This document shows, piece by piece, positions 1 to 64,000 of a DNA stretch of 64,000 bases. The stretch comes from Candidatus Bathyarchaeia archaeon. GTDB taxonomy: Archaea; Thermoproteota; Bathyarchaeia; 40CM-2-53-6. A model generated the notes under the pieces. That model saw nothing but the letters and a program-made list of their open reading frames with translations. It was not told where the DNA came from and did not search any database. The position numbers and the translations under genes were made by a program. Every line of letters begins with the position of its first letter. Position 1 is the stretch's first letter. The stretch is taken from assembly GCA_049513715.1 (NCBI GenBank), contig JBEKVV010000006.1, positions 1 through 64,000 on the forward strand. The letters run 5' to 3'.

Positions 1-653
1 TGGCGTATGCGCGTGTCGTTGCGTCGCATATGCGATCGAATCTCACGGTACATAGCTTTAATTTCCGTTGCCTTTGCCAAATTCTGCTTCTTCATCTGTC
101 CATCTGAGTCTGCAATGGTCAGATTGTTGAGATTTCGGTCAATGGCAATTAGGCCGCGAGGTTGAATTGGTTCAACCTCCTTCGCGTAGGAGATGCTCAA
201 CTGTTCCTCCGTTAATGTGACGGAGCGGATTTCGATGTTCGGTTCAAGGAGAACGCGTAGCACATGCGCGTTCAACGGGATCGATAACGGTTGCTTAGGC
301 TTGAATGGCAGCAAGAGCGCCTCTTCCTTTGTTTTGATTTTGAAGCCATAGCATGTTATCAGCTGCGGTCGCTGTGCGTAAGGTTCCTTTATTTCCGGAT
401 TCTTCCTACTGGCTTTACGATAGTTTCCCAAGATACCGGTGGCCTTGCTGATTGCGCAGAGTTTGTAGTAGCTCATGGCATCGTAGGTTGCAAGTTGATT
501 GTAAGCTTTCATGGAGAGTGACTTGAGGCTGGTCACATTCTCCGCAAGCCCAATCCGTACGCAGTCGTTAAGCATTTGGCGGAACTGCTCAAGCATCTGG
601 AGAATCTCGGGCCCGGGCGTGTAGTGCTGTTGAACTGCTTTGACCGCCCGCAT
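1..653 (-). CDS. tnpB: TnpB/Cas12f-like RNA-guided nuclease of IS200/IS605-type element, N-terminal ~217 aa (runs off window start)
   Basis: Hand translation from ATG at 653: MRAVKAVQQHYTPGPEILQMLEQFRQMLNDCVRIG...YYKLCAISKATGILGNYRK...RGLIAIDRNLNNLTIADSDG...; the IAIDRN segment fits RuvC-I. Frame stays open to the window edge; not in the ORF track. Confidence 0.8.
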   Translation of the reverse strand, partial: MRAVKAVQQHYTPGPEILQMLEQFRQMLNDCVRIGLAENVTSLKSLSMKAYNQLATYDAMSYYKLCAISKATGILGNYRKASRKNPEIKEPYAQRPQLITCYGFKIKTKEEALLLPFKPKQPLSIPLNAHVLRVLLEPNIEIRSVTLTEEQLSISYAKEVEPIQPRGLIAIDRNLNNLTIADSDGQMKKQNLAKATEIKAMYREIRSHMRRNDTRIR

Positions 654-817
654 GACTTAGCCTCTACCTTCCGGTACTTTTAGGCAGGAGAGGTCAGTGA
701 AAGCAATGAGCCGACAAGTTAACAGAGGTAACAAACGCAATAGACCATTCGTTCATTTCCCTTTTATCTCCCCAAAGCCAGCCAACTGGAATTATTACCT
801 CATGGAAGGTTCGGCAA

Positions 818-1486
818 TTGGTCTTTTGTTTTCAGTGCGGAACGCAGCTTTCACCGAATGACCATGCCTGCCCTAAGTGCGGGGCAGTGATCCCGGTAGC
901 CTCATCAAATCCGACGCCCGGCGTTGACGAAGTCATCTCTGAAAACAAACCGGGACCAACCGTGCAAGTCAACTCTAGGATCCCCCTCGTCGAAGGCGAG
1001 GAACTACTTTGGCACCGGGGTTCCACGAAAGGGTTTCTGCACAAGGAGGTTGTGATGGAAGAGGGGGTCACCAACAAGCGTCTCGTGAAGTACGATGTGG
1101 AGAACAAGCGAATCATAGCCCAGTTGGGAATCAATCACCGGCCAGAGGTTGTGGTTATGAATATTCACCGTGTGAATGACTCATTGGGAGGCGGCGTCTT
1201 CCTTACACCCAGAATGTTCGGTCTTGGTGGCCTTGGCGGCTTTGGCGTCTACGGCGGCCCCAGGCGGGGTAACATCAAAGTCTTCGGCGATGTCTCCTTC
1301 ATGAACGAGGGAAAAGTGGTTCTAAGCTTTGAAAACGTCCAGGCGCCTCAAGGCTTGAGAATGCTAGTGGAATCGCTCAAGCGACAGTCTGGTTTCGCTG
1401 GCCCAGGAAACCGAAGGCCTTTGATGGCCAGGCGACCCTTCAGGGGCCAACCCCAAAACCCGCAAGCTAAGTCCAGTTCGCCATAG
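818..1486 (+). CDS. N-terminal zinc-ribbon domain hypothetical protein
   Basis: CFQCG...CPKCG at N-terminus, 222 aa, Gly-rich insert. Confidence 0.75.
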   Translation: MVFCFQCGTQLSPNDHACPKCGAVIPVASSNPTPGVDEVISENKPGPTVQVNSRIPLVEGEELLWHRGSTKGFLHKEVVMEEGVTNKRLVKYDVENKRIIAQLGINHRPEVVVMNIHRVNDSLGGGVFLTPRMFGLGGLGGFGVYGGPRRGNIKVFGDVSFMNEGKVVLSFENVQAPQGLRMLVESLKRQSGFAGPGNRRPLMARRPFRGQPQNPQAKSSSP

Positions 1487-1567
1487 GGAACACAAAGCTC
1501 CGAAGATCCAATGCAAGATGACATCCCGTCCCCAAAAACGGAAGCGTTAGCGCATGCTCTCCGTGTG

Positions 1568-1748
1568 TCCCACACCTGTGAGTGAGTATCCCACACCCTA
1601 ACAAGGGGATGGGTTTGAGACACTTATGAGAGGATGTCAGCCACCCTCACGAGGGGTGGGACTCCCCCAAGGCACACACACGAAAAGCTGCCAGAATTGA
1701 CGGTTCAATTTTGGATGCTCGCATTATTAGACCCGCACACACATGAAA
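1568..1748 (+). repeat. Dispersed repeat family A, long copy (hairpin modules plus ~60-bp unit)
   Basis: Aligns by eye over ~180 bp with 55069-55249, e.g. CACCCTCACGAGGGGTG, CCCCAAGGCACACACACGAAAAGC, GACGGTTCAATTTTGGATGCTCGCA. Confidence 0.9.
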
Positions 1749-1990
1749 CCATCGAGGACTACGATAAATCCGAGCTTCGTGTTCGCGATATGTTCAGACT
1801 TTGTCCATCAAGGCTCCGATTTTATCTTCGTCAAACTCTTGGTTAACGATCTTCGTGAGGCGCATATTCAATTGGGCGCCTTTATCGCCTAATAGAGTCC
1901 AATCCGATTCTCCCACAGCCCAACCCGCATCTAGGCTTAGATTCCATCAGGGTTCACGACCGTAGCTCACCATTGTATTCTTTCTGTGGT

Positions 1991-2025
1991 GTATAACATA
2001 TGCTAGACATGATTTCTCTGGGACG
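1991..2025 (-). repeat. Short dispersed repeat C, copy 1
   Basis: Reverse complement CGTCCCAGAGAAATCATGTCTAGCATATGTTATAC matches 9379-9413 CGTCCCATGAAAAATATGCCTAGCATATGTTATAC; partial match ATGATTTCTCTGGG at 5017-5030. Confidence 0.65.
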
Positions 2026-2165
2026 CCCTCGTTTTTGCTGGGGATGCGGCCTTCTGTGGTTGGTGATTATGGATTGTAGCTGCTTTGGCTTCACAAAGTC
2101 GTATTTGTGGTAGGGGCGCATTCAGACCGTTGTTAGTTTTGTATTGACTGTGTTTCCAGCAGCGT

Positions 2166-2360
2166 TCATTTGTTAGCTCCAGACTTTGCTATCTTTACGA
2201 GCAGTCTGCCTAAACGTTTGTGTCCCGCAGTCATATACCATTTCAACCACCATGCCGCGATAGTCTCAACAGCCGCCTTGTCTAAGGTTGCGAGGTCTTT
2301 TTCCGCTTCCTCCGCGGCAGCGTCCATCTTAGCTAGAACATCGGTTTTCTCTTCGCTCAT
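2166..2360 (-). CDS. Small hypothetical protein (64 aa)
   Basis: ATG start, helical protein-like composition, WWLKWYMTAGHKRLGR motif. Confidence 0.7.
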   Translation of the reverse strand: MSEEKTDVLAKMDAAAEEAEKDLATLDKAAVETIAAWWLKWYMTAGHKRLGRLLVKIAKSGANK

Positions 2361-2453
2361 AGCTATTCCCTGCCTAACGTAGCATCAGCGCAGCTTCTAG
2401 AGGTTTACTCAACTCGCATGCTAGCTGCTATATGCGTTAACCTCGATTCGATC

Positions 2454-2503
2454 TCAGAGATGGGGCAGGGGATTTCAGCCCCAATTTGCCCATACATCTA
2501 AGG
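2454..2503 (+). repeat. Dispersed motif B, copy 1
   Basis: TCAGAGATGGGGCAGGGGATTTCAGCCCCAATTTGCCCATACATCTAAGG. Confidence 0.75.
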
Positions 2504-2557
2504 CCAGACTTGCTTGCTGTTCTCTCTTCTCTTGAATTTTACAGTTCACTTTGCTTG

Positions 2558-2782
2558 ATGTCTGAGCCTGAGGTCACCTTGCGCCTTATTCGATTGAATC
2601 AGCCAAGGCAGCAATTGTGGTTCAAAATGGATTGCCCGTATTGCGGATTGATGCTGCTCGGTCAAGACGGGTTTCCTCTGTACCGTTGTGACAGCTGCAA
2701 CTGCTGGTTTGAACGGCAAATTGACGGACCAATCGTTCCACTGAAACTCGACGCATTCGTGAGAATTACGGGAGCGAAGTAA
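2558..2782 (+). CDS. Small zinc-ribbon (CPxCG-type) protein
   Basis: CPYCG...CDSC; start placed at ATG of MSEPEV within track ORF 2486..2782. Confidence 0.5.
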   Translation: MSEPEVTLRLIRLNQPRQQLWFKMDCPYCGLMLLGQDGFPLYRCDSCNCWFERQIDGPIVPLKLDAFVRITGAK

Positions 2783-2792
2783 CCGAAATGAA

Positions 2793-3104
2793 GTTGAGGA
2801 CAAGTCGACGCAATGCCCCAAGTGCCAGAAACAGTTGATTTGGCTGAGTCACAGTACACGCTGGGAGAAAATCCCAATTCACGAATTCAACTTCTCTTGG
2901 GGATCGTGCAACCGCAAATATCAATTCAAAGACAACCAACTCACCGAAAAACAACCTCAACGAAACCTAGCAGCTGAAACAACCGGAATCCACAACGCCC
3001 AACTCAAACATGCGGTTAGTCGGCGCTGTTCACAATGCGGCGGACCCATCATGAACGGATCCGGGTTGCTCACTTTGAGGTGTGAATGGTGTCACCAAGA
3101 ATAG
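2793..3104 (+). pseudogene. Degenerate tandem zinc-ribbon micro-ORF(s)
   Basis: Frame of track ORF 2835..3104 extends upstream through QCPKCQ with no canonical start; WGSC sits where a CxxC is expected; second pair CSQCG...CEWC at the C-terminus. Confidence 0.35.
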
Positions 3105-3252
3105 ACTTCGATCATAACCATTGCCGCCTTCCCAACTACAGCCACTTGGACAGACAGAGGTTGAAGTCCACCCTGTACCGAAATACGATAATGGGATACA
3201 AAACTACCCTACTGCCCCCCACCCCACGCCTAACAATAATAGAAAGGAAAAT

Positions 3253-3300
3253 TGGTGCGGGGAGGGGATTTTGGCTCCAATTTACCGGTCCATATAGGCG
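3253..3300 (+). repeat. Dispersed motif B, copy 2 (tRNA 3'-end-like on minus strand)
   Basis: TGGTGCGGGGAGGGGATTTTGGCTCCAATTTACCGGTCCATATAGGCG. Confidence 0.8.
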
Positions 3301-3461
3301 CTCAAGGTTGCGCAGAAGATGTCCGTTCAATGAAGGAAGATCCGAGGGGGATTCTGTATCTCTGAAACCTATTGCCGGTTTGTTTCGTCCTGCTGCCTAA
3401 GGCTTAATGTCTGCCACTGATGTCGCCATCAAGAGTTTCAACTTTGTAATCCCTTTTTAGT

Positions 3462-4097
3462 TCAGTCAAAGCGGTTTTTCTTTGCGTGCCAGAGATACAA
3501 TGATGCGATGGAGCAGTAGGGATGCCAATTGGTCGCAATCTCCTCAATCTTTTCAGCCTTGGGAAGTTTACGTAAGGAATAGACCTTTTGAATTGCCAAT
3601 TGGATTCCGAGGTCATCGGCGGGAAGAACATCTGGTCGCCCCAGCACGAAGAGGAGAAACATTTGCGCTGTCCATGGACCTATACCTTTTACTTCGTCGA
3701 GTATCCGAATTACTTCATCATCGGACTTCCTCCTGAGAGGGTTAAGATCCAATTGACCGTTAACGACCCGTGAACTCAGGTCTTTGAGGTAGCGGATCTT
3801 TTGTGGGGAAACGCCTGCTTTCCTCAGTTTCGAAGCAGTAAGGTTGTTTAGTGCTTGTGCGTCGATAACTTCAGTTTGGAGCAGAGCCTTTAGTTTGCCA
3901 AAGATTGCCCGCGCGGATTGCCCACTTAACTGTTGGGAAATTATTGCTTCGACCAGTGACTCGAACGGATCACCATCGACTGTGAACTTAATCGGTCCAT
4001 GTTTCTTTACCAGTTCACGAATCTTAGGATCGACGCGGGAGATGTGTCTCGCGCCTAATTGAAATGTCTGCGGCTTGCTAATGTTAGGGAAGGTCAT
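3462..4097 (-). CDS. alkA: DNA-3-methyladenine glycosylase II (HhH-GPD family)
   Basis: DPFESLVEAIISQQLS, VKGIGPWTAQMFL, DVLPADDLG motifs. Confidence 0.9.
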   Translation of the reverse strand: MTFPNISKPQTFQLGARHISRVDPKIRELVKKHGPIKFTVDGDPFESLVEAIISQQLSGQSARAIFGKLKALLQTEVIDAQALNNLTASKLRKAGVSPQKIRYLKDLSSRVVNGQLDLNPLRRKSDDEVIRILDEVKGIGPWTAQMFLLFVLGRPDVLPADDLGIQLAIQKVYSLRKLPKAEKIEEIATNWHPYCSIASLYLWHAKKNRFD

Positions 4098-4216
4098 AGG
4101 CGACTCTCAGCAGTTTCCAAACTTCAGACAAAAGAATTCAATGAAAACAGTATCCTGCGATGTGGCATGAGTGGCCTGACAACACAAGCGTGCCCGTGGA
4201 CACCGGGCTCGTATCA

Positions 4217-4247
4217 TGTGTGTGCGCACCACTAGATCACACACACC
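4217..4247 (+). repeat. Family A short palindromic copy
   Basis: TGTGTGTGCGCACCACTAGATCACACACACC; nearly identical to the reverse complement of 57188-57217. Confidence 0.8.
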
Positions 4248-4299
4248 ACCGGATTATGTGACTGAGAGGAACAGATTGAATGCGATGCTTCACTATTCA

Positions 4300-4794
4300 C
4301 TATTTTTCCAATCTGTATAGTGCATAAACCGCTGCAGTCATCCCTAAGAAAAAGTATAACACTGCTATTTCTATTGGCAAAGTTCCACCTATCATGTAAA
4401 ACGGCGAATGATAATAACTCCACAATCGATTTCCAGTTCCATAAAGCTCCCACACGATATCTGCCACGAAACCAATAGCACCAAGTTCTAAGATTACAGG
4501 ATTTCTAAGTTTAACAAGTCCAGCTATTCCGATGACCCCAAACAGAACCATCAGAATTGTACTCGTCCAGACATTTCTGCCTAATTGACTTGCTAGAAAA
4601 GTGGAAAAAATAATGACCAAGATCACAATTGAAACCACTGGGACACTATGTTTGAAGGCATCGGCTTTTCCGCCAGAGATAGTCCACTCAATAACGTGCT
4701 GAACCTGATTTCGTTTTCCCATTATACATTTCTCCTCAGTTGGTGGGATAGTAATTTCCTGCACCACATTCATGTCATATAAGAATGACATCAA
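4300..4794 (-). CDS. Hypothetical membrane protein, probably chimeric N-terminus
   Basis: About 4 hydrophobic segments in the C-terminal two thirds; start uncertain. Confidence 0.55.
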   Translation of the reverse strand: MMSFLYDMNVVQEITIPPTEEKCIMGKRNQVQHVIEWTISGGKADAFKHSVPVVSIVILVIIFSTFLASQLGRNVWTSTILMVLFGVIGIAGLVKLRNPVILELGAIGFVADIVWELYGTGNRLWSYYHSPFYMIGGTLPIEIAVLYFFLGMTAAVYALYRLEK

Positions 4795-4840
4795 TCACTA
4801 TTGTGAACTAGTGGCGTCTTATCGTCGTTTGAGCGGGACT

Positions 4841-4945
4841 TGTTCCTGTGTGTGTGGGGGTCTACTGGTGTGAGCGGTGGAATTTGAACCGTCATTTTGA
4901 GTGTGTGTGGCAGTGACGGTGCGGACAACGAAATTTGAACTGACG
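4841..4945 (-). repeat. Family A, two degenerate units in inverted orientation
   Basis: Reverse complement ...GTTCAAATTTCGTTGTCCGCACC...CCACACACACTCAAAATGACGGTTCAAATTCCACCGCTCACACCAGTAGACCCCCACACACACAGGAA. Confidence 0.75.
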
Positions 4946-4963
4946 TTGCTCGTTGCATTGCTA

Positions 4964-5009
4964 GCTTATATGAACCGGTAAATTGGTGCTGAAATCCCCT
5001 CCCCCGCAC
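4964..5009 (-). repeat. Dispersed motif B, copy 3 (inverted)
   Basis: Plus strand GCTTATATGAACCGGTAAATTGGTGCTGAAATCCCCTCCCCCGCAC. Confidence 0.8.
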
Positions 5010-5069
5010 GAGTTAGATGATTTCTCTGGGTCCCAAGGATTCACCTAGGTGGGTTCCAGTTCCGGCGGC

Positions 5070-5100
5070 CGCACCACTAGACCCACACACACGAAAACGT
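5070..5100 (+). repeat. Family A short copy
   Basis: CGCACCACTAGACCCACACACACGAAAACG; core identical to 55223-55245. Confidence 0.85.
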
Positions 5101-5149
5101 TTGACAAAAAACTGAGATTTCCCGTCATTACCGGTCCTAGGCTGTGTGC

Positions 5150-5302
5150 CTAGTATCTTCGGTGCTTCTGGAAGCAGTCTCTACAGTAGACCGGTTTACC
5201 CGATGTTGGCACAAACGGTACTTCTGTATCTGCGCCGCAGTCGGAGCATTTGACTTTCGTCATTTGCCTCGGGGCACCAGAGCGTCTATTCTCATATCCC
5301 AT
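5150..5302 (-). CDS. CxxC-x17-CxxC domain small protein (50 aa)
   Basis: Hand translation MGYENRRSGAPRQMTKVKCSDCGADTEVPFVPTSGKPVYCRDCFQKHRRY; below the ORF-track size cutoff. Confidence 0.9.
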   Translation of the reverse strand: MGYENRRSGAPRQMTKVKCSDCGADTEVPFVPTSGKPVYCRDCFQKHRRY

Positions 5303-5652
5303 TTCGTTTTCCACCGTCCCAATTTTCTAGTTATACGAAAGATAGTACTCGCCGCGATAATCGGTACGAGCTTGACGGCTCTCCCATCATCCACGCAGGT
5401 AAGATCTCCAGTATACTGCCTGCGCAATAGGCAAGACCACCATAAAAACTGATTCCGTGCTCATACCTTGTGACAATTGAAGATGGAAGATCAGAAGAAA
5501 AGCAAACGTGCCTCACTTCCTGGTTCGACATAGGATCGCTACTGCGTTTTCTTAGAGGTGGGTATGGTTCTTTGACGAAGTCTCAACGAAGTAAGAAAGG
5601 AAGGATTAAATGCGTATATGACAGCACGCCCGCAATTCGGTTGTAATCTAGC

Positions 5653-5979
5653 ATGCAGTTCTGCCCGAAATGTAGTCTGGCGCTCATTCCAATTAAGAAG
5701 GAAAAGATTGTTGTGCTAGCATGCCCCAAGTGCGGAGAAGAAACTAGACGGTCGGATCCGATAGTACAGAAACTCGAAACGGCCAAGGAATCCGTCGTGG
5801 TAATCGGTAAGGAAGATGAGAAGAACCTACAGATCCTCCCGAAAATGAAAGTTAGCTGCCAAAAATGTGGGCATGGAGAAGCCTTCTATTGGACGGTACA
5901 AACTCGCGGTGGCGATGAAGCCTCGACCCAGTTCTTCAGATGTACGAAATGCAGCCGAACATGGCGAGAGTACTCATGA
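5653..5979 (+). CDS. tfs: Transcription factor S (TFS / RpoM-like)
   Basis: MQFCPKC...CPKC N-terminal ribbon; C-terminal CQKC...QTRGGDE..TQFFRCTKC with the acidic DE pair retained. Confidence 0.92.
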   Translation: MQFCPKCSLALIPIKKEKIVVLACPKCGEETRRSDPIVQKLETAKESVVVIGKEDEKNLQILPKMKVSCQKCGHGEAFYWTVQTRGGDEASTQFFRCTKCSRTWREYS

Positions 5980-6383
5980 AATGACAACTTGAAACGGAGC
6001 CTTCGCACCTGTGGTCTGGTGCGGGTTTTTTTGTCCGAGTGATAATTGGCGAAAAAAAACCAATTCAGGTGACGATCGGCCTCTACTGTTTCAGGGATGA
6101 CTCAGGGGCTTTTGACTGGAAGCGTTTGGAGGGCAATTGATACGCTCGAACTTCTTTCTCAATGACGAAAGCGAACTGAATTGGAAACTGTTTCTGTGTG
6201 CGAACACAGCGAAGCCTAGACTTAGCAGGGGGCCCGAATAACAACCGATCTTGTAGTTCGAGAATACGTAGCCGCTGATTAGAGTGCTACTGAATGCCTC
6301 CCGCAACTGAGATGGTTACCGTCACGAAGACTTTCAAGGTGGACCTCTCTGACATAGGTTAATCTGAAAAAAGTGAAAACGAA

Positions 6384-7367
6384 ATGGCTGAGGACCTCAT
6401 TATCGAGACGAAAGGGCTTCGAAAAACATTCATTTCCAAAACGAGAAACGGCAAGAAAGAATTGGAAGCGGTCGGGGGCGTAGATCTTGCTGTCAAAAAG
6501 GGTGAAATCTTCGGTTTTCTCGGCCCCAACGGCGCTGGAAAATCAACAACACAGAGGATGCTGTCAACATTGCTACCCCCCACCGGCGGAGAAGCAAAGA
6601 TACTCGGCTATGACTTGGCAAAACAACAGGAACAGATAAGACAAAACATTGGATACGTTGGTCAGACAGGCGGAACTGATCCCGCCGCCACCGGGTTCGA
6701 GAATCTCATATTACAAGCGCAACTCTACGGTCTGGATATTCATACCGCAGGAAAATACGCCCGAGAATTCGTCGAGCGCTTTCAAATGGGATCATTCATC
6801 GAAAGACAGGCTTCGACCTATTCGGGCGGTCAAAAGCGCAGACTGGACGTTGCCCTTGGAATGATTCACCACCCAAAGTTGCTCCTCCTTGACGAACCAA
6901 CGTCCGGGCTTGACCCACAAAGCAGGGCCTATTTGTGGGACGAGCTCAAGAAGCTGAAAGCAGAAGGGATCACCATATTCCTGTCCACCCACAATATGGA
7001 CGAGGCGGACAAGTTGTGCGATACTATGGCGATAATAGACAACGGCAAAATCATAGTCAAGGGAACGCCAACTGAGTTAAAAAGCGCCATTGGCGCTGAC
7101 ACTGTAGTTTTTGGTTTTCACGACGGAAAGACTGCCAGCAGCGCGGAAAACTTGCTGGCAGAGAAAATCCGCGCAGAAAGAATCCAAACCACCAACAACC
7201 TCGTCCACCTGTCCATCAAAGATGGAGAAAGAAGGATGCCGGAACTGCTTAGGTTGCTCGACTCAAACAACTTGGAGGCACAAAACATTACGCTTTCTAG
7301 GCCGAGTCTCGACGATGTTTTCCTGAAGTATACGGGCCGCTCGCTCAGGGAGGACGATAACCAATGA
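6384..7367 (+). CDS. ABC transporter ATP-binding protein, DrrA-like
   Basis: GPNGAGKST Walker A, YSGGQ signature, LLLDEPT Walker B. Confidence 0.93.
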   Translation: MAEDLIIETKGLRKTFISKTRNGKKELEAVGGVDLAVKKGEIFGFLGPNGAGKSTTQRMLSTLLPPTGGEAKILGYDLAKQQEQIRQNIGYVGQTGGTDPAATGFENLILQAQLYGLDIHTAGKYAREFVERFQMGSFIERQASTYSGGQKRRLDVALGMIHHPKLLLLDEPTSGLDPQSRAYLWDELKKLKAEGITIFLSTHNMDEADKLCDTMAIIDNGKIIVKGTPTELKSAIGADTVVFGFHDGKTASSAENLLAEKIRAERIQTTNNLVHLSIKDGERRMPELLRLLDSNNLEAQNITLSRPSLDDVFLKYTGRSLREDDNQ

Positions 7368-8125
7368 GAATCCTACGCGATACGAAACTGATGTTCGTAA
7401 GAAACATGCAGCATACGCTCAGGAATCCGATTTTCATTTTGGTAAGCATGTTCCAACCGCTGCTGTATCTCTTTCTGTTCATGCCGCTGCTTGAAAACCT
7501 TGGAGGCGTGCCTGGTTTGCCCGTTGGAAAAACGGTGGAGACTTTCATACCGGGGCTTTTGGTAATGCTTGCGCTTTTCGGCTCTGCGTTTGTGGGATTC
7601 ACCCTCATCGATGAGCTCCGCACTGGAGTGATAGAAAGGTTCTTGGTCACTCCTGTCACACGATCCTCAATCCTGCTGGGCAGAGTTCTGAGGGATGCTT
7701 TCGTGCTCGTTACGCAATGCGTTCTAATCACATTTGTCGCGATTCCTTTCGGACTAAGCGTTAACGTTGTAGGATTCTTGCTCTCTCTGATTTTATATGG
7801 CCTGATCGGAATCACCATGGCTTCAATGTCGTACTCATTCGCGCTCATCTACAAGAGCGAGGACAATCTCGCTCCCACTCTGAACACCATAACTTTACCA
7901 ATTTCCCTTTTGTCAGGCATAATTCTTCCCCTTGTACTCGCCCCCATTTGGCTCCAAGATGTAGCTATGATTAATCCATTCTCTTATGCTGTAAACGCCT
8001 CCCGCGCATTATTCGCCGGAAATTTCTATAGTGTCGACATAATAGAAGGATTCGGCATCATTACTTTGCTCGCGATCGTCATGTTCTTGTGGTCACTAAG
8101 ATCGCTCAAGAAAATTGAGTCCTAA
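7364..8125 (+). CDS. ABC-2 type permease, DrrB-like
   Basis: Six hydrophobic segments, GVIERFLVTP, NPFSYAV; ATGA overlap with the ATPase. Confidence 0.92.
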   Translation: MRILRDTKLMFVRNMQHTLRNPIFILVSMFQPLLYLFLFMPLLENLGGVPGLPVGKTVETFIPGLLVMLALFGSAFVGFTLIDELRTGVIERFLVTPVTRSSILLGRVLRDAFVLVTQCVLITFVAIPFGLSVNVVGFLLSLILYGLIGITMASMSYSFALIYKSEDNLAPTLNTITLPISLLSGIILPLVLAPIWLQDVAMINPFSYAVNASRALFAGNFYSVDIIEGFGIITLLAIVMFLWSLRSLKKIES

Positions 8126-8212
8126 CTGGAAAAAACGTTGCTGCTTGCTTTGTCTTGGTACTGTGCCAAGTATATCCAACATCGTGACCTGTATCCTTCA
8201 GCGTTCTGGCGT

Positions 8213-8262
8213 TCAGAGGTGGGTCAGGGGATTTTGGCCCCAATTTACCGGTACATAAAAGC
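8213..8262 (+). repeat. Dispersed motif B, copy 4
   Basis: TCAGAGGTGGGTCAGGGGATTTTGGCCCCAATTTACCGGTACATAAAAGC. Confidence 0.8.
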
Positions 8263-8449
8263 TGCCCATGGGATCAAGAGAACCGAGCCTGCTCTTGGAA
8301 AGACTGAGGGAAAATCCTCACCAAAGACGACAAACCGAAGATAGAGCGAGAACGGACTCGGAGAATAAAACCTGCGAGAATCGTAGTTCTTTCGTCTGGC
8401 AAAATTGAAAGTTTAATATACTAAAATTGGAGCTATTGGGGCGATTGTT

Positions 8450-8776
8450 ATGTCGTATCTTGTGACTGGAGAATTCATCGAGAACTCTGTCCCTCCTGAA
8501 GCATTTCCACAGGTCTGGGAAACAGTAATTCGCCCGAGCCTTGAATCGCTGGCCAAAATGGGGGACGATAAGAAACTTACCGGCGGCATCTTCGCTGGTC
8601 AACGAGCAGGCGCGTTCGTAATTGAGGTTCAATCAAACGAAGAACTCGACACCACGCTAGGCAGTCTTCCCTTCTGGGGGTTGATTAAGTGGAATGTGAC
8701 ACCACTGCAAACGATTCGCGGTGCGATCGAACGAGACCGAAAAGCAGTGGAACGCATGAAAGCCTCCAAACGTTGA
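8450..8776 (+). CDS. Muconolactone isomerase-like / DUF3303-type dimeric alpha-beta barrel protein
   Basis: GGIFAGQRAGAFVIEVQSNEELDTTLGSLPFWGLIKWNVTPL pattern. Confidence 0.65.
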   Translation: MSYLVTGEFIENSVPPEAFPQVWETVIRPSLESLAKMGDDKKLTGGIFAGQRAGAFVIEVQSNEELDTTLGSLPFWGLIKWNVTPLQTIRGAIERDRKAVERMKASKR

Positions 8777-9013
8777 ACGCAACCTACGAGCAAATTACAT
8801 TGATTGTTCGATAGGGGTCGGGCCCACTCAAAACCTACTATTAACTTCGGTACTTGTGCGGTTTGGAACGTTGGCTTTGATTCAGCTCCAATTCAACCAC
8901 TTTTGGGGGTTGGGAACCACTGGGTGGAATAGTGGAACTTGCGCCACTCTCCCTTAAGTATAACTTGGGCCCCTGTAAGGTTAGGAAAGATATCCGTAGA
9001 GGTGAAATGAAAA

Positions 9014-9097
9014 ATGGCAACAAAACGCAAGGTCAAGATGCGAGTTAACGCAGACGCTCCAAGATCCGAGAAGGGCAGCAGCGAATACGTAGCATAA
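9014..9097 (+). CDS. Candidate 27-aa small peptide
   Basis: GAGGTGA Shine-Dalgarno ~8 nt before ATG; MATKRKVKMRVNADAPRSEKGSSEYVA; TTAAGTATAA upstream and T-tracts downstream. Confidence 0.5.
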   Translation: MATKRKVKMRVNADAPRSEKGSSEYVA

Positions 9098-9378
9098 GCC
9101 CAACGAGGCTAGATGATTGGACGGATTCTTTTCCGAACCGTCCCAACGACCCTTTTTTCAGGCAAACTCATAATTTTCTCTCCGACTTGTTCCCGAGCTC
9201 TCTCATCCGTTGAGCCTCCCAATGACCAAGAGCGACTGTCAGAATTCTTTCGGCGAGATCTCTTAGTTTCACTTCCTCACACCCTTGACCGACACTTCTC
9301 CACCCCGAGTAAGGATGAGTAACGTGTTTTCCCCACAAAACTATACCACATATTGAAACCCACACCCAAGCACGCGTC

Positions 9379-9413
9379 CGTCCCATGAAAAATATGCCTA
9401 GCATATGTTATAC
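9379..9413 (+). repeat. Short dispersed repeat C, copy 2
   Basis: Matches the reverse complement of 1991-2025. Confidence 0.65.
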
Positions 9414-9473
9414 GCGAATACATGGTGCGGGGAGTTAGGTTTAGACCCACGTTTGCACCCTCATAATTCGTAT

Positions 9474-9524
9474 TCAGAGATGGGGTGGGGGATTTTGACC
9501 CCAATTTACCTGTACATATAGGCG
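9474..9524 (+). repeat. Dispersed motif B, copy 5
   Basis: TCAGAGATGGGGTGGGGGATTTTGACCCCAATTTACCTGTACATATAGGCG. Confidence 0.8.
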
Positions 9525-9701
9525 GGCGGCGTGCGGCCTGAAAGTTAACAGAATCCCCCCACCCCCGCTCCAACAAACTGGGCCCCATCATACCTAACGC
9601 CTAAACCCTGCTCGGGTTTTTCCTAAGAACCAGTCTCCACTAAGGCGGTCCAGGTCAAAGCACCTATACCGCGGAGGACTCGCTACGTACGCGAAGGCCC
9701 G

Positions 9702-12431
9702 TTGACGGAGACCACCGCGCCGCAGGAGTTGAATTGGCATGCGATGGAACCCGCAGCCGTCCTCTCCACCCTAAACTCGGACCCAAAACTAGGCCTTTCA
9801 GACGCCGAGGCCAAAGCGCGGCTGGCAATTTACGGGCCCAACGAGATTGAAGAAACAAGAAAAATCTCACCTTGGAAGCTCCTCCTAGGCCAATTCAAAG
9901 AAACCCTAGTCCTAATCCTAATTGTGGCAGCCTTAGTTTCCATAGCTATAGGCGAAGCCATAGACTCAGCAGTAATTCTCGCCATCGTAATCGCATCCGC
10001 TGGCTTAGGCTTTTACCAGGAATACAGGGCGGAACAATCCCTAGCACTTCTCAAGAAACTGGCAGCCCCAACCGCAGCAACAATCCGAGACGGGCAAGAA
10101 CTCCTACTGCCCACAAGGGAACTCGTTCCAGGCGACCTCATACTCCTCGAATCAGGGAACAAGGTCCCCGCTGATACGCGAATAATCGAGCAGATGAATC
10201 TCCAGGTTGATGAGGCAACGCTCACCGGCGAATCCGTTCCCGTCAACAAATCACCCGAACAAGTCCCCACCGAAACCCCGTTACCAGAACGAAGCAACAT
10301 CGCATACTCCGGGACAGTGGTGACGTACGGACGCGGAAAAGCTGTTGCCTACGCAACCGGCATGCGAACAGAATTCGGCAAAATTGCTCGCCTCATACAA
10401 TCCAACGAGAAGGAGAAAACACCGCTAGAGGAACGAATGGACGAGCTTGGCAACTGGATGATCAAGGTCCTCCTTGTAACCGTCGCCGGAGTCACACTCC
10501 TCGGCATTTTTCGCGGCAACGGACTAATCGACATGTTCCTGTGGGGTGTGAGCCTAGCCGTGGCTGCAGTACCCGAAGCTCTTCCAGCGGTCGTTACCGG
10601 AGCCCTAGCGGTTGGCGTATACCGAATGGCTCGGAGAAACGCCATAATCCGGCACCTGCCTGCCACAGAAACACTCGGCTCAACCTCGTTCATATGCTCC
10701 GACAAAACCGGCACCCTGACGAAAGGAGAAATGACCGTCCGCAGAATCTTCACGGGCGAGCAAACCTACGATATCACAGGCGTCGGCTACGAGCCAAAAG
10801 GGGAGTTCAATCCCGCTCCCACAGGCACAGATCGAGAGTTAGCCAAGTTCACCTGCATCTGCAGTGTACTATGTAACGACTCAAGACTAACGAAACAGAA
10901 CGGCTCATGGCGGGTTATTGGCAACCCAACCGAAGGCGCCCTAGTTGTGGCTGCAACCAAAGCAGGCATAGACGTCGAGGCGGGTCGGGCTGATTCTCCA
11001 CGAGTCGCGGAGATTCCTTTCACATCAGAAAGAAAAATGATGACTACCGTCCACAAAACGAAACAAGGCCAGTTTCTCCTCGCAACTAAAGGAGCCCCTG
11101 AACTGGTTCTTGACAAATGCACCAAAGTCGGCGGCCCAACATCAAGCACAACGTTAGACCACGCTTCGAAGCAACAAATTCTGAAAGCTAACGAGAACTT
11201 TGCGGCAGAGGGCTTTCGGGTACTCGCTGTAAGCTACAAGCTACTCAATCAACTCCCACAAGTATTGGATGAAGCAGTAGAACGTGAGATGTCCCTCCTC
11301 GGCCTCTTCGCCATGATTGACCCGCCCCGAGAAGAAGCAGCAGAGGCCGTCAAGCTCTGCGGTAAAGCAGGCATACGGGTCGTCATGATAACTGGGGACC
11401 AGAAACTCACAGCCACATGGGTCGCGAAGGAACTCGGAATTTTGAGAGAGGGCGACCTAGCACTCACCGGGGTGGAACTGGGGAAACTAAACGACGACGA
11501 GTTCTTGCAAATGATTGAGAAGGTTTCCGTGTACTCCCGCACGTCGCCTGAGCATAAGATGCGCATTGTCGCCGCTCTGAAGAAGAGGGGGCACATTGTG
11601 GCAATGACGGGCGACGGTATCAATGACGCCCCAGCTCTGAAGAAGTCAGATATCGGCATATCCATGGGCGTAACTGGCACCGACGTGACGAAAGAAGCCT
11701 CGGACATGATTCTGGCCGACGACAACTTCGCAACCATAGTCGACGCTGTCTACGAAGGCAGGGGCATTTACGAGAACATCCGGAAATACTTGACGTACCT
11801 GATTTCAGCGAACATTGGCGAAATCCTCATCATGGCTCTCGCAGGCCTCATCGCGCTCCCACTCCCGCTCTTAGCGAAACACTTGCTCTTCGTAAACTTG
11901 GCCACAGACGGTCTGCCCGCTCTCGCCTTGGGAACAGATCCACCAGACCCACTCCTGATGGAGAAGCCGCCGAGAAACCCGAAAGAAACTATATTCCAGA
12001 CAGTGCGTGGTTGGTTAGCTGGAATCGCTCTCTTACTGCTAATCGTCGCGACCGTTGCGTTTGCGTATGGGCTACTCAGCTACGGGTGGGCGTTCAGCAA
12101 TCCAGTCCAATTGGCTGAACTTAAAGCACGAAGCATGGTCTTCGCTGTAATCGTATTCTTCGAAATCTTCTACGCGTTCAGCTGCCGGTCTTTCGACCGA
12201 ACCTTCATCTCCCTAGGACCACTAGGTAACAAATCACTCGTTCTAGTGGTCGTTGGCCAAGCAATTATCATGCCGTTCCTCTTCCAAATTCCAATTCTGG
12301 CAAATCTCTTCAGCATCACAGCGCTCTCCCCAATTGAATGGTTAATTGTACTCGCCCTGGGCTCTTTGGGCTTCGTTGTCAGCGAAATAGCCAAAGTCCT
12401 TCGTCACAAAATCCATCGAGTTTCCAATTGA
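9702..12431 (+). CDS. P-type ATPase, type IIA (Ca2+-transporting-like)
   Basis: TGES, VPEAL, DKTGT, KGAPE, TGDGINDAPAL motifs. Confidence 0.95.
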   Translation: MTETTAPQELNWHAMEPAAVLSTLNSDPKLGLSDAEAKARLAIYGPNEIEETRKISPWKLLLGQFKETLVLILIVAALVSIAIGEAIDSAVILAIVIASAGLGFYQEYRAEQSLALLKKLAAPTAATIRDGQELLLPTRELVPGDLILLESGNKVPADTRIIEQMNLQVDEATLTGESVPVNKSPEQVPTETPLPERSNIAYSGTVVTYGRGKAVAYATGMRTEFGKIARLIQSNEKEKTPLEERMDELGNWMIKVLLVTVAGVTLLGIFRGNGLIDMFLWGVSLAVAAVPEALPAVVTGALAVGVYRMARRNAIIRHLPATETLGSTSFICSDKTGTLTKGEMTVRRIFTGEQTYDITGVGYEPKGEFNPAPTGTDRELAKFTCICSVLCNDSRLTKQNGSWRVIGNPTEGALVVAATKAGIDVEAGRADSPRVAEIPFTSERKMMTTVHKTKQGQFLLATKGAPELVLDKCTKVGGPTSSTTLDHASKQQILKANENFAAEGFRVLAVSYKLLNQLPQVLDEAVEREMSLLGLFAMIDPPREEAAEAVKLCGKAGIRVVMITGDQKLTATWVAKELGILREGDLALTGVELGKLNDDEFLQMIEKVSVYSRTSPEHKMRIVAALKKRGHIVAMTGDGINDAPALKKSDIGISMGVTGTDVTKEASDMILADDNFATIVDAVYEGRGIYENIRKYLTYLISANIGEILIMALAGLIALPLPLLAKHLLFVNLATDGLPALALGTDPPDPLLMEKPPRNPKETIFQTVRGWLAGIALLLLIVATVAFAYGLLSYGWAFSNPVQLAELKARSMVFAVIVFFEIFYAFSCRSFDRTFISLGPLGNKSLVLVVVGQAIIMPFLFQIPILANLFSITALSPIEWLIVLALGSLGFVVSEIAKVLRHKIHRVSN

Positions 12432-12521
12432 CTAGGCTTAAGGTTACGTCTTGTCGAGGTCGAGTTGCTGGTCCTCGCTGGTTCCTTTACAACCGGAAGA
12501 GTACGCTAGCCTAAACCCGTC

Positions 12522-13100
12522 TCAAAGTTGCTTCAGGTCTTCTGGTGTATCCACGTCCCTGAGAACATTCTCAGAGTTCGTCTCAACCAGTCGTACGTCT
12601 GCAGCATGATTCGTCAAGACCGACTTCAAACCGTAGGTCTGTTCATCGATCCCTTGAATTTCCTTGAATAGCTCTTTTGACAGAAGGATCGGGTGTCCAG
12701 GTTTATTCTGGTAAGCCGCGACAACTATCGGCCCATTTTCCCGATTGTATTCCTCCACAACCAAGTTAATTGAACGAGTATCTATCTTGGCAACATCCCC
12801 GGGCAGGATCAATATTGCGCGCGTACCTTCTGCCACCTCATTCAGCCCAACTTTCACAGAGCTGCTCTGTCCCTCTTCGTAACTCTCGTTGACAACAAAA
12901 CGGCACGGAAGTTCCGATAGCGCGTCCCGCACTTTGGCCTCTTCCCAACCAAGCACAACTATCACCTCATCAACTTGGGAGCTCAGAGCTGTTTCAACAA
13001 CCCTTCTGACCATTGCTTTGCCTGCAACTTTCGCGAGAAGCTTGTTCCTACCACGCATTCGCGTTGACTTTCCGGCCGCCAAAACAATCAGGGACAGCAT
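12522..13100 (-). CDS. mocA: Molybdenum cofactor cytidylyltransferase-like nucleotidyltransferase
   Basis: LAAGKSTRM..NKLL, GQSSS, GHPIL, DVDTPED. Confidence 0.8.
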   Translation of the reverse strand: MLSLIVLAAGKSTRMRGRNKLLAKVAGKAMVRRVVETALSSQVDEVIVVLGWEEAKVRDALSELPCRFVVNESYEEGQSSSVKVGLNEVAEGTRAILILPGDVAKIDTRSINLVVEEYNRENGPIVVAAYQNKPGHPILLSKELFKEIQGIDEQTYGLKSVLTNHAADVRLVETNSENVLRDVDTPEDLKQL

Positions 13101-13118
13101 AATGTCGTGCTCTCCATT

Positions 13119-14459
13119 CTACAGTGACATGGGCAGGAATTGTGCTGTGCCAGGTTTGCCCACTACCTCTCCTTCTTGAAAAACAATTTCTCCCCTTAAC
13201 ATAGTCAAAACGGGCCAACCTTTCAAAACTCGCCCTTCGTATGGCGTCCAACCGACCTTGTAATGCAGATGCTCGGCACGGACCTTTTTCTTCATTTTCA
13301 GGTCAACGATAACTAAATCCGCGTCAGCACCCTTCCGAATTGCACCTTTCCTCGGATAGAGGCCGAAGATTCGCGCCGGGTTCTCGCAACAAACCCGATT
13401 AAGATCACAAAGGCTCAGGCGGGATTTGTTCACCCCTTCGCTGAGGAGCACGGGGAGCATTGTTTCAATGGTTGGGACGCCCCCCCACGCTTTCCAAATA
13501 TCCGCCCGTCCCACCTCCTTCTCCCAGCGTTCACCGGGCGCGTGTTCTGAGGTAACTATGTCCACCGTTCCGTTTCTCAAGCCCCTCCACAGTGCTTGAA
13601 CATCTTCAGGGCCTTTCAGGGACGGGTTCATTTTGAGGTATGGGCCTTGCTTCTTCATGTCCTTCCTAGTAAATGTCAGATAGTGAGGGCATGTTTCAGC
13701 GGTCACTTTGACTCGTCGTCTCTTAGCTTTCTTGACGATATCAACGCCTTCTGCCGTTGACATATGGGAAATGTGAAGCCTTCCTCGAATACCAGCTGCC
13801 ATGTCGACCATTTTCCTTACAGCCTTCTCTTCTGCACTGTTAGGTTTCCACTCGGAGTGAGCCGACGGGTCTTTTCGGCCGGCGGCTGTTAGGGCTTGGT
13901 AGTTACGCTCAGCGATTTCTTCGTCCTCTGCGTGCACATTCAAAATCGAACTGCGCCTGGCGGTTTCGCGTAGAAGAGACATCAATGTGTGGTCGTCAGC
14001 GTAGTAGGGTTTGCAGGTGAAAGTCTTGAAAGAACGCACACCCCTCTTCGAGATTCCTTCAATGTTGATCAGGTTGTCTCTGTTCATCATTCCGGCGTGA
14101 AGAGAAAAATCGATAATTGATCTTCGCCTGCCCTCAGCGATTTTGGTGTCCACTCGATCTGGCGAGTCGACGGGCGTGGATAGTACCATCTCAACCACAC
14201 TAGTTATGCCGCCTGCAGCTGCAGCAGTTGTGCCACTAGTGAAATCCTCACGCTTAGTGAACGCGGGGTCGTGTAGGTGTGCGTGCCCATCAACCAAGCC
14301 AGGCAGTACCAGTTTACCTTCGGCATCTATGATGTGATCGGCTTGGGAAAACTCACTCTTGCCAATCGCTTTGACCTTGCCATCCTCGATCAAAATGTTG
14401 GCATTGATGAGTTGACGTCCAGAAATCATTCGGCCGTTCCCAATTACTGTGCGTGTCAA
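13119..14459 (-). CDS. Cyclic amidohydrolase (allantoinase/dihydroorotase/hydantoinase family)
   Basis: PGLVDGHAH, AAAAGG, VHAED, ETCPHYL, KMNP, GADADL. Confidence 0.9.
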   Translation of the reverse strand: MTRTVIGNGRMISGRQLINANILIEDGKVKAIGKSEFSQADHIIDAEGKLVLPGLVDGHAHLHDPAFTKREDFTSGTTAAAAGGITSVVEMVLSTPVDSPDRVDTKIAEGRRRSIIDFSLHAGMMNRDNLINIEGISKRGVRSFKTFTCKPYYADDHTLMSLLRETARRSSILNVHAEDEEIAERNYQALTAAGRKDPSAHSEWKPNSAEEKAVRKMVDMAAGIRGRLHISHMSTAEGVDIVKKAKRRRVKVTAETCPHYLTFTRKDMKKQGPYLKMNPSLKGPEDVQALWRGLRNGTVDIVTSEHAPGERWEKEVGRADIWKAWGGVPTIETMLPVLLSEGVNKSRLSLCDLNRVCCENPARIFGLYPRKGAIRKGADADLVIVDLKMKKKVRAEHLHYKVGWTPYEGRVLKGWPVLTMLRGEIVFQEGEVVGKPGTAQFLPMSL

Positions 14460-14465
14460 TTATGC

Positions 14466-15122
14466 TCACTTCTTATTCTTCGGCGCCGCGGGGTTATGGT
14501 GGGGCCGTAAGCCACCATGCAGAAGGTGATCTTCAATTGTGTGAGTCAGTGCCTCCCCCATTGCTCGATATCCTGATGCGTCAGGGTGGAGTCCTTCAGG
14601 CGAACTGCGCAAGCGGTCAGGGTTGTTTGGGTCTGCAACAGCGCGGTTTGTGTCACATACTGGAATTCCAAGTCCAATGGCTGTGTCGCTTATCCAGCGA
14701 TTTAACTCATGGACCGCGTCTCTTTCAGGCTCTGAAGTTGAATTGTAGGGTAAGACTGTGGCGGCCACAGGAATGATCTTAGCCCTAATCGCCTCTTGGT
14801 ACATTGCGAGAAGGTTAGTTTTGACTGCTCTTTGTGGGGCGCCTTGGTACACGTCGTTCACGCCTGCAAGTACTATGACGTAATCTGGTCGTTCCCGTAT
14901 AACGTCTCGCTCAAATCGCTCTAGAATTTCGTCGGTTCTTTGGCCGTTGACTCCTCGATTTAGCACAGTCCATTCAGGATGAACAGCGCTCATCCAGTAT
15001 GCGTACTGGCTCTCCGGGTTGCCTAGACCCTTAGGGGGTGACTCAAGCGGAGACAGAAATCCAGGTGTTCCCGCCGTCGTCGAATCTCCCACTGCAACTA
15101 CGCGTAGTTTCCGTGTGGCCAA
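14466..15122 (-). CDS. SGNH/GDSL hydrolase
   Basis: GDSTT, NRGVNG, AGVND, EGLHP blocks. Confidence 0.9.
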   Translation of the reverse strand: MATRKLRVVAVGDSTTAGTPGFLSPLESPPKGLGNPESQYAYWMSAVHPEWTVLNRGVNGQRTDEILERFERDVIRERPDYVIVLAGVNDVYQGAPQRAVKTNLLAMYQEAIRAKIIPVAATVLPYNSTSEPERDAVHELNRWISDTAIGLGIPVCDTNRAVADPNNPDRLRSSPEGLHPDASGYRAMGEALTHTIEDHLLHGGLRPHHNPAAPKNKK

Positions 15123-15195
15123 AACGCTTCACGCTAGTGAATCATAAATAACGGAGAAATAGATGGGCCACAGATGACTAGAGCAGCGTATTGGT

Positions 15196-17499
15196 TTGAT
15201 TCGAAAGTCAAAGCTATTGTCCGTTCTTTTTGTAATCTTGCTGGTAATAGTCCTAGCCTTCAACAGTGCGAGCGCCACGCATTTCGGCACATTTGACACT
15301 GGTGACTTTTCTGTCTCTGTTTCACCAAACACTCTGAGCGTGAACCAGGGCTCCACAGGGACAACCGCCGTCACTATTACTTCTTTGATTCATTTCAGTG
15401 CACCAGTCACCGTAACGATTTCAGGGTTACCCGCCAGCGTTTCGGCGGGCTTCGGAACAAACCCGCTTACACCTCCAGAAGGAGCTACCGCATCCTCATC
15501 CCTCCTCATTGGAGTTGGAGGTAGTGTTCCAGCTACAAGTTACCCCCTCATAATGTCCGGGTCAAACGGAACGCTAACCCACTCAACCGTCTTGACTTTG
15601 ACCGTTGTATCATCAGGGCCGTCTCCGGATTTCACGATTACAATCTCGCCGTCGACCATCACAATCCCTGAAAGTGTGTCGACCACGACGACTGCTACAA
15701 TAACCTCAGTGGGCGCCTTCTCCTCTCCAGTAAGCTTGTCAGCCTCAGGGGTTCCTTCAGGTCTAAACCTGGCTTTTGAAACAGATCCGGTGGTGCCGCC
15801 AGCTGGAGGCTCAGTGGATTCCGCAATCTCTCTAATACTCCAGCCTTGGGTTGCACCGGGGCCATACTCGATTAAGGTGACTGGGACGAGCGGTAGCCTC
15901 ACTCACTCTGCCACCCTCGGCTTGTTCATAGCCCCATTAGAAGATTACCAACTCACCGTGAATCCAACAGCACTCTCATTAACGCAAGGTGCAAGCGCGT
16001 CGACCACTATCACGCTGTCCTCATACAACGGTTACGGTTCTCCTATTCAGCTTTCAACATTTTGGGTCGGCTCGACGCCTTATGGAGTATCTGTTTACAC
16101 TCCCTCGGCCATACCGCCACAAAACTATGGCCCAGTGTCCCTAACACTTACGATTGCTGCAAGCACAACTGCTTCAATTGGAAGTTATACTCTCCGTGTC
16201 ACTGGAGTTAGCGGCCCGATTCCCCATAGCGTGGACATCAGCATTCAAATCACCAGTGCGGCTCAACCCAATCAAGACTTCACCATTACGACAAATCCTC
16301 AATCAATTACGATCGTTCAAAGTTCACAGGGCAGTGTAATTGTGACCGTACAATCTCTGGGAACCTTCTCATCGCCCGTAACCATTTCAACCTCGGGCGT
16401 CCCGGTCGGAGCTTCAGTGGTTTTCAGCACAAATTCAATCACACCCGCCCCCGGCGGAACCACACAATCCACCATGACCATTACGACCTCTTCAACGGTC
16501 AATCCAACAACTTATGCGATCATGGTAACTGGCCTCAGCGGGTCGATTTTTCATAGCACTAGCCTAATCTTGACCGTTACTTCTGCGGCAACCCCGGACT
16601 TTTCACTATCTTCGTCGAATGCGGTCATACCGGTGGCTCAAGGCCAGAGTAGCACAGGCACGATCACAGTGAACTCTCATGATGGCTTTAGCTCACCTGT
16701 TTCATTGTCAACTTCGTGGCTGTCAACAAGTCCCGCAGGTGTCACCCTGAACATCTTCAGCCCAGTCGTGCCTGCACCAAACGGCGCCGTTTATTCAACC
16801 TTAACCATAACAGCTGGTGGCAGTGCTCCAATTGGAAACTTCACGGTCAGAATAGTAGGAATGAGTGGGGTCCTCACTGATTTCTTTGACGTCGTTGTGG
16901 AGATCAATGCTCCGAAGTGTGTTATTGCAACAGCCACATACGGCTCTGAGCTTTCACCTGAGGTTCGGTTTCTCCGAAACTTCCGTGACAACATGATTCT
17001 GAAGACTAACGTCGGCTCCAATTTCATGTTGGCCTTCAACGTGTGGTACTATTCGTTCAGCCCAACTGTTGCCCAATCCATAGCTGGAAATTCCGCACTC
17101 AAGACCGGCATGAAATATGTGCTCTACCCAGTAATTTCAATTCTCGAGTTCGGAGCTAGCGCGTTCAATGTCGTCCCAGGTAATCCTGAAGCGGGCGCTG
17201 TAATCTCGGGGCTGATCATTAGTTCACTTATTGGCGCAACTTACATCGCCTTTCCTGTTACACTCCTTTTGACGCGCACCCGCAAAGCGAAACTTGCCGC
17301 AAAGAGGTTGCAAAAGCCAGCGGCTGTTGCGGTCGTTGCGGGACTTGTCACTCTCACGTTGGCTGAATTCGTCGGAGGATCATCCACTGTGTTGGTTTTA
17401 GCTGCTTCAGTGCTGGTTCTTGCTACAATCGCTCTTTCAGGCCTGCTTACCTCAAGGATTGTGCTTCAGACTCTGTCTGTTATCCGTCGGAAGTTCTGA
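15196..17499 (+). CDS. Secreted surface protein with five Ig-like repeats and CFI-box-CTERM anchor
   Basis: Signal peptide; repeats starting DFSVSVSP, DFTITISP, DYQLTVNP, DFTITTNP, DFSLSSSN; CVIATATYGSELSPEVRFLRNFRD followed by TM helices. Confidence 0.88.
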   Translation: MIRKSKLLSVLFVILLVIVLAFNSASATHFGTFDTGDFSVSVSPNTLSVNQGSTGTTAVTITSLIHFSAPVTVTISGLPASVSAGFGTNPLTPPEGATASSSLLIGVGGSVPATSYPLIMSGSNGTLTHSTVLTLTVVSSGPSPDFTITISPSTITIPESVSTTTTATITSVGAFSSPVSLSASGVPSGLNLAFETDPVVPPAGGSVDSAISLILQPWVAPGPYSIKVTGTSGSLTHSATLGLFIAPLEDYQLTVNPTALSLTQGASASTTITLSSYNGYGSPIQLSTFWVGSTPYGVSVYTPSAIPPQNYGPVSLTLTIAASTTASIGSYTLRVTGVSGPIPHSVDISIQITSAAQPNQDFTITTNPQSITIVQSSQGSVIVTVQSLGTFSSPVTISTSGVPVGASVVFSTNSITPAPGGTTQSTMTITTSSTVNPTTYAIMVTGLSGSIFHSTSLILTVTSAATPDFSLSSSNAVIPVAQGQSSTGTITVNSHDGFSSPVSLSTSWLSTSPAGVTLNIFSPVVPAPNGAVYSTLTITAGGSAPIGNFTVRIVGMSGVLTDFFDVVVEINAPKCVIATATYGSELSPEVRFLRNFRDNMILKTNVGSNFMLAFNVWYYSFSPTVAQSIAGNSALKTGMKYVLYPVISILEFGASAFNVVPGNPEAGAVISGLIISSLIGATYIAFPVTLLLTRTRKAKLAAKRLQKPAAVAVVAGLVTLTLAEFVGGSSTVLVLAASVLVLATIALSGLLTSRIVLQTLSVIRRKF

Positions 17500-17630
17500 T
17501 GCGTCCTCCTCGCTTTTTTCGACCAGTCGAAACAATCAAGTCAACTACAACATCGAAGAAACGGGTTGATCAACCCAATAGGCCTCCCGTGAGCATCTCC
17601 TAACCCTTTTTATCGACTGAGACGCCACGT

Positions 17631-19019
17631 TTGGCTTGGTCTCACCCTTTGCCAGAGCTTCTCGTGAAAGACGGCGTTGTAGTTACAATGGATGGTCAGC
17701 GGCGGATTCTGGAGGGCCACTCCATCGCTATCGCAGACGGCCGAATTGTTGAGGTCGGCAAAACGGGGGATCTCAAGAAGAAACACGCATCAGCGGAGGT
17801 TATCGATGCCACGGGCCGCATCGTGATGCCCGGAATCATATGCAGCCACTCACATCTCTACGGAATGCTACTGCGGGGAGCTTCGCTCAAGATATCGCCC
17901 CCATCAGACTTCACCCAAGTCCTTCAGAGGGTGTGGTGGCCAGTTGACGAAGCGCTAACCTTCGAGGACGCCTATGCAAGCGCACTTGCAGCGTCTGTTG
18001 AATTCGCCAAGGCTGGCGTAACAACATTCGCCGACACATACTCAGGCCCCAACTCAATCTCAGGGGTCCTTGACCACATCGCAAAGGCTGTTGACGAGGT
18101 CGGTATTCGAGGGTTCCTAGCTTTCGAAGCAACCGAACGCCACTCAAAAGACGAAGGTCTCAAAGGTGCCCAAGAGAACGTGCGCTTTGCCGAGAAGATA
18201 AGTACGAACCCAGCGAGCAAAACCAAGCCGCTGTTCAGCCTTCACGCCTCCTTCACCGTCTCCAACGATTTAATCACGCAAGTCAGGAAGCTCGCATCAA
18301 AGTATCACGCCCCAATCACCATTCACGTATCCGAGGGCTTGGGCGACCTCTACCATAACCTAGAGAACTATGGCCAGAGAACTGTAGAGCGTCTGCGAGA
18401 TGTGGGTCTACTTGGGCCCAATGTTGTTTTGGCACATTGCGTCAACGTAAGCGAGCATGAAATTGATATTATCGCAGAAACCCGCACCGGGGTCGCCCAT
18501 AACCCCATGAGCAACATGCTGAACGCGGTGGGCGTCGCACCAATTCTGCGTATGCTTGAAAAGAACGTTAACGTTGGGCTGGGGAATGATGGCTACATCT
18601 TCGACATGTTCGAAAACATGCGAACGGCATACCTGATTCATCGCGTTCACCACAAGAACCCTAACGCCATCGACCCATACACGCTCCTAGAAATGGTCAC
18701 CATCAATGGAGCAAAGCTCTACGGGATGGAAAAGGAGATTGGGTCAATAGAGCTAGGGAAGAAAGCGGACATCATCATCATCAAACCGCAACTTCTGCCG
18801 ACACCCTTGAATGCAAACAGCGTCGTCGGGCATTTGATCAACACTGTAGATGGCGACGATGTGGAGCACGTGTTAGTTGAAGGTGCACCCGTAGTCAAGA
18901 ACAAACGTCTCACAACCTTCGATGAGGAGAAAGCTCAATCCATCTCGCAGAATGCGGCTGCGAAACTCTGGACTCGACTGGAATCGAGTGGCCCCCAAGT
19001 AGACCCACTCAAAAAGTAA
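17631..19019 (+). CDS. SsnA/TRZ-ATZ family amidohydrolase (deaminase-like)
   Basis: PGIICSHSHLY, IHVSE, LAHCV, HNPMSNM, GNDG. Confidence 0.88.
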   Translation: MAWSHPLPELLVKDGVVVTMDGQRRILEGHSIAIADGRIVEVGKTGDLKKKHASAEVIDATGRIVMPGIICSHSHLYGMLLRGASLKISPPSDFTQVLQRVWWPVDEALTFEDAYASALAASVEFAKAGVTTFADTYSGPNSISGVLDHIAKAVDEVGIRGFLAFEATERHSKDEGLKGAQENVRFAEKISTNPASKTKPLFSLHASFTVSNDLITQVRKLASKYHAPITIHVSEGLGDLYHNLENYGQRTVERLRDVGLLGPNVVLAHCVNVSEHEIDIIAETRTGVAHNPMSNMLNAVGVAPILRMLEKNVNVGLGNDGYIFDMFENMRTAYLIHRVHHKNPNAIDPYTLLEMVTINGAKLYGMEKEIGSIELGKKADIIIIKPQLLPTPLNANSVVGHLINTVDGDDVEHVLVEGAPVVKNKRLTTFDEEKAQSISQNAAAKLWTRLESSGPQVDPLKK

Positions 19020-19149
19020 TCCCATCCATCGGACTTGTTCCTGAGATGTGTGGCCGAACGCAAGAGCAGATTGGAATTCAAAATATGTGGGGGCCTTAGT
19101 TTTGTTGAGTGCCTGGCCCACTAGGCTGGAGTCACGAACAGATAGGTGA

Positions 19150-20451
19150 TTGCTCATGGAAAGCAGGCACGTCGTGACCTCTTTCTTGCAATGGCGTGAC
19201 GAAATCCTGCTTTTGCGTCGCAGTGGAAAGGTGGGAAGTTATCAAGGCCGATGGGCCACTGTGAGCGGCTATCTGGAGGGCGACGAGGACCCGCTCAAAC
19301 GCGCCAGAACGGAGATTATGCAAGAACTGGGGCTGGGCGCTGAGCAAGTCAGTTTTGTTCGTGGTGGCAACGTGCTTCGCGCTTTCGATGAAGACGTGAA
19401 TGCTCTGTGGGTGGTTCACCCATTTTTGTTCAAAACAATGGGCAATAGCCTCCGGCTCGATTGGGAGCACACTGAGTACCGATGGATCAAACCCAACGAG
19501 CTAGCCTCATTTGAATCCGTCCCGAAACTAAAGGAAACGTATGACCGCGTTCGCTGGGACACAGGCGCCGATACCGCAGCATTGTCCAAGATTCTCAGGA
19601 TAGTAATGGAATTCGGTCAGGACAGAATCCACGGTGCAAGCTTCCTCGGCGGTCGCGCGGTTGAAATCATCGCGGAAGCAGCCAGGGCTTCCGATGCAAG
19701 CGCCCCGGAGGAATTGTTTCGCGACATGTTACTTACAACTTGGAAGTTGCGCAAAGCGCAGCCAGGAATGGCGACTGTTGGAAACCTTACAGGACGAGTC
19801 TTGTATCGAATAAATAGTGAAATCCGGCGGGGTCCATCCTTGGAAGAATTCAGAAGCATGGTCATTTCGATGGCCAAGCAGGTAACCGTCGAGGCGGCAG
19901 ATGCGTCCGAGGATGCTGCTAGGAGTACTGTTGCCCTGCTTCCGGAGGAGGGCGTTGTTCTAACTCACAGCTACAGTAGCACTGTACGCAGGACACTTGA
20001 ACTCGGCATGAAAAGTGGCAGAAAACTAACGGTCTACGCAACTGAATCCTATCCGGGTTTTGAAGGGAAGGAACTAGCGAAGGATTTGGTCAACTTGGGA
20101 ATATCCGTGAAACTCATCACTGACTCCGCAGCCACCTCCATTGTGCCAGATGTGGACCTCGTACTTGTTGGTGCCGATAGCGTCTTGGCAGATGGCTCCT
20201 TGATCCACAAAGTTGGTACAAAGAGGATTGCGGCTAGCGCGAATGCAAAGGGTGTACCCGTCTATGTTTCGTGTGAAACCACAAAGTTCGACACAAACGA
20301 TTTTCTCGGAGAGCACCCGGAATACTCCACGAGCTTGTATGACCTTACGCCGAGCATGCATTTGTCGAGAATCATGACGGAGTTCGGCAGCATAACGCCG
20401 GGTCAAGTTGGTGAACGAATGCGGGTTCTGCTGAGAGAACTTTATACTTAG
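19150..20451 (+). CDS. NUDIX domain fused to eIF-2B/ribose-1,5-bisphosphate isomerase-like domain
   Basis: N-terminal SGYLEGDEDPLKRARTEIMQELG and LDWEH; C-terminal LTHSYSSTV, TESYP, VGAD, KVGT. Confidence 0.85.
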   Translation: MLMESRHVVTSFLQWRDEILLLRRSGKVGSYQGRWATVSGYLEGDEDPLKRARTEIMQELGLGAEQVSFVRGGNVLRAFDEDVNALWVVHPFLFKTMGNSLRLDWEHTEYRWIKPNELASFESVPKLKETYDRVRWDTGADTAALSKILRIVMEFGQDRIHGASFLGGRAVEIIAEAARASDASAPEELFRDMLLTTWKLRKAQPGMATVGNLTGRVLYRINSEIRRGPSLEEFRSMVISMAKQVTVEAADASEDAARSTVALLPEEGVVLTHSYSSTVRRTLELGMKSGRKLTVYATESYPGFEGKELAKDLVNLGISVKLITDSAATSIVPDVDLVLVGADSVLADGSLIHKVGTKRIAASANAKGVPVYVSCETTKFDTNDFLGEHPEYSTSLYDLTPSMHLSRIMTEFGSITPGQVGERMRVLLRELYT

Positions 20452-20484
20452 CGAGTGCGAGAAGCTGCGATTCCAATTAGCTGA

Positions 20485-20877
20485 GTGTTGAGCTTCTTGA
20501 GCGGTGTTCCAGAGGTAGACATACGAATTCGAAAACTAGTTCAAGCCGTGTTCCGCTCGCAAGGAATGATGCGGGAATATTTCACAGACCTCTTCCCCTA
20601 CATGCGTGAGGCGGTTCGCAAATTCGCCTTGGAAGGCATATGGGACAAAGTATACACAGACGTCCTAACGGGTGATTACGAGCTTGACAGGCTGTCGCTG
20701 TTCCTAAACCGCCTGTACACAGAGGATAAGCAACTCTTTGCATCATTCTTGGGATATGTAGTGAAGGAAGTATTGGAGAGGTTCCACGAACCTAAGGAGA
20801 GCCTTTCATGGATCTTTGAAGAATTGAAGGAGCTCGGTATCAAGTGGGACGGAAAGAAACTGGTAGCCGCTTCCTGA
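20485..20877 (+). CDS. Hypothetical protein
   Basis: 130-aa ORF filling the gap, protein-like composition. Confidence 0.6.
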   Translation: MLSFLSGVPEVDIRIRKLVQAVFRSQGMMREYFTDLFPYMREAVRKFALEGIWDKVYTDVLTGDYELDRLSLFLNRLYTEDKQLFASFLGYVVKEVLERFHEPKESLSWIFEELKELGIKWDGKKLVAAS

Positions 20878-22114
20878 AAACAAGTGACGCTTCCTCCGGT
20901 GGAGGCAGCCCGCGGAAAAGGAAATAGAAACCTACTGCCGAACCAAGGTACACGGCTCCGCCGATTATGAGAGGAGCAGAAATCGAGATGAAACTGTTCG
21001 AGCTCAAAAGGTAGCCTGCCAGTATGGGGCCGATGGAGCTCCCGACTCCCCAGATTGTATAGGTAATCGCGGAGGCGGAGGCGCGTTCGTCAGGCGTCAC
21101 AGTTCCCATCAAGTAGGATTGTTGAACAGGCCATGAGATGTTCATGAAGAAAGTGCGAATGACGAGGATTAAGCCCGCAAGCTGGTAGGTGGGGGCGAAG
21201 ATCATCATCCCCAACATTACTGCGGAAAAACCCTGTGTCCATAGCACGCTCCTCGCACTTCCGAAATTTCGTGTCAGTCTTGGGGCTACTGGCACGACAA
21301 CTAGAGATGTGATTTCAGCTGCCGCAATCCAAGGGCCAAGGATTGCCTCGTTGATCCCGTACATTCTGTTGAACCACAATGCAAGCAGTTGATACGAGAT
21401 GCCGGAGGCGAAACCCACGAGGCCGAAAGTAATCGAGAATTTGCATATTTGACGAAGCGATTTCTTTGGGAAGAATTTCTTGGGACTCGAATTTCTCAAT
21501 GATCCTGTATCTTCTTTCATAGGAAGTAAGACCAGTGCCGAGATGATCGAGAAGCCGATGAAAATCAGAAATACGTATTGGTATGACGCGAAGAATCGTA
21601 CTTGAAAATGCGTTCGAAACAGGAGGGGGAGTATACTCATCATAGCCCCTCCTGTGAGGGCAATGGTCCAGATACCCTGCGACCAAGCGAAGGCCTTCGT
21701 TCGTTTCTCATGTGTAGATTTCTGCGCTAGCAATGCCGTCCACGCGGGAACCCAAACCGCTGAGCTGAACCCACCAGCCAAGCCTACGCCTCCTATTGCC
21801 GCGGCCAACAGCAGCGAGTTCAAATCATGTGTGAAAGCAAAGAAGACATATGCTACAGCAGCTGACACGAGGCCACACATTGTGAAGGGCTTGCGTCCGT
21901 ATCTGTCGGCAGCGATCGCGAATGGAATGAGTCCCACGGTATTCGCGAAGGCCGAAACCGCAGACACTGCCCCGATAACCTCACCTGAAAATCCAATATC
22001 GCTCAAGTAGATCGGCAAAACAACTAGAGTGAAACCTAGAGGCAAAGAATTAAGGCCCATCGCGAGTAGCAACATGTTAACGTCGCGTCGACTGTGCGTT
22101 TCCTTGCTACTCAA
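20840..22114 (-). CDS. MFS transporter
   Basis: About 12 TM segments, ADRYGRK motif A. Confidence 0.92.
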   Translation of the reverse strand: MSSKETHSRRDVNMLLLAMGLNSLPLGFTLVVLPIYLSDIGFSGEVIGAVSAVSAFANTVGLIPFAIAADRYGRKPFTMCGLVSAAVAYVFFAFTHDLNSLLLAAAIGGVGLAGGFSSAVWVPAWTALLAQKSTHEKRTKAFAWSQGIWTIALTGGAMMSILPLLFRTHFQVRFFASYQYVFLIFIGFSIISALVLLPMKEDTGSLRNSSPKKFFPKKSLRQICKFSITFGLVGFASGISYQLLALWFNRMYGINEAILGPWIAAAEITSLVVVPVAPRLTRNFGSARSVLWTQGFSAVMLGMMIFAPTYQLAGLILVIRTFFMNISWPVQQSYLMGTVTPDERASASAITYTIWGVGSSIGPILAGYLLSSNSFISISAPLIIGGAVYLGSAVGFYFLFRGLPPPEEASLVFRKRLPVSFRPT

Positions 22115-22217
22115 GAGGCCGTAAACCTCAGGTGGATTTAGGTGACATTACAGGTTCCTTGGTCTATGGCTTTCGCTATCGCCATTGAGACTTTAAAAAA
22201 GGAGGGTTGGGCGAAGT

Positions 22218-22529
22218 TTACTGACAGATCATTAGACAGTTGCCGACTTTGTACTCGCCACGTGCATGCCCAGGAAAGGCACCGGCACCAAACCCAGGTG
22301 CACCGTAAGCGTAACCAAATGGTAGGCCGTAGTAATTGCAGCCCCAGTCGTACATTTGGGGGTAGCCGTAAGGCATACCGTAGCTCAGGCCGGCGTACTG
22401 GTAAGGCGAGGCGAAAGTGTACGGTTGGCTGTAACCACCGCCGAACGGTTGGCTGTAACCACCGCCGAAGTACGGATATTGGTAGGGTTGGTTGTACGGA
22501 TATGTTCCACAACAGTTGGACATCATCAA
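22218..22529 (-). CDS. Tyr/Gly/Pro-rich low-complexity small protein with Cys at both termini
   Basis: NCCGTYPYNQPYQYPYFGGGYSQPFGGGYSQPY...GNCLMICQ; T-tract terminator-like run just downstream. Confidence 0.7.
   Translation of the reverse strand: MMMSNCCGTYPYNQPYQYPYFGGGYSQPFGGGYSQPYTFASPYQYAGLSYGMPYGYPQMYDWGCNYYGLPFGYAYGAPGFGAGAFPGHARGEYKVGNCLMICQ
22422..22469. repeat. Perfect 24-bp tandem duplication (FGGGYSQP x2)
   Basis: CGGTTGGCTGTAACCACCGCCGAA twice. Confidence 0.95.
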
Positions 22530-22981
22530 ACGCCCTGAGTAACGAGACTTCCAGCGGCCAAATTAAGCGTATCCGGGTCTTCGCGACGTCGTGTATGCTC
22601 CTGTGCCAACCTTAGTTTCGAGGCGAATATCATTTGCGCCCTATACTGCAAGCAGCGTTCTAGTCACACCTCAGATCCAATTGCATAACAATGATTCTCG
22701 AAAAGGGGGCAGAGAGTTGGAGGCGCGTTTAGAGCAATTCCATTCGAGAAAGTTCAGGTTCACTTCCTCTGTTTCAGAGGCACGCGCTTGACCATCAACT
22801 GTTCCTGCATACAGAGGCGGGTTGTATTTCGCAAAATCCCAATAATCACCGAAAGAATCGCCTGCAGCCCCTGTGGAACTTGGGTAGTTCGATTTCGTTC
22901 CGGTGAATGAGACCCGCCCTCAACCTTTAAGGAAAATCACTGAACTATTAGGCGCTAACGGAACCACGGGAAGACTGGTGC

Positions 22982-23668
22982 TTGAAGGTCAAAGCTATCG
23001 TCGTAGACATGGACGGAACCATAACGAAATTCAATCTCAACTTCATGGAAGCCCGCAAGCACGCACTTGGGATTCTTGAGGAAATGAACCTGCGAACTCC
23101 AGACATGACTGAGCAAGTCAGCCTATATCTTATTCTCGCATCGCTCAAAGAGAAACTGAACTCCGAAACCTACGCAACGGTCCGTTCTAGGTTCTACAAA
23201 TTGCTTGAAGAAATGGAGTTGAAATCAGCAAAGAAGGTCGCGCTTTACCCCGGCGCGCGTGAAACTCTCCTATCCATCCGGCGCCGTCCTGTTAAGATTG
23301 GAATAGTCACAAACAACGGCCATGCGGGAACCGATTTGACCTTCAAACGGTTGAAGTTGCAAGGGATTTTTGATGCCATCGTAACTAGAGACGACTGCGA
23401 AGATATGAAACCATCACCCAACCCTGTTCGAAAGATCATGGCAGATCTAGATGTCAAACCGGAGGAGGGAATTCTAGTTGGCGACGGCGTGATGGACATT
23501 ATGGCGGCGAAGGCCGCGGGCCTATCGTCTGTTGCTGTTACAACCGGTCCATTCAACAGCGCACGGTTAATCGAGGCTGAGCCCGACTACCTTCTAGGCT
23601 CAATCAATGATCTACCGGCTCTACTCGACTTACTTGAGAGCAAAGGGACAAAAGAAGTGCCAGGTTGA
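22982..23668 (+). CDS. HAD-superfamily phosphatase (phosphoglycolate phosphatase-like)
   Basis: DMDGT, VTN, KPSP, VGDGVMD. Confidence 0.9.
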   Translation: MKVKAIVVDMDGTITKFNLNFMEARKHALGILEEMNLRTPDMTEQVSLYLILASLKEKLNSETYATVRSRFYKLLEEMELKSAKKVALYPGARETLLSIRRRPVKIGIVTNNGHAGTDLTFKRLKLQGIFDAIVTRDDCEDMKPSPNPVRKIMADLDVKPEEGILVGDGVMDIMAAKAAGLSSVAVTTGPFNSARLIEAEPDYLLGSINDLPALLDLLESKGTKEVPG

Positions 23669-23802
23669 ATTGACCCCCGGCAAAACGGAGCAGATTAGAT
23701 TCTCTGCTTAACATCAAATCAGAGCTCACGCGGTAGAGGTGCTGAACTTGTAATTCTCCTGTCTCCTGAGTACCGCCATTCGCTAAATAGCCTCTCGAAA
23801 TA

Positions 23803-24693
23803 GTGACGCTCGGTTGTCTGCTTATGAAAGGTCGAGAGAACGGCGCGGTTCGTTATGGGTTGTATGTTCCCAACTTTGGCAAGGCGTCATATGCGCGCAC
23901 ACTGGCGGAGCTCGCACGTGAGGCTGAAGAGTATGCATGGGACGGGTTCTTCCTATGGGACCACCTCGTCGACGAGGGCCCAAGGCACCATCCGACAGTC
24001 GACACGTACACAGCGTTGTCTGCGATTGCGATGAATACCAAACGCATACGGATTGGAACCACGGTGTCACCCCTCGCCCGCCGCAGGCCTTGGCTTGTAG
24101 CGCGCGAAACAGCTTCACTGGACCATCTTTCGAATGGGCGATTAATACTCGGAGTCGGTTTAGGATTCCCCAAAGGCGAGGACTATGAAACGTTCGGAGA
24201 GGTCAGCGATGATCGAGTACGGGCTGAGAAGCTCGATGAGTCTTTGGAGATCATCACAGGCCTTTGGACGGGAAAGCCATTCAGCTACCAGGGCAAACAT
24301 TACCAAGTGAAGAGAACCCTTTTCCTTCCCCCAACAAAACAGAAACCGCGAATTCCAATTTGGGTTGGTGGGTTCTGGCCACATAAAGGCCCGTTCAGAC
24401 GAGCTGCGAGATGGGACGGCGTCCTACCTCTCCACACTCCCAACCCCATCAGGCCTAGCCCAGAGGATTTACGGAACATTCTCGCTTACATCAAGGAGCA
24501 TCGGAAGAACAACGCTCCGTTAGACGCAGCAGTTATCGGGTGGGGAACCGGCAAAGACAGAAGCAAGGATGCTGAGAAGATTCGACCTTATGTCGAAGCG
24601 GGCATGACTTGGTGGCTCGAGAGCCTTTACGGAGCTAAGGATTCGCCGGAAAGGATGCGTGCGAGAATTCGGCAAGGGCCATCAAGAATCTGA
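23803..24693 (+). CDS. LLM-class flavin/F420-dependent oxidoreductase
   Basis: WDGFFLWDH, LDHLSNGRLILGVG, PIWVGG. Confidence 0.9.
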   Translation: MTLGCLLMKGRENGAVRYGLYVPNFGKASYARTLAELAREAEEYAWDGFFLWDHLVDEGPRHHPTVDTYTALSAIAMNTKRIRIGTTVSPLARRRPWLVARETASLDHLSNGRLILGVGLGFPKGEDYETFGEVSDDRVRAEKLDESLEIITGLWTGKPFSYQGKHYQVKRTLFLPPTKQKPRIPIWVGGFWPHKGPFRRAARWDGVLPLHTPNPIRPSPEDLRNILAYIKEHRKNNAPLDAAVIGWGTGKDRSKDAEKIRPYVEAGMTWWLESLYGAKDSPERMRARIRQGPSRI

Positions 24694-24731
24694 GATCATG
24701 TCGGCCGTTGAACCTAACCGGACCAGTGCAA

Positions 24732-25097
24732 TTAGCCCGCGCGCACACCATTGGGAACCGGCCGTTCAGGCACTGCGAGCACAGGTGTTATCCCATCGGC
24801 ATATCCAATATCGAATACCATGCCCTCGGAAAGTACTCCCATCATCGACTTGGGTTCCAGGTTAACAACAAACAATGCCTGTTTTCCCTGCACTTCCTTT
24901 GGGTCTTGCCGTTCTTTCTTCATTCCAACCACTACGGTCCGCTTGCGGTCTCCAAAGTCCACAGTGAGCTTCACTAATTTCTCCGAGCCAGCCACGTCAT
25001 CAACACGTTGGATTGTTCCAACCCTAACATCAATTCTTTCAAGCACGTCGAGAGTTACAACTGGCTTAACGGGAGCGGTAGCGGTTTTGGTTGACAT
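24732..25097 (-). CDS. tRNA-binding OB-fold protein (Trbp111/CsaA family)
   Basis: IDVRVGTI, VVNLEP, GVLSEGM; start moved to MSTK. Confidence 0.88.
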   Translation of the reverse strand: MSTKTATAPVKPVVTLDVLERIDVRVGTIQRVDDVAGSEKLVKLTVDFGDRKRTVVVGMKKERQDPKEVQGKQALFVVNLEPKSMMGVLSEGMVFDIGYADGITPVLAVPERPVPNGVRAG

Positions 25098-25159
25098 GCC
25101 CCCTCTTTCTCTACTGGCGCGAAATAAACACGATTCTGGTCGGAGAGCCAAACAGAATC

Positions 25160-25795
25160 CTACAGGCCAATAGCCCCTCTGACGAAGGTCATTCCGAAGT
25201 AGACGAGAATCAGGCCGAACGCAATCAACGCGATTTTGTAGTACCTCGATCCTATGACGCTCTTGCCCTTCTTCGCCATGTGAGCAAGGGCTGTTAAGAA
25301 AGCGTAGTCCATCCAGACGTGGGACACATACATGATCAAGACGCCGACGATGGCCGCGAACGCCAACGCCTCAACTATCATCACGGACCCAATTGTCAAC
25401 CACCATAAGATGAAGTACGGGTTGAAGCCTGTCAAGGCAAGTCCGAGTACTAGTGAGCTTGTGCGTAGGGTTTTGGTTTCGTTCTTTCCAACTGGAGCCG
25501 GTTTGCTTTTGATGGTTTGATAGATTTGCAACACACCAAAACCAATCAGTCCGATACCCCCAGCGAGGCCGATTGCGAATTCTATTGCTGGTTGGGCTGC
25601 TACGGCAAGCAAGCCGAAGGCAAGTGCCATTACTAAGGGGAACTCCACGAGGGTGTGCCCGATCGCGCAAAAGAATCCGGATCTCGCCCCCTCCTTACTG
25701 CCCTGCACGAGTAACCCAAAGAACAACGGTCCAGGGGCAAGTGCACCGGACGCGGTGACGACAACAACTGTGATTATGAAATTGAGCAAGTCCAT
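25160..25795 (-). CDS. LysE family translocator
   Basis: SGALAPGP, GHTLVE, NPYFILWW. Confidence 0.9.
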   Translation of the reverse strand: MDLLNFIITVVVVTASGALAPGPLFFGLLVQGSKEGARSGFFCAIGHTLVEFPLVMALAFGLLAVAAQPAIEFAIGLAGGIGLIGFGVLQIYQTIKSKPAPVGKNETKTLRTSSLVLGLALTGFNPYFILWWLTIGSVMIVEALAFAAIVGVLIMYVSHVWMDYAFLTALAHMAKKGKSVIGSRYYKIALIAFGLILVYFGMTFVRGAIGL

Positions 25796-25956
25796 GCGTC
25801 AGTACTGTCCCAAGTTTCTCAGAGAGTTTCATGCTCTTTTTTTGCTGCGTCTTGAAACTTGACACCTTGTATGGTTGAGGCGGTTAATCAGTCGTACTGA
25901 CAATTCGAACTTGTGAGTGTCGATGGTTTAGGTGTGTGGTTCTTCCGAGGGGTATT

Positions 25957-26703
25957 CTATAGCAGGAGACCTATGCCGTAGCTCACTAGTGCAGTGACCA
26001 AGCCTATGATGAGCAGTTGTAGGCCAGATTTCCACCATACGCCAACCGTGACAGTCGCCTTGTAGGCACCAACAGCAAATAGTGATGCGCCTGCGAATGC
26101 TATCGAACCCCATATTGCAAGTGAGACTGGCAATCCTAAGAATGGGGCCACTGGGATCAGAGAACCGATAACGGCTGCGAATCCAACGATTAAGGCGGTT
26201 CTCAGCAGACCCTTGTCCTCGACCGGTGAAACCTTCAGCTCCTCAGCAAGCATCACGTCCACCCAGCGTTGTTCGTCCGACGTGATTGTATCCACGATAT
26301 CGTCGAGTTGTTTGCCAGTGAAACCTTTCGTTAGGTAAATTTGTCTAATCTCCTCACGTTCTATCGCTGAGAATCTTCGAATATGCTCCTTTTCGCGTTC
26401 GACTTGGCTTTTGAATAAATCTCGGTCAGCTAGCGTCGAGGTATATGCAACAGCCGCCATGGAGAGCGACTCGGCAAACGTCGTTGCAAGAGCTGCGGCA
26501 ATTATGATTCTCGGTACTCCCGAAGCAGCAGCGACACCCAGCACAACACCGAGAACATTAACTATGCCATCCTGCCCACCCAAAATCACGTCGCTAATCC
26601 GTGACCCTGCACTGTGAAGCCTTTGGTGCGCCTCCAAATCCCGGGGCGTTGGTATTTGGCGTTCGCGAGATTTGCGAGAGGAATTAAACAATCCAGTCCC
26701 CAC
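25957..26703 (-). CDS. VIT1/CCC1 family Fe/Mn transporter
   Basis: ILGGQDGIV, SMAAVAY, EREEIRQIY. Confidence 0.9.
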   Translation of the reverse strand: MGTGLFNSSRKSRERQIPTPRDLEAHQRLHSAGSRISDVILGGQDGIVNVLGVVLGVAAASGVPRIIIAAALATTFAESLSMAAVAYTSTLADRDLFKSQVEREKEHIRRFSAIEREEIRQIYLTKGFTGKQLDDIVDTITSDEQRWVDVMLAEELKVSPVEDKGLLRTALIVGFAAVIGSLIPVAPFLGLPVSLAIWGSIAFAGASLFAVGAYKATVTVGVWWKSGLQLLIIGLVTALVSYGIGLLL

Positions 26704-26723
26704 TGGAGCAACAACTGTGGGGT

Positions 26724-27575
26724 TCAGACTTCTATACTCATACCCTTACTGGATCTTCCCAGTGCTCTTACAATATCGTGCTTGGTGAGTAGGCCGACCA
26801 CTTTCTTACCATTATCGAGCACAGGCAGGCTGCTAACTCCCTTCTCAATCATGAGTTGGGCTGTTTGAACAAGGTCCATGCCCTCAGGGACTGTGACAGG
26901 GTTTTTCGACATCAAGTTGCCGGTGGTTATCAATGCCGCGTCACTTTCCCTCTTGGACAGTCGTCCATGCAATGCTCTCGGAGTCTTTTCCCTAATTGCC
27001 AACAGGTCTGAAAGCGTCAGCATGCCGACTAATTCCTCATCGATGACAGGAACTCCGGGTTGCCGAAACAAAATGGCTTGTGCCACATGAATAATAGGGT
27101 AGGTGCTCTTGGCGAAGATGAAGTCGCTGGACATGAATTCACTCACTTTGAATTTGGCAGTCGACCTCTTTCCGAAATACCGACAGAGGTCTGTTTCCGT
27201 AACGATACCCGCGAGTGGTTTTTCATTAGTAACAACGGTGTACGCGAGGTTCTCTGTATCAAACAACCGTGCGGCATTGAAAACAGGCAGGTATGGGCGA
27301 ATCGTCGGAATGGATTGCACGGAGGCCTCTGAAACTTGGATTTCCTCGAGGCTGCGAGATGTGTCGTCCTCTAGGAGAAAGCGAGCAATATCTCTTTTCG
27401 ATATGAGGCCAATCGGGCGGCTGCGTTGATCAATGACAACCAGTTGCGAGACGCGGTCTTTCGTCATTCGGTCTCTCGTTTTCAGCAATGAGTCGGTTGG
27501 GTTTATCGTGAAGACTGGTGTGGTCATGATATCGTGGACTGTATCAATTTGAGGTACAGTCTGTACTCGCGTCAA
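26724..27575 (-). CDS. CBS domain protein (four CBS motifs)
   Basis: Repeated IMT/LMS..PV and GxxTxxD motifs. Confidence 0.88.
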   Translation of the reverse strand: MTRVQTVPQIDTVHDIMTTPVFTINPTDSLLKTRDRMTKDRVSQLVVIDQRSRPIGLISKRDIARFLLEDDTSRSLEEIQVSEASVQSIPTIRPYLPVFNAARLFDTENLAYTVVTNEKPLAGIVTETDLCRYFGKRSTAKFKVSEFMSSDFIFAKSTYPIIHVAQAILFRQPGVPVIDEELVGMLTLSDLLAIREKTPRALHGRLSKRESDAALITTGNLMSKNPVTVPEGMDLVQTAQLMIEKGVSSLPVLDNGKKVVGLLTKHDIVRALGRSSKGMSIEV

Positions 27576-27743
27576 AAGGATATTCCCGCTCTTAGAACGT
27601 GTCTTCGCTCGGTAGCTCGGGTTTTGATATAAGTGACTTTAATGATTCTCAGAGCTGGTTTTGATATCCAAAAGAAAGTAACTAGTGTATTGTGGCAACT
27701 TCATTTTGTGGGATAAAATCAGCAATCGGGGAAGGCTGGGTAG

Positions 27744-28940
27744 TTAGTTCTGCCTTATGGTTAGCTTAGATGTGATCATCATCCCTCTTTCAGCTAAGTA
27801 GCGCATGAATCTGCGGCGGACATCTCCTTTGAACGCCAGTTCTGGTGGAACAAGGCCTTTCGCATCAACTTCACCGGCCCCAACCAATTTCGCAGCTATA
27901 GCGCAAGGAAAGGCGGTTGTGCGGGCCATCGAAGTCAAACCCTGCCTAGGGTCATAATGGTCTATCATCTCATACCGATGGTGGACTTGGTTACCTTTTC
28001 TCCGGCCGGCCACATCAACTCTGAGGAGAGTAAGGTCTCTTTCCTTTCCCAAACTGATTCGGTCGGATAGAACGCTGGCAACAAATTGCCGGGGGACCAC
28101 GCGATTTCCATCAAAAACCACTGGGTCGGTATCTAGTAGGCCGCACTCAATCAAGGTCTTTATTTGGGCAACATGGCCGGGCCACCGGATCGTTTTCTCA
28201 TCCATTTCTTTCACGCCCTTCAACGTTTGGACCAGGGATGAGAGGCCGTCAGTGTAGAAGCACTCACAATCACCAATGGGCTCGCGGAAGGACACTCTCT
28301 CAAGTCCAGTAAGGGCGGGGACATCTGTGATTTTTCCATTCTTGACGATTCTTGCTTCGCGTAAGTATTCCTCTAACACGGCCTCGAAGGAGAAGACGAT
28401 CCTGTAGTTTAGAGGTGGTTTCGGTTTCTCTGGGATGCCTCCTACTTTGATGTGGACCTCTTGGACTCTATCCATATCTTCGGCAGCTTCCATTGCGAGT
28501 ATATTCGTCAAGCCAGGAGCCAACCCGCACGCGGGGATGATCGTTATTGCTTTCTTCTTTGCCGCGGCGTGAATTCTGCCCCGTTCGAATCGCCATCCAA
28601 AGATCAAATCCACGAAATTCACGCCTGCCAGAATTGTTGATTTGATTACGTATTCACTGAACTCGTGGGGAAGGGCGCCAATTCCTACGTCAACCCCTTT
28701 CAGAACCCTCACATTATCCGATTGACGGCGGACATCGTGAAACCTCACGTGAAGCTTCGATGACCTAATTCTTCTTTGAACTGAGTTCAATCGTTTGCGA
28801 TCTATGTCGTAGACGGTGACCTCGTCGACATCATCTGCCCCGACCAAGTCTTGGGCTATGGCTGAACCCATCAAACCTGAGCCGAAAACCGCTATCCTCA
28901 AACCTGAAAGCACCTGCGACAACGTGGCTCTTTTTCCCAT
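27744..28940 (-). CDS. Saccharopine dehydrogenase / lysine 6-dehydrogenase family protein
   Basis: GSGLMG Rossmann motif, CGLAPG, KTIRWPGH, SMARTT. Confidence 0.88.
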   Translation of the reverse strand: MGKRATLSQVLSGLRIAVFGSGLMGSAIAQDLVGADDVDEVTVYDIDRKRLNSVQRRIRSSKLHVRFHDVRRQSDNVRVLKGVDVGIGALPHEFSEYVIKSTILAGVNFVDLIFGWRFERGRIHAAAKKKAITIIPACGLAPGLTNILAMEAAEDMDRVQEVHIKVGGIPEKPKPPLNYRIVFSFEAVLEEYLREARIVKNGKITDVPALTGLERVSFREPIGDCECFYTDGLSSLVQTLKGVKEMDEKTIRWPGHVAQIKTLIECGLLDTDPVVFDGNRVVPRQFVASVLSDRISLGKERDLTLLRVDVAGRRKGNQVHHRYEMIDHYDPRQGLTSMARTTAFPCAIAAKLVGAGEVDAKGLVPPELAFKGDVRRRFMRYLAERGMMITSKLTIRQN

Positions 28941-29266
28941 CGCAGAAGTAAACCTGCCGAAAAGAAATCAAATGTGGTCGCTGCCGCACACATTCAGTCT
29001 GTCGAAACGCAGACCTCAAATTCAAAGCGCTCTGCCGGTTGCGGACCGTCAGTAGGGTTGAAGCTGGCAAGCTAGAAAGGAACGTTCTGCCCGCGTCAAC
29101 GCATCAAAACTGATAGTTGCGTGCATCAAGATCTCAACAGAATCTTGGGTGATCGTTTGCTCAATGCTGCCAACCAATTTGATGATTTCTTTCAGGGCTG
29201 TAGATTTTGGTGTTCTGCTAGAATCGAGCCTCAAAGTCACGCCGCAAACGAAGTTGAGGGCCTTGT

Positions 29267-29575
29267 CTAGGTTTCCACGAAGACGTCGTTTCCTTGCACA
29301 ACCGTAGTGAAGGTCTTAAGCGGTTTTGTTGCAGGGGGATTCAGCACTTCCCCAGTTTCAACTTTGAAGCGGGATAGGTGGAGAGGGCATGTGATTGTAT
29401 CCTCCAAAACGAACCCATTAACAAGCTCCGCGTATTCGTGCGTGCAAATGTTGGACATGGCGTAGACTTTGCCGTCGAGATTAACGACTAGAATGCTCTG
29501 GCCTTCTATTTCGAAAGCCCGCTTGTCCCCTGAGCTTAGTTCGTTGAGGCTGCAGACTCTTGTGAGCTTGCCCAT
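29267..29575 (-). CDS. Rieske-type [2Fe-2S] ferredoxin
   Basis: CTH...CPLH. Confidence 0.92.
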   Translation of the reverse strand: MGKLTRVCSLNELSSGDKRAFEIEGQSILVVNLDGKVYAMSNICTHEYAELVNGFVLEDTITCPLHLSRFKVETGEVLNPPATKPLKTFTTVVQGNDVFVET

Positions 29576-29777
29576 GTCTCGTGCACGATGTGTTAGAGTG
29601 ACTGTTCTTGGATATGGCTTTGGGGCTGCCTAGCTGGTTTCCCTGAGTTTTCGATTGCGCGTCAGAATCCGTTTCTAGTTCGGGTGTGAGTCGCTAGCAG
29701 AATTGGAAAACAGGCAGCACGAATATAGTTCGACCAAGCTTCCGAATCACTAACAAACCTGGTGTTGGCCCAGAAGT

Positions 29778-30227
29778 ATGGTTCTCTGCATAGTGGCGCT
29801 CGTAGTTTTCTCGGTTATGAGCACCTGGTCAGCGAAATACAGGCGTTGGGCACGGGAGGCCCTAAGGTGCGTCATCAAGAACCTGACCTTAAGCCCCTGC
29901 GATGTGGGCTTGGAGCAGAGAATTAAGGGCAAAGTCACGGCTAAGCTGTTAGTTGTCCCCGCTCTTGCGCGGTTTTTTTACAGGAATTTCGGAATCATAT
30001 CGTGGGCATTCACAATCAGCTTCTTCGCTTCCCTCATCTACTCTCTCTATTCGTTCTACAACTTTTTCGTGTACGGTTCATGTGAGCCGGGTGGAGTTTG
30101 CTACCTTACCCCCTTCATTGGGTGGTGTATATTGCTTGTAGAGAAGATGCTTGTCTACATCGTACTGGCAGTCTTGGTGATTATCGCGGCCTACTTCATC
30201 ATAAAGCGCCTTCGCCACAAGAAATAG
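29778..30227 (+). CDS. Hypothetical Cys-containing membrane protein
   Basis: Three hydrophobic segments, LSPCD, GSCEPGGVC. Confidence 0.7.
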   Translation: MVLCIVALVVFSVMSTWSAKYRRWAREALRCVIKNLTLSPCDVGLEQRIKGKVTAKLLVVPALARFFYRNFGIISWAFTISFFASLIYSLYSFYNFFVYGSCEPGGVCYLTPFIGWCILLVEKMLVYIVLAVLVIIAAYFIIKRLRHKK

Positions 30228-30394
30228 CACCTGAAATCCTTGGACTTGGAGCGTGTAACCCGGTCACAAAAGACAAGGTGTCCAATGAACCCTAGGCCTT
30301 CAGTTCGGGAACGTGGATGTGCGTTTTTGGCTCGTAAAACGAGCCGGAAGCTGAAAGTTGGCGTGTTTTTGCTCAGGGGCACAGGTAGGGATAA

Positions 30395-31051
30395 ATGATG
30401 ACCGCTGCCATCAGTTGGCGGCGCAGTCCAGCCATGAGTAAACGTGTCAAGGTGCTAGGTAAGTTCGTGGAGGTCTCAAAGGATGCCATCAAACGAGATG
30501 GGAAACTCTTTGTGTTCTTCATGGGGGCTGAATACTGTCCCTACTGCGCCGCCGAACGATGGGCTATTGTAAGAGCGCTCCAGAAGTTTGGCCAATGGAG
30601 TGGTCTGAACCAGACAATGAGTGCGGCACGGGATGAGCAGTTCCTTAACTTGCCCACGTACGACTTCACTGAGGCAACATACACCAGTACTCACATTGAG
30701 TTCGTCTCCCGCGAGACGAAGGACCGTGAGTTCAAACCGCTTCAGAAATTATTGAAGACCGAAGAGAAACTCCTCCACAAGTACAACCCCAAGAAGGAAA
30801 TACCGTTCATTCTAATAGGGGGAAGGTTCATGCAGATTGGATCCGGGTTCACGCCCAAGATTTTCATAGGGCACACCTTCAGGCAGACAGAGACTGAACT
30901 CAAGAAATCCGAATCTGAAATCAGGAAGACAATTGACGAGGAGGCCAGCTGCATAGCCGCTCTCCTATGCGTTTCAGGGTTGCCGCCAGAACTCTGCAAA
31001 GAAACTGGTTTAGCGGAACTGGTGGCACAGGCGAATTCCAAACTTGAATAA
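30395..31051 (+). CDS. DUF929-like thioredoxin-fold protein
   Basis: GAEYCPYCAAERW motif. Confidence 0.8.
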   Translation: MMTAAISWRRSPAMSKRVKVLGKFVEVSKDAIKRDGKLFVFFMGAEYCPYCAAERWAIVRALQKFGQWSGLNQTMSAARDEQFLNLPTYDFTEATYTSTHIEFVSRETKDREFKPLQKLLKTEEKLLHKYNPKKEIPFILIGGRFMQIGSGFTPKIFIGHTFRQTETELKKSESEIRKTIDEEASCIAALLCVSGLPPELCKETGLAELVAQANSKLE

Positions 31052-31087
31052 GATACCCACGAAGAACGTCTAGAATCCTAAAGAGTC

Positions 31088-32299
31088 TCACTTGGCTTCG
31101 GGGCTTGCGGCGATCTGCAGAAGTTCGTTTTTGCGATGCTCGAGGAATGCTTCCCGCAACCCACGCCTCAGGTAGTATGCGTTGCGTTCTCGTTTCTTCT
31201 TGTTAGAGAGTTTGACCACGAATGAAATGCCCGGTTTCACTGTTTCGATTGGTACGGCCTCAATTAGGTTGGATCTGACTGCACTGTCAAACAGTTTCTG
31301 CCCAAGTTCTGAACGCACAATTGCTGTGGTCCAGCCATCTTGAGAGCCTACGGCACCTACGGAAATGTCGGCGAGTTCAGCCACGTAGTCTATGCAATAT
31401 GAGCATGGATGGCTCATGTAGGATTCGAGCTCCTTGATGTCGACATCCAGTGCTTTGTCTGCGCCCACGTAGACTTTGAAGCGGTTGCGCTTGACCACAG
31501 TTCTCGTTATCTTGGCTGGGTCGATGCCATGTTTGTTCTGGATGAACTCTGTTACTAGTTTATCGTGCGTGTACACCTTCGAACAGAATAAGCCAACGGT
31601 GAAAACTGGGCGGCCGCCTCGAATCCAAGAGCCACCAAACTTCACCGTCGCCTGCATTGCTGTGTACATCCGCCAAAGCCCTTGCAACTCACAGGGGAGA
31701 GCAACTAGGCCTACTCGCCCATTGGGGTACGATGCGGCCGTATCTGATAGAACTCCGAGAACACCACCGTGCGTATATTTCGAGCCGGCAGTGCGAACAA
31801 GGTCAGCTGCAGTATCCCCTACAACTGGAACAGTCTTTAGAGCCATTCCGCTGCCCAAAACGAAGACCGAGTTGGATTTCGTAAAGTCCGACGTGGCGAA
31901 GCAATTAATCATGCCAATTTGCAACGCATGCGTCATTAGTGCGATAACAGTTCCACCGTCTTGGCCAGCGTGCCAAATCTCCTCGTCCAAAGCCCTCGCT
32001 GAGTAAATGTTCCTGTAGATACCCAACGACTCCTCCTCGGGTTTCCGGGTTCTTCCGAAGAGGTAGTATTCGATCTCGTCCAGTGGTAATTCAAGCCTCG
32101 GGCAGCTGTAATAACACACCTGGCATGCTGCGCACGGTCCTTTGATGACTGGTTCCTCGTTAGTGTTCACGTTCAGAACATTGATTGGGCAGGAGGCTAC
32201 ACAGGCTCCGCACATCATGCAGTGGTTGGCGCGAACTACCTCGTTGAACAGGTGACCCCAGATTTTTGCATTCTTGGGGGGCGACCAACCATCAACCAT
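31088..32299 (-). CDS. Coenzyme F420 hydrogenase/dehydrogenase beta-subunit family protein with N-terminal ferredoxin domain
   Basis: CMMCGACVASCP, CAACQVCYYSCP, GQDGG, AGSKY, GLFC, ADISVG. Confidence 0.9.
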   Translation of the reverse strand: MVDGWSPPKNAKIWGHLFNEVVRANHCMMCGACVASCPINVLNVNTNEEPVIKGPCAACQVCYYSCPRLELPLDEIEYYLFGRTRKPEEESLGIYRNIYSARALDEEIWHAGQDGGTVIALMTHALQIGMINCFATSDFTKSNSVFVLGSGMALKTVPVVGDTAADLVRTAGSKYTHGGVLGVLSDTAASYPNGRVGLVALPCELQGLWRMYTAMQATVKFGGSWIRGGRPVFTVGLFCSKVYTHDKLVTEFIQNKHGIDPAKITRTVVKRNRFKVYVGADKALDVDIKELESYMSHPCSYCIDYVAELADISVGAVGSQDGWTTAIVRSELGQKLFDSAVRSNLIEAVPIETVKPGISFVVKLSNKKKRERNAYYLRRGLREAFLEHRKNELLQIAASPEAK

Positions 32300-32434
32300 C
32301 TATGTTGCACGCCCTGAAAGGTAGGTTTCCAGAACCACAAACCGTACATATGAATGCTTTGCGCCCATGGCTCCCGTTAACTTGGGCAAGCTTTGGGTTC
32401 TTGGCCTTGGTCTTTCGACTTTTTGATTTCCTGC

Positions 32435-32701
32435 CTACTTCTGCCATAGTATTCGGGGGAGAATATGGATCGCAAGAAATCCCACTGCGACGATGCCCAG
32501 CATGTATCCTGCGATGAGAAGAACTGTGACGAGAACGAATAATGACATACCCGTCAGGACACCGATTTGAGTTGTGGCAATGAAGTAAAAAATCAAGAAT
32601 AATGAGAGCGCAACTGCGCCAAGTAACAGCAGTACTACCGCGAAACTCTTTTCGAGTAAACCTTCAAAACGATGTGTGCTAGCGCTCTTGTCTTCAACAT
32701 C
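32435..32701 (-). CDS. Unannotated two-TM membrane ORF lacking an N-terminal canonical start
   Basis: 88 sense codons DVEDKSASTHRFEGLLEKSFAVVLLLLGAVALSLFLIFYF...HILPRILWQK, in frame after the TAG of the upstream gene. Confidence 0.55.
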   Translation of the reverse strand, partial: DVEDKSASTHRFEGLLEKSFAVVLLLLGAVALSLFLIFYFIATTQIGVLTGMSLFVLVTVLLIAGYMLGIVAVGFLAIHILPRILWQK

Positions 32702-33172
32702 CTACGTTTTCGCGGCGGCGGTTTCTCGGGCCAACTTTTCGCCCGGTGAGCCTTTCCATGCACGCATCGTCTGCCACAGGTTGTATGCGTGCAAGTACAA
32801 GGCAATGACTTGAATCAGAAGCGAGCCGGTGGCTATGTATTTCGTGTCGGGGCTGAATGGTAGAATCCCTGAGAATGACAATGTGAGGCCGATGACTCCG
32901 ATGTTCATCAACCAGAACTGTAGATTCGCCATCTTGAGGCTGTGAAGAAAGCCGTGGGCAAAGGAGGGAACGAATAGGTAGGATAAGCCGAAGACCATCA
33001 TGGCCACGAATCCGTATAGCTGCATGAAGTAGAAGGCCGTCATCTCAAAAGGCAACAAGCGAGAGAAAGAAAGAAGCATCAATGTTCCGCCGGCGACAAG
33101 GTAGAGGAGGCTTGCCTTCACGTAGCGCAGGCTCAGACGCATGACAACTGCAGTCGTGGGACCTTGGGCCAA
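32702..33172 (-). CDS. Four-TM membrane protein resembling small heme-copper-oxidase-subunit-I-like family
   Basis: YVKASLLYL, LYGFVAMMVFGLSYLFVP, QFWLMNIG. Confidence 0.65.
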   Translation of the reverse strand: MAQGPTTAVVMRLSLRYVKASLLYLVAGGTLMLLSFSRLLPFEMTAFYFMQLYGFVAMMVFGLSYLFVPSFAHGFLHSLKMANLQFWLMNIGVIGLTLSFSGILPFSPDTKYIATGSLLIQVIALYLHAYNLWQTMRAWKGSPGEKLARETAAAKT

Positions 33173-33335
33173 TGTGAATCATCTGTTTGGCGGAGCAGCC
33201 TTTCAGATATGTTTGTCTGCTATGTTATGACCTCAAGGCTGTACCGACAAGGCCCAGCTTGAAACATAGACGCCCCCCTCCTTGAGCAGGGAGCTTCTGG
33301 TCGATTGGTCTGATATCGTAGGGGGGGGTCAGGGC

Positions 33336-34769
33336 TCAAAATAGGGCTTGTGTGCGAAGGGCTCTCAGAGATTCCTCCACGGCAATGATTGTCTCATCAA
33401 TTTCATGTTCAGTGTGAACTGCTGAAATGGACAGTCGTTCTAACCCATCTGGATGCATGTACACGCCGTGCTTTAGCATCTCGTTCCTAAAGCGTTTGTA
33501 CTTCTCGCCGTCCGCTTGAATTGCTTGCCTGTACGTTGAGACTTTCTTTAGCCTGGTGAAGTAAATTGATAGCAAAGGACCTACAGCATTGATCACGACA
33601 TTGTAACCAGCTGCGTGGAAGGTTTCCTCTAGTCTCGTCTTGAGTTTTGAACCGAGGTCAGCCATCCGGCGAAAGGCTTCACCATCATTCGCGAGCAGGG
33701 TTTGCAAAGTAGCCTTTGAAGCAGCAAGAGACAGAGGGTGAGCATTGTATGTTCCGCCGAAGCCTATTCTGCCTGGTCCGACTTGGCTCAACAAGTCTCT
33801 CCGTCCGGCGACGGCTGCAATCGGGGCGCCTCCTCCTAGCGCCTTTGCATAGCATGCGAGGTCAGGCTTGACTCCGTAGAATTCCTGTGCGCCTCCTTTC
33901 GCGAGCCTGAAGCCGGTGAGGACCTCGTCGAAGATTAGAAGAGTATCATATTTGATGGTCAGTTCGCGCAATTGTTTGAGGTAGTCAGCATCAGGTGGGA
34001 TCACGCCCTGACTGCACATTACGGGTTCGGTTATTACGGCTGCGATGTCAGTGTTGTTCTTTTTCAGCAAACGTTCAAGGCCTGCTACGTTGTTCCATGG
34101 AGCCACAATGACGGTTTTTGCAATTTCCTCAGGGATACCTGGGAAGTACGGAAGCTTAGCTGGACTGGATTCTAGCCCCGAGACGGGTGACGGGGAGTCT
34201 ACGCTGAACAGGACGTAGTCGTGATGGCCGTGATAATGCCCTTCAAACTTAACCAGCTTGTCCTTACCAGTAACCGCTCTTGCAATGCGCAATGCTTCCA
34301 TTGTTGCCTCTGTTCCAGAATTAGCGAATGTAACCATCTCAGCGCATGGAACTATGGTCGTAATCAACTTCGCAAGCTCAATCTCGCGCTCCGTCGTGGT
34401 TCCGAACATTATTCCTTCTTGCAACTGTTCTTCAATTTCAGCAATAATCCTGGGGTGCCGGTGACCGAGAATCAAAGCCCCATAAGCCATAAGATAATCG
34501 ATGTATCTGTTCCCATCGACATCCCAAACTCTGGCTCCCTTTCCTCTACTGAAGATTATCGGGGACGGATCGTGCATATGAACTCGAACGTTCGAGGACG
34601 CGCCCGAAGGCAGATACTTCTTCGCCTCTTCGTACAGTAGCTCAGATTTTTGCGTTGAAAATGCCTTCTCGCGCACAACGTTTGCGGGGAGAAAAAGTCT
34701 GCGCTCGGTAACAGTCTTCGGCTCTTCCGGACGTACGACGACTTGAGGCACTTCTAACATCTCCTTCAC
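33336..34769 (-). CDS. Class III PLP aminotransferase, GSA-aminomutase-like
   Basis: NSGTEAT, FEGHYHG, FDEVLTGFR, AKALGGG, GTYNAHP. Confidence 0.92.
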   Translation of the reverse strand: MKEMLEVPQVVVRPEEPKTVTERRLFLPANVVREKAFSTQKSELLYEEAKKYLPSGASSNVRVHMHDPSPIIFSRGKGARVWDVDGNRYIDYLMAYGALILGHRHPRIIAEIEEQLQEGIMFGTTTEREIELAKLITTIVPCAEMVTFANSGTEATMEALRIARAVTGKDKLVKFEGHYHGHHDYVLFSVDSPSPVSGLESSPAKLPYFPGIPEEIAKTVIVAPWNNVAGLERLLKKNNTDIAAVITEPVMCSQGVIPPDADYLKQLRELTIKYDTLLIFDEVLTGFRLAKGGAQEFYGVKPDLACYAKALGGGAPIAAVAGRRDLLSQVGPGRIGFGGTYNAHPLSLAASKATLQTLLANDGEAFRRMADLGSKLKTRLEETFHAAGYNVVINAVGPLLSIYFTRLKKVSTYRQAIQADGEKYKRFRNEMLKHGVYMHPDGLERLSISAVHTEHEIDETIIAVEESLRALRTQALF

Positions 34770-35192
34770 ACCAAAGACTACCTTATCCTACCATATAGGT
34801 TAGTATTATGGTACGCTCGCTCATTTTTAGCATTTTTTAGCCTCAAAACTGCGTTTTCTGGCTCAAAAGTGTACAGCTAAAGTTGAATCCAAGAGAATTC
34901 ATGATGAAGTTGAATCTTTCGAGTGAAACTTTGACTATACAATTCAGATTGAACTGTTCGTAATTGATGGAAATCAAGTTGAACAAAAGCAGAACAAAGC
35001 ACTGTCCCCTCTGCTACAGTTCGACAGATTCGGGTGAGATCGTTCATCTTGTTTTGAGCGCTCTTCACACTCGTTATCTACCGCGCAGCCCTTCCTGACT
35101 ACGATTGCCCGTTAAAGTTCTCAACAATTGGCGCTCAGGTGGTGTGGGCCTACGTCTAGGTTGAGAAGACAGGGCTCTAGTTTGGTCTTCAA

Positions 35193-36386
35193 ATGAGAAC
35201 TCTCGTTATCGGGGCTGCGGGTCAGATAGGGGCATATACCGTTCAGGATTTGGTTGAGTTCTATAACGCGGACATCATAGCGGCCGACCGAAGGCTAGCG
35301 AACCTGAAGAAAGCCATGGTCGACTTGGAACTCGCTGACAAAATCAAAACTATGGAGCTCGAAGCCGACAACATCGACGCTGTAGCAAAGGCCGTGAAAT
35401 CAGAAGGCATCGAAACAGTCGTAAACTGCGCTTGGTACCAAACAAACCTGTCCGTCATGGAGGCATGTCTACGAGCTGGCGCCCATTACACTGACCTAGG
35501 CGGTCTCTTCGACACAACCCTGAAACAACTTCAGCTTTATGAAAAGTGGAGAAAAGCGGGAATCAATGCCACCATCGGTTTAGGTAGCACGCCTGGGCTT
35601 ACGAATATTGCCTCAGCAGCCGGTGCAGCAAAACTCGAGCGGGTCGACACGATCAACATTTACTGCTCGTGGGGAGACACTCTCCCAGTCAAAGAGGCAG
35701 GATGGCCTAGCTACTCAATACGGACCGTGATGGACGAATTCACCCAAGAACCGGTGATGTGGCTGGACGGGCGGCACGTAAAGCAACCCGTGCTTTCTGG
35801 TGAGACGACGGTCACCATGCAAGAGCCGGTCGGCAAAATCACAGCCTATTACGTGTAACATTCCGAACCTGCAACCTTGGGGAAATATGTCGGTAAGGGC
35901 TGCCGAAACGTAACATTCCGAATAGGGTTCCCAAGCACCGACTTCGCCACCTTCAAGACCCTCAAGAACCTAGGCTTCGCAGAAACCGAAGGAGTCCAAG
36001 TGGGCGGCATTCAGGTTTCGCCCCTCGATTATCTGACGGCGATGTATCAACGAGCCAGCGCAAAATCGAGGCAAGACGCTCCGCGACGCGAAGAATACGA
36101 ATACGACGCGTTCAAGATTGATGTTTTTGGAACTCGCGGAGGTTCTCCTACAACAGTTACGTACCACATAATCACTTGGAACGATCCCCGGAGAGGAATA
36201 CCTTCAGCACGAGACACATCAGTACCACCTGCGGTGGTCACACAATGGCAGGCGACTGGGAAAATCAAGGAATCAGGAGTATTTCCCGCTGAAGCCACAG
36301 TTAACCCTGAACCGTTCTTCATGGAGATGGGAAAGAGGAAAATCAGGGTAGAGGAACACTTCACGGAAACAAAGAAGTTCTACTGA
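35193..36386 (+). pseudogene. Saccharopine dehydrogenase family gene interrupted by one in-frame TAA (35856-35858)
   Basis: Track ORFs 35193..35858 and 35877..36386 share a frame; reads ...KITAYYV*HSEPATLGKY... Confidence 0.85.
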
Positions 36387-36555
36387 GCAGTAGACGCGTG
36401 AACGTACCCTAGATAGCGTCGATATCGGCGATATACCATATATAGACGCCTTGGAAGCGCGGGAGCTTGATAATTAAGTTCTCACGGTTTGTCGACTCGC
36501 CTGAAAACTGTTAAAGGCCAGATACCAACAATCATGCTCAACTGGAAGGCCTCAA

Positions 36556-38424
36556 ATGCGAGTCAAGTTTCGTTTGAGCCGTGCAGCCATCGGAAGAACC
36601 CAAGGCATTGTAATTATCTTGGTGCTGTTGGTTGCTATCGCCGGAGCCGCTTACTTCTATTCCACAAGCAAGATTTCAACAGGAGGGACAACTTCAACCG
36701 GTCAAACCCCCACGTCGCTGGTGGTGGAAGAGGAAAGTCAACCAGATTCAATGGACCCAGCAGTTTCATACACAACGCCTGGCTGGGAAATTGTTGAGCA
36801 AGTCTATCAAGGACTCGTAGCTCCAGATGGCACGAGCTACAACACTTACATCGGGGTTCTCGCGCGAGACTGGACAGTTTCCTCAGACGCAATGACTTAC
36901 ACATTTACATTGAGGTCAGGCGTGACGTTCAGCAATGGGGATCCATTCAACGCGTATGTAATGTGGTTCTCAATTTACAGGGCTCTCTTGATGAATCAAG
37001 AGCCCTCTTGGATTCTCGGTCAAAATTTGGCCCACGGAAACGGTGCAGACTTCAACATAACCGACAATATACTCAACTCCATAGACTACGCGAATCCATC
37101 TTCCCAAGACTTGGCCTATATGACTGCGTCGAATCAATCCGTGCAAGCTAGCGCGCCAAATCAACTGATAATACATCTTGGCTACGGTTACAATGGGATG
37201 GCTCCTTACTCCGCATTTCTAGCCACTCTTAGTACACCCATAGCCATGGCCATTGACCCACAGGTTATGAAGGCAAATGGCGGAGTGCTTGCAGACGAGC
37301 GGAACAATTGGATGGAAACTCACGCAATTGGCACCAGCTTCTTTGAACTGCAATCGTGGATTCAAGGACAGAGCATAACGCTGATTAGAAATCAGAATTA
37401 CTGGGGGGCGAATGTTCCAGTAGCTGAGCGCAACTATGCGATACAACCCGCTATCCTTGACACAGTAAACTTCTACTACAAACCCACGTCCACAATGATT
37501 GCTGATTTGAAGGCTAACACTGCTCAGATCATCCTTCCGCCTTCATCACAGTATGGCGCTCTGAAACAAACACAAGGTGTTAGCGTGTCAATTCTGCCGA
37601 CGGCATTCGGGTCATCACAGAGCATCGTCTTCGTATACATGGACCCCTATGCCTTTCCGCCTTTTCAAGACCGCCGGGTCAGACAAGCAATTTCCTACGC
37701 GATTGACTACAAATCCATAATTCACACAGTCTTCAATGACTTGGCAACTCAATGGATAGGCCCTGTTCCACCAGGCTTCCCTTACTACAATGAATCGATA
37801 CAGGGGCTGCAACCCTACCAGTTTGATCCCGTCAAAGCTGCCACCTTACTCTCTGAAGCCGGTTACAAATCCACTCTTCCAGATGGCACTGTGATGAATG
37901 CAGCCGGCAAAGTTTTCCCATCGGTTAACTTCCTCTACGACGCAGATTCATCCACTCAATCACAGGTTGCTGAAATCATATCAACTGAACTGCATTCGAT
38001 CGGCGTCAACATTGCGCTTACGCCTCTCACATTCAAGCAGTATGCAAACGTTGTAAGCTCCTCTAGCGACGTGAACAGCACCACCTACCCATTTGGCATA
38101 AGTTACTATAGTGAAGACTACACCGCGAGCATAGATTACGTTTCGGCTGAAACCCAGACAGGACAGATAGGATTCTCAGCGTTTTACAACCAGACTGTCT
38201 ACGACTGGACGACTGCAGCGGCCACGGCTCTCGACGAGAACACTATAATCGAAAACTTCCGCCTGATCACTGGAGCCATGTATTACGACTACACCGACAT
38301 ATGGCTGTACGTGCCTTACTTCATAGCAGCGAACAGAAGCAACGTAGTCGGCATGGTCCCCAATCCTGCAGGTTCTGGTATGGGGTACTTCATGTTCTAC
38401 AACACCATACACTACACCTCGTAG
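36556..38424 (+). CDS. Peptide/nickel ABC transporter substrate-binding protein (family 5)
   Basis: N-terminal TM anchor, SMDPA, YTFTLRSGVTFSNG, RVRQAISYAID. Confidence 0.92.
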   Translation: MRVKFRLSRAAIGRTQGIVIILVLLVAIAGAAYFYSTSKISTGGTTSTGQTPTSLVVEEESQPDSMDPAVSYTTPGWEIVEQVYQGLVAPDGTSYNTYIGVLARDWTVSSDAMTYTFTLRSGVTFSNGDPFNAYVMWFSIYRALLMNQEPSWILGQNLAHGNGADFNITDNILNSIDYANPSSQDLAYMTASNQSVQASAPNQLIIHLGYGYNGMAPYSAFLATLSTPIAMAIDPQVMKANGGVLADERNNWMETHAIGTSFFELQSWIQGQSITLIRNQNYWGANVPVAERNYAIQPAILDTVNFYYKPTSTMIADLKANTAQIILPPSSQYGALKQTQGVSVSILPTAFGSSQSIVFVYMDPYAFPPFQDRRVRQAISYAIDYKSIIHTVFNDLATQWIGPVPPGFPYYNESIQGLQPYQFDPVKAATLLSEAGYKSTLPDGTVMNAAGKVFPSVNFLYDADSSTQSQVAEIISTELHSIGVNIALTPLTFKQYANVVSSSSDVNSTTYPFGISYYSEDYTASIDYVSAETQTGQIGFSAFYNQTVYDWTTAAATALDENTIIENFRLITGAMYYDYTDIWLYVPYFIAANRSNVVGMVPNPAGSGMGYFMFYNTIHYTS

Positions 38425-38434
38425 ATGAGAGCTC

Positions 38435-39481
38435 CTGGTTTACCTCAAGGACTTTCTATCACTTCTTGCAAAACGAATAGTGGGATCAATAGGAGTTTCG
38501 CTCGGAACAATTACAATAATTTTCTTCATCTCACACGTGCTCAGCCCAAACCCAGCTCGCCTTTGGGCTGGACCTAGGGCAAAGGCTTCAACCGTCATTG
38601 CCGTTGCAGCGAGGTACCACTTGAACGACCCGCTCTATACTCAATTCTACTATTTCTTGCGTGATCTCCTGACCGGGAATTTCGGAATCGATCCATTAAG
38701 TGGCCAGCCGATTCTGTCTGAGATAGTCTTCTACCTTCCAAACACACTTGAGCTGGTACTGGTTTCGTTCGTGATCCTGATAATCGTTGGAATTGGTTTG
38801 GGATACCTGTCTGGGATGCGCTTTAGCACTACTGCCGATTCCATAATCAGAGTCATTTATCTGACGTCGTGGTCGACTCCAATGTATTTCGCGGCAATTC
38901 TTGCAATCTTGGTTTTCGCAACTTACATTCCCCTCTTTCCGTCTGGTGGGATGTATTCGCTGTCTCTCACACCAGTCCACCCTATAACCGGGATCTATAT
39001 CGTAGATTCTCTTCTACAACTAAATATGCCTGCTCTGTTATCTGGCCTTCAGCATCTCGTGCTGCCGGCTGCGGTGCTTGCTTTTGTGAACTTCGGTTTG
39101 ATATCGAGAGCAGTGCGATCTTCTATACTGAATGTGAGATGGTCAACGCATGTGAAAACTGCACGAGCAAAAGGGTTGAGTGAAGCCGAAGTTAAGCGAA
39201 AACACATTCTCAGGAATGCATTGATTGACGCCACAAGTCTAAGCGCCGTTTTGTTTGGGTGGCTCTTGACGGGAACCGTTGTTGTAGAGGAGCTGTTCGC
39301 ATGGCCCGGATTGGGGCAGTTTGCCTACCAAGCTATTTACGCCAACGATTACCCGGTTCTAATCCCGATAGTTGTGGTATTTACACTCGGAGTGATCGTG
39401 GCCAATTTTGCCGCGGATGTACTCTACTCACTGCTCGATCCAAGGATAGCAATGGGTGCTCAAAGTGGCGCAGTCGCTTAA
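38435..39481 (+). CDS. dppB: Peptide ABC permease DppB/OppB-like
   Basis: TARAKGL..H.LRNA, VVEELFAWPGLG; frame extends to CTG at 38435 (LVYLKDFLSLLAKRIV). Confidence 0.9.
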   Translation: MVYLKDFLSLLAKRIVGSIGVSLGTITIIFFISHVLSPNPARLWAGPRAKASTVIAVAARYHLNDPLYTQFYYFLRDLLTGNFGIDPLSGQPILSEIVFYLPNTLELVLVSFVILIIVGIGLGYLSGMRFSTTADSIIRVIYLTSWSTPMYFAAILAILVFATYIPLFPSGGMYSLSLTPVHPITGIYIVDSLLQLNMPALLSGLQHLVLPAAVLAFVNFGLISRAVRSSILNVRWSTHVKTARAKGLSEAEVKRKHILRNALIDATSLSAVLFGWLLTGTVVVEELFAWPGLGQFAYQAIYANDYPVLIPIVVVFTLGVIVANFAADVLYSLLDPRIAMGAQSGAVA

Positions 39482-40403
39482 GTTCAGGCAATTAATTCTT
39501 TCGAACAGTCTATCAACGCTAGGTCTGGTCATCGTAATCATATCGGTCACATTTGCCGTGCTATTCAGTGTTTTTGGTAGAGGAATCACACCTTACGACC
39601 CGTATGCCCTCAACCTCCAACAATCCAATCTACCCCCAAACGCGTCCCATTTCTTTGGCACGGACTTTCAAGGTAGAGACATATTTTCCAGAGTAATCGC
39701 AGCCCTGCCGGTCGACCTCGGCATACCGATTGCAATCGTCCTACTCTCGTCCGTGTTGGGCATATTTCTCGGGATGGCCGCTGGTTACTTAGGAGGCGCA
39801 GTCGACGAGGTCATCATGAGAGTTACGGACCTGTTCATGGCTTTTCCAACCATAATAATGGTACTGGCTGTCGCGGCGACACTTGGTTCGGGCCTCGTGA
39901 ATGCCACGCTGTCATTCGTGTTCGTTTGGTGGCCCCCCTACGTCAGATTAGTTAGAGGTGGCGTGCTCGAGGTAGCTGCCGAAGATTACATCGCCATCTC
40001 GAAAGCATTGAATTCATCTTTTCCCTACATAATGGTGAAAGGCATTCTTCCAAACATCCTGCCGGCAGTCCTGACCTACGCAACTCTTGATGTCGGAACC
40101 GCACTTCTTGAAGTCTCTATCCTTGGCTTCCTCGGTGTTGGAATTCCGCCCGGGACTCCTGAGCTCGGTGTGATGGTGGGGTCAATCAGCTACAATTTGT
40201 ATAGTTACCCATGGGAGGCTATATTTCCAGCCTTGGTGACAATGGTTCTTGCAGTTGGTTTCAGTTTCATGGGAGAGGGCGCAAGAGAAGCTTCTGACGT
40301 GAAGGTTAGGCCCTACATTCTCTTTAGAGGTAAAGCGTTCAAACAGAAGGCGAAAGCACCCCAAAAAGAGCCGATATCAGTTACCCAGCCGGGTGCGACC
40401 TGA
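39456..40403 (+). CDS. dppC: Peptide ABC permease DppC/OppC-like
   Basis: HFFGTDFQGRD, LGFLGVG..P.TPELG. Confidence 0.9.
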   Translation: MLKVAQSLKFRQLILSNSLSTLGLVIVIISVTFAVLFSVFGRGITPYDPYALNLQQSNLPPNASHFFGTDFQGRDIFSRVIAALPVDLGIPIAIVLLSSVLGIFLGMAAGYLGGAVDEVIMRVTDLFMAFPTIIMVLAVAATLGSGLVNATLSFVFVWWPPYVRLVRGGVLEVAAEDYIAISKALNSSFPYIMVKGILPNILPAVLTYATLDVGTALLEVSILGFLGVGIPPGTPELGVMVGSISYNLYSYPWEAIFPALVTMVLAVGFSFMGEGAREASDVKVRPYILFRGKAFKQKAKAPQKEPISVTQPGAT

Positions 40404-41403
40404 GTTGCTCTTTCCGCGTTCCATTTCCGTCATATAGATGGCACGCGGCAAATCGGTCTGAACCTAGGCTAAACATCGGTGGGGGATTCACGCATTTTTC
40501 GAACGCCTCGGGACAAACTTTGCTGTATATGCAGCCAGTTGGCGCTGGCCCCTGTTCACTCAAAACCTCCTGCTTGCGTTCAGCTCGCTTGAGGTTCGGA
40601 ACATTCGCCATCAGTTTCTTTGTATACGGGTGCTTAGGATTCGTGACTACATCAACGGTTTTTCCCACTTCGACAAGTTTTCCGTAGTAGAGGATTCCGA
40701 GCGAGTTGCTCATGTACTTGATGACATTGATATCGTGAGTGATGAACAAGAAAGAGAGCTGCAACTCTGACTTCAATTTACGGAGTGTGTTCAAGACTTG
40801 GGCTTGGATCGACACGTCCAATGAACTTGTGGGTTCGTCAAGCACCAGCAATTTTCTCGGTACGACAAGCGCTCTTGCAAGGCTCACTCTCTGCTTCTCA
40901 CCGCCGCTAAGCTCTCTCGGATAGGCCTCGATACTGCTCTTCCTCAAGCCAACGATCTCGATCATTGTCTCTATTCTGCTGCCGAAGTCTCTTCTCGCAA
41001 AAGCTTTCGAGGCTAGTAGAGCTTCAGCGAATATCTCTCGAACCTTCGAACGTGGGTTCAAAGAACCAACTGGATCCTGGAAAACTATTCCGACGTTGCG
41101 TCTCAGATAGGCTATGTCTTCCTTTCTTCGGAAGTTTATTTCTTTGCCCAGCAGCTTGATGGATCCCGACCTGGGCCGGTATAGGCCAACTAGGACTCTG
41201 GCTATCGTCGATTTGCCGGAACCAGTCTCCCCGGCTAACCCGAAACTCTCTCCTTCCCTAACACGGAAAGAGGCATTGTCAACAGCGTTTATCATTCTCG
41301 AACCCCTCTCGAATAAGAAAGAGCCTCCTCCCCTTGCTCTAAAGGTAACAGTGAGGTTATCCGCTTCAACGATGTTGCTCATTTCTTTTCTACCAGCCAA
41401 CAT
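40381..41403 (-). CDS. oppF: Oligopeptide ABC ATPase OppF-like
   Basis: GETGSGKST, LSGGE, DEPT, C-terminal Cys cluster. Confidence 0.92.
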   Translation of the reverse strand: MLAGRKEMSNIVEADNLTVTFRARGGGSFLFERGSRMINAVDNASFRVREGESFGLAGETGSGKSTIARVLVGLYRPRSGSIKLLGKEINFRRKEDIAYLRRNVGIVFQDPVGSLNPRSKVREIFAEALLASKAFARRDFGSRIETMIEIVGLRKSSIEAYPRELSGGEKQRVSLARALVVPRKLLVLDEPTSSLDVSIQAQVLNTLRKLKSELQLSFLFITHDINVIKYMSNSLGILYYGKLVEVGKTVDVVTNPKHPYTKKLMANVPNLKRAERKQEVLSEQGPAPTGCIYSKVCPEAFEKCVNPPPMFSLGSDRFAACHLYDGNGTRKEQLRSHPAG

Positions 41404-42380
41404 GAAACCCGGCGACCGTCAGCAAGCTCAAGAGGGGGCGGTTCATTCTGCGCACATTTGTCCATCACAAATGGGCACCTAGGGTGGAATTTGCAGCCGG
41501 TTGGTAATCTTCTGAGATCTGGAGCCTCACCAGTAGGGGCAGGTAGCGGTGGGGAATCAATGAAACCTTGCGGAATCGCAGCCATGAGTTTCTGGGTGTA
41601 GGGATGTATGGGGGCATTGATCACGTCCTCAGATTTTCCCTCTTCCATCAGCCTGCCCGCATACATGACGTACAACTTGTCACAAATCTGTGAGGCAACT
41701 GTCAAGTCATGCGTGATGAGTATCATAGTTGTTCCTGTTCGGCGATTCAAGTCCTTGAGTATATTCAACATCCTGTTCTGAATGTAAACATCAAGTCCAG
41801 TGGTTACCTCATCCAATATCAGCAGTCTTGGCTTCTCTACTATGGCCATTGCTATCGATATGCGCTGTCTCATTCCGCCCGACAGTTCGTGAGGATACTT
41901 CCTCAGGACAACTTCTGGTTTGTCAAGGCGCAAATCTTTGAGAATCTCAATCATCATGTTGGCTTCAGTGCTTGGAGTGAGATCCAACTTCTGGGCCTTT
42001 CGTAGAACTTCTATCGACTCTCGGAGTTGTGCTTCAGTCTTGTAAACAGGGTTCAGCGCTGCGAGAGATTCTTGGAATACCATGCCAATTCCGGTCCCTC
42101 TAAATCGTGATATTTCAACGGGATTCATTTTGCGCATATCATGCCCTTCGAAAACTATGGAGCCATCAATGATATCTGCGGGCGGGGAGTCCAATAGACC
42201 GATTATCGCTAGCCCAAGCGTCGTCTTCCCTGAGCCGCTCTCGCCAACAACACCGATTATCTCTCCTTTCTTTACTCTCAACGCGACATTCTCTAGGACA
42301 CGCACCCTACCATCGACAGTCGCGTAATCCATTGTGAGGCCGTCAACATTCAGAAGCTCATCATCGGTAGTGCTAGACGA
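41379..42380 (-). CDS. oppD: Oligopeptide ABC ATPase OppD-like (start uncertain)
   Basis: GESGSGKTT, LSGGMRQR, GCKFHPRC; family-like N-terminus ELLNVDGLT lies upstream of the first ATG at 42332. Confidence 0.9.
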   Translation of the reverse strand, partial: SSSTTDDELLNVDGLTMDYATVDGRVRVLENVALRVKKGEIIGVVGESGSGKTTLGLAIIGLLDSPPADIIDGSIVFEGHDMRKMNPVEISRFRGTGIGMVFQESLAALNPVYKTEAQLRESIEVLRKAQKLDLTPSTEANMMIEILKDLRLDKPEVVLRKYPHELSGGMRQRISIAMAIVEKPRLLILDEVTTGLDVYIQNRMLNILKDLNRRTGTTMILITHDLTVASQICDKLYVMYAGRLMEEGKSEDVINAPIHPYTQKLMAAIPQGFIDSPPLPAPTGEAPDLRRLPTGCKFHPRCPFVMDKCAQNEPPPLELADGRRVSCWLVEKK

Positions 42381-42669
42381 TTACATCAACTCCGATGGGA
42401 TTGCATTATGCCGACTCTACCAACATTGTAGTCTGCTGCGAGAAAGGGAAAGCCAGGAGCAGTGCGAGAGGGAAAACGGTGAGCGGTGTCCAAAAGAATG
42501 CTTTCTGAGAATATCAACGGTTAACTTCCGAAAAGTTCTCTGCCAAAACAGTTCCTTGCCTGTACTGGTTGCTCGTTCACAATTAAGTTCTTTTGATGCG
42601 CGTCCTTTTCAGTTCCCTCTGGAAAGGGGTTTAATTGGGTTATTAGTATAACCGGCAAGTGCTACGTTC

Positions 42670-43968
42670 TTGTCTGAGACTACTGAAGTTGTTGAGACGT
42701 ACAAAAAGCACGTAATAACTAACTGTGTGAGCAAGCTTGAACCTGTTGTGGTCAGCAGAGCCAGTGGAGCCACGATTACTGACACGGAAGGGAAAGAGTA
42801 CGTAGACTGTTTCTCTGGAATTTCAGTTGTAAATACAGGGCACAGCAATCCGAAAGTCATCGAGGCCGCGAAGAAGCAACTTGACAACTACACCCACGCA
42901 TGTGCTTACGTATACTACTCGGAACCTGTTGCGAAACTCGCGGAAAAACTCGCGAGGATAGCTCCTTCTGGACTCCAGAAGACTTTCTTCTCAAACAGCG
43001 GCGCGGAAGCAGTTGAATGTGGTCTGAAGCTTGCTAGGAAGTTCACCAAGAAGCACGAGATAATTGCGTTAATGCGTTCATTTCATGGCCGGACACTTGG
43101 GACGCTGAGTGTAACTGGGCAGGCTGGGAGAAGAAGCTACTCGATGGGGCCCTACCTAGGGTCAATCGCCTTTGCCCCGACACCCTACTGTTACCGATGC
43201 CCGCTCGGTCTCGAGTTTCCAAAATGCGGGATCGAATGCGCTAAAATGATTGAAGATGTGGTGCGATACGCTACCTCGGGCGACGTCGCAGCATTCATCG
43301 CTGAGCCGATTCTTGGGGAGGGCGGCATAATCGTGCCCCCAGAAGACTACTTCAAGGAAGCCAAGAAAATTCTCGACAAGTACGGGATCCTATTCATAGC
43401 CGACGAGGTTCAGACAGGTTTTGCGAGGACCGGCAAACTATTCGGGATCGAACACTACAACGTGATCCCTGACATCATGTGTTTTGCCAAAGCAATCGCA
43501 AACGGGCTACCCCTTGGCGCATGCACAGCTCGAACGGACATAGCCGACTCATTCCAGCCTGGTGACCACCTCTCCACTTTCGGCGGAAACCCAGTATGCT
43601 GCGCGGCTGCGTTGGCGAACATTGAATTCATTCAGGAAGAAGACCTGCCCAAACGAGCAACGGAAAGTGGACGATACGTGATGCACAGACTAGAGGAATT
43701 GAAGAGCAAACACAAGCTCATCGGCGACGTGAGAGGAAAGGGGCTGATGATAGGGCTTGAACTTGTGAAGAATCGGGAAAGCAAAGATCCAGCGTCCTCT
43801 GAAACCGCAAAGGTCAGAGCCTTGTGCAGGGACAAAGGCGTGTTGATTGGAAGCGGCGGAGTTCTCGGTAACGTACTGCGGATTCAGCCACCTTTGGTCA
43901 TCTCACAGAGCCAGCTCGACATTGCGATTGATGCTGTTGATCAATCGCTCAAAGAAGTGGAAGCATGA
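42670..43968 (+). CDS. Class III aminotransferase (4-aminobutyrate/beta-alanine transaminase-like)
   Basis: NSGAEA, SFHGRT, ADEVQTGFARTG, AKAIANG, STFGGN. Confidence 0.92.
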   Translation: MSETTEVVETYKKHVITNCVSKLEPVVVSRASGATITDTEGKEYVDCFSGISVVNTGHSNPKVIEAAKKQLDNYTHACAYVYYSEPVAKLAEKLARIAPSGLQKTFFSNSGAEAVECGLKLARKFTKKHEIIALMRSFHGRTLGTLSVTGQAGRRSYSMGPYLGSIAFAPTPYCYRCPLGLEFPKCGIECAKMIEDVVRYATSGDVAAFIAEPILGEGGIIVPPEDYFKEAKKILDKYGILFIADEVQTGFARTGKLFGIEHYNVIPDIMCFAKAIANGLPLGACTARTDIADSFQPGDHLSTFGGNPVCCAAALANIEFIQEEDLPKRATESGRYVMHRLEELKSKHKLIGDVRGKGLMIGLELVKNRESKDPASSETAKVRALCRDKGVLIGSGGVLGNVLRIQPPLVISQSQLDIAIDAVDQSLKEVEA

Positions 43969-45446
43969 CCCTTCTCTCCGAAATCGCCTACAAACCCAAC
44001 GCCCTGCAACTACTAATAGACAGCCAGTGGCGACCATCCAAGTCTCAAGAACTCCTACCTGTAATTAATCCCGCAACGGGTAAGCGAATAACCACCGTAC
44101 CCATGGCTCTTAAGGAAGAGGTGGATGAAGCGGTTACCTCTTCACAGAACGCTTTCGAGAAATGGAAAGAGGTCCCGCTGCCTGAAAGAGTACAATACCT
44201 GTTCAGGATGAAGAATGTTCTCGAGGAACACTTGGAGGACCTCGCCAGGATCAACACGCAGAACCATGGCAAGACAGTGTCCGAGAGCAGGGGAGATGTC
44301 AGACGAGCGGTCGACAACGTCGACGCCGCCATAGGTGCAGCCTACACGCTCATGAAAGGTGAGCACTTAGACCAGATCGCCGCTGGAATCGATGAGGGAA
44401 CCGTCAAGGAACCGTTAGGCGTCTTCGGCATAATCTGCCCGTTTAATTTTCCAATAATGATCCCCTTCTGGTTCCTCCCATACGCAATTGTCGCCGGATG
44501 TTCCGTGGTCATAAAACCCAGCGAGGTCACGCCCCTACCCTTCACGTACACAGCGGAGCTAATTCAGAGAGAAGTCAAGCTTCCCCCTGGCGTCATGAAC
44601 CTCGTTCATGGCGCCAAAGAAACAGTCGAGGCCCTGATCTCGCATCCACTCGTCAAGGGCGTTACGTTCGTCGGGTCAACTCCGGTCGGAAAGCAAGTCT
44701 ACAAACTTGCCGGGGATCACGGTAAACGTGCTATCGTTCAAGCTGGCGCGAAGAACGCCATTCTAGTCATGCCAGACGCTAATCTGCCAGACACCGTTGA
44801 ATCCTGCGTTTCATCCTTCTTCGGGAATGCTGGGCAACGATGCCTTGCCGGAGCGAACTTGTTGGTGGCAAGCGAAATTCGAAAAGACCTGCTGAAAAAG
44901 TTCGCCAACCGGTCAGAGACATTGAGGCTCGGCTATGGGTTAGATGAGTCAGCGGAAATTGGACCAATGGTCTCGCAAAACGCGAAGCAACGAGTCCTGA
45001 AATACATAGACAAAGGCAAGTCAGAGGGAGCACAATTGATTCTTGACGGAAGCAGCGCTCATGCGAAAGGATACGAAGACGGTTACTTCCTCGGGGCTAC
45101 AATCTTCGACGGAGTCGAGCAGGACTTTACGATTGCCAAGGAGGAGATCTTCGGCCCAGTCGCTGCCGTCAAAGAAGTGGCCGACATGGACGAAGCGATC
45201 GAGATCATCAACAACGGAACCAACTACGGCAATGCAGCAAGCGTTTTCACGCAAAACGGCAAGAATGCAAGAGAGTTCCGCCGTCGAGCTCGGGCTGGAA
45301 ACGTAGGCATAAACGTAGGCGTAGTTGCACCGATGGCGTTCTTCCCGTTCGGGGGAATGCGGGACTCATTCTACGGAATCCTACACGGCCAAATAGGCTC
45401 AATGGATTTCTTCACAGACAATAAAGTAATCATAACCAGATGGTGA
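43965..45446 (+). CDS. mmsA: CoA-acylating (methyl)malonate-semialdehyde dehydrogenase
   Basis: PFNFPIMIP, FVGSTP, GAKN, AGQRCLA, EEIFGP, final VIITRW. Confidence 0.9.
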   Translation: MTLLSEIAYKPNALQLLIDSQWRPSKSQELLPVINPATGKRITTVPMALKEEVDEAVTSSQNAFEKWKEVPLPERVQYLFRMKNVLEEHLEDLARINTQNHGKTVSESRGDVRRAVDNVDAAIGAAYTLMKGEHLDQIAAGIDEGTVKEPLGVFGIICPFNFPIMIPFWFLPYAIVAGCSVVIKPSEVTPLPFTYTAELIQREVKLPPGVMNLVHGAKETVEALISHPLVKGVTFVGSTPVGKQVYKLAGDHGKRAIVQAGAKNAILVMPDANLPDTVESCVSSFFGNAGQRCLAGANLLVASEIRKDLLKKFANRSETLRLGYGLDESAEIGPMVSQNAKQRVLKYIDKGKSEGAQLILDGSSAHAKGYEDGYFLGATIFDGVEQDFTIAKEEIFGPVAAVKEVADMDEAIEIINNGTNYGNAASVFTQNGKNAREFRRRARAGNVGINVGVVAPMAFFPFGGMRDSFYGILHGQIGSMDFFTDNKVIITRW

Positions 45447-45509
45447 ACCCAACCGCAGCCTAGTATCGAAAACTGATGCCTCCTGACTGCCAGAACAGCC
45501 CGTGTGTTC

Positions 45510-46325
45510 CTAGCCTTGAGTATTGGCCGTCGGAGATGATTGAGTTGTGACTCGAAAATCAACGACTTCTTTGTCTTTCTCAGGCAGTTCATACCATCGA
45601 ACCTTCTCACCAACACGTGCTCTGAGTTTCCAGCGAGTCGTCTTGGGCACGCTCTCGATACGGTCCCGCAGATCTTGAACATGCTTCTGCACAATATCCT
45701 GATACTCCGCATCTAGGCTGTAATTCGGCAATGCAGTCAGGACGTTCGCCAGGTTGATCGTGAAAGTCTTGTAAACACCCCATTCTTCCGCGCAGAGTTG
45801 CGCAAGGTATCGGCCGTTTATGGTTTCTTGGCCGTCAGAATCACCCACATCATGATCGTGGAGTAGAGATATCGTGTCTCTGTACTCACGTTCTGTGATT
45901 TCTACAACCTGCAACTTGGTTGCAATTAAGTCCGCTAGGGGGATCGTAGGTTTGTTCACCGAGAGGCGGTCTTTCAAATCAAACTTGTGGCACATTTCAA
46001 AAACATCTAGGAAGATGTCGATCCGTCTCCCGTTCTCGATATCGTTGAAAACCAGTCTCGTGTCGCCATGCAAAGCGTTGAAGATATCGCGCGGAGTATA
46101 ACCCAGATCTATGAATAGTTTCTTCATGCCCCGACCTTGCTTTCGAAGGCCCATGAAATCAATGTCCGCGTACTTCCGCGCTAGAAGCCTATGAGTGGCG
46201 CTCGGGCAGTGAAATCGCACCGCTATTCCACCGAACAGTCGAAGTGTTATCTGATTCTTCTCCGCGGTGTCAACAATTCGTTGTGCTTCTTGGACTATGT
46301 CTGAAAGCGGCGTTAGGATCGCCCT
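45510..46325 (-). CDS. Nucleotidyltransferase-fold hypothetical protein (start uncertain)
   Basis: Frame extends 35 codons upstream of the track start: EAQRIVDTAEKNQITLRLFGGIAVRFH...RKYADIDF...IDIF (GG...DxD...D pattern). Confidence 0.75.
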   Translation of the reverse strand, partial: RAILTPLSDIVQEAQRIVDTAEKNQITLRLFGGIAVRFHCPSATHRLLARKYADIDFMGLRKQGRGMKKLFIDLGYTPRDIFNALHGDTRLVFNDIENGRRIDIFLDVFEMCHKFDLKDRLSVNKPTIPLADLIATKLQVVEITEREYRDTISLLHDHDVGDSDGQETINGRYLAQLCAEEWGVYKTFTINLANVLTALPNYSLDAEYQDIVQKHVQDLRDRIESVPKTTRWKLRARVGEKVRWYELPEKDKEVVDFRVTTQSSPTANTQG

Positions 46326-46455
46326 CTATGATTTGAACTGATTGCGGAGACTTAATTGGTTTAGGATTTGACGCATGTAAAGACTATAGAGTAAGGAGGA
46401 AGGCTACGCGGCGGTGAAGCAACCACTTAAATGGCGAAAAAGCAGAAGTCATGGC

Positions 46456-47412
46456 ATGGCATTTACACGGATTTTCTTTACCTCTGATATTCACGGTTCC
46501 GAAGTCGGTTTCATGAAGTTCGTTAATGCCGCGAAGGTCTACAAGGCGAACGCGCTCATATTGGGCGGGGATATAACCGGAAAAATGATAGTCCCCATAG
46601 TCGAACAACCCGATGGAACCTTCGCTGCCACCTTTCTAGGCAACTCACAAATCATGAAGACGCATGAAGAGCGTGATGCACTGGAGAAGAACATACGACA
46701 TAGCGGTTACTACCCATACCGGACCACGCCGGCTGAAGTGGAGAAGCTTCAGGCCGACAAGAAAACTGTAGACGAACTGTTCTCCAAAATAATGGTGGAC
46801 GGAATCAGGCGGTGGGTTTCCATCGCGGAAGAGCGACTCAAAGGGTCGGAAGCTAAGTGCTACATCAGCCCCGGGAATGATGACCGATTTGATATCGACG
46901 AGGTTCTGAAGTCTTCGTCGGTGGTTCAGTGTCCTGAGGATGAAGTGGTCTGGGTTGATGACCACCACGAAATGATCACCAGCGGGTGGACCAATGCTTC
47001 TCCCTGGAATAGCCCACGCGAAACCACTGAAGAGAAGCTAACGGAGATTTTCGATCGTATGATTTCCAAGGTTCAGCGAATGGAGAACTGTATCTTCAAC
47101 CTCCATTCTCCACCATTTGACACTCCCCTGGATTTGGCGCCGGAACTCGACAAGACTCTGAAACCCATCGTTCGCAGCGGCGGGGAAGTTAGTATGATTC
47201 ATGTTGGGAGCAAAGCGGTAAGGCAGGTAATTGAAAAACACAAACCTTTCTTGGGGTTGCACGGACACATTCATGAGGCACGTGGTTTCGCCAAAATTGG
47301 CCGAACTCTATGTATAAACCCGGGCAGCGAATACGGCGAAGGAATATTGCGCGGAGCGCTACTGAATATCGATGAAAAAGGCTTGAAGAGCTATCTGCTA
47401 ACACAAGGATAG
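46456..47412 (+). CDS. Calcineurin-like (Icc-related) metallophosphoesterase
   Basis: SDIHG, GGDITG, PGNDD, HSPP, HGHIHE, NPGS. Confidence 0.9.
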   Translation: MAFTRIFFTSDIHGSEVGFMKFVNAAKVYKANALILGGDITGKMIVPIVEQPDGTFAATFLGNSQIMKTHEERDALEKNIRHSGYYPYRTTPAEVEKLQADKKTVDELFSKIMVDGIRRWVSIAEERLKGSEAKCYISPGNDDRFDIDEVLKSSSVVQCPEDEVVWVDDHHEMITSGWTNASPWNSPRETTEEKLTEIFDRMISKVQRMENCIFNLHSPPFDTPLDLAPELDKTLKPIVRSGGEVSMIHVGSKAVRQVIEKHKPFLGLHGHIHEARGFAKIGRTLCINPGSEYGEGILRGALLNIDEKGLKSYLLTQG

Positions 47413-47623
47413 CGAAAAATCAGCTGGAACTTTTGGGTTTCACCGTAGCCCGCCCCATCGAGTTAAAGAGGCTTTGAGGAATTTTGAGGCGCGAAAAACG
47501 CCGTGATAGCGTTTCGAATTCTCCTTTTTCTACTTACCGTGAGCCTGGGTAAGGTAGCATATGTTGCATAGTGCTAAATATTGAAAGCCTACTGTTGAGA
47601 ATTCATCATAGGGACGTTGTGAT

Positions 47624-49195
47624 TTGGAAAAGAAACCACCGGTTTTCGTCAGGGAGGCAACGGGCCTCATTCGGGAAGTTGGTGCTTGGTCTTCCTTTAT
47701 GGCGGTGCTGGCACTTGTGACGGGAGGTGTTCCTGTCCTCTGGGTTGCTTTAATGTACGAGGCGCCGGGGGCAAATTGGCCGTTAGCCTTCTTGGTTGCC
47801 TACTTCCCAAGTCTCTTGATGGCCGGTTTGTTCACCTTAGTCGGAATCTCGATGCCAAGATCCGGAGGAGATTATGTCTTCACAACCCGAGGAGTCAATC
47901 CTTATGTTGGATTCGTTAACTACTGGGGAATCGCGGCGGCTTTCGTTATCAATGCAGGCATATTCTCATTCTACACGGGTAACTATGTTGGGTACGTGCT
48001 TGCAAGCCTAGGAGCTTTCTACAACAACCCCGGCATAGCTGCCTTAGGGTCGTCCCTGACTGAGCCGGTCCTTTCCTTTGTTTTGGCCACAGTGGTGTTA
48101 GTTATCTCATGCTTGCTCTCGATCATAAGGCCGCGAATTACTTGGGCGCTCGTTTTCTGGTCAGGAGTGATTTCGTTGATTGCTACCGTAATCATGTTCG
48201 TAGCGCTCGCGGGCATTGATGCCTCCACTTTTGCTGCCAGCTATAATTCGTTCATGGGTAATTCTACAGCATACGATGCCGTAATACAAACTGGAGGGAT
48301 TACTGCACCTCCTAATGCGATGCTGGCCACAGCAGCCGCGCTTCCAATTGTTTGGTTCTACTACGTTTGGTATAATCTCCCAACAACATGGAGCGGAGAA
48401 ATGAAGAATGTGAGAAGGTCTATGCCTATTGCAATTCTAGCTTCGCTGACCGCGATCGCGATCTTCTACGTGTTGCTCGTCCTAATTGTTACACATGCCT
48501 TTGGACAATCCTTCCTTGAGAATTGGGGCAGCCTTGCCGCAAATGGAAGTGAACCTGTTTCAGGCGTTGGAGGATTCATACCGTTCTTCGCACTTCTGGT
48601 CTACAAGAGCCCTGCACTTTTCGGTGTGATGTTCCTAGCTCTCTGGCTCCCTATCTTCTTTGAGTTCCCGCCGCTACTGATATCGCAGACTAGATACTTG
48701 TTCGCATGGGCTTTTGACAGAATTCTGCCAGATCGTGTAGCATCGGTGAACGAGAGGTTCCACACCCCCGTGGTCGCCACCGTACTTGTGACTATTGGGG
48801 CGATAGTTGCAGCTGGAATAATGGCCTTCGCAGCTGATTCGGGAGAGTTCGCAACGTTGAGCTTCACAATGTTCTCGTTTGGTTTCATAATCCCCGCTAT
48901 TGCCGCGATTCTATTTCCATTCAGGAAGAAACAGCTCTATGAAACCGCTTTTGTCGTGAAGAAGAAATTGGTGCTTCCCCTCATTAGCTGGCTAGGGATA
49001 GGATCGTTAGTCTACCTTACTTACTCAACGTACCTCTCCATTCAATCAGGGGGCCTGCCGATAGACAATGTCTCCATGACTATGTACGGTACAATCTACG
49101 GTCTCGGTGTAATCGTCCTGGTCGTAGGTTACCTCAGAAACAGGAGTAGAGGACTACCGTTAGGATTGGTCTTCGCAGAAATCCCGCCTGAATAA
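47624..49195 (+). CDS. APC family amino acid/polyamine permease
   Basis: FVREATGLIRE, MPRSGGDY, RYLFAWAFDRILP, terminal EIPPE. Confidence 0.92.
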   Translation: MEKKPPVFVREATGLIREVGAWSSFMAVLALVTGGVPVLWVALMYEAPGANWPLAFLVAYFPSLLMAGLFTLVGISMPRSGGDYVFTTRGVNPYVGFVNYWGIAAAFVINAGIFSFYTGNYVGYVLASLGAFYNNPGIAALGSSLTEPVLSFVLATVVLVISCLLSIIRPRITWALVFWSGVISLIATVIMFVALAGIDASTFAASYNSFMGNSTAYDAVIQTGGITAPPNAMLATAAALPIVWFYYVWYNLPTTWSGEMKNVRRSMPIAILASLTAIAIFYVLLVLIVTHAFGQSFLENWGSLAANGSEPVSGVGGFIPFFALLVYKSPALFGVMFLALWLPIFFEFPPLLISQTRYLFAWAFDRILPDRVASVNERFHTPVVATVLVTIGAIVAAGIMAFAADSGEFATLSFTMFSFGFIIPAIAAILFPFRKKQLYETAFVVKKKLVLPLISWLGIGSLVYLTYSTYLSIQSGGLPIDNVSMTMYGTIYGLGVIVLVVGYLRNRSRGLPLGLVFAEIPPE

Positions 49196-49448
49196 GTCGA
49201 TCTAAAGTCGACTAGCAACGCCTGGTCGCGCGTATCAACGTATCAAGATATCCCGTTCCTTGGCGGATCTTCATTATCTCGGTCCGCTCTTCAATAATCC
49301 GTTCACCAATCCCAACCATCTCCATTGAACCATTCTTCTTCATCGGCTTGGTGAGGGAGCCTATACTGTAATTGCTTTGCAGAGAATCAATTACAGATTT
49401 TGCAGACATTTTATAGATAGGGCGAGCATTATTGGGTCGGAGTTATTC

Positions 49449-50816
49449 TTGAGCGCTCTGCAAGACGTAGAAATGGCGAAACTCGAAAAGAGAACACCCA
49501 AGTCTAAGGCGATTTACGAGAAGGCAAAGATCGATGTGCCCTTTGGTGTACACAGCACCTACAGGTATTCTGACCCATACCCACTCTACTTCACCCGTTC
49601 CAAAGGTACGAGGTTATGGGACGTAGACGGAAACGAGTACACAGACTACAACATGGGTTTCGGCGTCTTAGTCGCGGGACATGCCCACCCCCTCGTTGTT
49701 GAGGCAATCAAAGAGCAAGCTGAGAAAGGCACAGACTTCGGCTTCGAATGGGAGGAAACCCCGAAATTCGCTAGAATGATCTGCGAGAGATTTGCCGTTG
49801 ACCAAGTGAGGCTTTCCAACACAGGCGCGGAGGCGACCATGTACGCTGTCCGATTCGCGAGGAGTTTCACAGGAAAGAACAAAATCATCAAGTTTGAGGG
49901 CTGCTATCACGGTGGCAACGATGCATTGATCGTCAGCGTCAAGCCATCCAAAGCTAAAGAAGGTGACGCGCGATTCCCCAACTCGGTGCCTTCTTCACAG
50001 GGCGTTCCTGAAGGATACTACAAGAATACACTTGTGGCGCCGTTCAATAACTTGGAAGCCGTCGAAGAAATAGTACGAAAGAACAGCTCCGATCTTGCGG
50101 GAATGATCCTGGAACCCATACCCATGAATATGGGCTACATACTTCCCAAACCAGGCTTCCTGGAAGGGTTGAGGAAGCTGGCCGACCAATACGGTTTCGT
50201 CCTGATCTTCGATGAGATCAAAACCTGTGGAAAATTCTACGGTGGAATGCGAGACTACGTCAACGTGAAGCCTGACCTAATTACTTTGGGCAAAGCAATC
50301 GGAGGCGGCGTTCCAATCTCAGGGATAGCGGGTAAACGCAAGATCATGGAAACCATAGTACCTGGTGTTGTGAGTCACGCAGGGACATTCAACTCGAACC
50401 CACTATGCGTTGCCGCTGGCATCGTAACCTTATCGAAGGTCCTTACGAAAGACGCAATGGGCAAGGCTGCCAGATTCAGTGAGACCCTTGCAAAAGGATA
50501 CCAGGATCTAATCAGAGACAATGGTCTTACAGCACACATGTCACAGGCAGGACTAAGTGGCGCAATCGCATTTTCCCAGAAGCCCATTACGGACTGGAGA
50601 AGCTTCCAAGAGGGCGATACTGGCAAGTGGTTCGCTTACTGCTTCGCCATGATGAACCGGGGAATAATCCCAGCCGGCCCTTCACCAGATGAACAATGGA
50701 CAGTATCAGTTGTCCACACGAAGGAAGAGATTGACGAGCATCTGGAAGCATTCAAAGAAGTCGTTGGCTACGTCAAGAAATACGACAAGCCCGCAGAAGT
50801 AGTCGAAGCCATCTAA
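49449..50816 (+). CDS. Class III PLP aminotransferase, GSA-aminomutase-like
   Basis: NTGAEAT, FEGCYHG, FDEIKT, GKAIGGG, GTFNSNP; start moved to TTG 49449. Confidence 0.92.
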   Translation: MSALQDVEMAKLEKRTPKSKAIYEKAKIDVPFGVHSTYRYSDPYPLYFTRSKGTRLWDVDGNEYTDYNMGFGVLVAGHAHPLVVEAIKEQAEKGTDFGFEWEETPKFARMICERFAVDQVRLSNTGAEATMYAVRFARSFTGKNKIIKFEGCYHGGNDALIVSVKPSKAKEGDARFPNSVPSSQGVPEGYYKNTLVAPFNNLEAVEEIVRKNSSDLAGMILEPIPMNMGYILPKPGFLEGLRKLADQYGFVLIFDEIKTCGKFYGGMRDYVNVKPDLITLGKAIGGGVPISGIAGKRKIMETIVPGVVSHAGTFNSNPLCVAAGIVTLSKVLTKDAMGKAARFSETLAKGYQDLIRDNGLTAHMSQAGLSGAIAFSQKPITDWRSFQEGDTGKWFAYCFAMMNRGIIPAGPSPDEQWTVSVVHTKEEIDEHLEAFKEVVGYVKKYDKPAEVVEAI

Positions 50817-50972
50817 GGCGCTGCTTTCAAGAGAGTTACAGCCTAAGCACCAAAACCGAAAATTCCAGAATAACCAGAGACGGCTCTGAAAAGCCGTCCG
50901 TGTAGCAGCCTAAGAAGCTCAGAGAGAAGTCGAGTCCTTCGTACGGTCGGAAGTAATCCGTAAATATACCTC

Positions 50973-51215
50973 TTGCGCGAAAGACCCGAAACAATTTCAG
51001 AAGGTGATTTCTTGGACAAAACAATGGTTGCTGCAGGAGTCTTACTCACTTTGGCTGGCCTCACGGGACTGTTTTACGGCGCTGGAATCAACCTCCAAGG
51101 AATGTTGGCGAGGGGGGCATCGGACTTCTCCTTCATCACAGCGTACATCGCAGAATGGTTCCTGGTGCTCCTTGCCGGTTTGGCCTTGGCGATTGGCGGG
51201 GCACGCAAGAAATAG
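50973..51215 (+). CDS. Small two-TM membrane protein
   Basis: Two hydrophobic helices; true start probably near MDKT/MVAA. Confidence 0.6.
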   Translation: MRERPETISEGDFLDKTMVAAGVLLTLAGLTGLFYGAGINLQGMLARGASDFSFITAYIAEWFLVLLAGLALAIGGARKK

Positions 51216-51332
51216 AATAAGAGCTGGCCTAGATCTAATCGTCCGCGCTCACAGGTATGCGAAGGCTAACCCACACATTCTTTCGTAACTAGCCCTAGTG
51301 TGTATGCTCAATAGAGTGCAGAGGAATAGGAT

Positions 51333-51446
51333 TTGGAGAAATCAGAATTGTACCTCCAGCTCGCCAAAATCCTGATGATGGCGATTTTTCTGGGACTTTT
51401 CGTCGTTCTCCTGTTGTTGGGGAAGGTCACGATAAGAATCGGATAG
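51333..51446 (+). CDS. Candidate 37-aa single-TM peptide
   Basis: TTG start, MEKSELYLQLAKILMMAIFLGLFVVLLLLGKVTIRIG. Confidence 0.5.
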   Translation: MEKSELYLQLAKILMMAIFLGLFVVLLLLGKVTIRIG

Positions 51447-51506
51447 GAACCCGGCGCGGAGAAAATTGCGGCCTATTGATTCAGACGGACATGGGATCGA
51501 AGGCCA

Positions 51507-52034
51507 CTAATCTGTCTGTGGGAAGTCTCCATGAAAGATTTCCTCGATGGCTTTGCGTGGGGTGGGTTGTGGTTCTTCGGCTGCGTAGCCTACGGCGAAC
51601 ATAGCTACGGGGCGGGCTGATTGTGCGCCGATAACTTCCCGTACTTTGTCCTCATCGAAGTCTCCTATCCACACTGTTGCGAGCCCTAGATCTGCGGCTG
51701 CGAGCATTGCGAAGGCGCCGGCTATTGTGGCGTCCTGCACACAATACAGTTCCGAGCCCCTTTTGCCATATCTTTCAGCAGAGCGCTCTGGGTCAGCGCA
51801 GAAGACGAGGCAGATTGGGGCCTGAGTGATGAACTTCTGGTCATAGGCGGCCTTCGTCAGAGCCTTTCGCTTGGCTTCCTCCTTGACAGTGTAGACTTGG
51901 TAGGCTTGCAAGTTACCAGCGGAGGGAGCCAAATTCGCCGCCTCAAATATGGACTTCAACTTGTCCTCCTCAACCATCTGGGATTTGTATGCGCGAACTG
52001 AACGCCTACGCTTTAAAACCTCCACAAATTCCAA
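51507..52034 (-). CDS. Nitroreductase family protein
   Basis: RRSVRAY, APSAGNLQ, LGLATVWIG. Confidence 0.92.
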   Translation of the reverse strand: MEFVEVLKRRRSVRAYKSQMVEEDKLKSIFEAANLAPSAGNLQAYQVYTVKEEAKRKALTKAAYDQKFITQAPICLVFCADPERSAERYGKRGSELYCVQDATIAGAFAMLAAADLGLATVWIGDFDEDKVREVIGAQSARPVAMFAVGYAAEEPQPTPRKAIEEIFHGDFPQTD

Positions 52035-52085
52035 CGCGTATCATGAAAGTACTCGTGTAAGAAGAATTAAACATACCAACTGGGT

Positions 52086-53186
52086 TTGCATCTTAGAAAG
52101 AAGTCAGCCAGAATGAGAGTGGGCAAAATGTCTGCTGAATTCAAGGTTCAAGCAAAGTTTCTGGAGGCGTGTAAGTACAATCTGCAGCTTAAGCCCGGCC
52201 AGAGGCTTCTCATCATCCATGACAGCACGAGCGAAAGCCTGCTCAACCTGTTGAAGCCGGCAATTGACAAGTCAGGCTACGCCACGGAAATTCTCAATAT
52301 GGGTCCGAACCGGCCGTATGGGTCGATTCCAACGGAGCTTTCGAAGAGAATTTCAGACCATGAAGCGGTCATTGGCTTCTTTAATTACGAAGGGCACGAC
52401 GACTGGAACAGGTCTGAGTTATCGTTCCGGATGGATCTGATTAATTTCATTCAAAGCAAGCCCATGCGGTACGCTCACGCACCCGGGCTCAGTTTGGACA
52501 TGCTGTCCAACGGCTCTTTCCAGTGCGATTTCAAAGAAATGGCTGAAAGTGCCAAGCATCTGCTTAGAGTCCTCGACGGAGCCAGGACAATTCATGTAAT
52601 TGCGCCTGCAGGCACAGATTTCCATTTAGAGCTTGACCCGGGAATGCAGTTCGAAACAGATGCCATAATTGTTCCACCCGGCTTACAGGCACCGGGAAAG
52701 ATGGGAAATTGGCCTCCAGGGGAGGTCTGGGTTGAATCATTCTCGAACGTACCCATCGCGGGAATTGTCCCGGCCCGCATAAGGTCTCACGGAAGAATAG
52801 TGTGTGACCTGTGTGTCGGAGGCATCCTCGCCAAGGTCAACCCGGCACAGCCTGTCGTGGTCGATGTAGGTGAGGATGGGTGGCTCAAGAAGTATGATTC
52901 GGCTGACGAGAGGTTCAGGCGGATCCAGCAGGACTATGATGAGGACTCGGCGAAGTGGAATGTCCAGCCTTACACTCAAGAGCTTGGATTAGGCCTGAAC
53001 GACAAAGCTAGGGTAGGTACGGGGAACCTTCTCGAGGATGAAAAAGCTAAGAAAACATGCCATGTTGCGGTTGGAAGCTACCGGACACACACAGATTTCC
53101 TAATCGGCAAACCCACGATCGATGTCACCTACAATAATCAAAGGACCTCTACCGTCTTGAAACACGGAGAACTGCAACTGAACTAG
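52086..53186 (+). CDS. Thermophilic metalloprotease (M29 aminopeptidase)-like protein
   Basis: PAGTDF, NWPPGEV, ELGLGLN, LEDEK..TCHVAVG, HTD. Confidence 0.78.
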   Translation: MHLRKKSARMRVGKMSAEFKVQAKFLEACKYNLQLKPGQRLLIIHDSTSESLLNLLKPAIDKSGYATEILNMGPNRPYGSIPTELSKRISDHEAVIGFFNYEGHDDWNRSELSFRMDLINFIQSKPMRYAHAPGLSLDMLSNGSFQCDFKEMAESAKHLLRVLDGARTIHVIAPAGTDFHLELDPGMQFETDAIIVPPGLQAPGKMGNWPPGEVWVESFSNVPIAGIVPARIRSHGRIVCDLCVGGILAKVNPAQPVVVDVGEDGWLKKYDSADERFRRIQQDYDEDSAKWNVQPYTQELGLGLNDKARVGTGNLLEDEKAKKTCHVAVGSYRTHTDFLIGKPTIDVTYNNQRTSTVLKHGELQLN

Positions 53187-53249
53187 AAGCTGCAGACCAC
53201 CAGCAGATTGTGGCTCGGTTATTCAAGCTGCGGTGTCCTCGGGCGGGTT

Positions 53250-53861
53250 CTAGTTAGAAGTTTTCTGTAATCCTGCGAGTTCTGACGCTCGCTTAACAAC
53301 CGTCTCGTAAAGTCGTTCGAACCTTCCATCGGTCAACGCCTTTTCTAAGTCCGCGTAGTCAGTGAGGTCGATTCCGTAGACATCTGAATATTCCTCATGC
53401 AACAGGCCGCTGTCTATTGGATGCCGGTCAAGCATCGCATAGAATGTTGCTTTATGTAGAATCGTGACGAAAACGCCGGCCAGTCCACCTCTCTCGAGCA
53501 AGTCTTGTCGTTGACTCATGAAGGGACAGTTGGCGAACTTTTTGACGTTGCAGGATTGGTTCCTTTCGTCGAAGAGTCTTGCATAGATTTGAGCCACGGT
53601 GTTCAGGAATTGCGCGTCCGAGGAGAGTTCTTCAACGGACTTGGTGTTGGGTGAGGCCGTGCTGGCTTGGGCCTTGGTTTGCTGTAGTGTTATCACCGCC
53701 CTTTGTGCTTCGGAGGCCGAATGATCCTTGGACCAGAGCAGGCATGACCACTCGCACTTTTGCTCTGCTTTGGTATCCAGCCGGAGGTCTCGAATGAAAT
53801 CAGCAGCAAATTTCCCGGCAGCGTGGCTCGCTTGATTTTCTGACAACACAACACATCTCAC
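53250..53861 (-). CDS. Hypothetical protein
   Basis: About 200-aa ORF with several Cys; no motif recognised. Confidence 0.6.
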   Translation of the reverse strand: MRCVVLSENQASHAAGKFAADFIRDLRLDTKAEQKCEWSCLLWSKDHSASEAQRAVITLQQTKAQASTASPNTKSVEELSSDAQFLNTVAQIYARLFDERNQSCNVKKFANCPFMSQRQDLLERGGLAGVFVTILHKATFYAMLDRHPIDSGLLHEEYSDVYGIDLTDYADLEKALTDGRFERLYETVVKRASELAGLQKTSN

Positions 53862-53918
53862 TGAAGTGTGGGCAATTTCAAATTAGGTTTTGCATATAAT
53901 TCCTTTGTCCAGTCATCA

Positions 53919-54959
53919 TTACAGACCGGATCCGATGATTTGGTTAAGGGAGCTTGACTTGGAGCTTTCTAGAAGGCTGAGAAGTTCCTTGTTTATCTTA
54001 GCAATTACACTTGGGCCCTCATAGATTAGGGCGGTGTAAAGTTGTACTGAGGAGGCGCCTGCTTCAAAGGCACGCCAAGCGTTTAGTCCAGACGATATGC
54101 CGCCGCATGCGTTGATTGGAATCTTGCCTTCCGTGTTTCGGTAAATGTCTGCTACGATTCTAAGCATGTCCTCGAAGATTGGAGGGCCACTGAGCCCACC
54201 TGTTCCAATGCTGGCTCGCGGTTCATTGATCATCTTTGTGTTAGCCGCGGTTATACCATCCACAGAGTTCTTTACGCAGGTTTCAACGAGGTCTAGGACG
54301 TTCTCGCGCTCTTTCTCAGTGAAATACGGTGGAACCTTCACCCAAACTGGTTTTCCACGGCTCCTAACCGCGTTTGTGGCGTCCAGCAGGCTAGTGAGAA
54401 CCGCTGGGTCTTGAAAAACTCTCACACCCACAGTGTTCGGCGTACTTATGTTCAACTCAATTCCATCTGCTAATGGCTCCATGACGCGGTAACAGCCTGT
54501 AAACTCCTCAACGCTCAACCCCGATACGCTTACTATGATTCGTCCACGATGGTTCTTCTTCTGCTGGAGATTTCCAGCGATTTTTTCAGCTCCGTCGTTT
54601 GGGAGCCCCATCGAGTTTACTAGGGAGTTCCCTGGGTACCGCCACACCCTCGGCTTGGGGTTACCTTCGCGGGGGTTCAATGTAACCGTGCCCAAAGTCA
54701 AGTAGCCAAAGCCCATTTTGAAAAGTGCCCTGACCATCTCACAATTCTTGTCGAACCCGGCCGCAAGCCCAACAGGGTTTGGAAATTCCAGATGGCCGAC
54801 CGAAGCGTTCAACCGTTCATCGTCAACGCAGAAACGGGAACGCAAGAGCGTCCATAACCAAGAACGTTTGAAGAAGCACTTCGCAATGCTATGTGCGGTC
54901 TCTGGCGGTGTAAGAAACATCGCTGGCTTGGCGATTGTTTTGTATAAACTCAGTTTCAA
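53919..54959 (-). CDS. pyrD: Dihydroorotate dehydrogenase, class 2 (quinone)-like
   Basis: NPVGLAAGFDKN, GNPKPR, NISTPN, GGLSG, QLYTAL. Confidence 0.9.
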   Translation of the reverse strand: MKLSLYKTIAKPAMFLTPPETAHSIAKCFFKRSWLWTLLRSRFCVDDERLNASVGHLEFPNPVGLAAGFDKNCEMVRALFKMGFGYLTLGTVTLNPREGNPKPRVWRYPGNSLVNSMGLPNDGAEKIAGNLQQKKNHRGRIIVSVSGLSVEEFTGCYRVMEPLADGIELNISTPNTVGVRVFQDPAVLTSLLDATNAVRSRGKPVWVKVPPYFTEKERENVLDLVETCVKNSVDGITAANTKMINEPRASIGTGGLSGPPIFEDMLRIVADIYRNTEGKIPINACGGISSGLNAWRAFEAGASSVQLYTALIYEGPSVIAKINKELLSLLESSKSSSLNQIIGSGL

Positions 54960-55068
54960 GGAAAACTACTCAGGTGAATTCGCGGCTACACATGGCGTGC
55001 TAACTGTTTCATCGGTAAAATAGCCTTCCAATCCCTCCCGGAGTTACCTGGCAACTGCACGCACGATA

Positions 55069-55281
55069 TCCCACAAGTATGAGTGTGTGTCCCACACTCT
55101 AACAAGGGAGGATGGGTGGCAGCCACCTATGAGAGGGTGGCATACACCCTCACGAGGGGTGCGACACCCCCAAGGCACACACACGAAAAGCCACCAGAAT
55201 AGACGGTTCAATTTTGGATGCTCGCACCACTAGACCCACACACACAAAATTACATAAACGACGACGAACGACGGTTCAATT
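55069..55281 (+). repeat. Dispersed repeat family A, long copy plus partial third unit
   Basis: Homologous to 1568-1748; extra GACGGTTCAATT at 55270-55281. Confidence 0.9.
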
Positions 55282-55343
55282 ATGCGCATGTCGCGTGTCG
55301 TTAGAAAGTCATAAGAAACAATACGCATTAGTCTTGTCGTGTC

Positions 55344-57047
55344 ATGTTGAGCATGCGAGAACGTCGGATCCATTTTTGCTGTAGACACCGATTGCTTCGC
55401 AGGTTTATGTGTCGACTGGAAGGCCTGATTCTAATCACACTATTTCTAGGCCTATTGCTCCATAATGTTGGGAACGTTAATGGTGATTGGCCTCCCTTCG
55501 AACATGTTTTGGGAAAGCAAACGATACTTGTTATTACTGTTGACTTCTCTGACACAGAGCATTCAGTCACCAAATCCTACGTAGAAGACATGATCTTTTC
55601 CAAAGTGAGTTCATATTTTAGAGAGGCTTCGTTCAACCAGACCTGGATTGAAGGCCAGGTCACCGATCGCTGGTACCGTCTATCTGGTACAGTTACCTCC
55701 TATGCCGAACGTAATGCCTTAGGGCGTGGTAATCCGTGGAAAGACATGCAGCGGCTCGTTAGAGATGTAGTGTCGATCGCGGATCATGACGTTGACTTTT
55801 CGAAGTTCCGCTATGTTGTAATCGTCCACTCAGGCGAACTAAACGGAGCATGGGGATTAATCAGTCCATACGAAATCGTCACTAAGGAGGGACCGCTATC
55901 TCGGAATTTTGCAATTCTCTCTGAACGGCATTCCCTCAGCGTTTACGCGCACGAGTTTGGTCACCTTTTCGGTTACCTTCCGGACATGTATGCAGTTCCA
56001 AGCGGCAACCCTGCCTTCGCTGGGCCATGGGATCTGATGTCATGCACATGTTACAGCAGTCCACAACACTTTTCGGCCTGGAGCAAGATTAAGATGGGAT
56101 GGATTCATCAAAATCAAGTACTCACCGTAGATTCCTCCGCCGTAACAAGATTGCGACTCGACGCTCAAGAGGTCGAATCCAATGGAGTGCTTGCTATAAG
56201 AGTCCAATTACCGAGCACGAATGCATACTATCTCTTAGAATTGAGAACTAAGATTGGTTACGATTCAGTGTTACCAGACCAAGGTGTTGTCGCCTATCTT
56301 GTTGATGAGCGCAAGACTGACTGGGGAGAATCTGTCCTAAGTGTTGTACAATACAACACCTCTTCGCTTGAACATGCCACATTTGACATGCGTCCAGGCA
56401 AGGTCCCCGGATTCTTGGACGAGCTACACGGGTTCGGGCTTGTAGTAATATCTTCGCACGGCTCGTCCAGAGAGCTCTTGATAGGAAAACTTACGGCTAC
56501 ACGACCTGCGTTAACGGCGTCCGCGCATATTCAAATGGCTAACGCAACGATCGAATGGGCATGGAGTGAAGGACGAATTCAGGGACTGGAAGCGGCTCGC
56601 GAAAGCTTTCTGGCCTCCTTCGACGCCTTCAACAACACTCATTATGAAGAGGCCGACCGATTAGCAACAGCTGCTGCAACGCTCGCGGCAAAGGCAACAC
56701 GACCATCCTCATACGAGCAAGCGGACCAGATGATCAATTCAGCAAGGCAATTGTTGCTCAACTCGTCGTTCACAGTTCCTGAGGCTCTGGAGCTTCGTCA
56801 GCAAGCAGCCATAGCCCTGCAGAATGCCACGTCTTTATTCTATACGAATCGCTTTGACGAGGCACTAGTTCAGGCTCAGCGTTCATTGGACTTGCTGCGC
56901 GAAGCCAGAAAGGTCGAGGCATCCGTTCTAGAACAAGCTAGGCAGGCTGGAAGTAATCAGCGGACAACGACCTTCTCAATCATAGCGATCATTGCCGTCT
57001 CGGCTATGGTTCTGACCTTGACGTTGGGAAAGAAGAGAAAGAAATGA
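55344..57047 (+). CDS. Secreted M6 (immune inhibitor A)-like metalloprotease with C-terminal TM anchor
   Basis: VDFSD, YFREAS, AHEFGHLFGYLPDMY, WDLMS, HFSAWSKIKMGW. Confidence 0.88.
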   Translation: MLSMRERRIHFCCRHRLLRRFMCRLEGLILITLFLGLLLHNVGNVNGDWPPFEHVLGKQTILVITVDFSDTEHSVTKSYVEDMIFSKVSSYFREASFNQTWIEGQVTDRWYRLSGTVTSYAERNALGRGNPWKDMQRLVRDVVSIADHDVDFSKFRYVVIVHSGELNGAWGLISPYEIVTKEGPLSRNFAILSERHSLSVYAHEFGHLFGYLPDMYAVPSGNPAFAGPWDLMSCTCYSSPQHFSAWSKIKMGWIHQNQVLTVDSSAVTRLRLDAQEVESNGVLAIRVQLPSTNAYYLLELRTKIGYDSVLPDQGVVAYLVDERKTDWGESVLSVVQYNTSSLEHATFDMRPGKVPGFLDELHGFGLVVISSHGSSRELLIGKLTATRPALTASAHIQMANATIEWAWSEGRIQGLEAARESFLASFDAFNNTHYEEADRLATAAATLAAKATRPSSYEQADQMINSARQLLLNSSFTVPEALELRQQAAIALQNATSLFYTNRFDEALVQAQRSLDLLREARKVEASVLEQARQAGSNQRTTTFSIIAIIAVSAMVLTLTLGKKRKK

Positions 57048-57174
57048 GAAATTTGTGTTCTGATCTAGGTTTCGTGCGCGGTTTTCACATTAACCACCAG
57101 GTCCAGTCGGACCACTTAGCCTGACATAACTCCAAGATGGTGCGGGTAAGCTTGAGTAAAGGTGTCCTGAATCG

Positions 57175-57218
57175 GACCGTTGTTTTCGTGTGTGTGAGCT
57201 AGTGGTGCGCACACACAC
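57175..57218 (-). repeat. Family A short palindromic copy, inverted
   Basis: Reverse complement GTGTGTGTGCGCACCACTAGCTCACACACACGAAAACAACGGT. Confidence 0.8.
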
Positions 57219-57474
57219 TAAAAACCAGGGTTGCGTCGTGAGGAATTCGTATGGCATTGCCCGTCATGGCTTCACTTACGGGATCGGTTCGCCATGATTG
57301 GGATAAATCGATGACCATGAAATCGCCGTTGGTTGCGGTACATAAAGAGGCGTGTGTGGTTATCAGGCGTGAATACTGGCAATTGCTTCCATAGGCGTTT
57401 CTTCTTTCACCATGTTCGTTCTCATTTGTGGTAATTGTTGACGGTTCTATTATACGCCGCAGAAGTTACTTTCC

Positions 57475-58020
57475 ATGATCGTGATGAATAGGCCAGAGCA
57501 TAGTTCTCTCTCTGAAATCATGACGAGTAAAGTCGTCACAGTGGACATTAGTGAACGGGTAGAGGAAGCGTTGCGGCTTATGGTTAGGTTTGATGTGGGG
57601 TGCGTCATCGTTACTGATAGGTCAAAGCCTGTGGGCATTGTTACTGAGAGGGACGTCACAAGGGCAGCTCTGCGAGGCGACAGCCTGCTCAAACTCCCGG
57701 TACGAAGCCTGATGTCTAGGCCGTTACAGACGGCTCCACCGGACATGGAGACATGGCGTGCTTTTGAGATCCTTTTGAAGACCGGAGTCAGAAGATTGCC
57801 AGTCGTCGAAAATGACAGGCTGGTCGGAATTGTTACAGAAAACGACCTCACCCGATGGGTCCTTCGAATTTTCTACGAACCCAATCTACCACCCGAGATC
57901 CGAAACCTTGTTCACAACCCAAGAATCGAAGCCTTTGCAGGGCGAGTGAAATGCCCCAACTGTGGCCATTATCAGGACGAGTGCATCTGCGTTAGAACCG
58001 CCGTGGCTGCAGAAGAATAA
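57475..58020 (+). CDS. CBS-pair protein with C-terminal Cys cluster
   Basis: GIVTERD, RRLPVV..GIVT; CPNCGHYQDECIC. Confidence 0.88.
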   Translation: MIVMNRPEHSSLSEIMTSKVVTVDISERVEEALRLMVRFDVGCVIVTDRSKPVGIVTERDVTRAALRGDSLLKLPVRSLMSRPLQTAPPDMETWRAFEILLKTGVRRLPVVENDRLVGIVTENDLTRWVLRIFYEPNLPPEIRNLVHNPRIEAFAGRVKCPNCGHYQDECICVRTAVAAEE

Positions 58021-58141
58021 ACTCCCCAGTCGGATTCATAATCATCGTCATCAGGGTAATCACCGCAGCGGGCACCGTTCAAGAGTGCGGTCTCCTGTGA
58101 AGATGGCTACAGCCGAGCAGTTATTTCCGTCGACCGTTTTT

Positions 58142-58429
58142 TCATTTGAATGCGTAGATTGAATAGATAATTACGGCGAAACCTAAACTTGTGACCATTG
58201 TGCCCATCGCGATTGCGGCTAGAAGGGCTTCACCGAATATCACATAGAAAAGCCCTTCAACGACCGTTCCAGCGGTTATGAGACCAAAGCCTAAGGCTAC
58301 GTATCGCAAAGGTTCGCTTCTGTTCCGTCTGTAGCCCCTGTAGGCTAAGTATACTATGAAAGCTCCCAAGACGAGAGCCAAAACCTTCGGGATAGTTGCG
58401 AGCCATACGTCCACGGTAAACTCAATCAT
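58142..58429 (-). CDS. Small three-TM protein commonly paired with archaeal wHTH regulators
   Basis: YLAYRGYRR..S.PLRYVALGF; start moved to MIEF. Confidence 0.75.
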   Translation of the reverse strand: MIEFTVDVWLATIPKVLALVLGAFIVYLAYRGYRRNRSEPLRYVALGFGLITAGTVVEGLFYVIFGEALLAAIAMGTMVTSLGFAVIIYSIYAFK

Positions 58430-58446
58430 TAATGCTTCCTTCAAAA

Positions 58447-58806
58447 CTATACCGTTGGTATTGATGTCCACATTCGCGTGAATCGATCCGCCACGTGGTC
58501 GTTCACGATTACATCGATCCTAACATCGCCTTTCTCGAAGCTAACATCTATGCGTCGCAGCAGGCTTCTGTACAGATCGTACCATTTGCCGTCCGTCGTA
58601 CGCCCCGACTTGACAGCAGCAATCAGCCCCGCCTCGACCAGCTCTTCAATGCGGCGGTAGACCGTGGTAATCGGTATTTCATACTTCTTGCTCAGCTCCA
58701 AGGCGCTCATTGGGGACTCGATGGTCGCAGTGAGTATTTTCCTAGAATACTCATCAGCCATCGCTGAGAGAATTCGTTGCTTTGCTGGTTCCTCGCTGAC
58801 TATCAA
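58447..58806 (-). CDS. Winged-helix (ArsR-like) transcriptional regulator
   Basis: DEYSRKIL, SALELS..IPITTVYRRIEEL. Confidence 0.88.
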   Translation of the reverse strand: MIVSEEPAKQRILSAMADEYSRKILTATIESPMSALELSKKYEIPITTVYRRIEELVEAGLIAAVKSGRTTDGKWYDLYRSLLRRIDVSFEKGDVRIDVIVNDHVADRFTRMWTSIPTV

Positions 58807-58915
58807 AGGCGCGCCCTAATCCGCTGCTTATCAGGCTAGTAAGCTTGGTTGTATGCCTTTTAAGCTAACGTAAAATAAGCTCATCGTTAATGCCCGTCAG
58901 ATCCGGGTGTGCTAA

Positions 58916-60067
58916 TTGCGAGTCGGCATTGTAGGTGTAGGACAGACACCTTTCGGAAAACTTTCGGATTCTTCAAGTCGTGAACTGGTGGCCGACGCTT
59001 TCAGGGAGGCTTTGTCAGACGCAGGCCTAGCTAGGAAGGATATTTCCACACTCATAGTATGCTCAGGATCGCAGTACGATAGGCAACGTTCCCCCGCGGG
59101 TATTATGGCGGAGTACGTTGGCCTGAACCCAACCCCGACGCTCCATGTGGAAGCAGCTTGTGCTTCCTCGGGCGTGGGGGTCAGAGTCGGTTGGTCGATG
59201 ATACAGGCTGGTTTGCATGATACCGTCGCTGTTGTCGGCTTTCAGAAGATGACTGAGCTTGACGCAGCTGAGATTCAAGACGTGATGAGTCGGTCGGGCG
59301 ATGTTATGTGGGAATCCCCTTTCGGCCCCACCATGCCCGCATATTACGCTATGCACGCGAGGGCTCACATGAAACGGTATGGAACAACGGAGGAGCAATT
59401 CGCCCTCGTCTCGGTGAAGAACCATAAGTATGGTGCCACGAACCCGCTGGCGATGTTCAAGAAAGAGATCACAGTGGAAGATGTGCTAAAGTCTCGGGTT
59501 GTGGCGAGCCCACTGAAGCTTCTTGATTGTTGCGCGAACGCCGATGGTGCAGCTTGCGTGATAATGGCAGGAGAGAAGTTTGCCAGAAAGACGACTGATA
59601 ACCCGGTTTGGATTGCGGGCCTAGGATTGGCGTCCAGCCCCATGTCCCTCACAGGCCGTAGCGAGTTTGCGAGCTTCGAATGCAGCGTCCACGCCGTGAA
59701 ACAGGCCTACAAGATGGCCAAAGTGACGGCCCGCGACTTGGATGTGGCTGAGGTTCATGACAGTTTCACCTCTGCCGAGATAATCGATTATGAAGACTTG
59801 GGTTTCTGCAGAAAGGGGATGGGAGGGAAACTAATCCAGGATGAACAAACATCCATTGGAGGAAGAATTCCCGTAAACGTTGATGGGGGGTTACTGGCTA
59901 AAGGCCACCCTGTTGGCGCAACAGGCGCGTCCCACATAATCTCAATTGTGAAGCAACTTAGGAATCAAGCGGGCCCCAACCAAGTTCCGAAGGCGAACGT
60001 CGGCTTGGCACACAACATTGGCGGAATCGGAATGTACGCCGTCTGTACAGTGCTTCGGGCAACTTGA
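58916..60067 (+). CDS. Archaeal/SCP-x-type thiolase
   Basis: EAACASS, AEVHD, KGHPVGATG, HNIGG. Confidence 0.92.
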   Translation: MRVGIVGVGQTPFGKLSDSSSRELVADAFREALSDAGLARKDISTLIVCSGSQYDRQRSPAGIMAEYVGLNPTPTLHVEAACASSGVGVRVGWSMIQAGLHDTVAVVGFQKMTELDAAEIQDVMSRSGDVMWESPFGPTMPAYYAMHARAHMKRYGTTEEQFALVSVKNHKYGATNPLAMFKKEITVEDVLKSRVVASPLKLLDCCANADGAACVIMAGEKFARKTTDNPVWIAGLGLASSPMSLTGRSEFASFECSVHAVKQAYKMAKVTARDLDVAEVHDSFTSAEIIDYEDLGFCRKGMGGKLIQDEQTSIGGRIPVNVDGGLLAKGHPVGATGASHIISIVKQLRNQAGPNQVPKANVGLAHNIGGIGMYAVCTVLRAT

Positions 60068-60095
60068 TTTTGACCAGATGGGAGGTTGTTAGAGT

Positions 60096-60524
60096 ATGGG
60101 GTTCGAGAAGTTTGGGTTCATATCTTTCTCCAGCCAAACCAAGGTAGCAAAATTCGTCGACTATTTACAGGATGGAAAAATCTACGGCACCAAATGCAAG
60201 GAGTGCGGTCGTCTTCAATTTCCTCCAAGGGCACATTGCAATCGGTGCTTATCGAGCAAGTATGAATGGGAAGAACTGTCAGGCGACTGCACTCTCATAA
60301 CATTCACGAAAGTCGAGGCCTCACCAGCCGCATTCAAGGAACAGTCGCCGTACGTGATTGGCCTTGCAGAATTTGTTGAGGGCCCAAAGGTTTTCGCATG
60401 GATGGACAAATCGATATCCGAAGGTGAAGTCACAATTGGAATGAAATTGAAGCTGAAATCCTCGAAGCTTCCAAATGGAAACCTGTCGTACACTCTTTTC
60501 AGAACCGAAACAGAGCACGATTGA
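60096..60524 (+). CDS. DUF35 zinc-ribbon/OB-fold protein
   Basis: CKECG..FPPR..C..C; directly after the thiolase. Confidence 0.9.
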   Translation: MGFEKFGFISFSSQTKVAKFVDYLQDGKIYGTKCKECGRLQFPPRAHCNRCLSSKYEWEELSGDCTLITFTKVEASPAAFKEQSPYVIGLAEFVEGPKVFAWMDKSISEGEVTIGMKLKLKSSKLPNGNLSYTLFRTETEHD

Positions 60525-60586
60525 TGGGTTGTACTGAATTCGAGGAGCGTGAACCCTAGCGCAGACGAGCCTATGAAGTTTAGAAC

Positions 60587-60685
60587 TCAAACCGGGTGAC
60601 TGTGTGGTCGCCCGTTACGGCAGCAAGCTGGCAAATACTCGTCGTCTATTTGTTCTTCGCTTGCTTGCGGTTTTTTCTCTGTCAC
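60587..60685 (-). CDS. Candidate 32-aa peptide with CC/HxH metal-binding-like tail
   Basis: GTG start after GAGAGGG; MTEKKPQASEEQIDDEYLPACCRNGRPHSHPV. Confidence 0.4.
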   Translation of the reverse strand: MTEKKPQASEEQIDDEYLPACCRNGRPHSHPV

Positions 60686-60830
60686 GAAGCCCTCTCAACC
60701 ATACTACGGCATCGCTTAAATGATTTTTCAAACAGAAAATTCCGCTAACAAGAAACTCGACGTTCAAATCAGGTGGCTCAGCCCAAGCTATCCAGAACTT
60801 AGGTCATGCATGCCGCAAGACGTCGATCAA

Positions 60831-61115
60831 TTACGCGTCATTACTGAGGTATAGCGTGAGTTGGCCTTTCTTTTGGAACCAGTCAGTGACTTGGTATCCC
60901 CCATCGTCCAGTTTTGCGGATGTGAGTAAGCTCAAAAGCCCCTGTAAAATTGGTGAATCGTATTTTGTACCCGATAGATACCAGAACCCATTCAAACCTA
61001 ACAGAAGTATTTCAGAAACGGTCAATCTTCCTACGAACAACAGCTTCTTTCTGTACCGTCTAATGAAATGCAGGTACTGTCTAGTTCTGATTCGCTCGTA
61101 AATCAGGACTGGCAC
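60831..61115 (-). CDS. Hypothetical protein (start uncertain)
   Basis: ORF fills the gap; frame open ~20 codons further upstream. Confidence 0.35.
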   Translation of the reverse strand: MPVLIYERIRTRQYLHFIRRYRKKLLFVGRLTVSEILLLGLNGFWYLSGTKYDSPILQGLLSLLTSAKLDDGGYQVTDWFQKKGQLTLYLSNDA

Positions 61116-61311
61116 GCGTCTTTTGAGTTGGACGAGCTGTTCTAGGCTGGCCGAGGTTCTCGCCTCGATTAGCGCAAAACATCAGTTTCCATACGGCATA
61201 TATATGAAATATACAGCCGCCCGAAACTCAGCCTAACCTGTGCAGTTTGATGGGGTAGTTCACGGAGCAAGGAACATTTAGGTCTCCATCATCTAATGAG
61301 GCTCGCGTCTC

Positions 61312-62097
61312 ATGGGGCAGGAGTTCACACTGCGGCTATCAGGCAAAGTTGCCATCATCACAGGGTCGACCGGAGGAATAGGCCATGCTGCCGCGTTGGA
61401 ATTGGCGAAGGAAGGTGCGAATATTGTTCTCCAATACAGGTCGAAGAAAGTTGAAGCGGATAATCTAGCGGGGAGGATTGCCGCCCTAGGCCGCAGAGCA
61501 ATACTTGCGCAAGTCGATTTTACAAACGTGAGAACAGCTCCGAATGAAGTTGAGCAGATGGTTAATGGAACCATAGATCAGCTCGGCAGAATCGATGCAC
61601 TAGTAAACCTAGCCGGCTACCCCGCAAAGGGTGAGTGGAACAAACGCTTCATGGATCTATCGCCTGAGGATTTCTTCAAACCCATCAATGTTGACCTCTT
61701 CGGTTCTTACCTCTGCGCCCGAGCAGCAGCCCCTTACTTCCTGAAACAGAAGAGCGGGGTTATAGTGAATGTGAGTTCGACACCCGCGCTCAGCGGTCAC
61801 GATAGAGGTTTTGCGTTTACTGTTGCGAAGGCAGGGGTGATTGGGTTAACGAAAGCCCTCGCCTTTGAACTCGCCCCTCACGTGCGCGTGAACACTCTGG
61901 CTCTGGGAAATGTGGAGACCACATGGGTCAGCGAGCTGAGCAGTGAAGAGCTGAGCAAGCAGCGTCAGGATAACCTCATCAGAAGGTTTGGGTCCCCAGA
62001 AGAGATTGCTAAGAGTATTGTATTTCTTTGCTCCAACGAATCCTCGTTTCTAAATGGGCAGACGATAGTCCTCGATGGTGGGAGCACACTTCACTAA
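61312..62097 (+). CDS. SDR family oxidoreductase (FabG-like)
   Basis: TGSTGGIG, NLAG, NVSS, VRVN, GQTIVLDGG. Confidence 0.92.
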   Translation: MGQEFTLRLSGKVAIITGSTGGIGHAAALELAKEGANIVLQYRSKKVEADNLAGRIAALGRRAILAQVDFTNVRTAPNEVEQMVNGTIDQLGRIDALVNLAGYPAKGEWNKRFMDLSPEDFFKPINVDLFGSYLCARAAAPYFLKQKSGVIVNVSSTPALSGHDRGFAFTVAKAGVIGLTKALAFELAPHVRVNTLALGNVETTWVSELSSEELSKQRQDNLIRRFGSPEEIAKSIVFLCSNESSFLNGQTIVLDGGSTLH

Positions 62098-62131
62098 CGT
62101 GGTACGAAACTGCGAGTGGAGCTGGGATTGA

Positions 62132-63013
62132 ATGAATCACGCAGTAGAGGATGACAAGACCCGTTTCGGGTTATTGGCTGTCATCCTAATTCTCATCGCA
62201 GTCTTCGCGGTTTTCCGGTTCGCATTGTACACTCTGGAGAGTGTGTACGGCATCTCAGTGCCCTTCCCGCAAGTCACGATTGCTCTAACGTGGGCAGTGT
62301 TGGGGCTCGTCGGAGCGTATGTGGTTGGCCGTACGATTCAGACCACGACAGCACCGCTCATCGGAGCCCGAGGCGCGTCCACGGCCCGCAAGGTGGTCAC
62401 CGTGACACTGATCTTTGCAGTCTTGATTGTAACCCTGGTGAACCTGCGCGTCGACGTTTCGGGATATTTGGTGAGCCTCGGAATCAGTGCCGTTGTGATT
62501 GGGTTTGCTGCGCAGGCTACCATTGGGAACTTGATCTCGGGAGTTTTGGTGTTGATTAGCAAGCCTTTCCGGAAGGGTGACTACATCAAGGTCAACATGC
62601 CCGGAGCCCCCATAGAGGGAACGATTGACGAGATATCGTTCCTGCGAAGCCGGATTTTCACTAATGATGGGGTTTCAATTTCCGTCCCAAACACAGTCAT
62701 GCTCGCCGTTCCGATTAGCAATTTCACGGTCTTCGAGCACCGCCCCCTTGTCCTCAACATATCACTCGAACGCAATGTCTCCGTAGATGATTTCAAGAGC
62801 AAAATTGAGTCGGCAATGCTCGCGAATGGGGAAAATATGCACGAGGTTCGCCTGTACGTGAAGGGTCTAGATCAAGATTCAACGAACATGGAACTCTGGG
62901 TTCATGTTGCAACCCAAAGTTTTCTCAAAGAACGAAGTCTCATCGTACAGAGCATCAAGAAAATCTGCGAAAAAGAAAACATACCCTTAAAGAAAATCGA
63001 ACTCCAAAGCTAA
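62132..63013 (+). CDS. mscS: Small-conductance mechanosensitive channel family protein
   Basis: IGFAAQATIGNLISG, KPFRKGD, SVPN. Confidence 0.92.
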   Translation: MNHAVEDDKTRFGLLAVILILIAVFAVFRFALYTLESVYGISVPFPQVTIALTWAVLGLVGAYVVGRTIQTTTAPLIGARGASTARKVVTVTLIFAVLIVTLVNLRVDVSGYLVSLGISAVVIGFAAQATIGNLISGVLVLISKPFRKGDYIKVNMPGAPIEGTIDEISFLRSRIFTNDGVSISVPNTVMLAVPISNFTVFEHRPLVLNISLERNVSVDDFKSKIESAMLANGENMHEVRLYVKGLDQDSTNMELWVHVATQSFLKERSLIVQSIKKICEKENIPLKKIELQS

Positions 63014-63286
63014 CCAACAGAAACCAAGCAGCACCCAGCCTTCAGAACTTTACGCTGGGAGCTATATTGTTCCAGTTGTCCTTTATTGTGGTCGACGCAA
63101 ATGCGCTCGCAGTCTACGTCCTCGGCGCTGCAGGGCTCCTTCAATCACTAATGAATTGGGCAGACTGGGCATTCTTCTAATTGCAGCCGACTAGAGGCCA
63201 GTTTTCGTATTCCACATTCACGAGGTGGAATACAAGAACTCAAGACCTGCAAGCGGATGGTCGAGGAAAACGGCTCCTCTATTTAT

Positions 63287-63424
63287 CGCACCCACACTAA
63301 ATTGAACTAACGACCGGTTAGAATTCTCTTGTCCGCACCATTGATCTCACACGCACAAGAAACTACTAGAATCATGGTTCAATTTCTGCCGGTCGCACCA
63401 GCTATACTGCACACACGAAAACGT
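63287..63424 (+). repeat. Family A, ~2.3 degenerate tandem units
   Basis: CGCACCA at 63334 and 63394 (60 bp apart); CACACGCACAAGAAACTACTAGAATCATGGTTCAATTT; GCACACACGAAAACG. Confidence 0.75.
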
Positions 63425-63428
63425 ATAA

Positions 63429-64000
63429 TCAATTGACCCTGTCCGAGATAGGCTCGCCCTTCAGAAATCGCTTTACATTTTCCGCGGCATGAATCATGGC
63501 ATTTTGCAGGGAGCCTGGCACTATGGCCGAGTTATGTGGTGAACCAAGAAAATTCGGTAGATCGAAAAACGGGTAGTTTACGTGAAAGTCTCCCGTGGTG
63601 TACGGCTCATGCCACCAAGCGTCCAGCGCCGCAGAGAACCGGGGATGAGTCTTGAGGTGCTCGAATAGCGCCTTTTCTTGAATAATCGCACCGCGAGACA
63701 CATTCACCAGTATGGCGTCTTCCCTCATCCATCCCAGTTCTCTGACTCCTAGAAGCCCATTAGTTGAGCTGGTCAAAGGAAGGGCGATGAGGACGATATC
63801 GGCCACCCGCAACACTCGCTCAAGGTCTTTGAGGGTTCCAACGAATTCCACGGGTTCACTTGTGTTACCGGTCGTGTTGATCGCAAATATCTTGACGTCG
63901 AAGCATCGCAAGAGTCGGCCTGTAGCTTTCCCAATTCCACCAAAGCCCAAGATTGCGCAAGTAGAGCCGTGAAGCATACGATTCATGTTGTGTTGGTCGA
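63429..64000 (-). CDS. D-2-hydroxyacid dehydrogenase, C-terminal part (5' end beyond window)
   Basis: GFGGIG, NVSRG, LDAWW.EP, SPHNS. Confidence 0.9.
   Translation of the reverse strand, partial: DQHNMNRMLHGSTCAILGFGGIGKATGRLLRCFDVKIFAINTTGNTSEPVEFVGTLKDLERVLRVADIVLIALPLTSSTNGLLGVRELGWMREDAILVNVSRGAIIQEKALFEHLKTHPRFSAALDAWWHEPYTTGDFHVNYPFFDLPNFLGSPHNSAIVPGSLQNAMIHAAENVKRFLKGEPISDRVN

Follow-up and report, generated by a model that had tools for sequence, protein, structure and literature searches.

A repeated intergenic motif in a Bathyarchaeia genomic island, probably an attachment-site family of a tRNA-Leu/Ser-targeting tyrosine-integrase element

Within the 64-kb window, by which we mean the whole stretch of DNA analysed, a series of accessory modules precedes a conserved backbone that starts with a P-type ATPase gene (9702..12431, + strand); from that gene onward, DNA identity in relatives is about 70%, marking the edge of the island. 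Five copies of a ~45-bp motif, B, lie among the modules, all of them between credible genes: copy 1 (2454..2502, − strand in tRNA sense), copy 2 (3253..3298, −), the inverted copy 3 (4965..5013, +), copy 4 (8213..8261, −) and copy 5 (9474..9522, −), which agree with a 49-nt genome consensus at 42, 36, 36, 45 and 45 positions, respectively. A degenerate pattern has exactly these five matches in the window against 0.00 in 100 shuffles, bearing out an earlier sequence-only reading that had described five intergenic copies, one of them inverted. Two small Cys-rich (Zn-ribbon-like) ORFs (2558..3104, +) sit between copies 1 and 2, in a block 76% identical to C1:633093-633658 on another contig of the assembly. 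Further along are cargo genes for an AlkA-like HhH-GPD DNA glycosylase (3462..4097, −; PF00730) and for ORF164 (4300..4794, −), a hydrophobic protein that is duplicated on contig C5 and has no match in Pfam or NCBIfam; a treble-clef zinc-finger ORF (−) with a transcription factor S (TFS) paralogue (+; together 5150..5979); a DrrA/DrrB-like ABC exporter pair, also cargo (6384..8125, +); and, between copies 4 and 5, a gene for a muconolactone-isomerase-like small protein (8450..8776, +; PF02426). A sixth, degenerate half-copy of B (6091..6118, −) retains loop, stem and tail without the arm, and homology of the ABC block to a relative, G004, begins next to it, at 6121. Contigs from the sequencing runs support the window at even depth, bridging copies 2 and 5 and covering copy 4 through overlapping pieces; most joints in them are other genomic copies of the B repeat, and a minor variant, present in two of the four runs, connects the TFS gene end with a site bearing a tRNA tail.

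The Zn-ribbon, alkA and ABC modules had been proposed to be delimited by B, which does not hold for every module of the island. Homology to the alkA region in relatives (3455-4138) stops away from B, and both the ORF164 block (4238-4854) and the TFS block (5069-5987) are bounded in relatives by sites of a second repeat family, C, whose copies delimit several modules of the window and are often adjacent to B arms. Family C also bounds the segment that holds copy 3 and ORF164 (4217..5092), which recurs in two parts on C5: positions 4217-5000 match C5:175026-175801 at 97.6% identity, and positions 4964-5092 match C5:182517-182645 at 93%. Copy 3 has the arm-side flank of the site at C5:175034 and the tail-side flank of the site at C5:182617. 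It is the sole inverted copy among clustered sites and was probably turned around as a passenger of this C-bounded segment.

B is not the feature of a single 7-kb region that it had seemed to be: the assembly holds 50 copies, spread over 10 of its 11 contigs, and 13 of 22 further genus genomes carry it too. Read in the tRNA sense, each site runs from an element arm with the palindrome TACCGGTA through a T-arm-like stem-loop, whose 4-bp stem is intact in 34 of the 50 sites, to a tail. Ten sites, copies 2 and 3 of the window among them, have a tRNA-Leu/Ser 3' end as tail, and 35, including copies 1, 4 and 5, have a non-tRNA sequence, ATCTCTGA. This second tail does not resemble the arm palindrome, and its ATCTCTG sequence recurs in 14 of the 22 genus genomes, the octamer being kept while the bases before it vary. 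Blocks between B sites measure 0.4-24 kb.

A host tRNA with the 3' end predicted from copies 2 and 3 does exist, with an exact match at C5:220,116-220,320. This gene is most consistent with an intron-rich tRNA-Leu(CAG), an assignment based on its acceptor stem, its A discriminator and a guided intron-removal scan, and related Leu/Ser tRNA ends match the 10 tRNA-tailed sites. ARAGORN reported no tRNA in the window, and Rfam, which is unable to model an intron-rich tRNA, gave nothing credible across window positions 1-12,000; run without introns, ARAGORN called just two tRNA-Ser(GCT) genes in 60 loci, and with one intron it made 20 calls in 58 loci with inconsistent isotypes. The only intact full-length integrase of its type in the assembly (hereafter Int) adjoins the exact-tail tRNA on C5, so the suggested origin in tRNA-Leu and the link to a tyrosine integrase have both stood up.

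Directly after the CCA of this tRNA comes an inverted arm, and the autonomous element reads, in order, tRNA(CCA), inverted arm with a TATA box, ORF174, Int, cargo, and arm/stem-loop/tRNA tail; the arm of B sites is an inverted copy of the sequence bearing the TATA box of the ORF174-int operon. Int has the catalytic residues R-K-HxxR-Y of an intact, type II tyrosine recombinase and lies beside the tRNA-side junction, its unsplit gene starting about 570 bp past the tRNA end; Glu163 and Asp289 are invariant in six sequences. ORF174 (174 aa) overlaps int by ATGA and comprises a long helix and, after it, a winged helix. An N-terminal ribbon-helix-helix, read from sequence pattern, was unconfirmed by Foldseek, VIA-align and Atlas, and a search of viral contigs found no ORF174 relatives. 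The arrangement recurs widely: in 74 of 76 metagenome loci the element immediately follows the 3' end of a Leu/Ser tRNA, the CCA leading into the inverted arm, and Int comes next in all 74 loci with room for it. The same anatomy is present in five of six orthologue loci of relatives, the sixth being cut at a contig end, and in nine of nine loci from a genome collection whose genomes are partly shared with the relatives' set.

Complete attL/attR pairs enclose an element as direct repeats at four loci, none of them assignable inside the window: 28.7 kb apart on G003:C2, where each end has the palindrome variant TACTAGTA; 5.5 kb at locus L067; and, in the genome studied here, 60 kb on C5 and 5.4 kb on C3, the last an uncertain pair whose right flank resembles another tRNA-Ser. 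In the stems, right ends pair GGGG with CCCA and the tRNA pairs GTGGG with CCCAC. A right end therefore combines the left stem and first loop bases of the element with the right stem of the tRNA, placing the crossover inside the T-loop; since the loops differ between presumed partners, recombination would have to tolerate a mismatched overlap.

Because the element sits behind a Leu/Ser tRNA and ends on the right in an arm with a tRNA tail, copies 2 and 3 are identified as attR-type scars, the sole tRNA-duplication scars among the five. Their tRNA-Leu-like ends were confirmed with two amendments: the tail of copy 2, which includes CCA and matches the host tRNA 3' ends C5:220136 and C4:128295, is one nucleotide short, and the full tail of copy 3 ends in CGA. 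The proposal that all five are att-like scars of integration thus holds for these two, whereas copies 1, 4 and 5, which have the separate conserved non-tRNA tail, are more plausibly junctions of one module with another, as is predicted for copy 1. Neither an integrase nor a co-oriented anchor tRNA end was found on the window's contig, and in three relatives the region upstream of the P-type ATPase showed no tRNA either; hence the island's original anchor was not found, and either integration occurred in trans or the array has since been rearranged.

What the ATCTCTGA tail represents is suggested by a reciprocal pair of junctions on G002:C16: at 39,756 a tRNA-Leu fragment runs into the ATCTCTGA tail, and at 47,832 an arm carries the tRNA tail that was displaced, the interval encoding no tyrosine recombinase. 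ATCTCTGA appears to form the left end of modules without an integrase, one of which would have entered a spare tRNA fragment here as an 8-kb insert. Such a tRNA-to-ATCTCTGA junction was met once in 59 genomes; a second candidate, G021:C124, was dropped as it is without a tRNA body.

Flanking sequences point to exchange at the sites themselves. Eighteen pairs of B sites have one flank in common, in register, and none has both; one 2.3-kb block, present on both C1 and C5, terminates in a tRNA-tailed site on the former and in a ATCTCTGA-type site on the latter; and copy 5, the final site ahead of the backbone, shares its tail-side flank with three further sites. Neighbouring B sites are co-oriented in 35 of 37 pairs. 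Ends of duplicated segments lie close to a B site in 13 cases, where 4.7 are expected, and close to a C-family site in 14, where 3.3 are expected, the stronger enrichment of the two. With flanks exchanged at B and complete attL/attR pairs in existence, the suggested role of B as the joints of an accreting island is upheld.

We therefore read motif B as the attachment-site family of a tRNA-Leu/Ser-targeting tyrosine-integrase element, the window copies being likely joints of integration in trans, and put the probability of this reading at roughly two in three. Int encoded elsewhere in the genome of this peat archaeon would insert or exchange accessory blocks at B sites, while ORF174, a predicted accessory factor, would bind the palindromic arms and also regulate its operon. 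Integrase-less modules would have the same right arm and a left end whose ATCTCTGA tail cannot rebuild a tRNA, and would for that reason be tolerated only in spare sites, presumably old attR sites or tRNA fragments. Stacking there would produce runs of arm-loop-ATCTCTGA joints in one orientation, with a tRNA-tailed site closing each run; in the window, the stacking joints would then be copies 1, 4 and 5, and the tRNA-tailed ends copies 2 and 3. More tentatively, and with somewhat less than even confidence, we propose that the genus has a dedicated gene-stacking system, in which non-autonomous modules with a redesigned left end, no longer able to repair a tRNA, dock only on spare att sites and on each other and are excised and reshuffled in trans by an Int/ORF174 element that visits transiently.

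A doubtful but still serious competitor to the main reading is that every B copy is a dead attR scar and that ATCTCTGA is the frozen flank of one ancient off-target insertion, multiplied passively as C-family sites, IS elements or homologous recombination between repeats moved the blocks. Int is present in 5 of 22 genus genomes and B sites in 13-14, so most site-bearing genomes are without Int, the near-complete G013, G014 and G018 among them; the C-family boundaries that often abut B arms and the apparent passenger history of copy 3 also favour passive movement, as does the lack of a clear excision, circle or empty-site joint at the Int locus in contigs of the four runs, contigs being prone to drop rare variants. 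Passive copying should, however, preserve both flanks, which none of the 18 flank-sharing pairs does, and it sits poorly with a tail octamer conserved across 14 genomes behind variable bases, with the reciprocal junctions in G002 and with the strongly uniform orientation of B. It is improbable that the ATCTCTGA-tailed class is used by a different recombinase, or by Int with a second, tail-reading factor: site presence does not track Int, the tail is unlike the arm palindrome, and 18 of the 22 genus genomes have other tyrosine recombinases, some at tRNA-Leu ends, but among 34 tyrosine-recombinase loci inspected the arm palindrome follows a tRNA solely at Int orthologues, and no other recombinase is common to all site-bearing genomes (G018, G006, G007 and G011 have zero). 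Least credible of all is that B is a promoter or regulator-binding element, a palindrome with a TATA-like box spread to control accessory genes, an alternative that the sequence-only reading had kept in reserve and that draws on the TATA-box origin of the arm and on a gene directed away from the arm at four of five window copies, yet flanking ORFs genome-wide, by simple ORF calls, point away from the arm at 24 of 49 sites and from the tail at 28 of 49, lie 9 to 574 bp away with no modal distance, and leave the tRNA tails, co-orientation and flank exchange unexplained.

Archaea of the Bathyarchaeia type abound in anoxic peat and sediment, and to our knowledge their gene-exchange machinery is almost undescribed. 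We found no paper on this Int group or on B sites, though integrase lists in two supplements (PMC8371274, PMC6563490) might include members. As a marker of accessory-genome joints, the B site is usable for mapping islands in fragmented assemblies, and the two-gene Int/ORF174 unit, with its short sites, lends itself to direct tests in a model host. Should ATCTCTGA-tailed sites prove active, they would show how an ordinary tRNA integrase can come to serve for stacking cassettes with neither IntI nor attC; should they prove inactive, what remains is a dense yet familiar field of att scars. A true stacking system of the proposed kind would amount to a cassette platform that resembles integrons but arose independently, using double-stranded, T-loop-derived sites and tolerating a mismatched overlap.

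Several known systems share parts of this design. Tycheposon islands of Prochlorococcus arise from tRNA-targeting integrase elements less common than the islands themselves and, like B, include tandem elements with partial tRNAs between them and remnants scattered through islands (bioRxiv 10.1101/2020.12.28.424599); in place of partial-tRNA separators, B has a conserved non-tRNA tail in 35 of 50 sites and a palindromic element arm in all, and its host is an archaeon. CIMEs, found beside ICEs and IMEs, have lost the integrase and kept attL and attR, and newcomers entering a resident att site form tandems with chimeric joints (PMC5704250). The 8.1-kb block on G002:C16 and the 5.4-kb block on our C3 likewise keep att ends without a tyrosine recombinase. 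By that source's description, a CIME is decayed and its ends still restore the target gene, whereas the left end of the majority B class cannot restore a tRNA, and this class exists in tens of copies bounding 0.4-24 kb blocks.

The Int locus itself can be compared with the haloarchaeal SNJ2-type system (PMC5861418), whose intact type II tyrosine integrase sits at a tRNA 3' end and shares an operon with accessory genes that overlap, Orf2 being coiled-coil and Orf3 a MarR-like winged helix. ORF174, with its long helix, winged helix and overlap with int, may be comparable; the B element has one such gene instead of two, Leu/Ser targets, a T-loop crossover and a host that is not a haloarchaeon. 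Membership of the SNJ2-type class was rejected, since Int has Glu163 and Asp289 where, according to the same source, Gly/Ala in motif I and Ala/Val in motif III are required. Among the plasmid and phage records searched, the closest named protein is the integrase of Methanosarcina acetivorans pC2A (NC_002097), 40.5% identical over 98% of Int and sharing its HCxRHxFTT and LRGD motifs; compared by annotation alone, that record has no equivalent upstream gene, and we found no literature on the att site or mechanism of the pC2A integrase.

Integrons, archaeal ones included, place one tyrosine recombinase beside co-oriented sites and also occur as recombinase-free clusters (bioRxiv 10.1101/2022.02.06.479319). 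The likeness to B is one of layout, namely co-oriented runs of sites (the 35 of 37 neighbouring pairs) separating accessory genes; B sites instead derive from a tRNA T-arm, and the modules are often multi-gene, with genes facing both ways. Int is not an IntI, scoring a partial 42.5 bits against a cut-off of 265 for TIGR02249 and 24.2 against 435 for NF011946. None of the 50 sites has RYYYAAC/GTTRRRY boxes, their folding is no better than that of shuffles, as would not be the case for attC or structured ncRNA (mean z −0.28; 2 of 50 below −2), and flanking ORFs are unbiased, with spacings up to 24 kb instead of one-way short ORFs. Archaeal XerA/dif was set aside on an NF040815 score of 181.6 bits against 220, a patchy presence (5 of 22) and 50 sites, not one; an SSV-type suicidal integrase, on an int gene that is intact and begins well beyond the tRNA; and transposon terminal inverted repeats or casposon ends, judged on orientation alone, on sites that are direct and not paired inverted. 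Simple tandem re-integration at a tRNA was likewise rejected, this genome having no full arm-tRNA tail-arm junction; such junctions do occur elsewhere, at G002:C96 and, in degenerate form, at G015:C43.

Re-location in the window confirmed the five copies of motif B that the sequence-only reading had described, at 2454–2502 (−), 3253–3298 (−), 4965–5013 (+), 8213–8261 (−) and 9474–9522 (−) (copies 1–5, copy 3 being inverted), and a degenerate pattern gave five matches there against none in 100 shuffles. That reading had seen the motif only within its 7 kb, but a profile made from these five (E up to 0.2) finds 50 sites and one tRNA end across the assembly (11 contigs, 2.79 Mb, with the window at the start of contig C6), concentrated in accessory regions and at contig ends. 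Homologues carrying Bathyarchaeia labels, together with the occurrence of this DNA in peat or wetland sequencing runs, suggest that the host is a peat bathyarchaeon. The consensus, read in tRNA sense, runs from an arm with the palindrome TACCGGTA through GGGG, a 7-nt loop (bases 1–3 variable, the last four almost invariant) and CCCC to a tail, which is of the ATCTCTGA class at 35 of the 50 sites (copies 1, 4 and 5 in the window), a tRNA-Leu/Ser 3′ end at 10 (copies 2 and 3) and of other kinds at 5; a tail-only remnant lies at 6091–6118. Of the other genus genomes, 13 of 22 contain B by an exact-style pattern search, as does 1 of 38 more distant genomes; the reversed pattern has no match in these sets.

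What is the source of the arm? Searching with the arm alone returned 41 matches, 40 in the B configuration and one on contig C5, behind a tRNA gene whose CCA is directly followed by the arm in inverted orientation and whose 3′ end has exactly the tail predicted for a host tRNA. This anchor gene (C5:220116–220320, 205 nt) apparently has four introns to be removed, and most tRNA genes at Int-type loci defeat ARAGORN; a guided intron-removal scan (first 4,000 candidates) gave Leu(CAG) in 2,476 of 2,821 ARAGORN calls, which supports but does not prove a tRNA-Leu(CAG) identity, because the intervals were hand-picked. On its 3′ side follow a 174-aa ORF (ORF174) and, overlapping it by ATGA, a 319-aa tyrosine recombinase (Int) that is single-copy in the assembly; beyond Int, 14 co-oriented B sites span 60 kb, the final one carrying the exact tRNA tail.

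The arrangement of tRNA, inverted arm, ORF174 and Int is conserved. Int has orthologues in 5 of the 22 genus genomes (63–66% identity, and 51% for a partial one), and the layout holds in five of six orthologue loci, the sixth being truncated by a contig end, and in all nine loci from genome collections, five of which are apparently identical to the genus loci. Among 76 metagenome loci (80 less our own contig and three with a cut ORF), which are not independent because many are near-duplicates, a T-arm and Leu/Ser-type 3′ end lie immediately upstream in 74; in one of the other two the T-arm is truncated away, leaving tail and arm, and the second is too short. Int comes next in 74 of 74 loci with room. 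The consensus after CCA, WTTTACYRGTA, leads into a TATA-box-like AT-rich run, so that the left arm overlaps the likely promoter of the ORF174-int operon. The unit is also present in L065, a MAG labelled Nitrososphaerales, which suggests either mis-binning or that the unit also occurs outside Bathyarchaeia.

Int keeps R160, K188 (or K184), H263-x-x-R266 and Y298, with Asp replacing His/Trp in motif III; it scores under the family cut-offs of both XerA and IntI, and among named proteins it is closest (40.5%) to the integrase of the Methanosarcina acetivorans plasmid pC2A. One genome of the genus, G018 (98% complete, 5 contigs), has no PF00589 match and therefore no recognisable XerA, and a core XerA is not evident across the genus genomes. 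ORF174 has 250 relatives in a protein search, hardly any of them named; its model (pLDDT 77, pTM 0.40) starts with two short helices, continues with a helix of 45 residues and ends in a winged helix, for which structural matches reach Z 8.7, many of them tied. This predicted pairing of long helix and winged helix echoes Orf2 and Orf3 of SNJ2, which promote integration according to passages of PMC5861418, whereas Int does not show the SNJ2 family signature as described there. We predict that ORF174 acts at the arm palindromes. By arithmetic from the sequences, the two palindrome centres of an unintegrated circle would be 15.5 and 26.5 bp away from the centre of the loop, one helical turn apart.

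Paired ends bound a 28.7-kb element in a relative (G003:C2), both of whose arms have TACTAGTA, a 5.5-kb element (L067) and, on our own C3, a 5.4-kb block without an integrase at a tRNA-Ser. Ser-type right ends, and some of Leu type, combine a left stem from the element (GGGG or GGTG) with a right stem from the tRNA (CCCA), and their initial loop bases differ from those of the tRNA, which places the crossover inside the T-loop. We take this exchange to be of the T-loop class, one of the three position classes of a review on the subject. Passages of that review show three preferred integration positions in tRNA genes (PMC8371274).

The majority tail, ATCTCTG, found on arms in 14 of the 22 genus genomes after variable bases, is unable to pair with a tRNA acceptor stem. 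Were this tail a module's left end, inserting the module into a tRNA-like target would leave tRNA body and tail on one side and arm and tRNA tail on the other. G002:C16, in another relative, fits this expectation, with the junction of a tRNA-Leu 3′-half fragment and the tail at 39,756 and, 8.1 kb off, an arm carrying the displaced tRNA tail at 47,832; this is the only such reciprocal case in 59 genomes, and the interval holds no tyrosine recombinase. No essential tRNA was lost, because the target is itself a fragment, resembling the one at 7,812 of the same contig, beside a different integrase.

B sites also probably act as joints. Among 51 sites (the 50 and the tRNA-side junction), seven pairs share arm-side flanks in register and 11 share tail-side flanks, while no pair shares both. 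Copy 3 illustrates this most clearly, with an arm-side flank matching that of C5:175034 (784 bp, 97.6% identity) and a tail-side flank matching that of C5:182617 (129 bp, 93%), as would be expected of the junction formed on closing the block between these two C5 sites. Neighbours within 30 kb are co-oriented in 35 of 37 pairs, and both exceptions involve copy 3, which sits in a segment bounded by repeats of a second family, C. In island regions, 13 of 215 duplicated-segment ends lie ≤45 bp from a B site against 4.7 expected (p 0.001), a test inflated because alignments run into the motif.

An integron has a similar layout, yet tests for integron membership failed. The system would work like tycheposon islands and CIME accretion, and we file it as a putative variant of tRNA-att accretion; no description of the B site or the Int group was found in the literature, including passages of PMC11697101 and PMC6563490.

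The proposal that B delimits the modules of the window survives only in part: flanks have been exchanged at B sites, but the limits of the TFS, ORF164 and alkA blocks lie elsewhere. Homology of alkA to G015 has its limits at 3455 and 4138, neither of which is at B, and TFS and ORF164 block limits are C sites in several relatives. The TFS block comprises an accessory transcription factor S paralogue (5653–5979; TIGR01384; DNA 66% identical to the C5:49091 copy) and a treble-clef Zn-finger ORF, and is 85–93% identical in G014, G007, G008 and G019. Homology of the ABC block to G004 begins at 6121, adjoining the B remnant. C repeats (1695–1743, 4217–4246, 4849–4897 and 5051–5092), which bound several modules, consist of a tRNA-like 3′ end and an AC-rich run (77 pattern matches in the genome, in alternating orientations) and are enriched at segment ends (14 against 3.3 expected); in this window the family is at least as important as B.

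Neither a tRNA end nor an integrase was found on C6. The arm of copy 5 faces conserved backbone, with a P-type ATPase starting ~180 bp off, which means that the entry point of the array was lost or has been rearranged; on the other side the contig breaks in an IS-like repeat (1–727, cut at the contig start; 92–96% identical to copies at C4, C5 and C8 ends), whose minus-strand reading presumably resembles IS200/IS605 TnpB. B sites occur in near-complete genomes where no Int was found, and in contigs from sequencing runs the coverage of the Int locus equals that of the adjoining sequence and no joint is clearly due to excision.

Further repeats accompany these sites. A separate 75-bp repeat (3177–3251; six genome copies) abuts the CCA of copy 2, and at C4:145859 it likewise stands behind the CCA of a tRNA-Ser-like end. 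A composite at 9379–9470 and 1989–2011, in which a T-loop-like piece and a tRNA tail are combined with the post-CCA sequence of the C1:124721 tRNA, also trails four other B sites, and a fragment at 9550–9578 (+), opposite in sense to copy 5, resembles the C9:7152 tRNA at its 3′ end and flank. A 340-bp segment lacking a long ORF (8836–9178) recurs at C5:210934, C5:159641, C1:823637 and C7:40975, two of its copies ending beside B sites. Finally, a third att family (locus L004, C3:166057–181346) pairs a tRNA that is followed by a recombinase-like ORF of 480 aa with a matching right end at a distance of 15 kb; further copies of this right end often lie immediately upstream of B arms.
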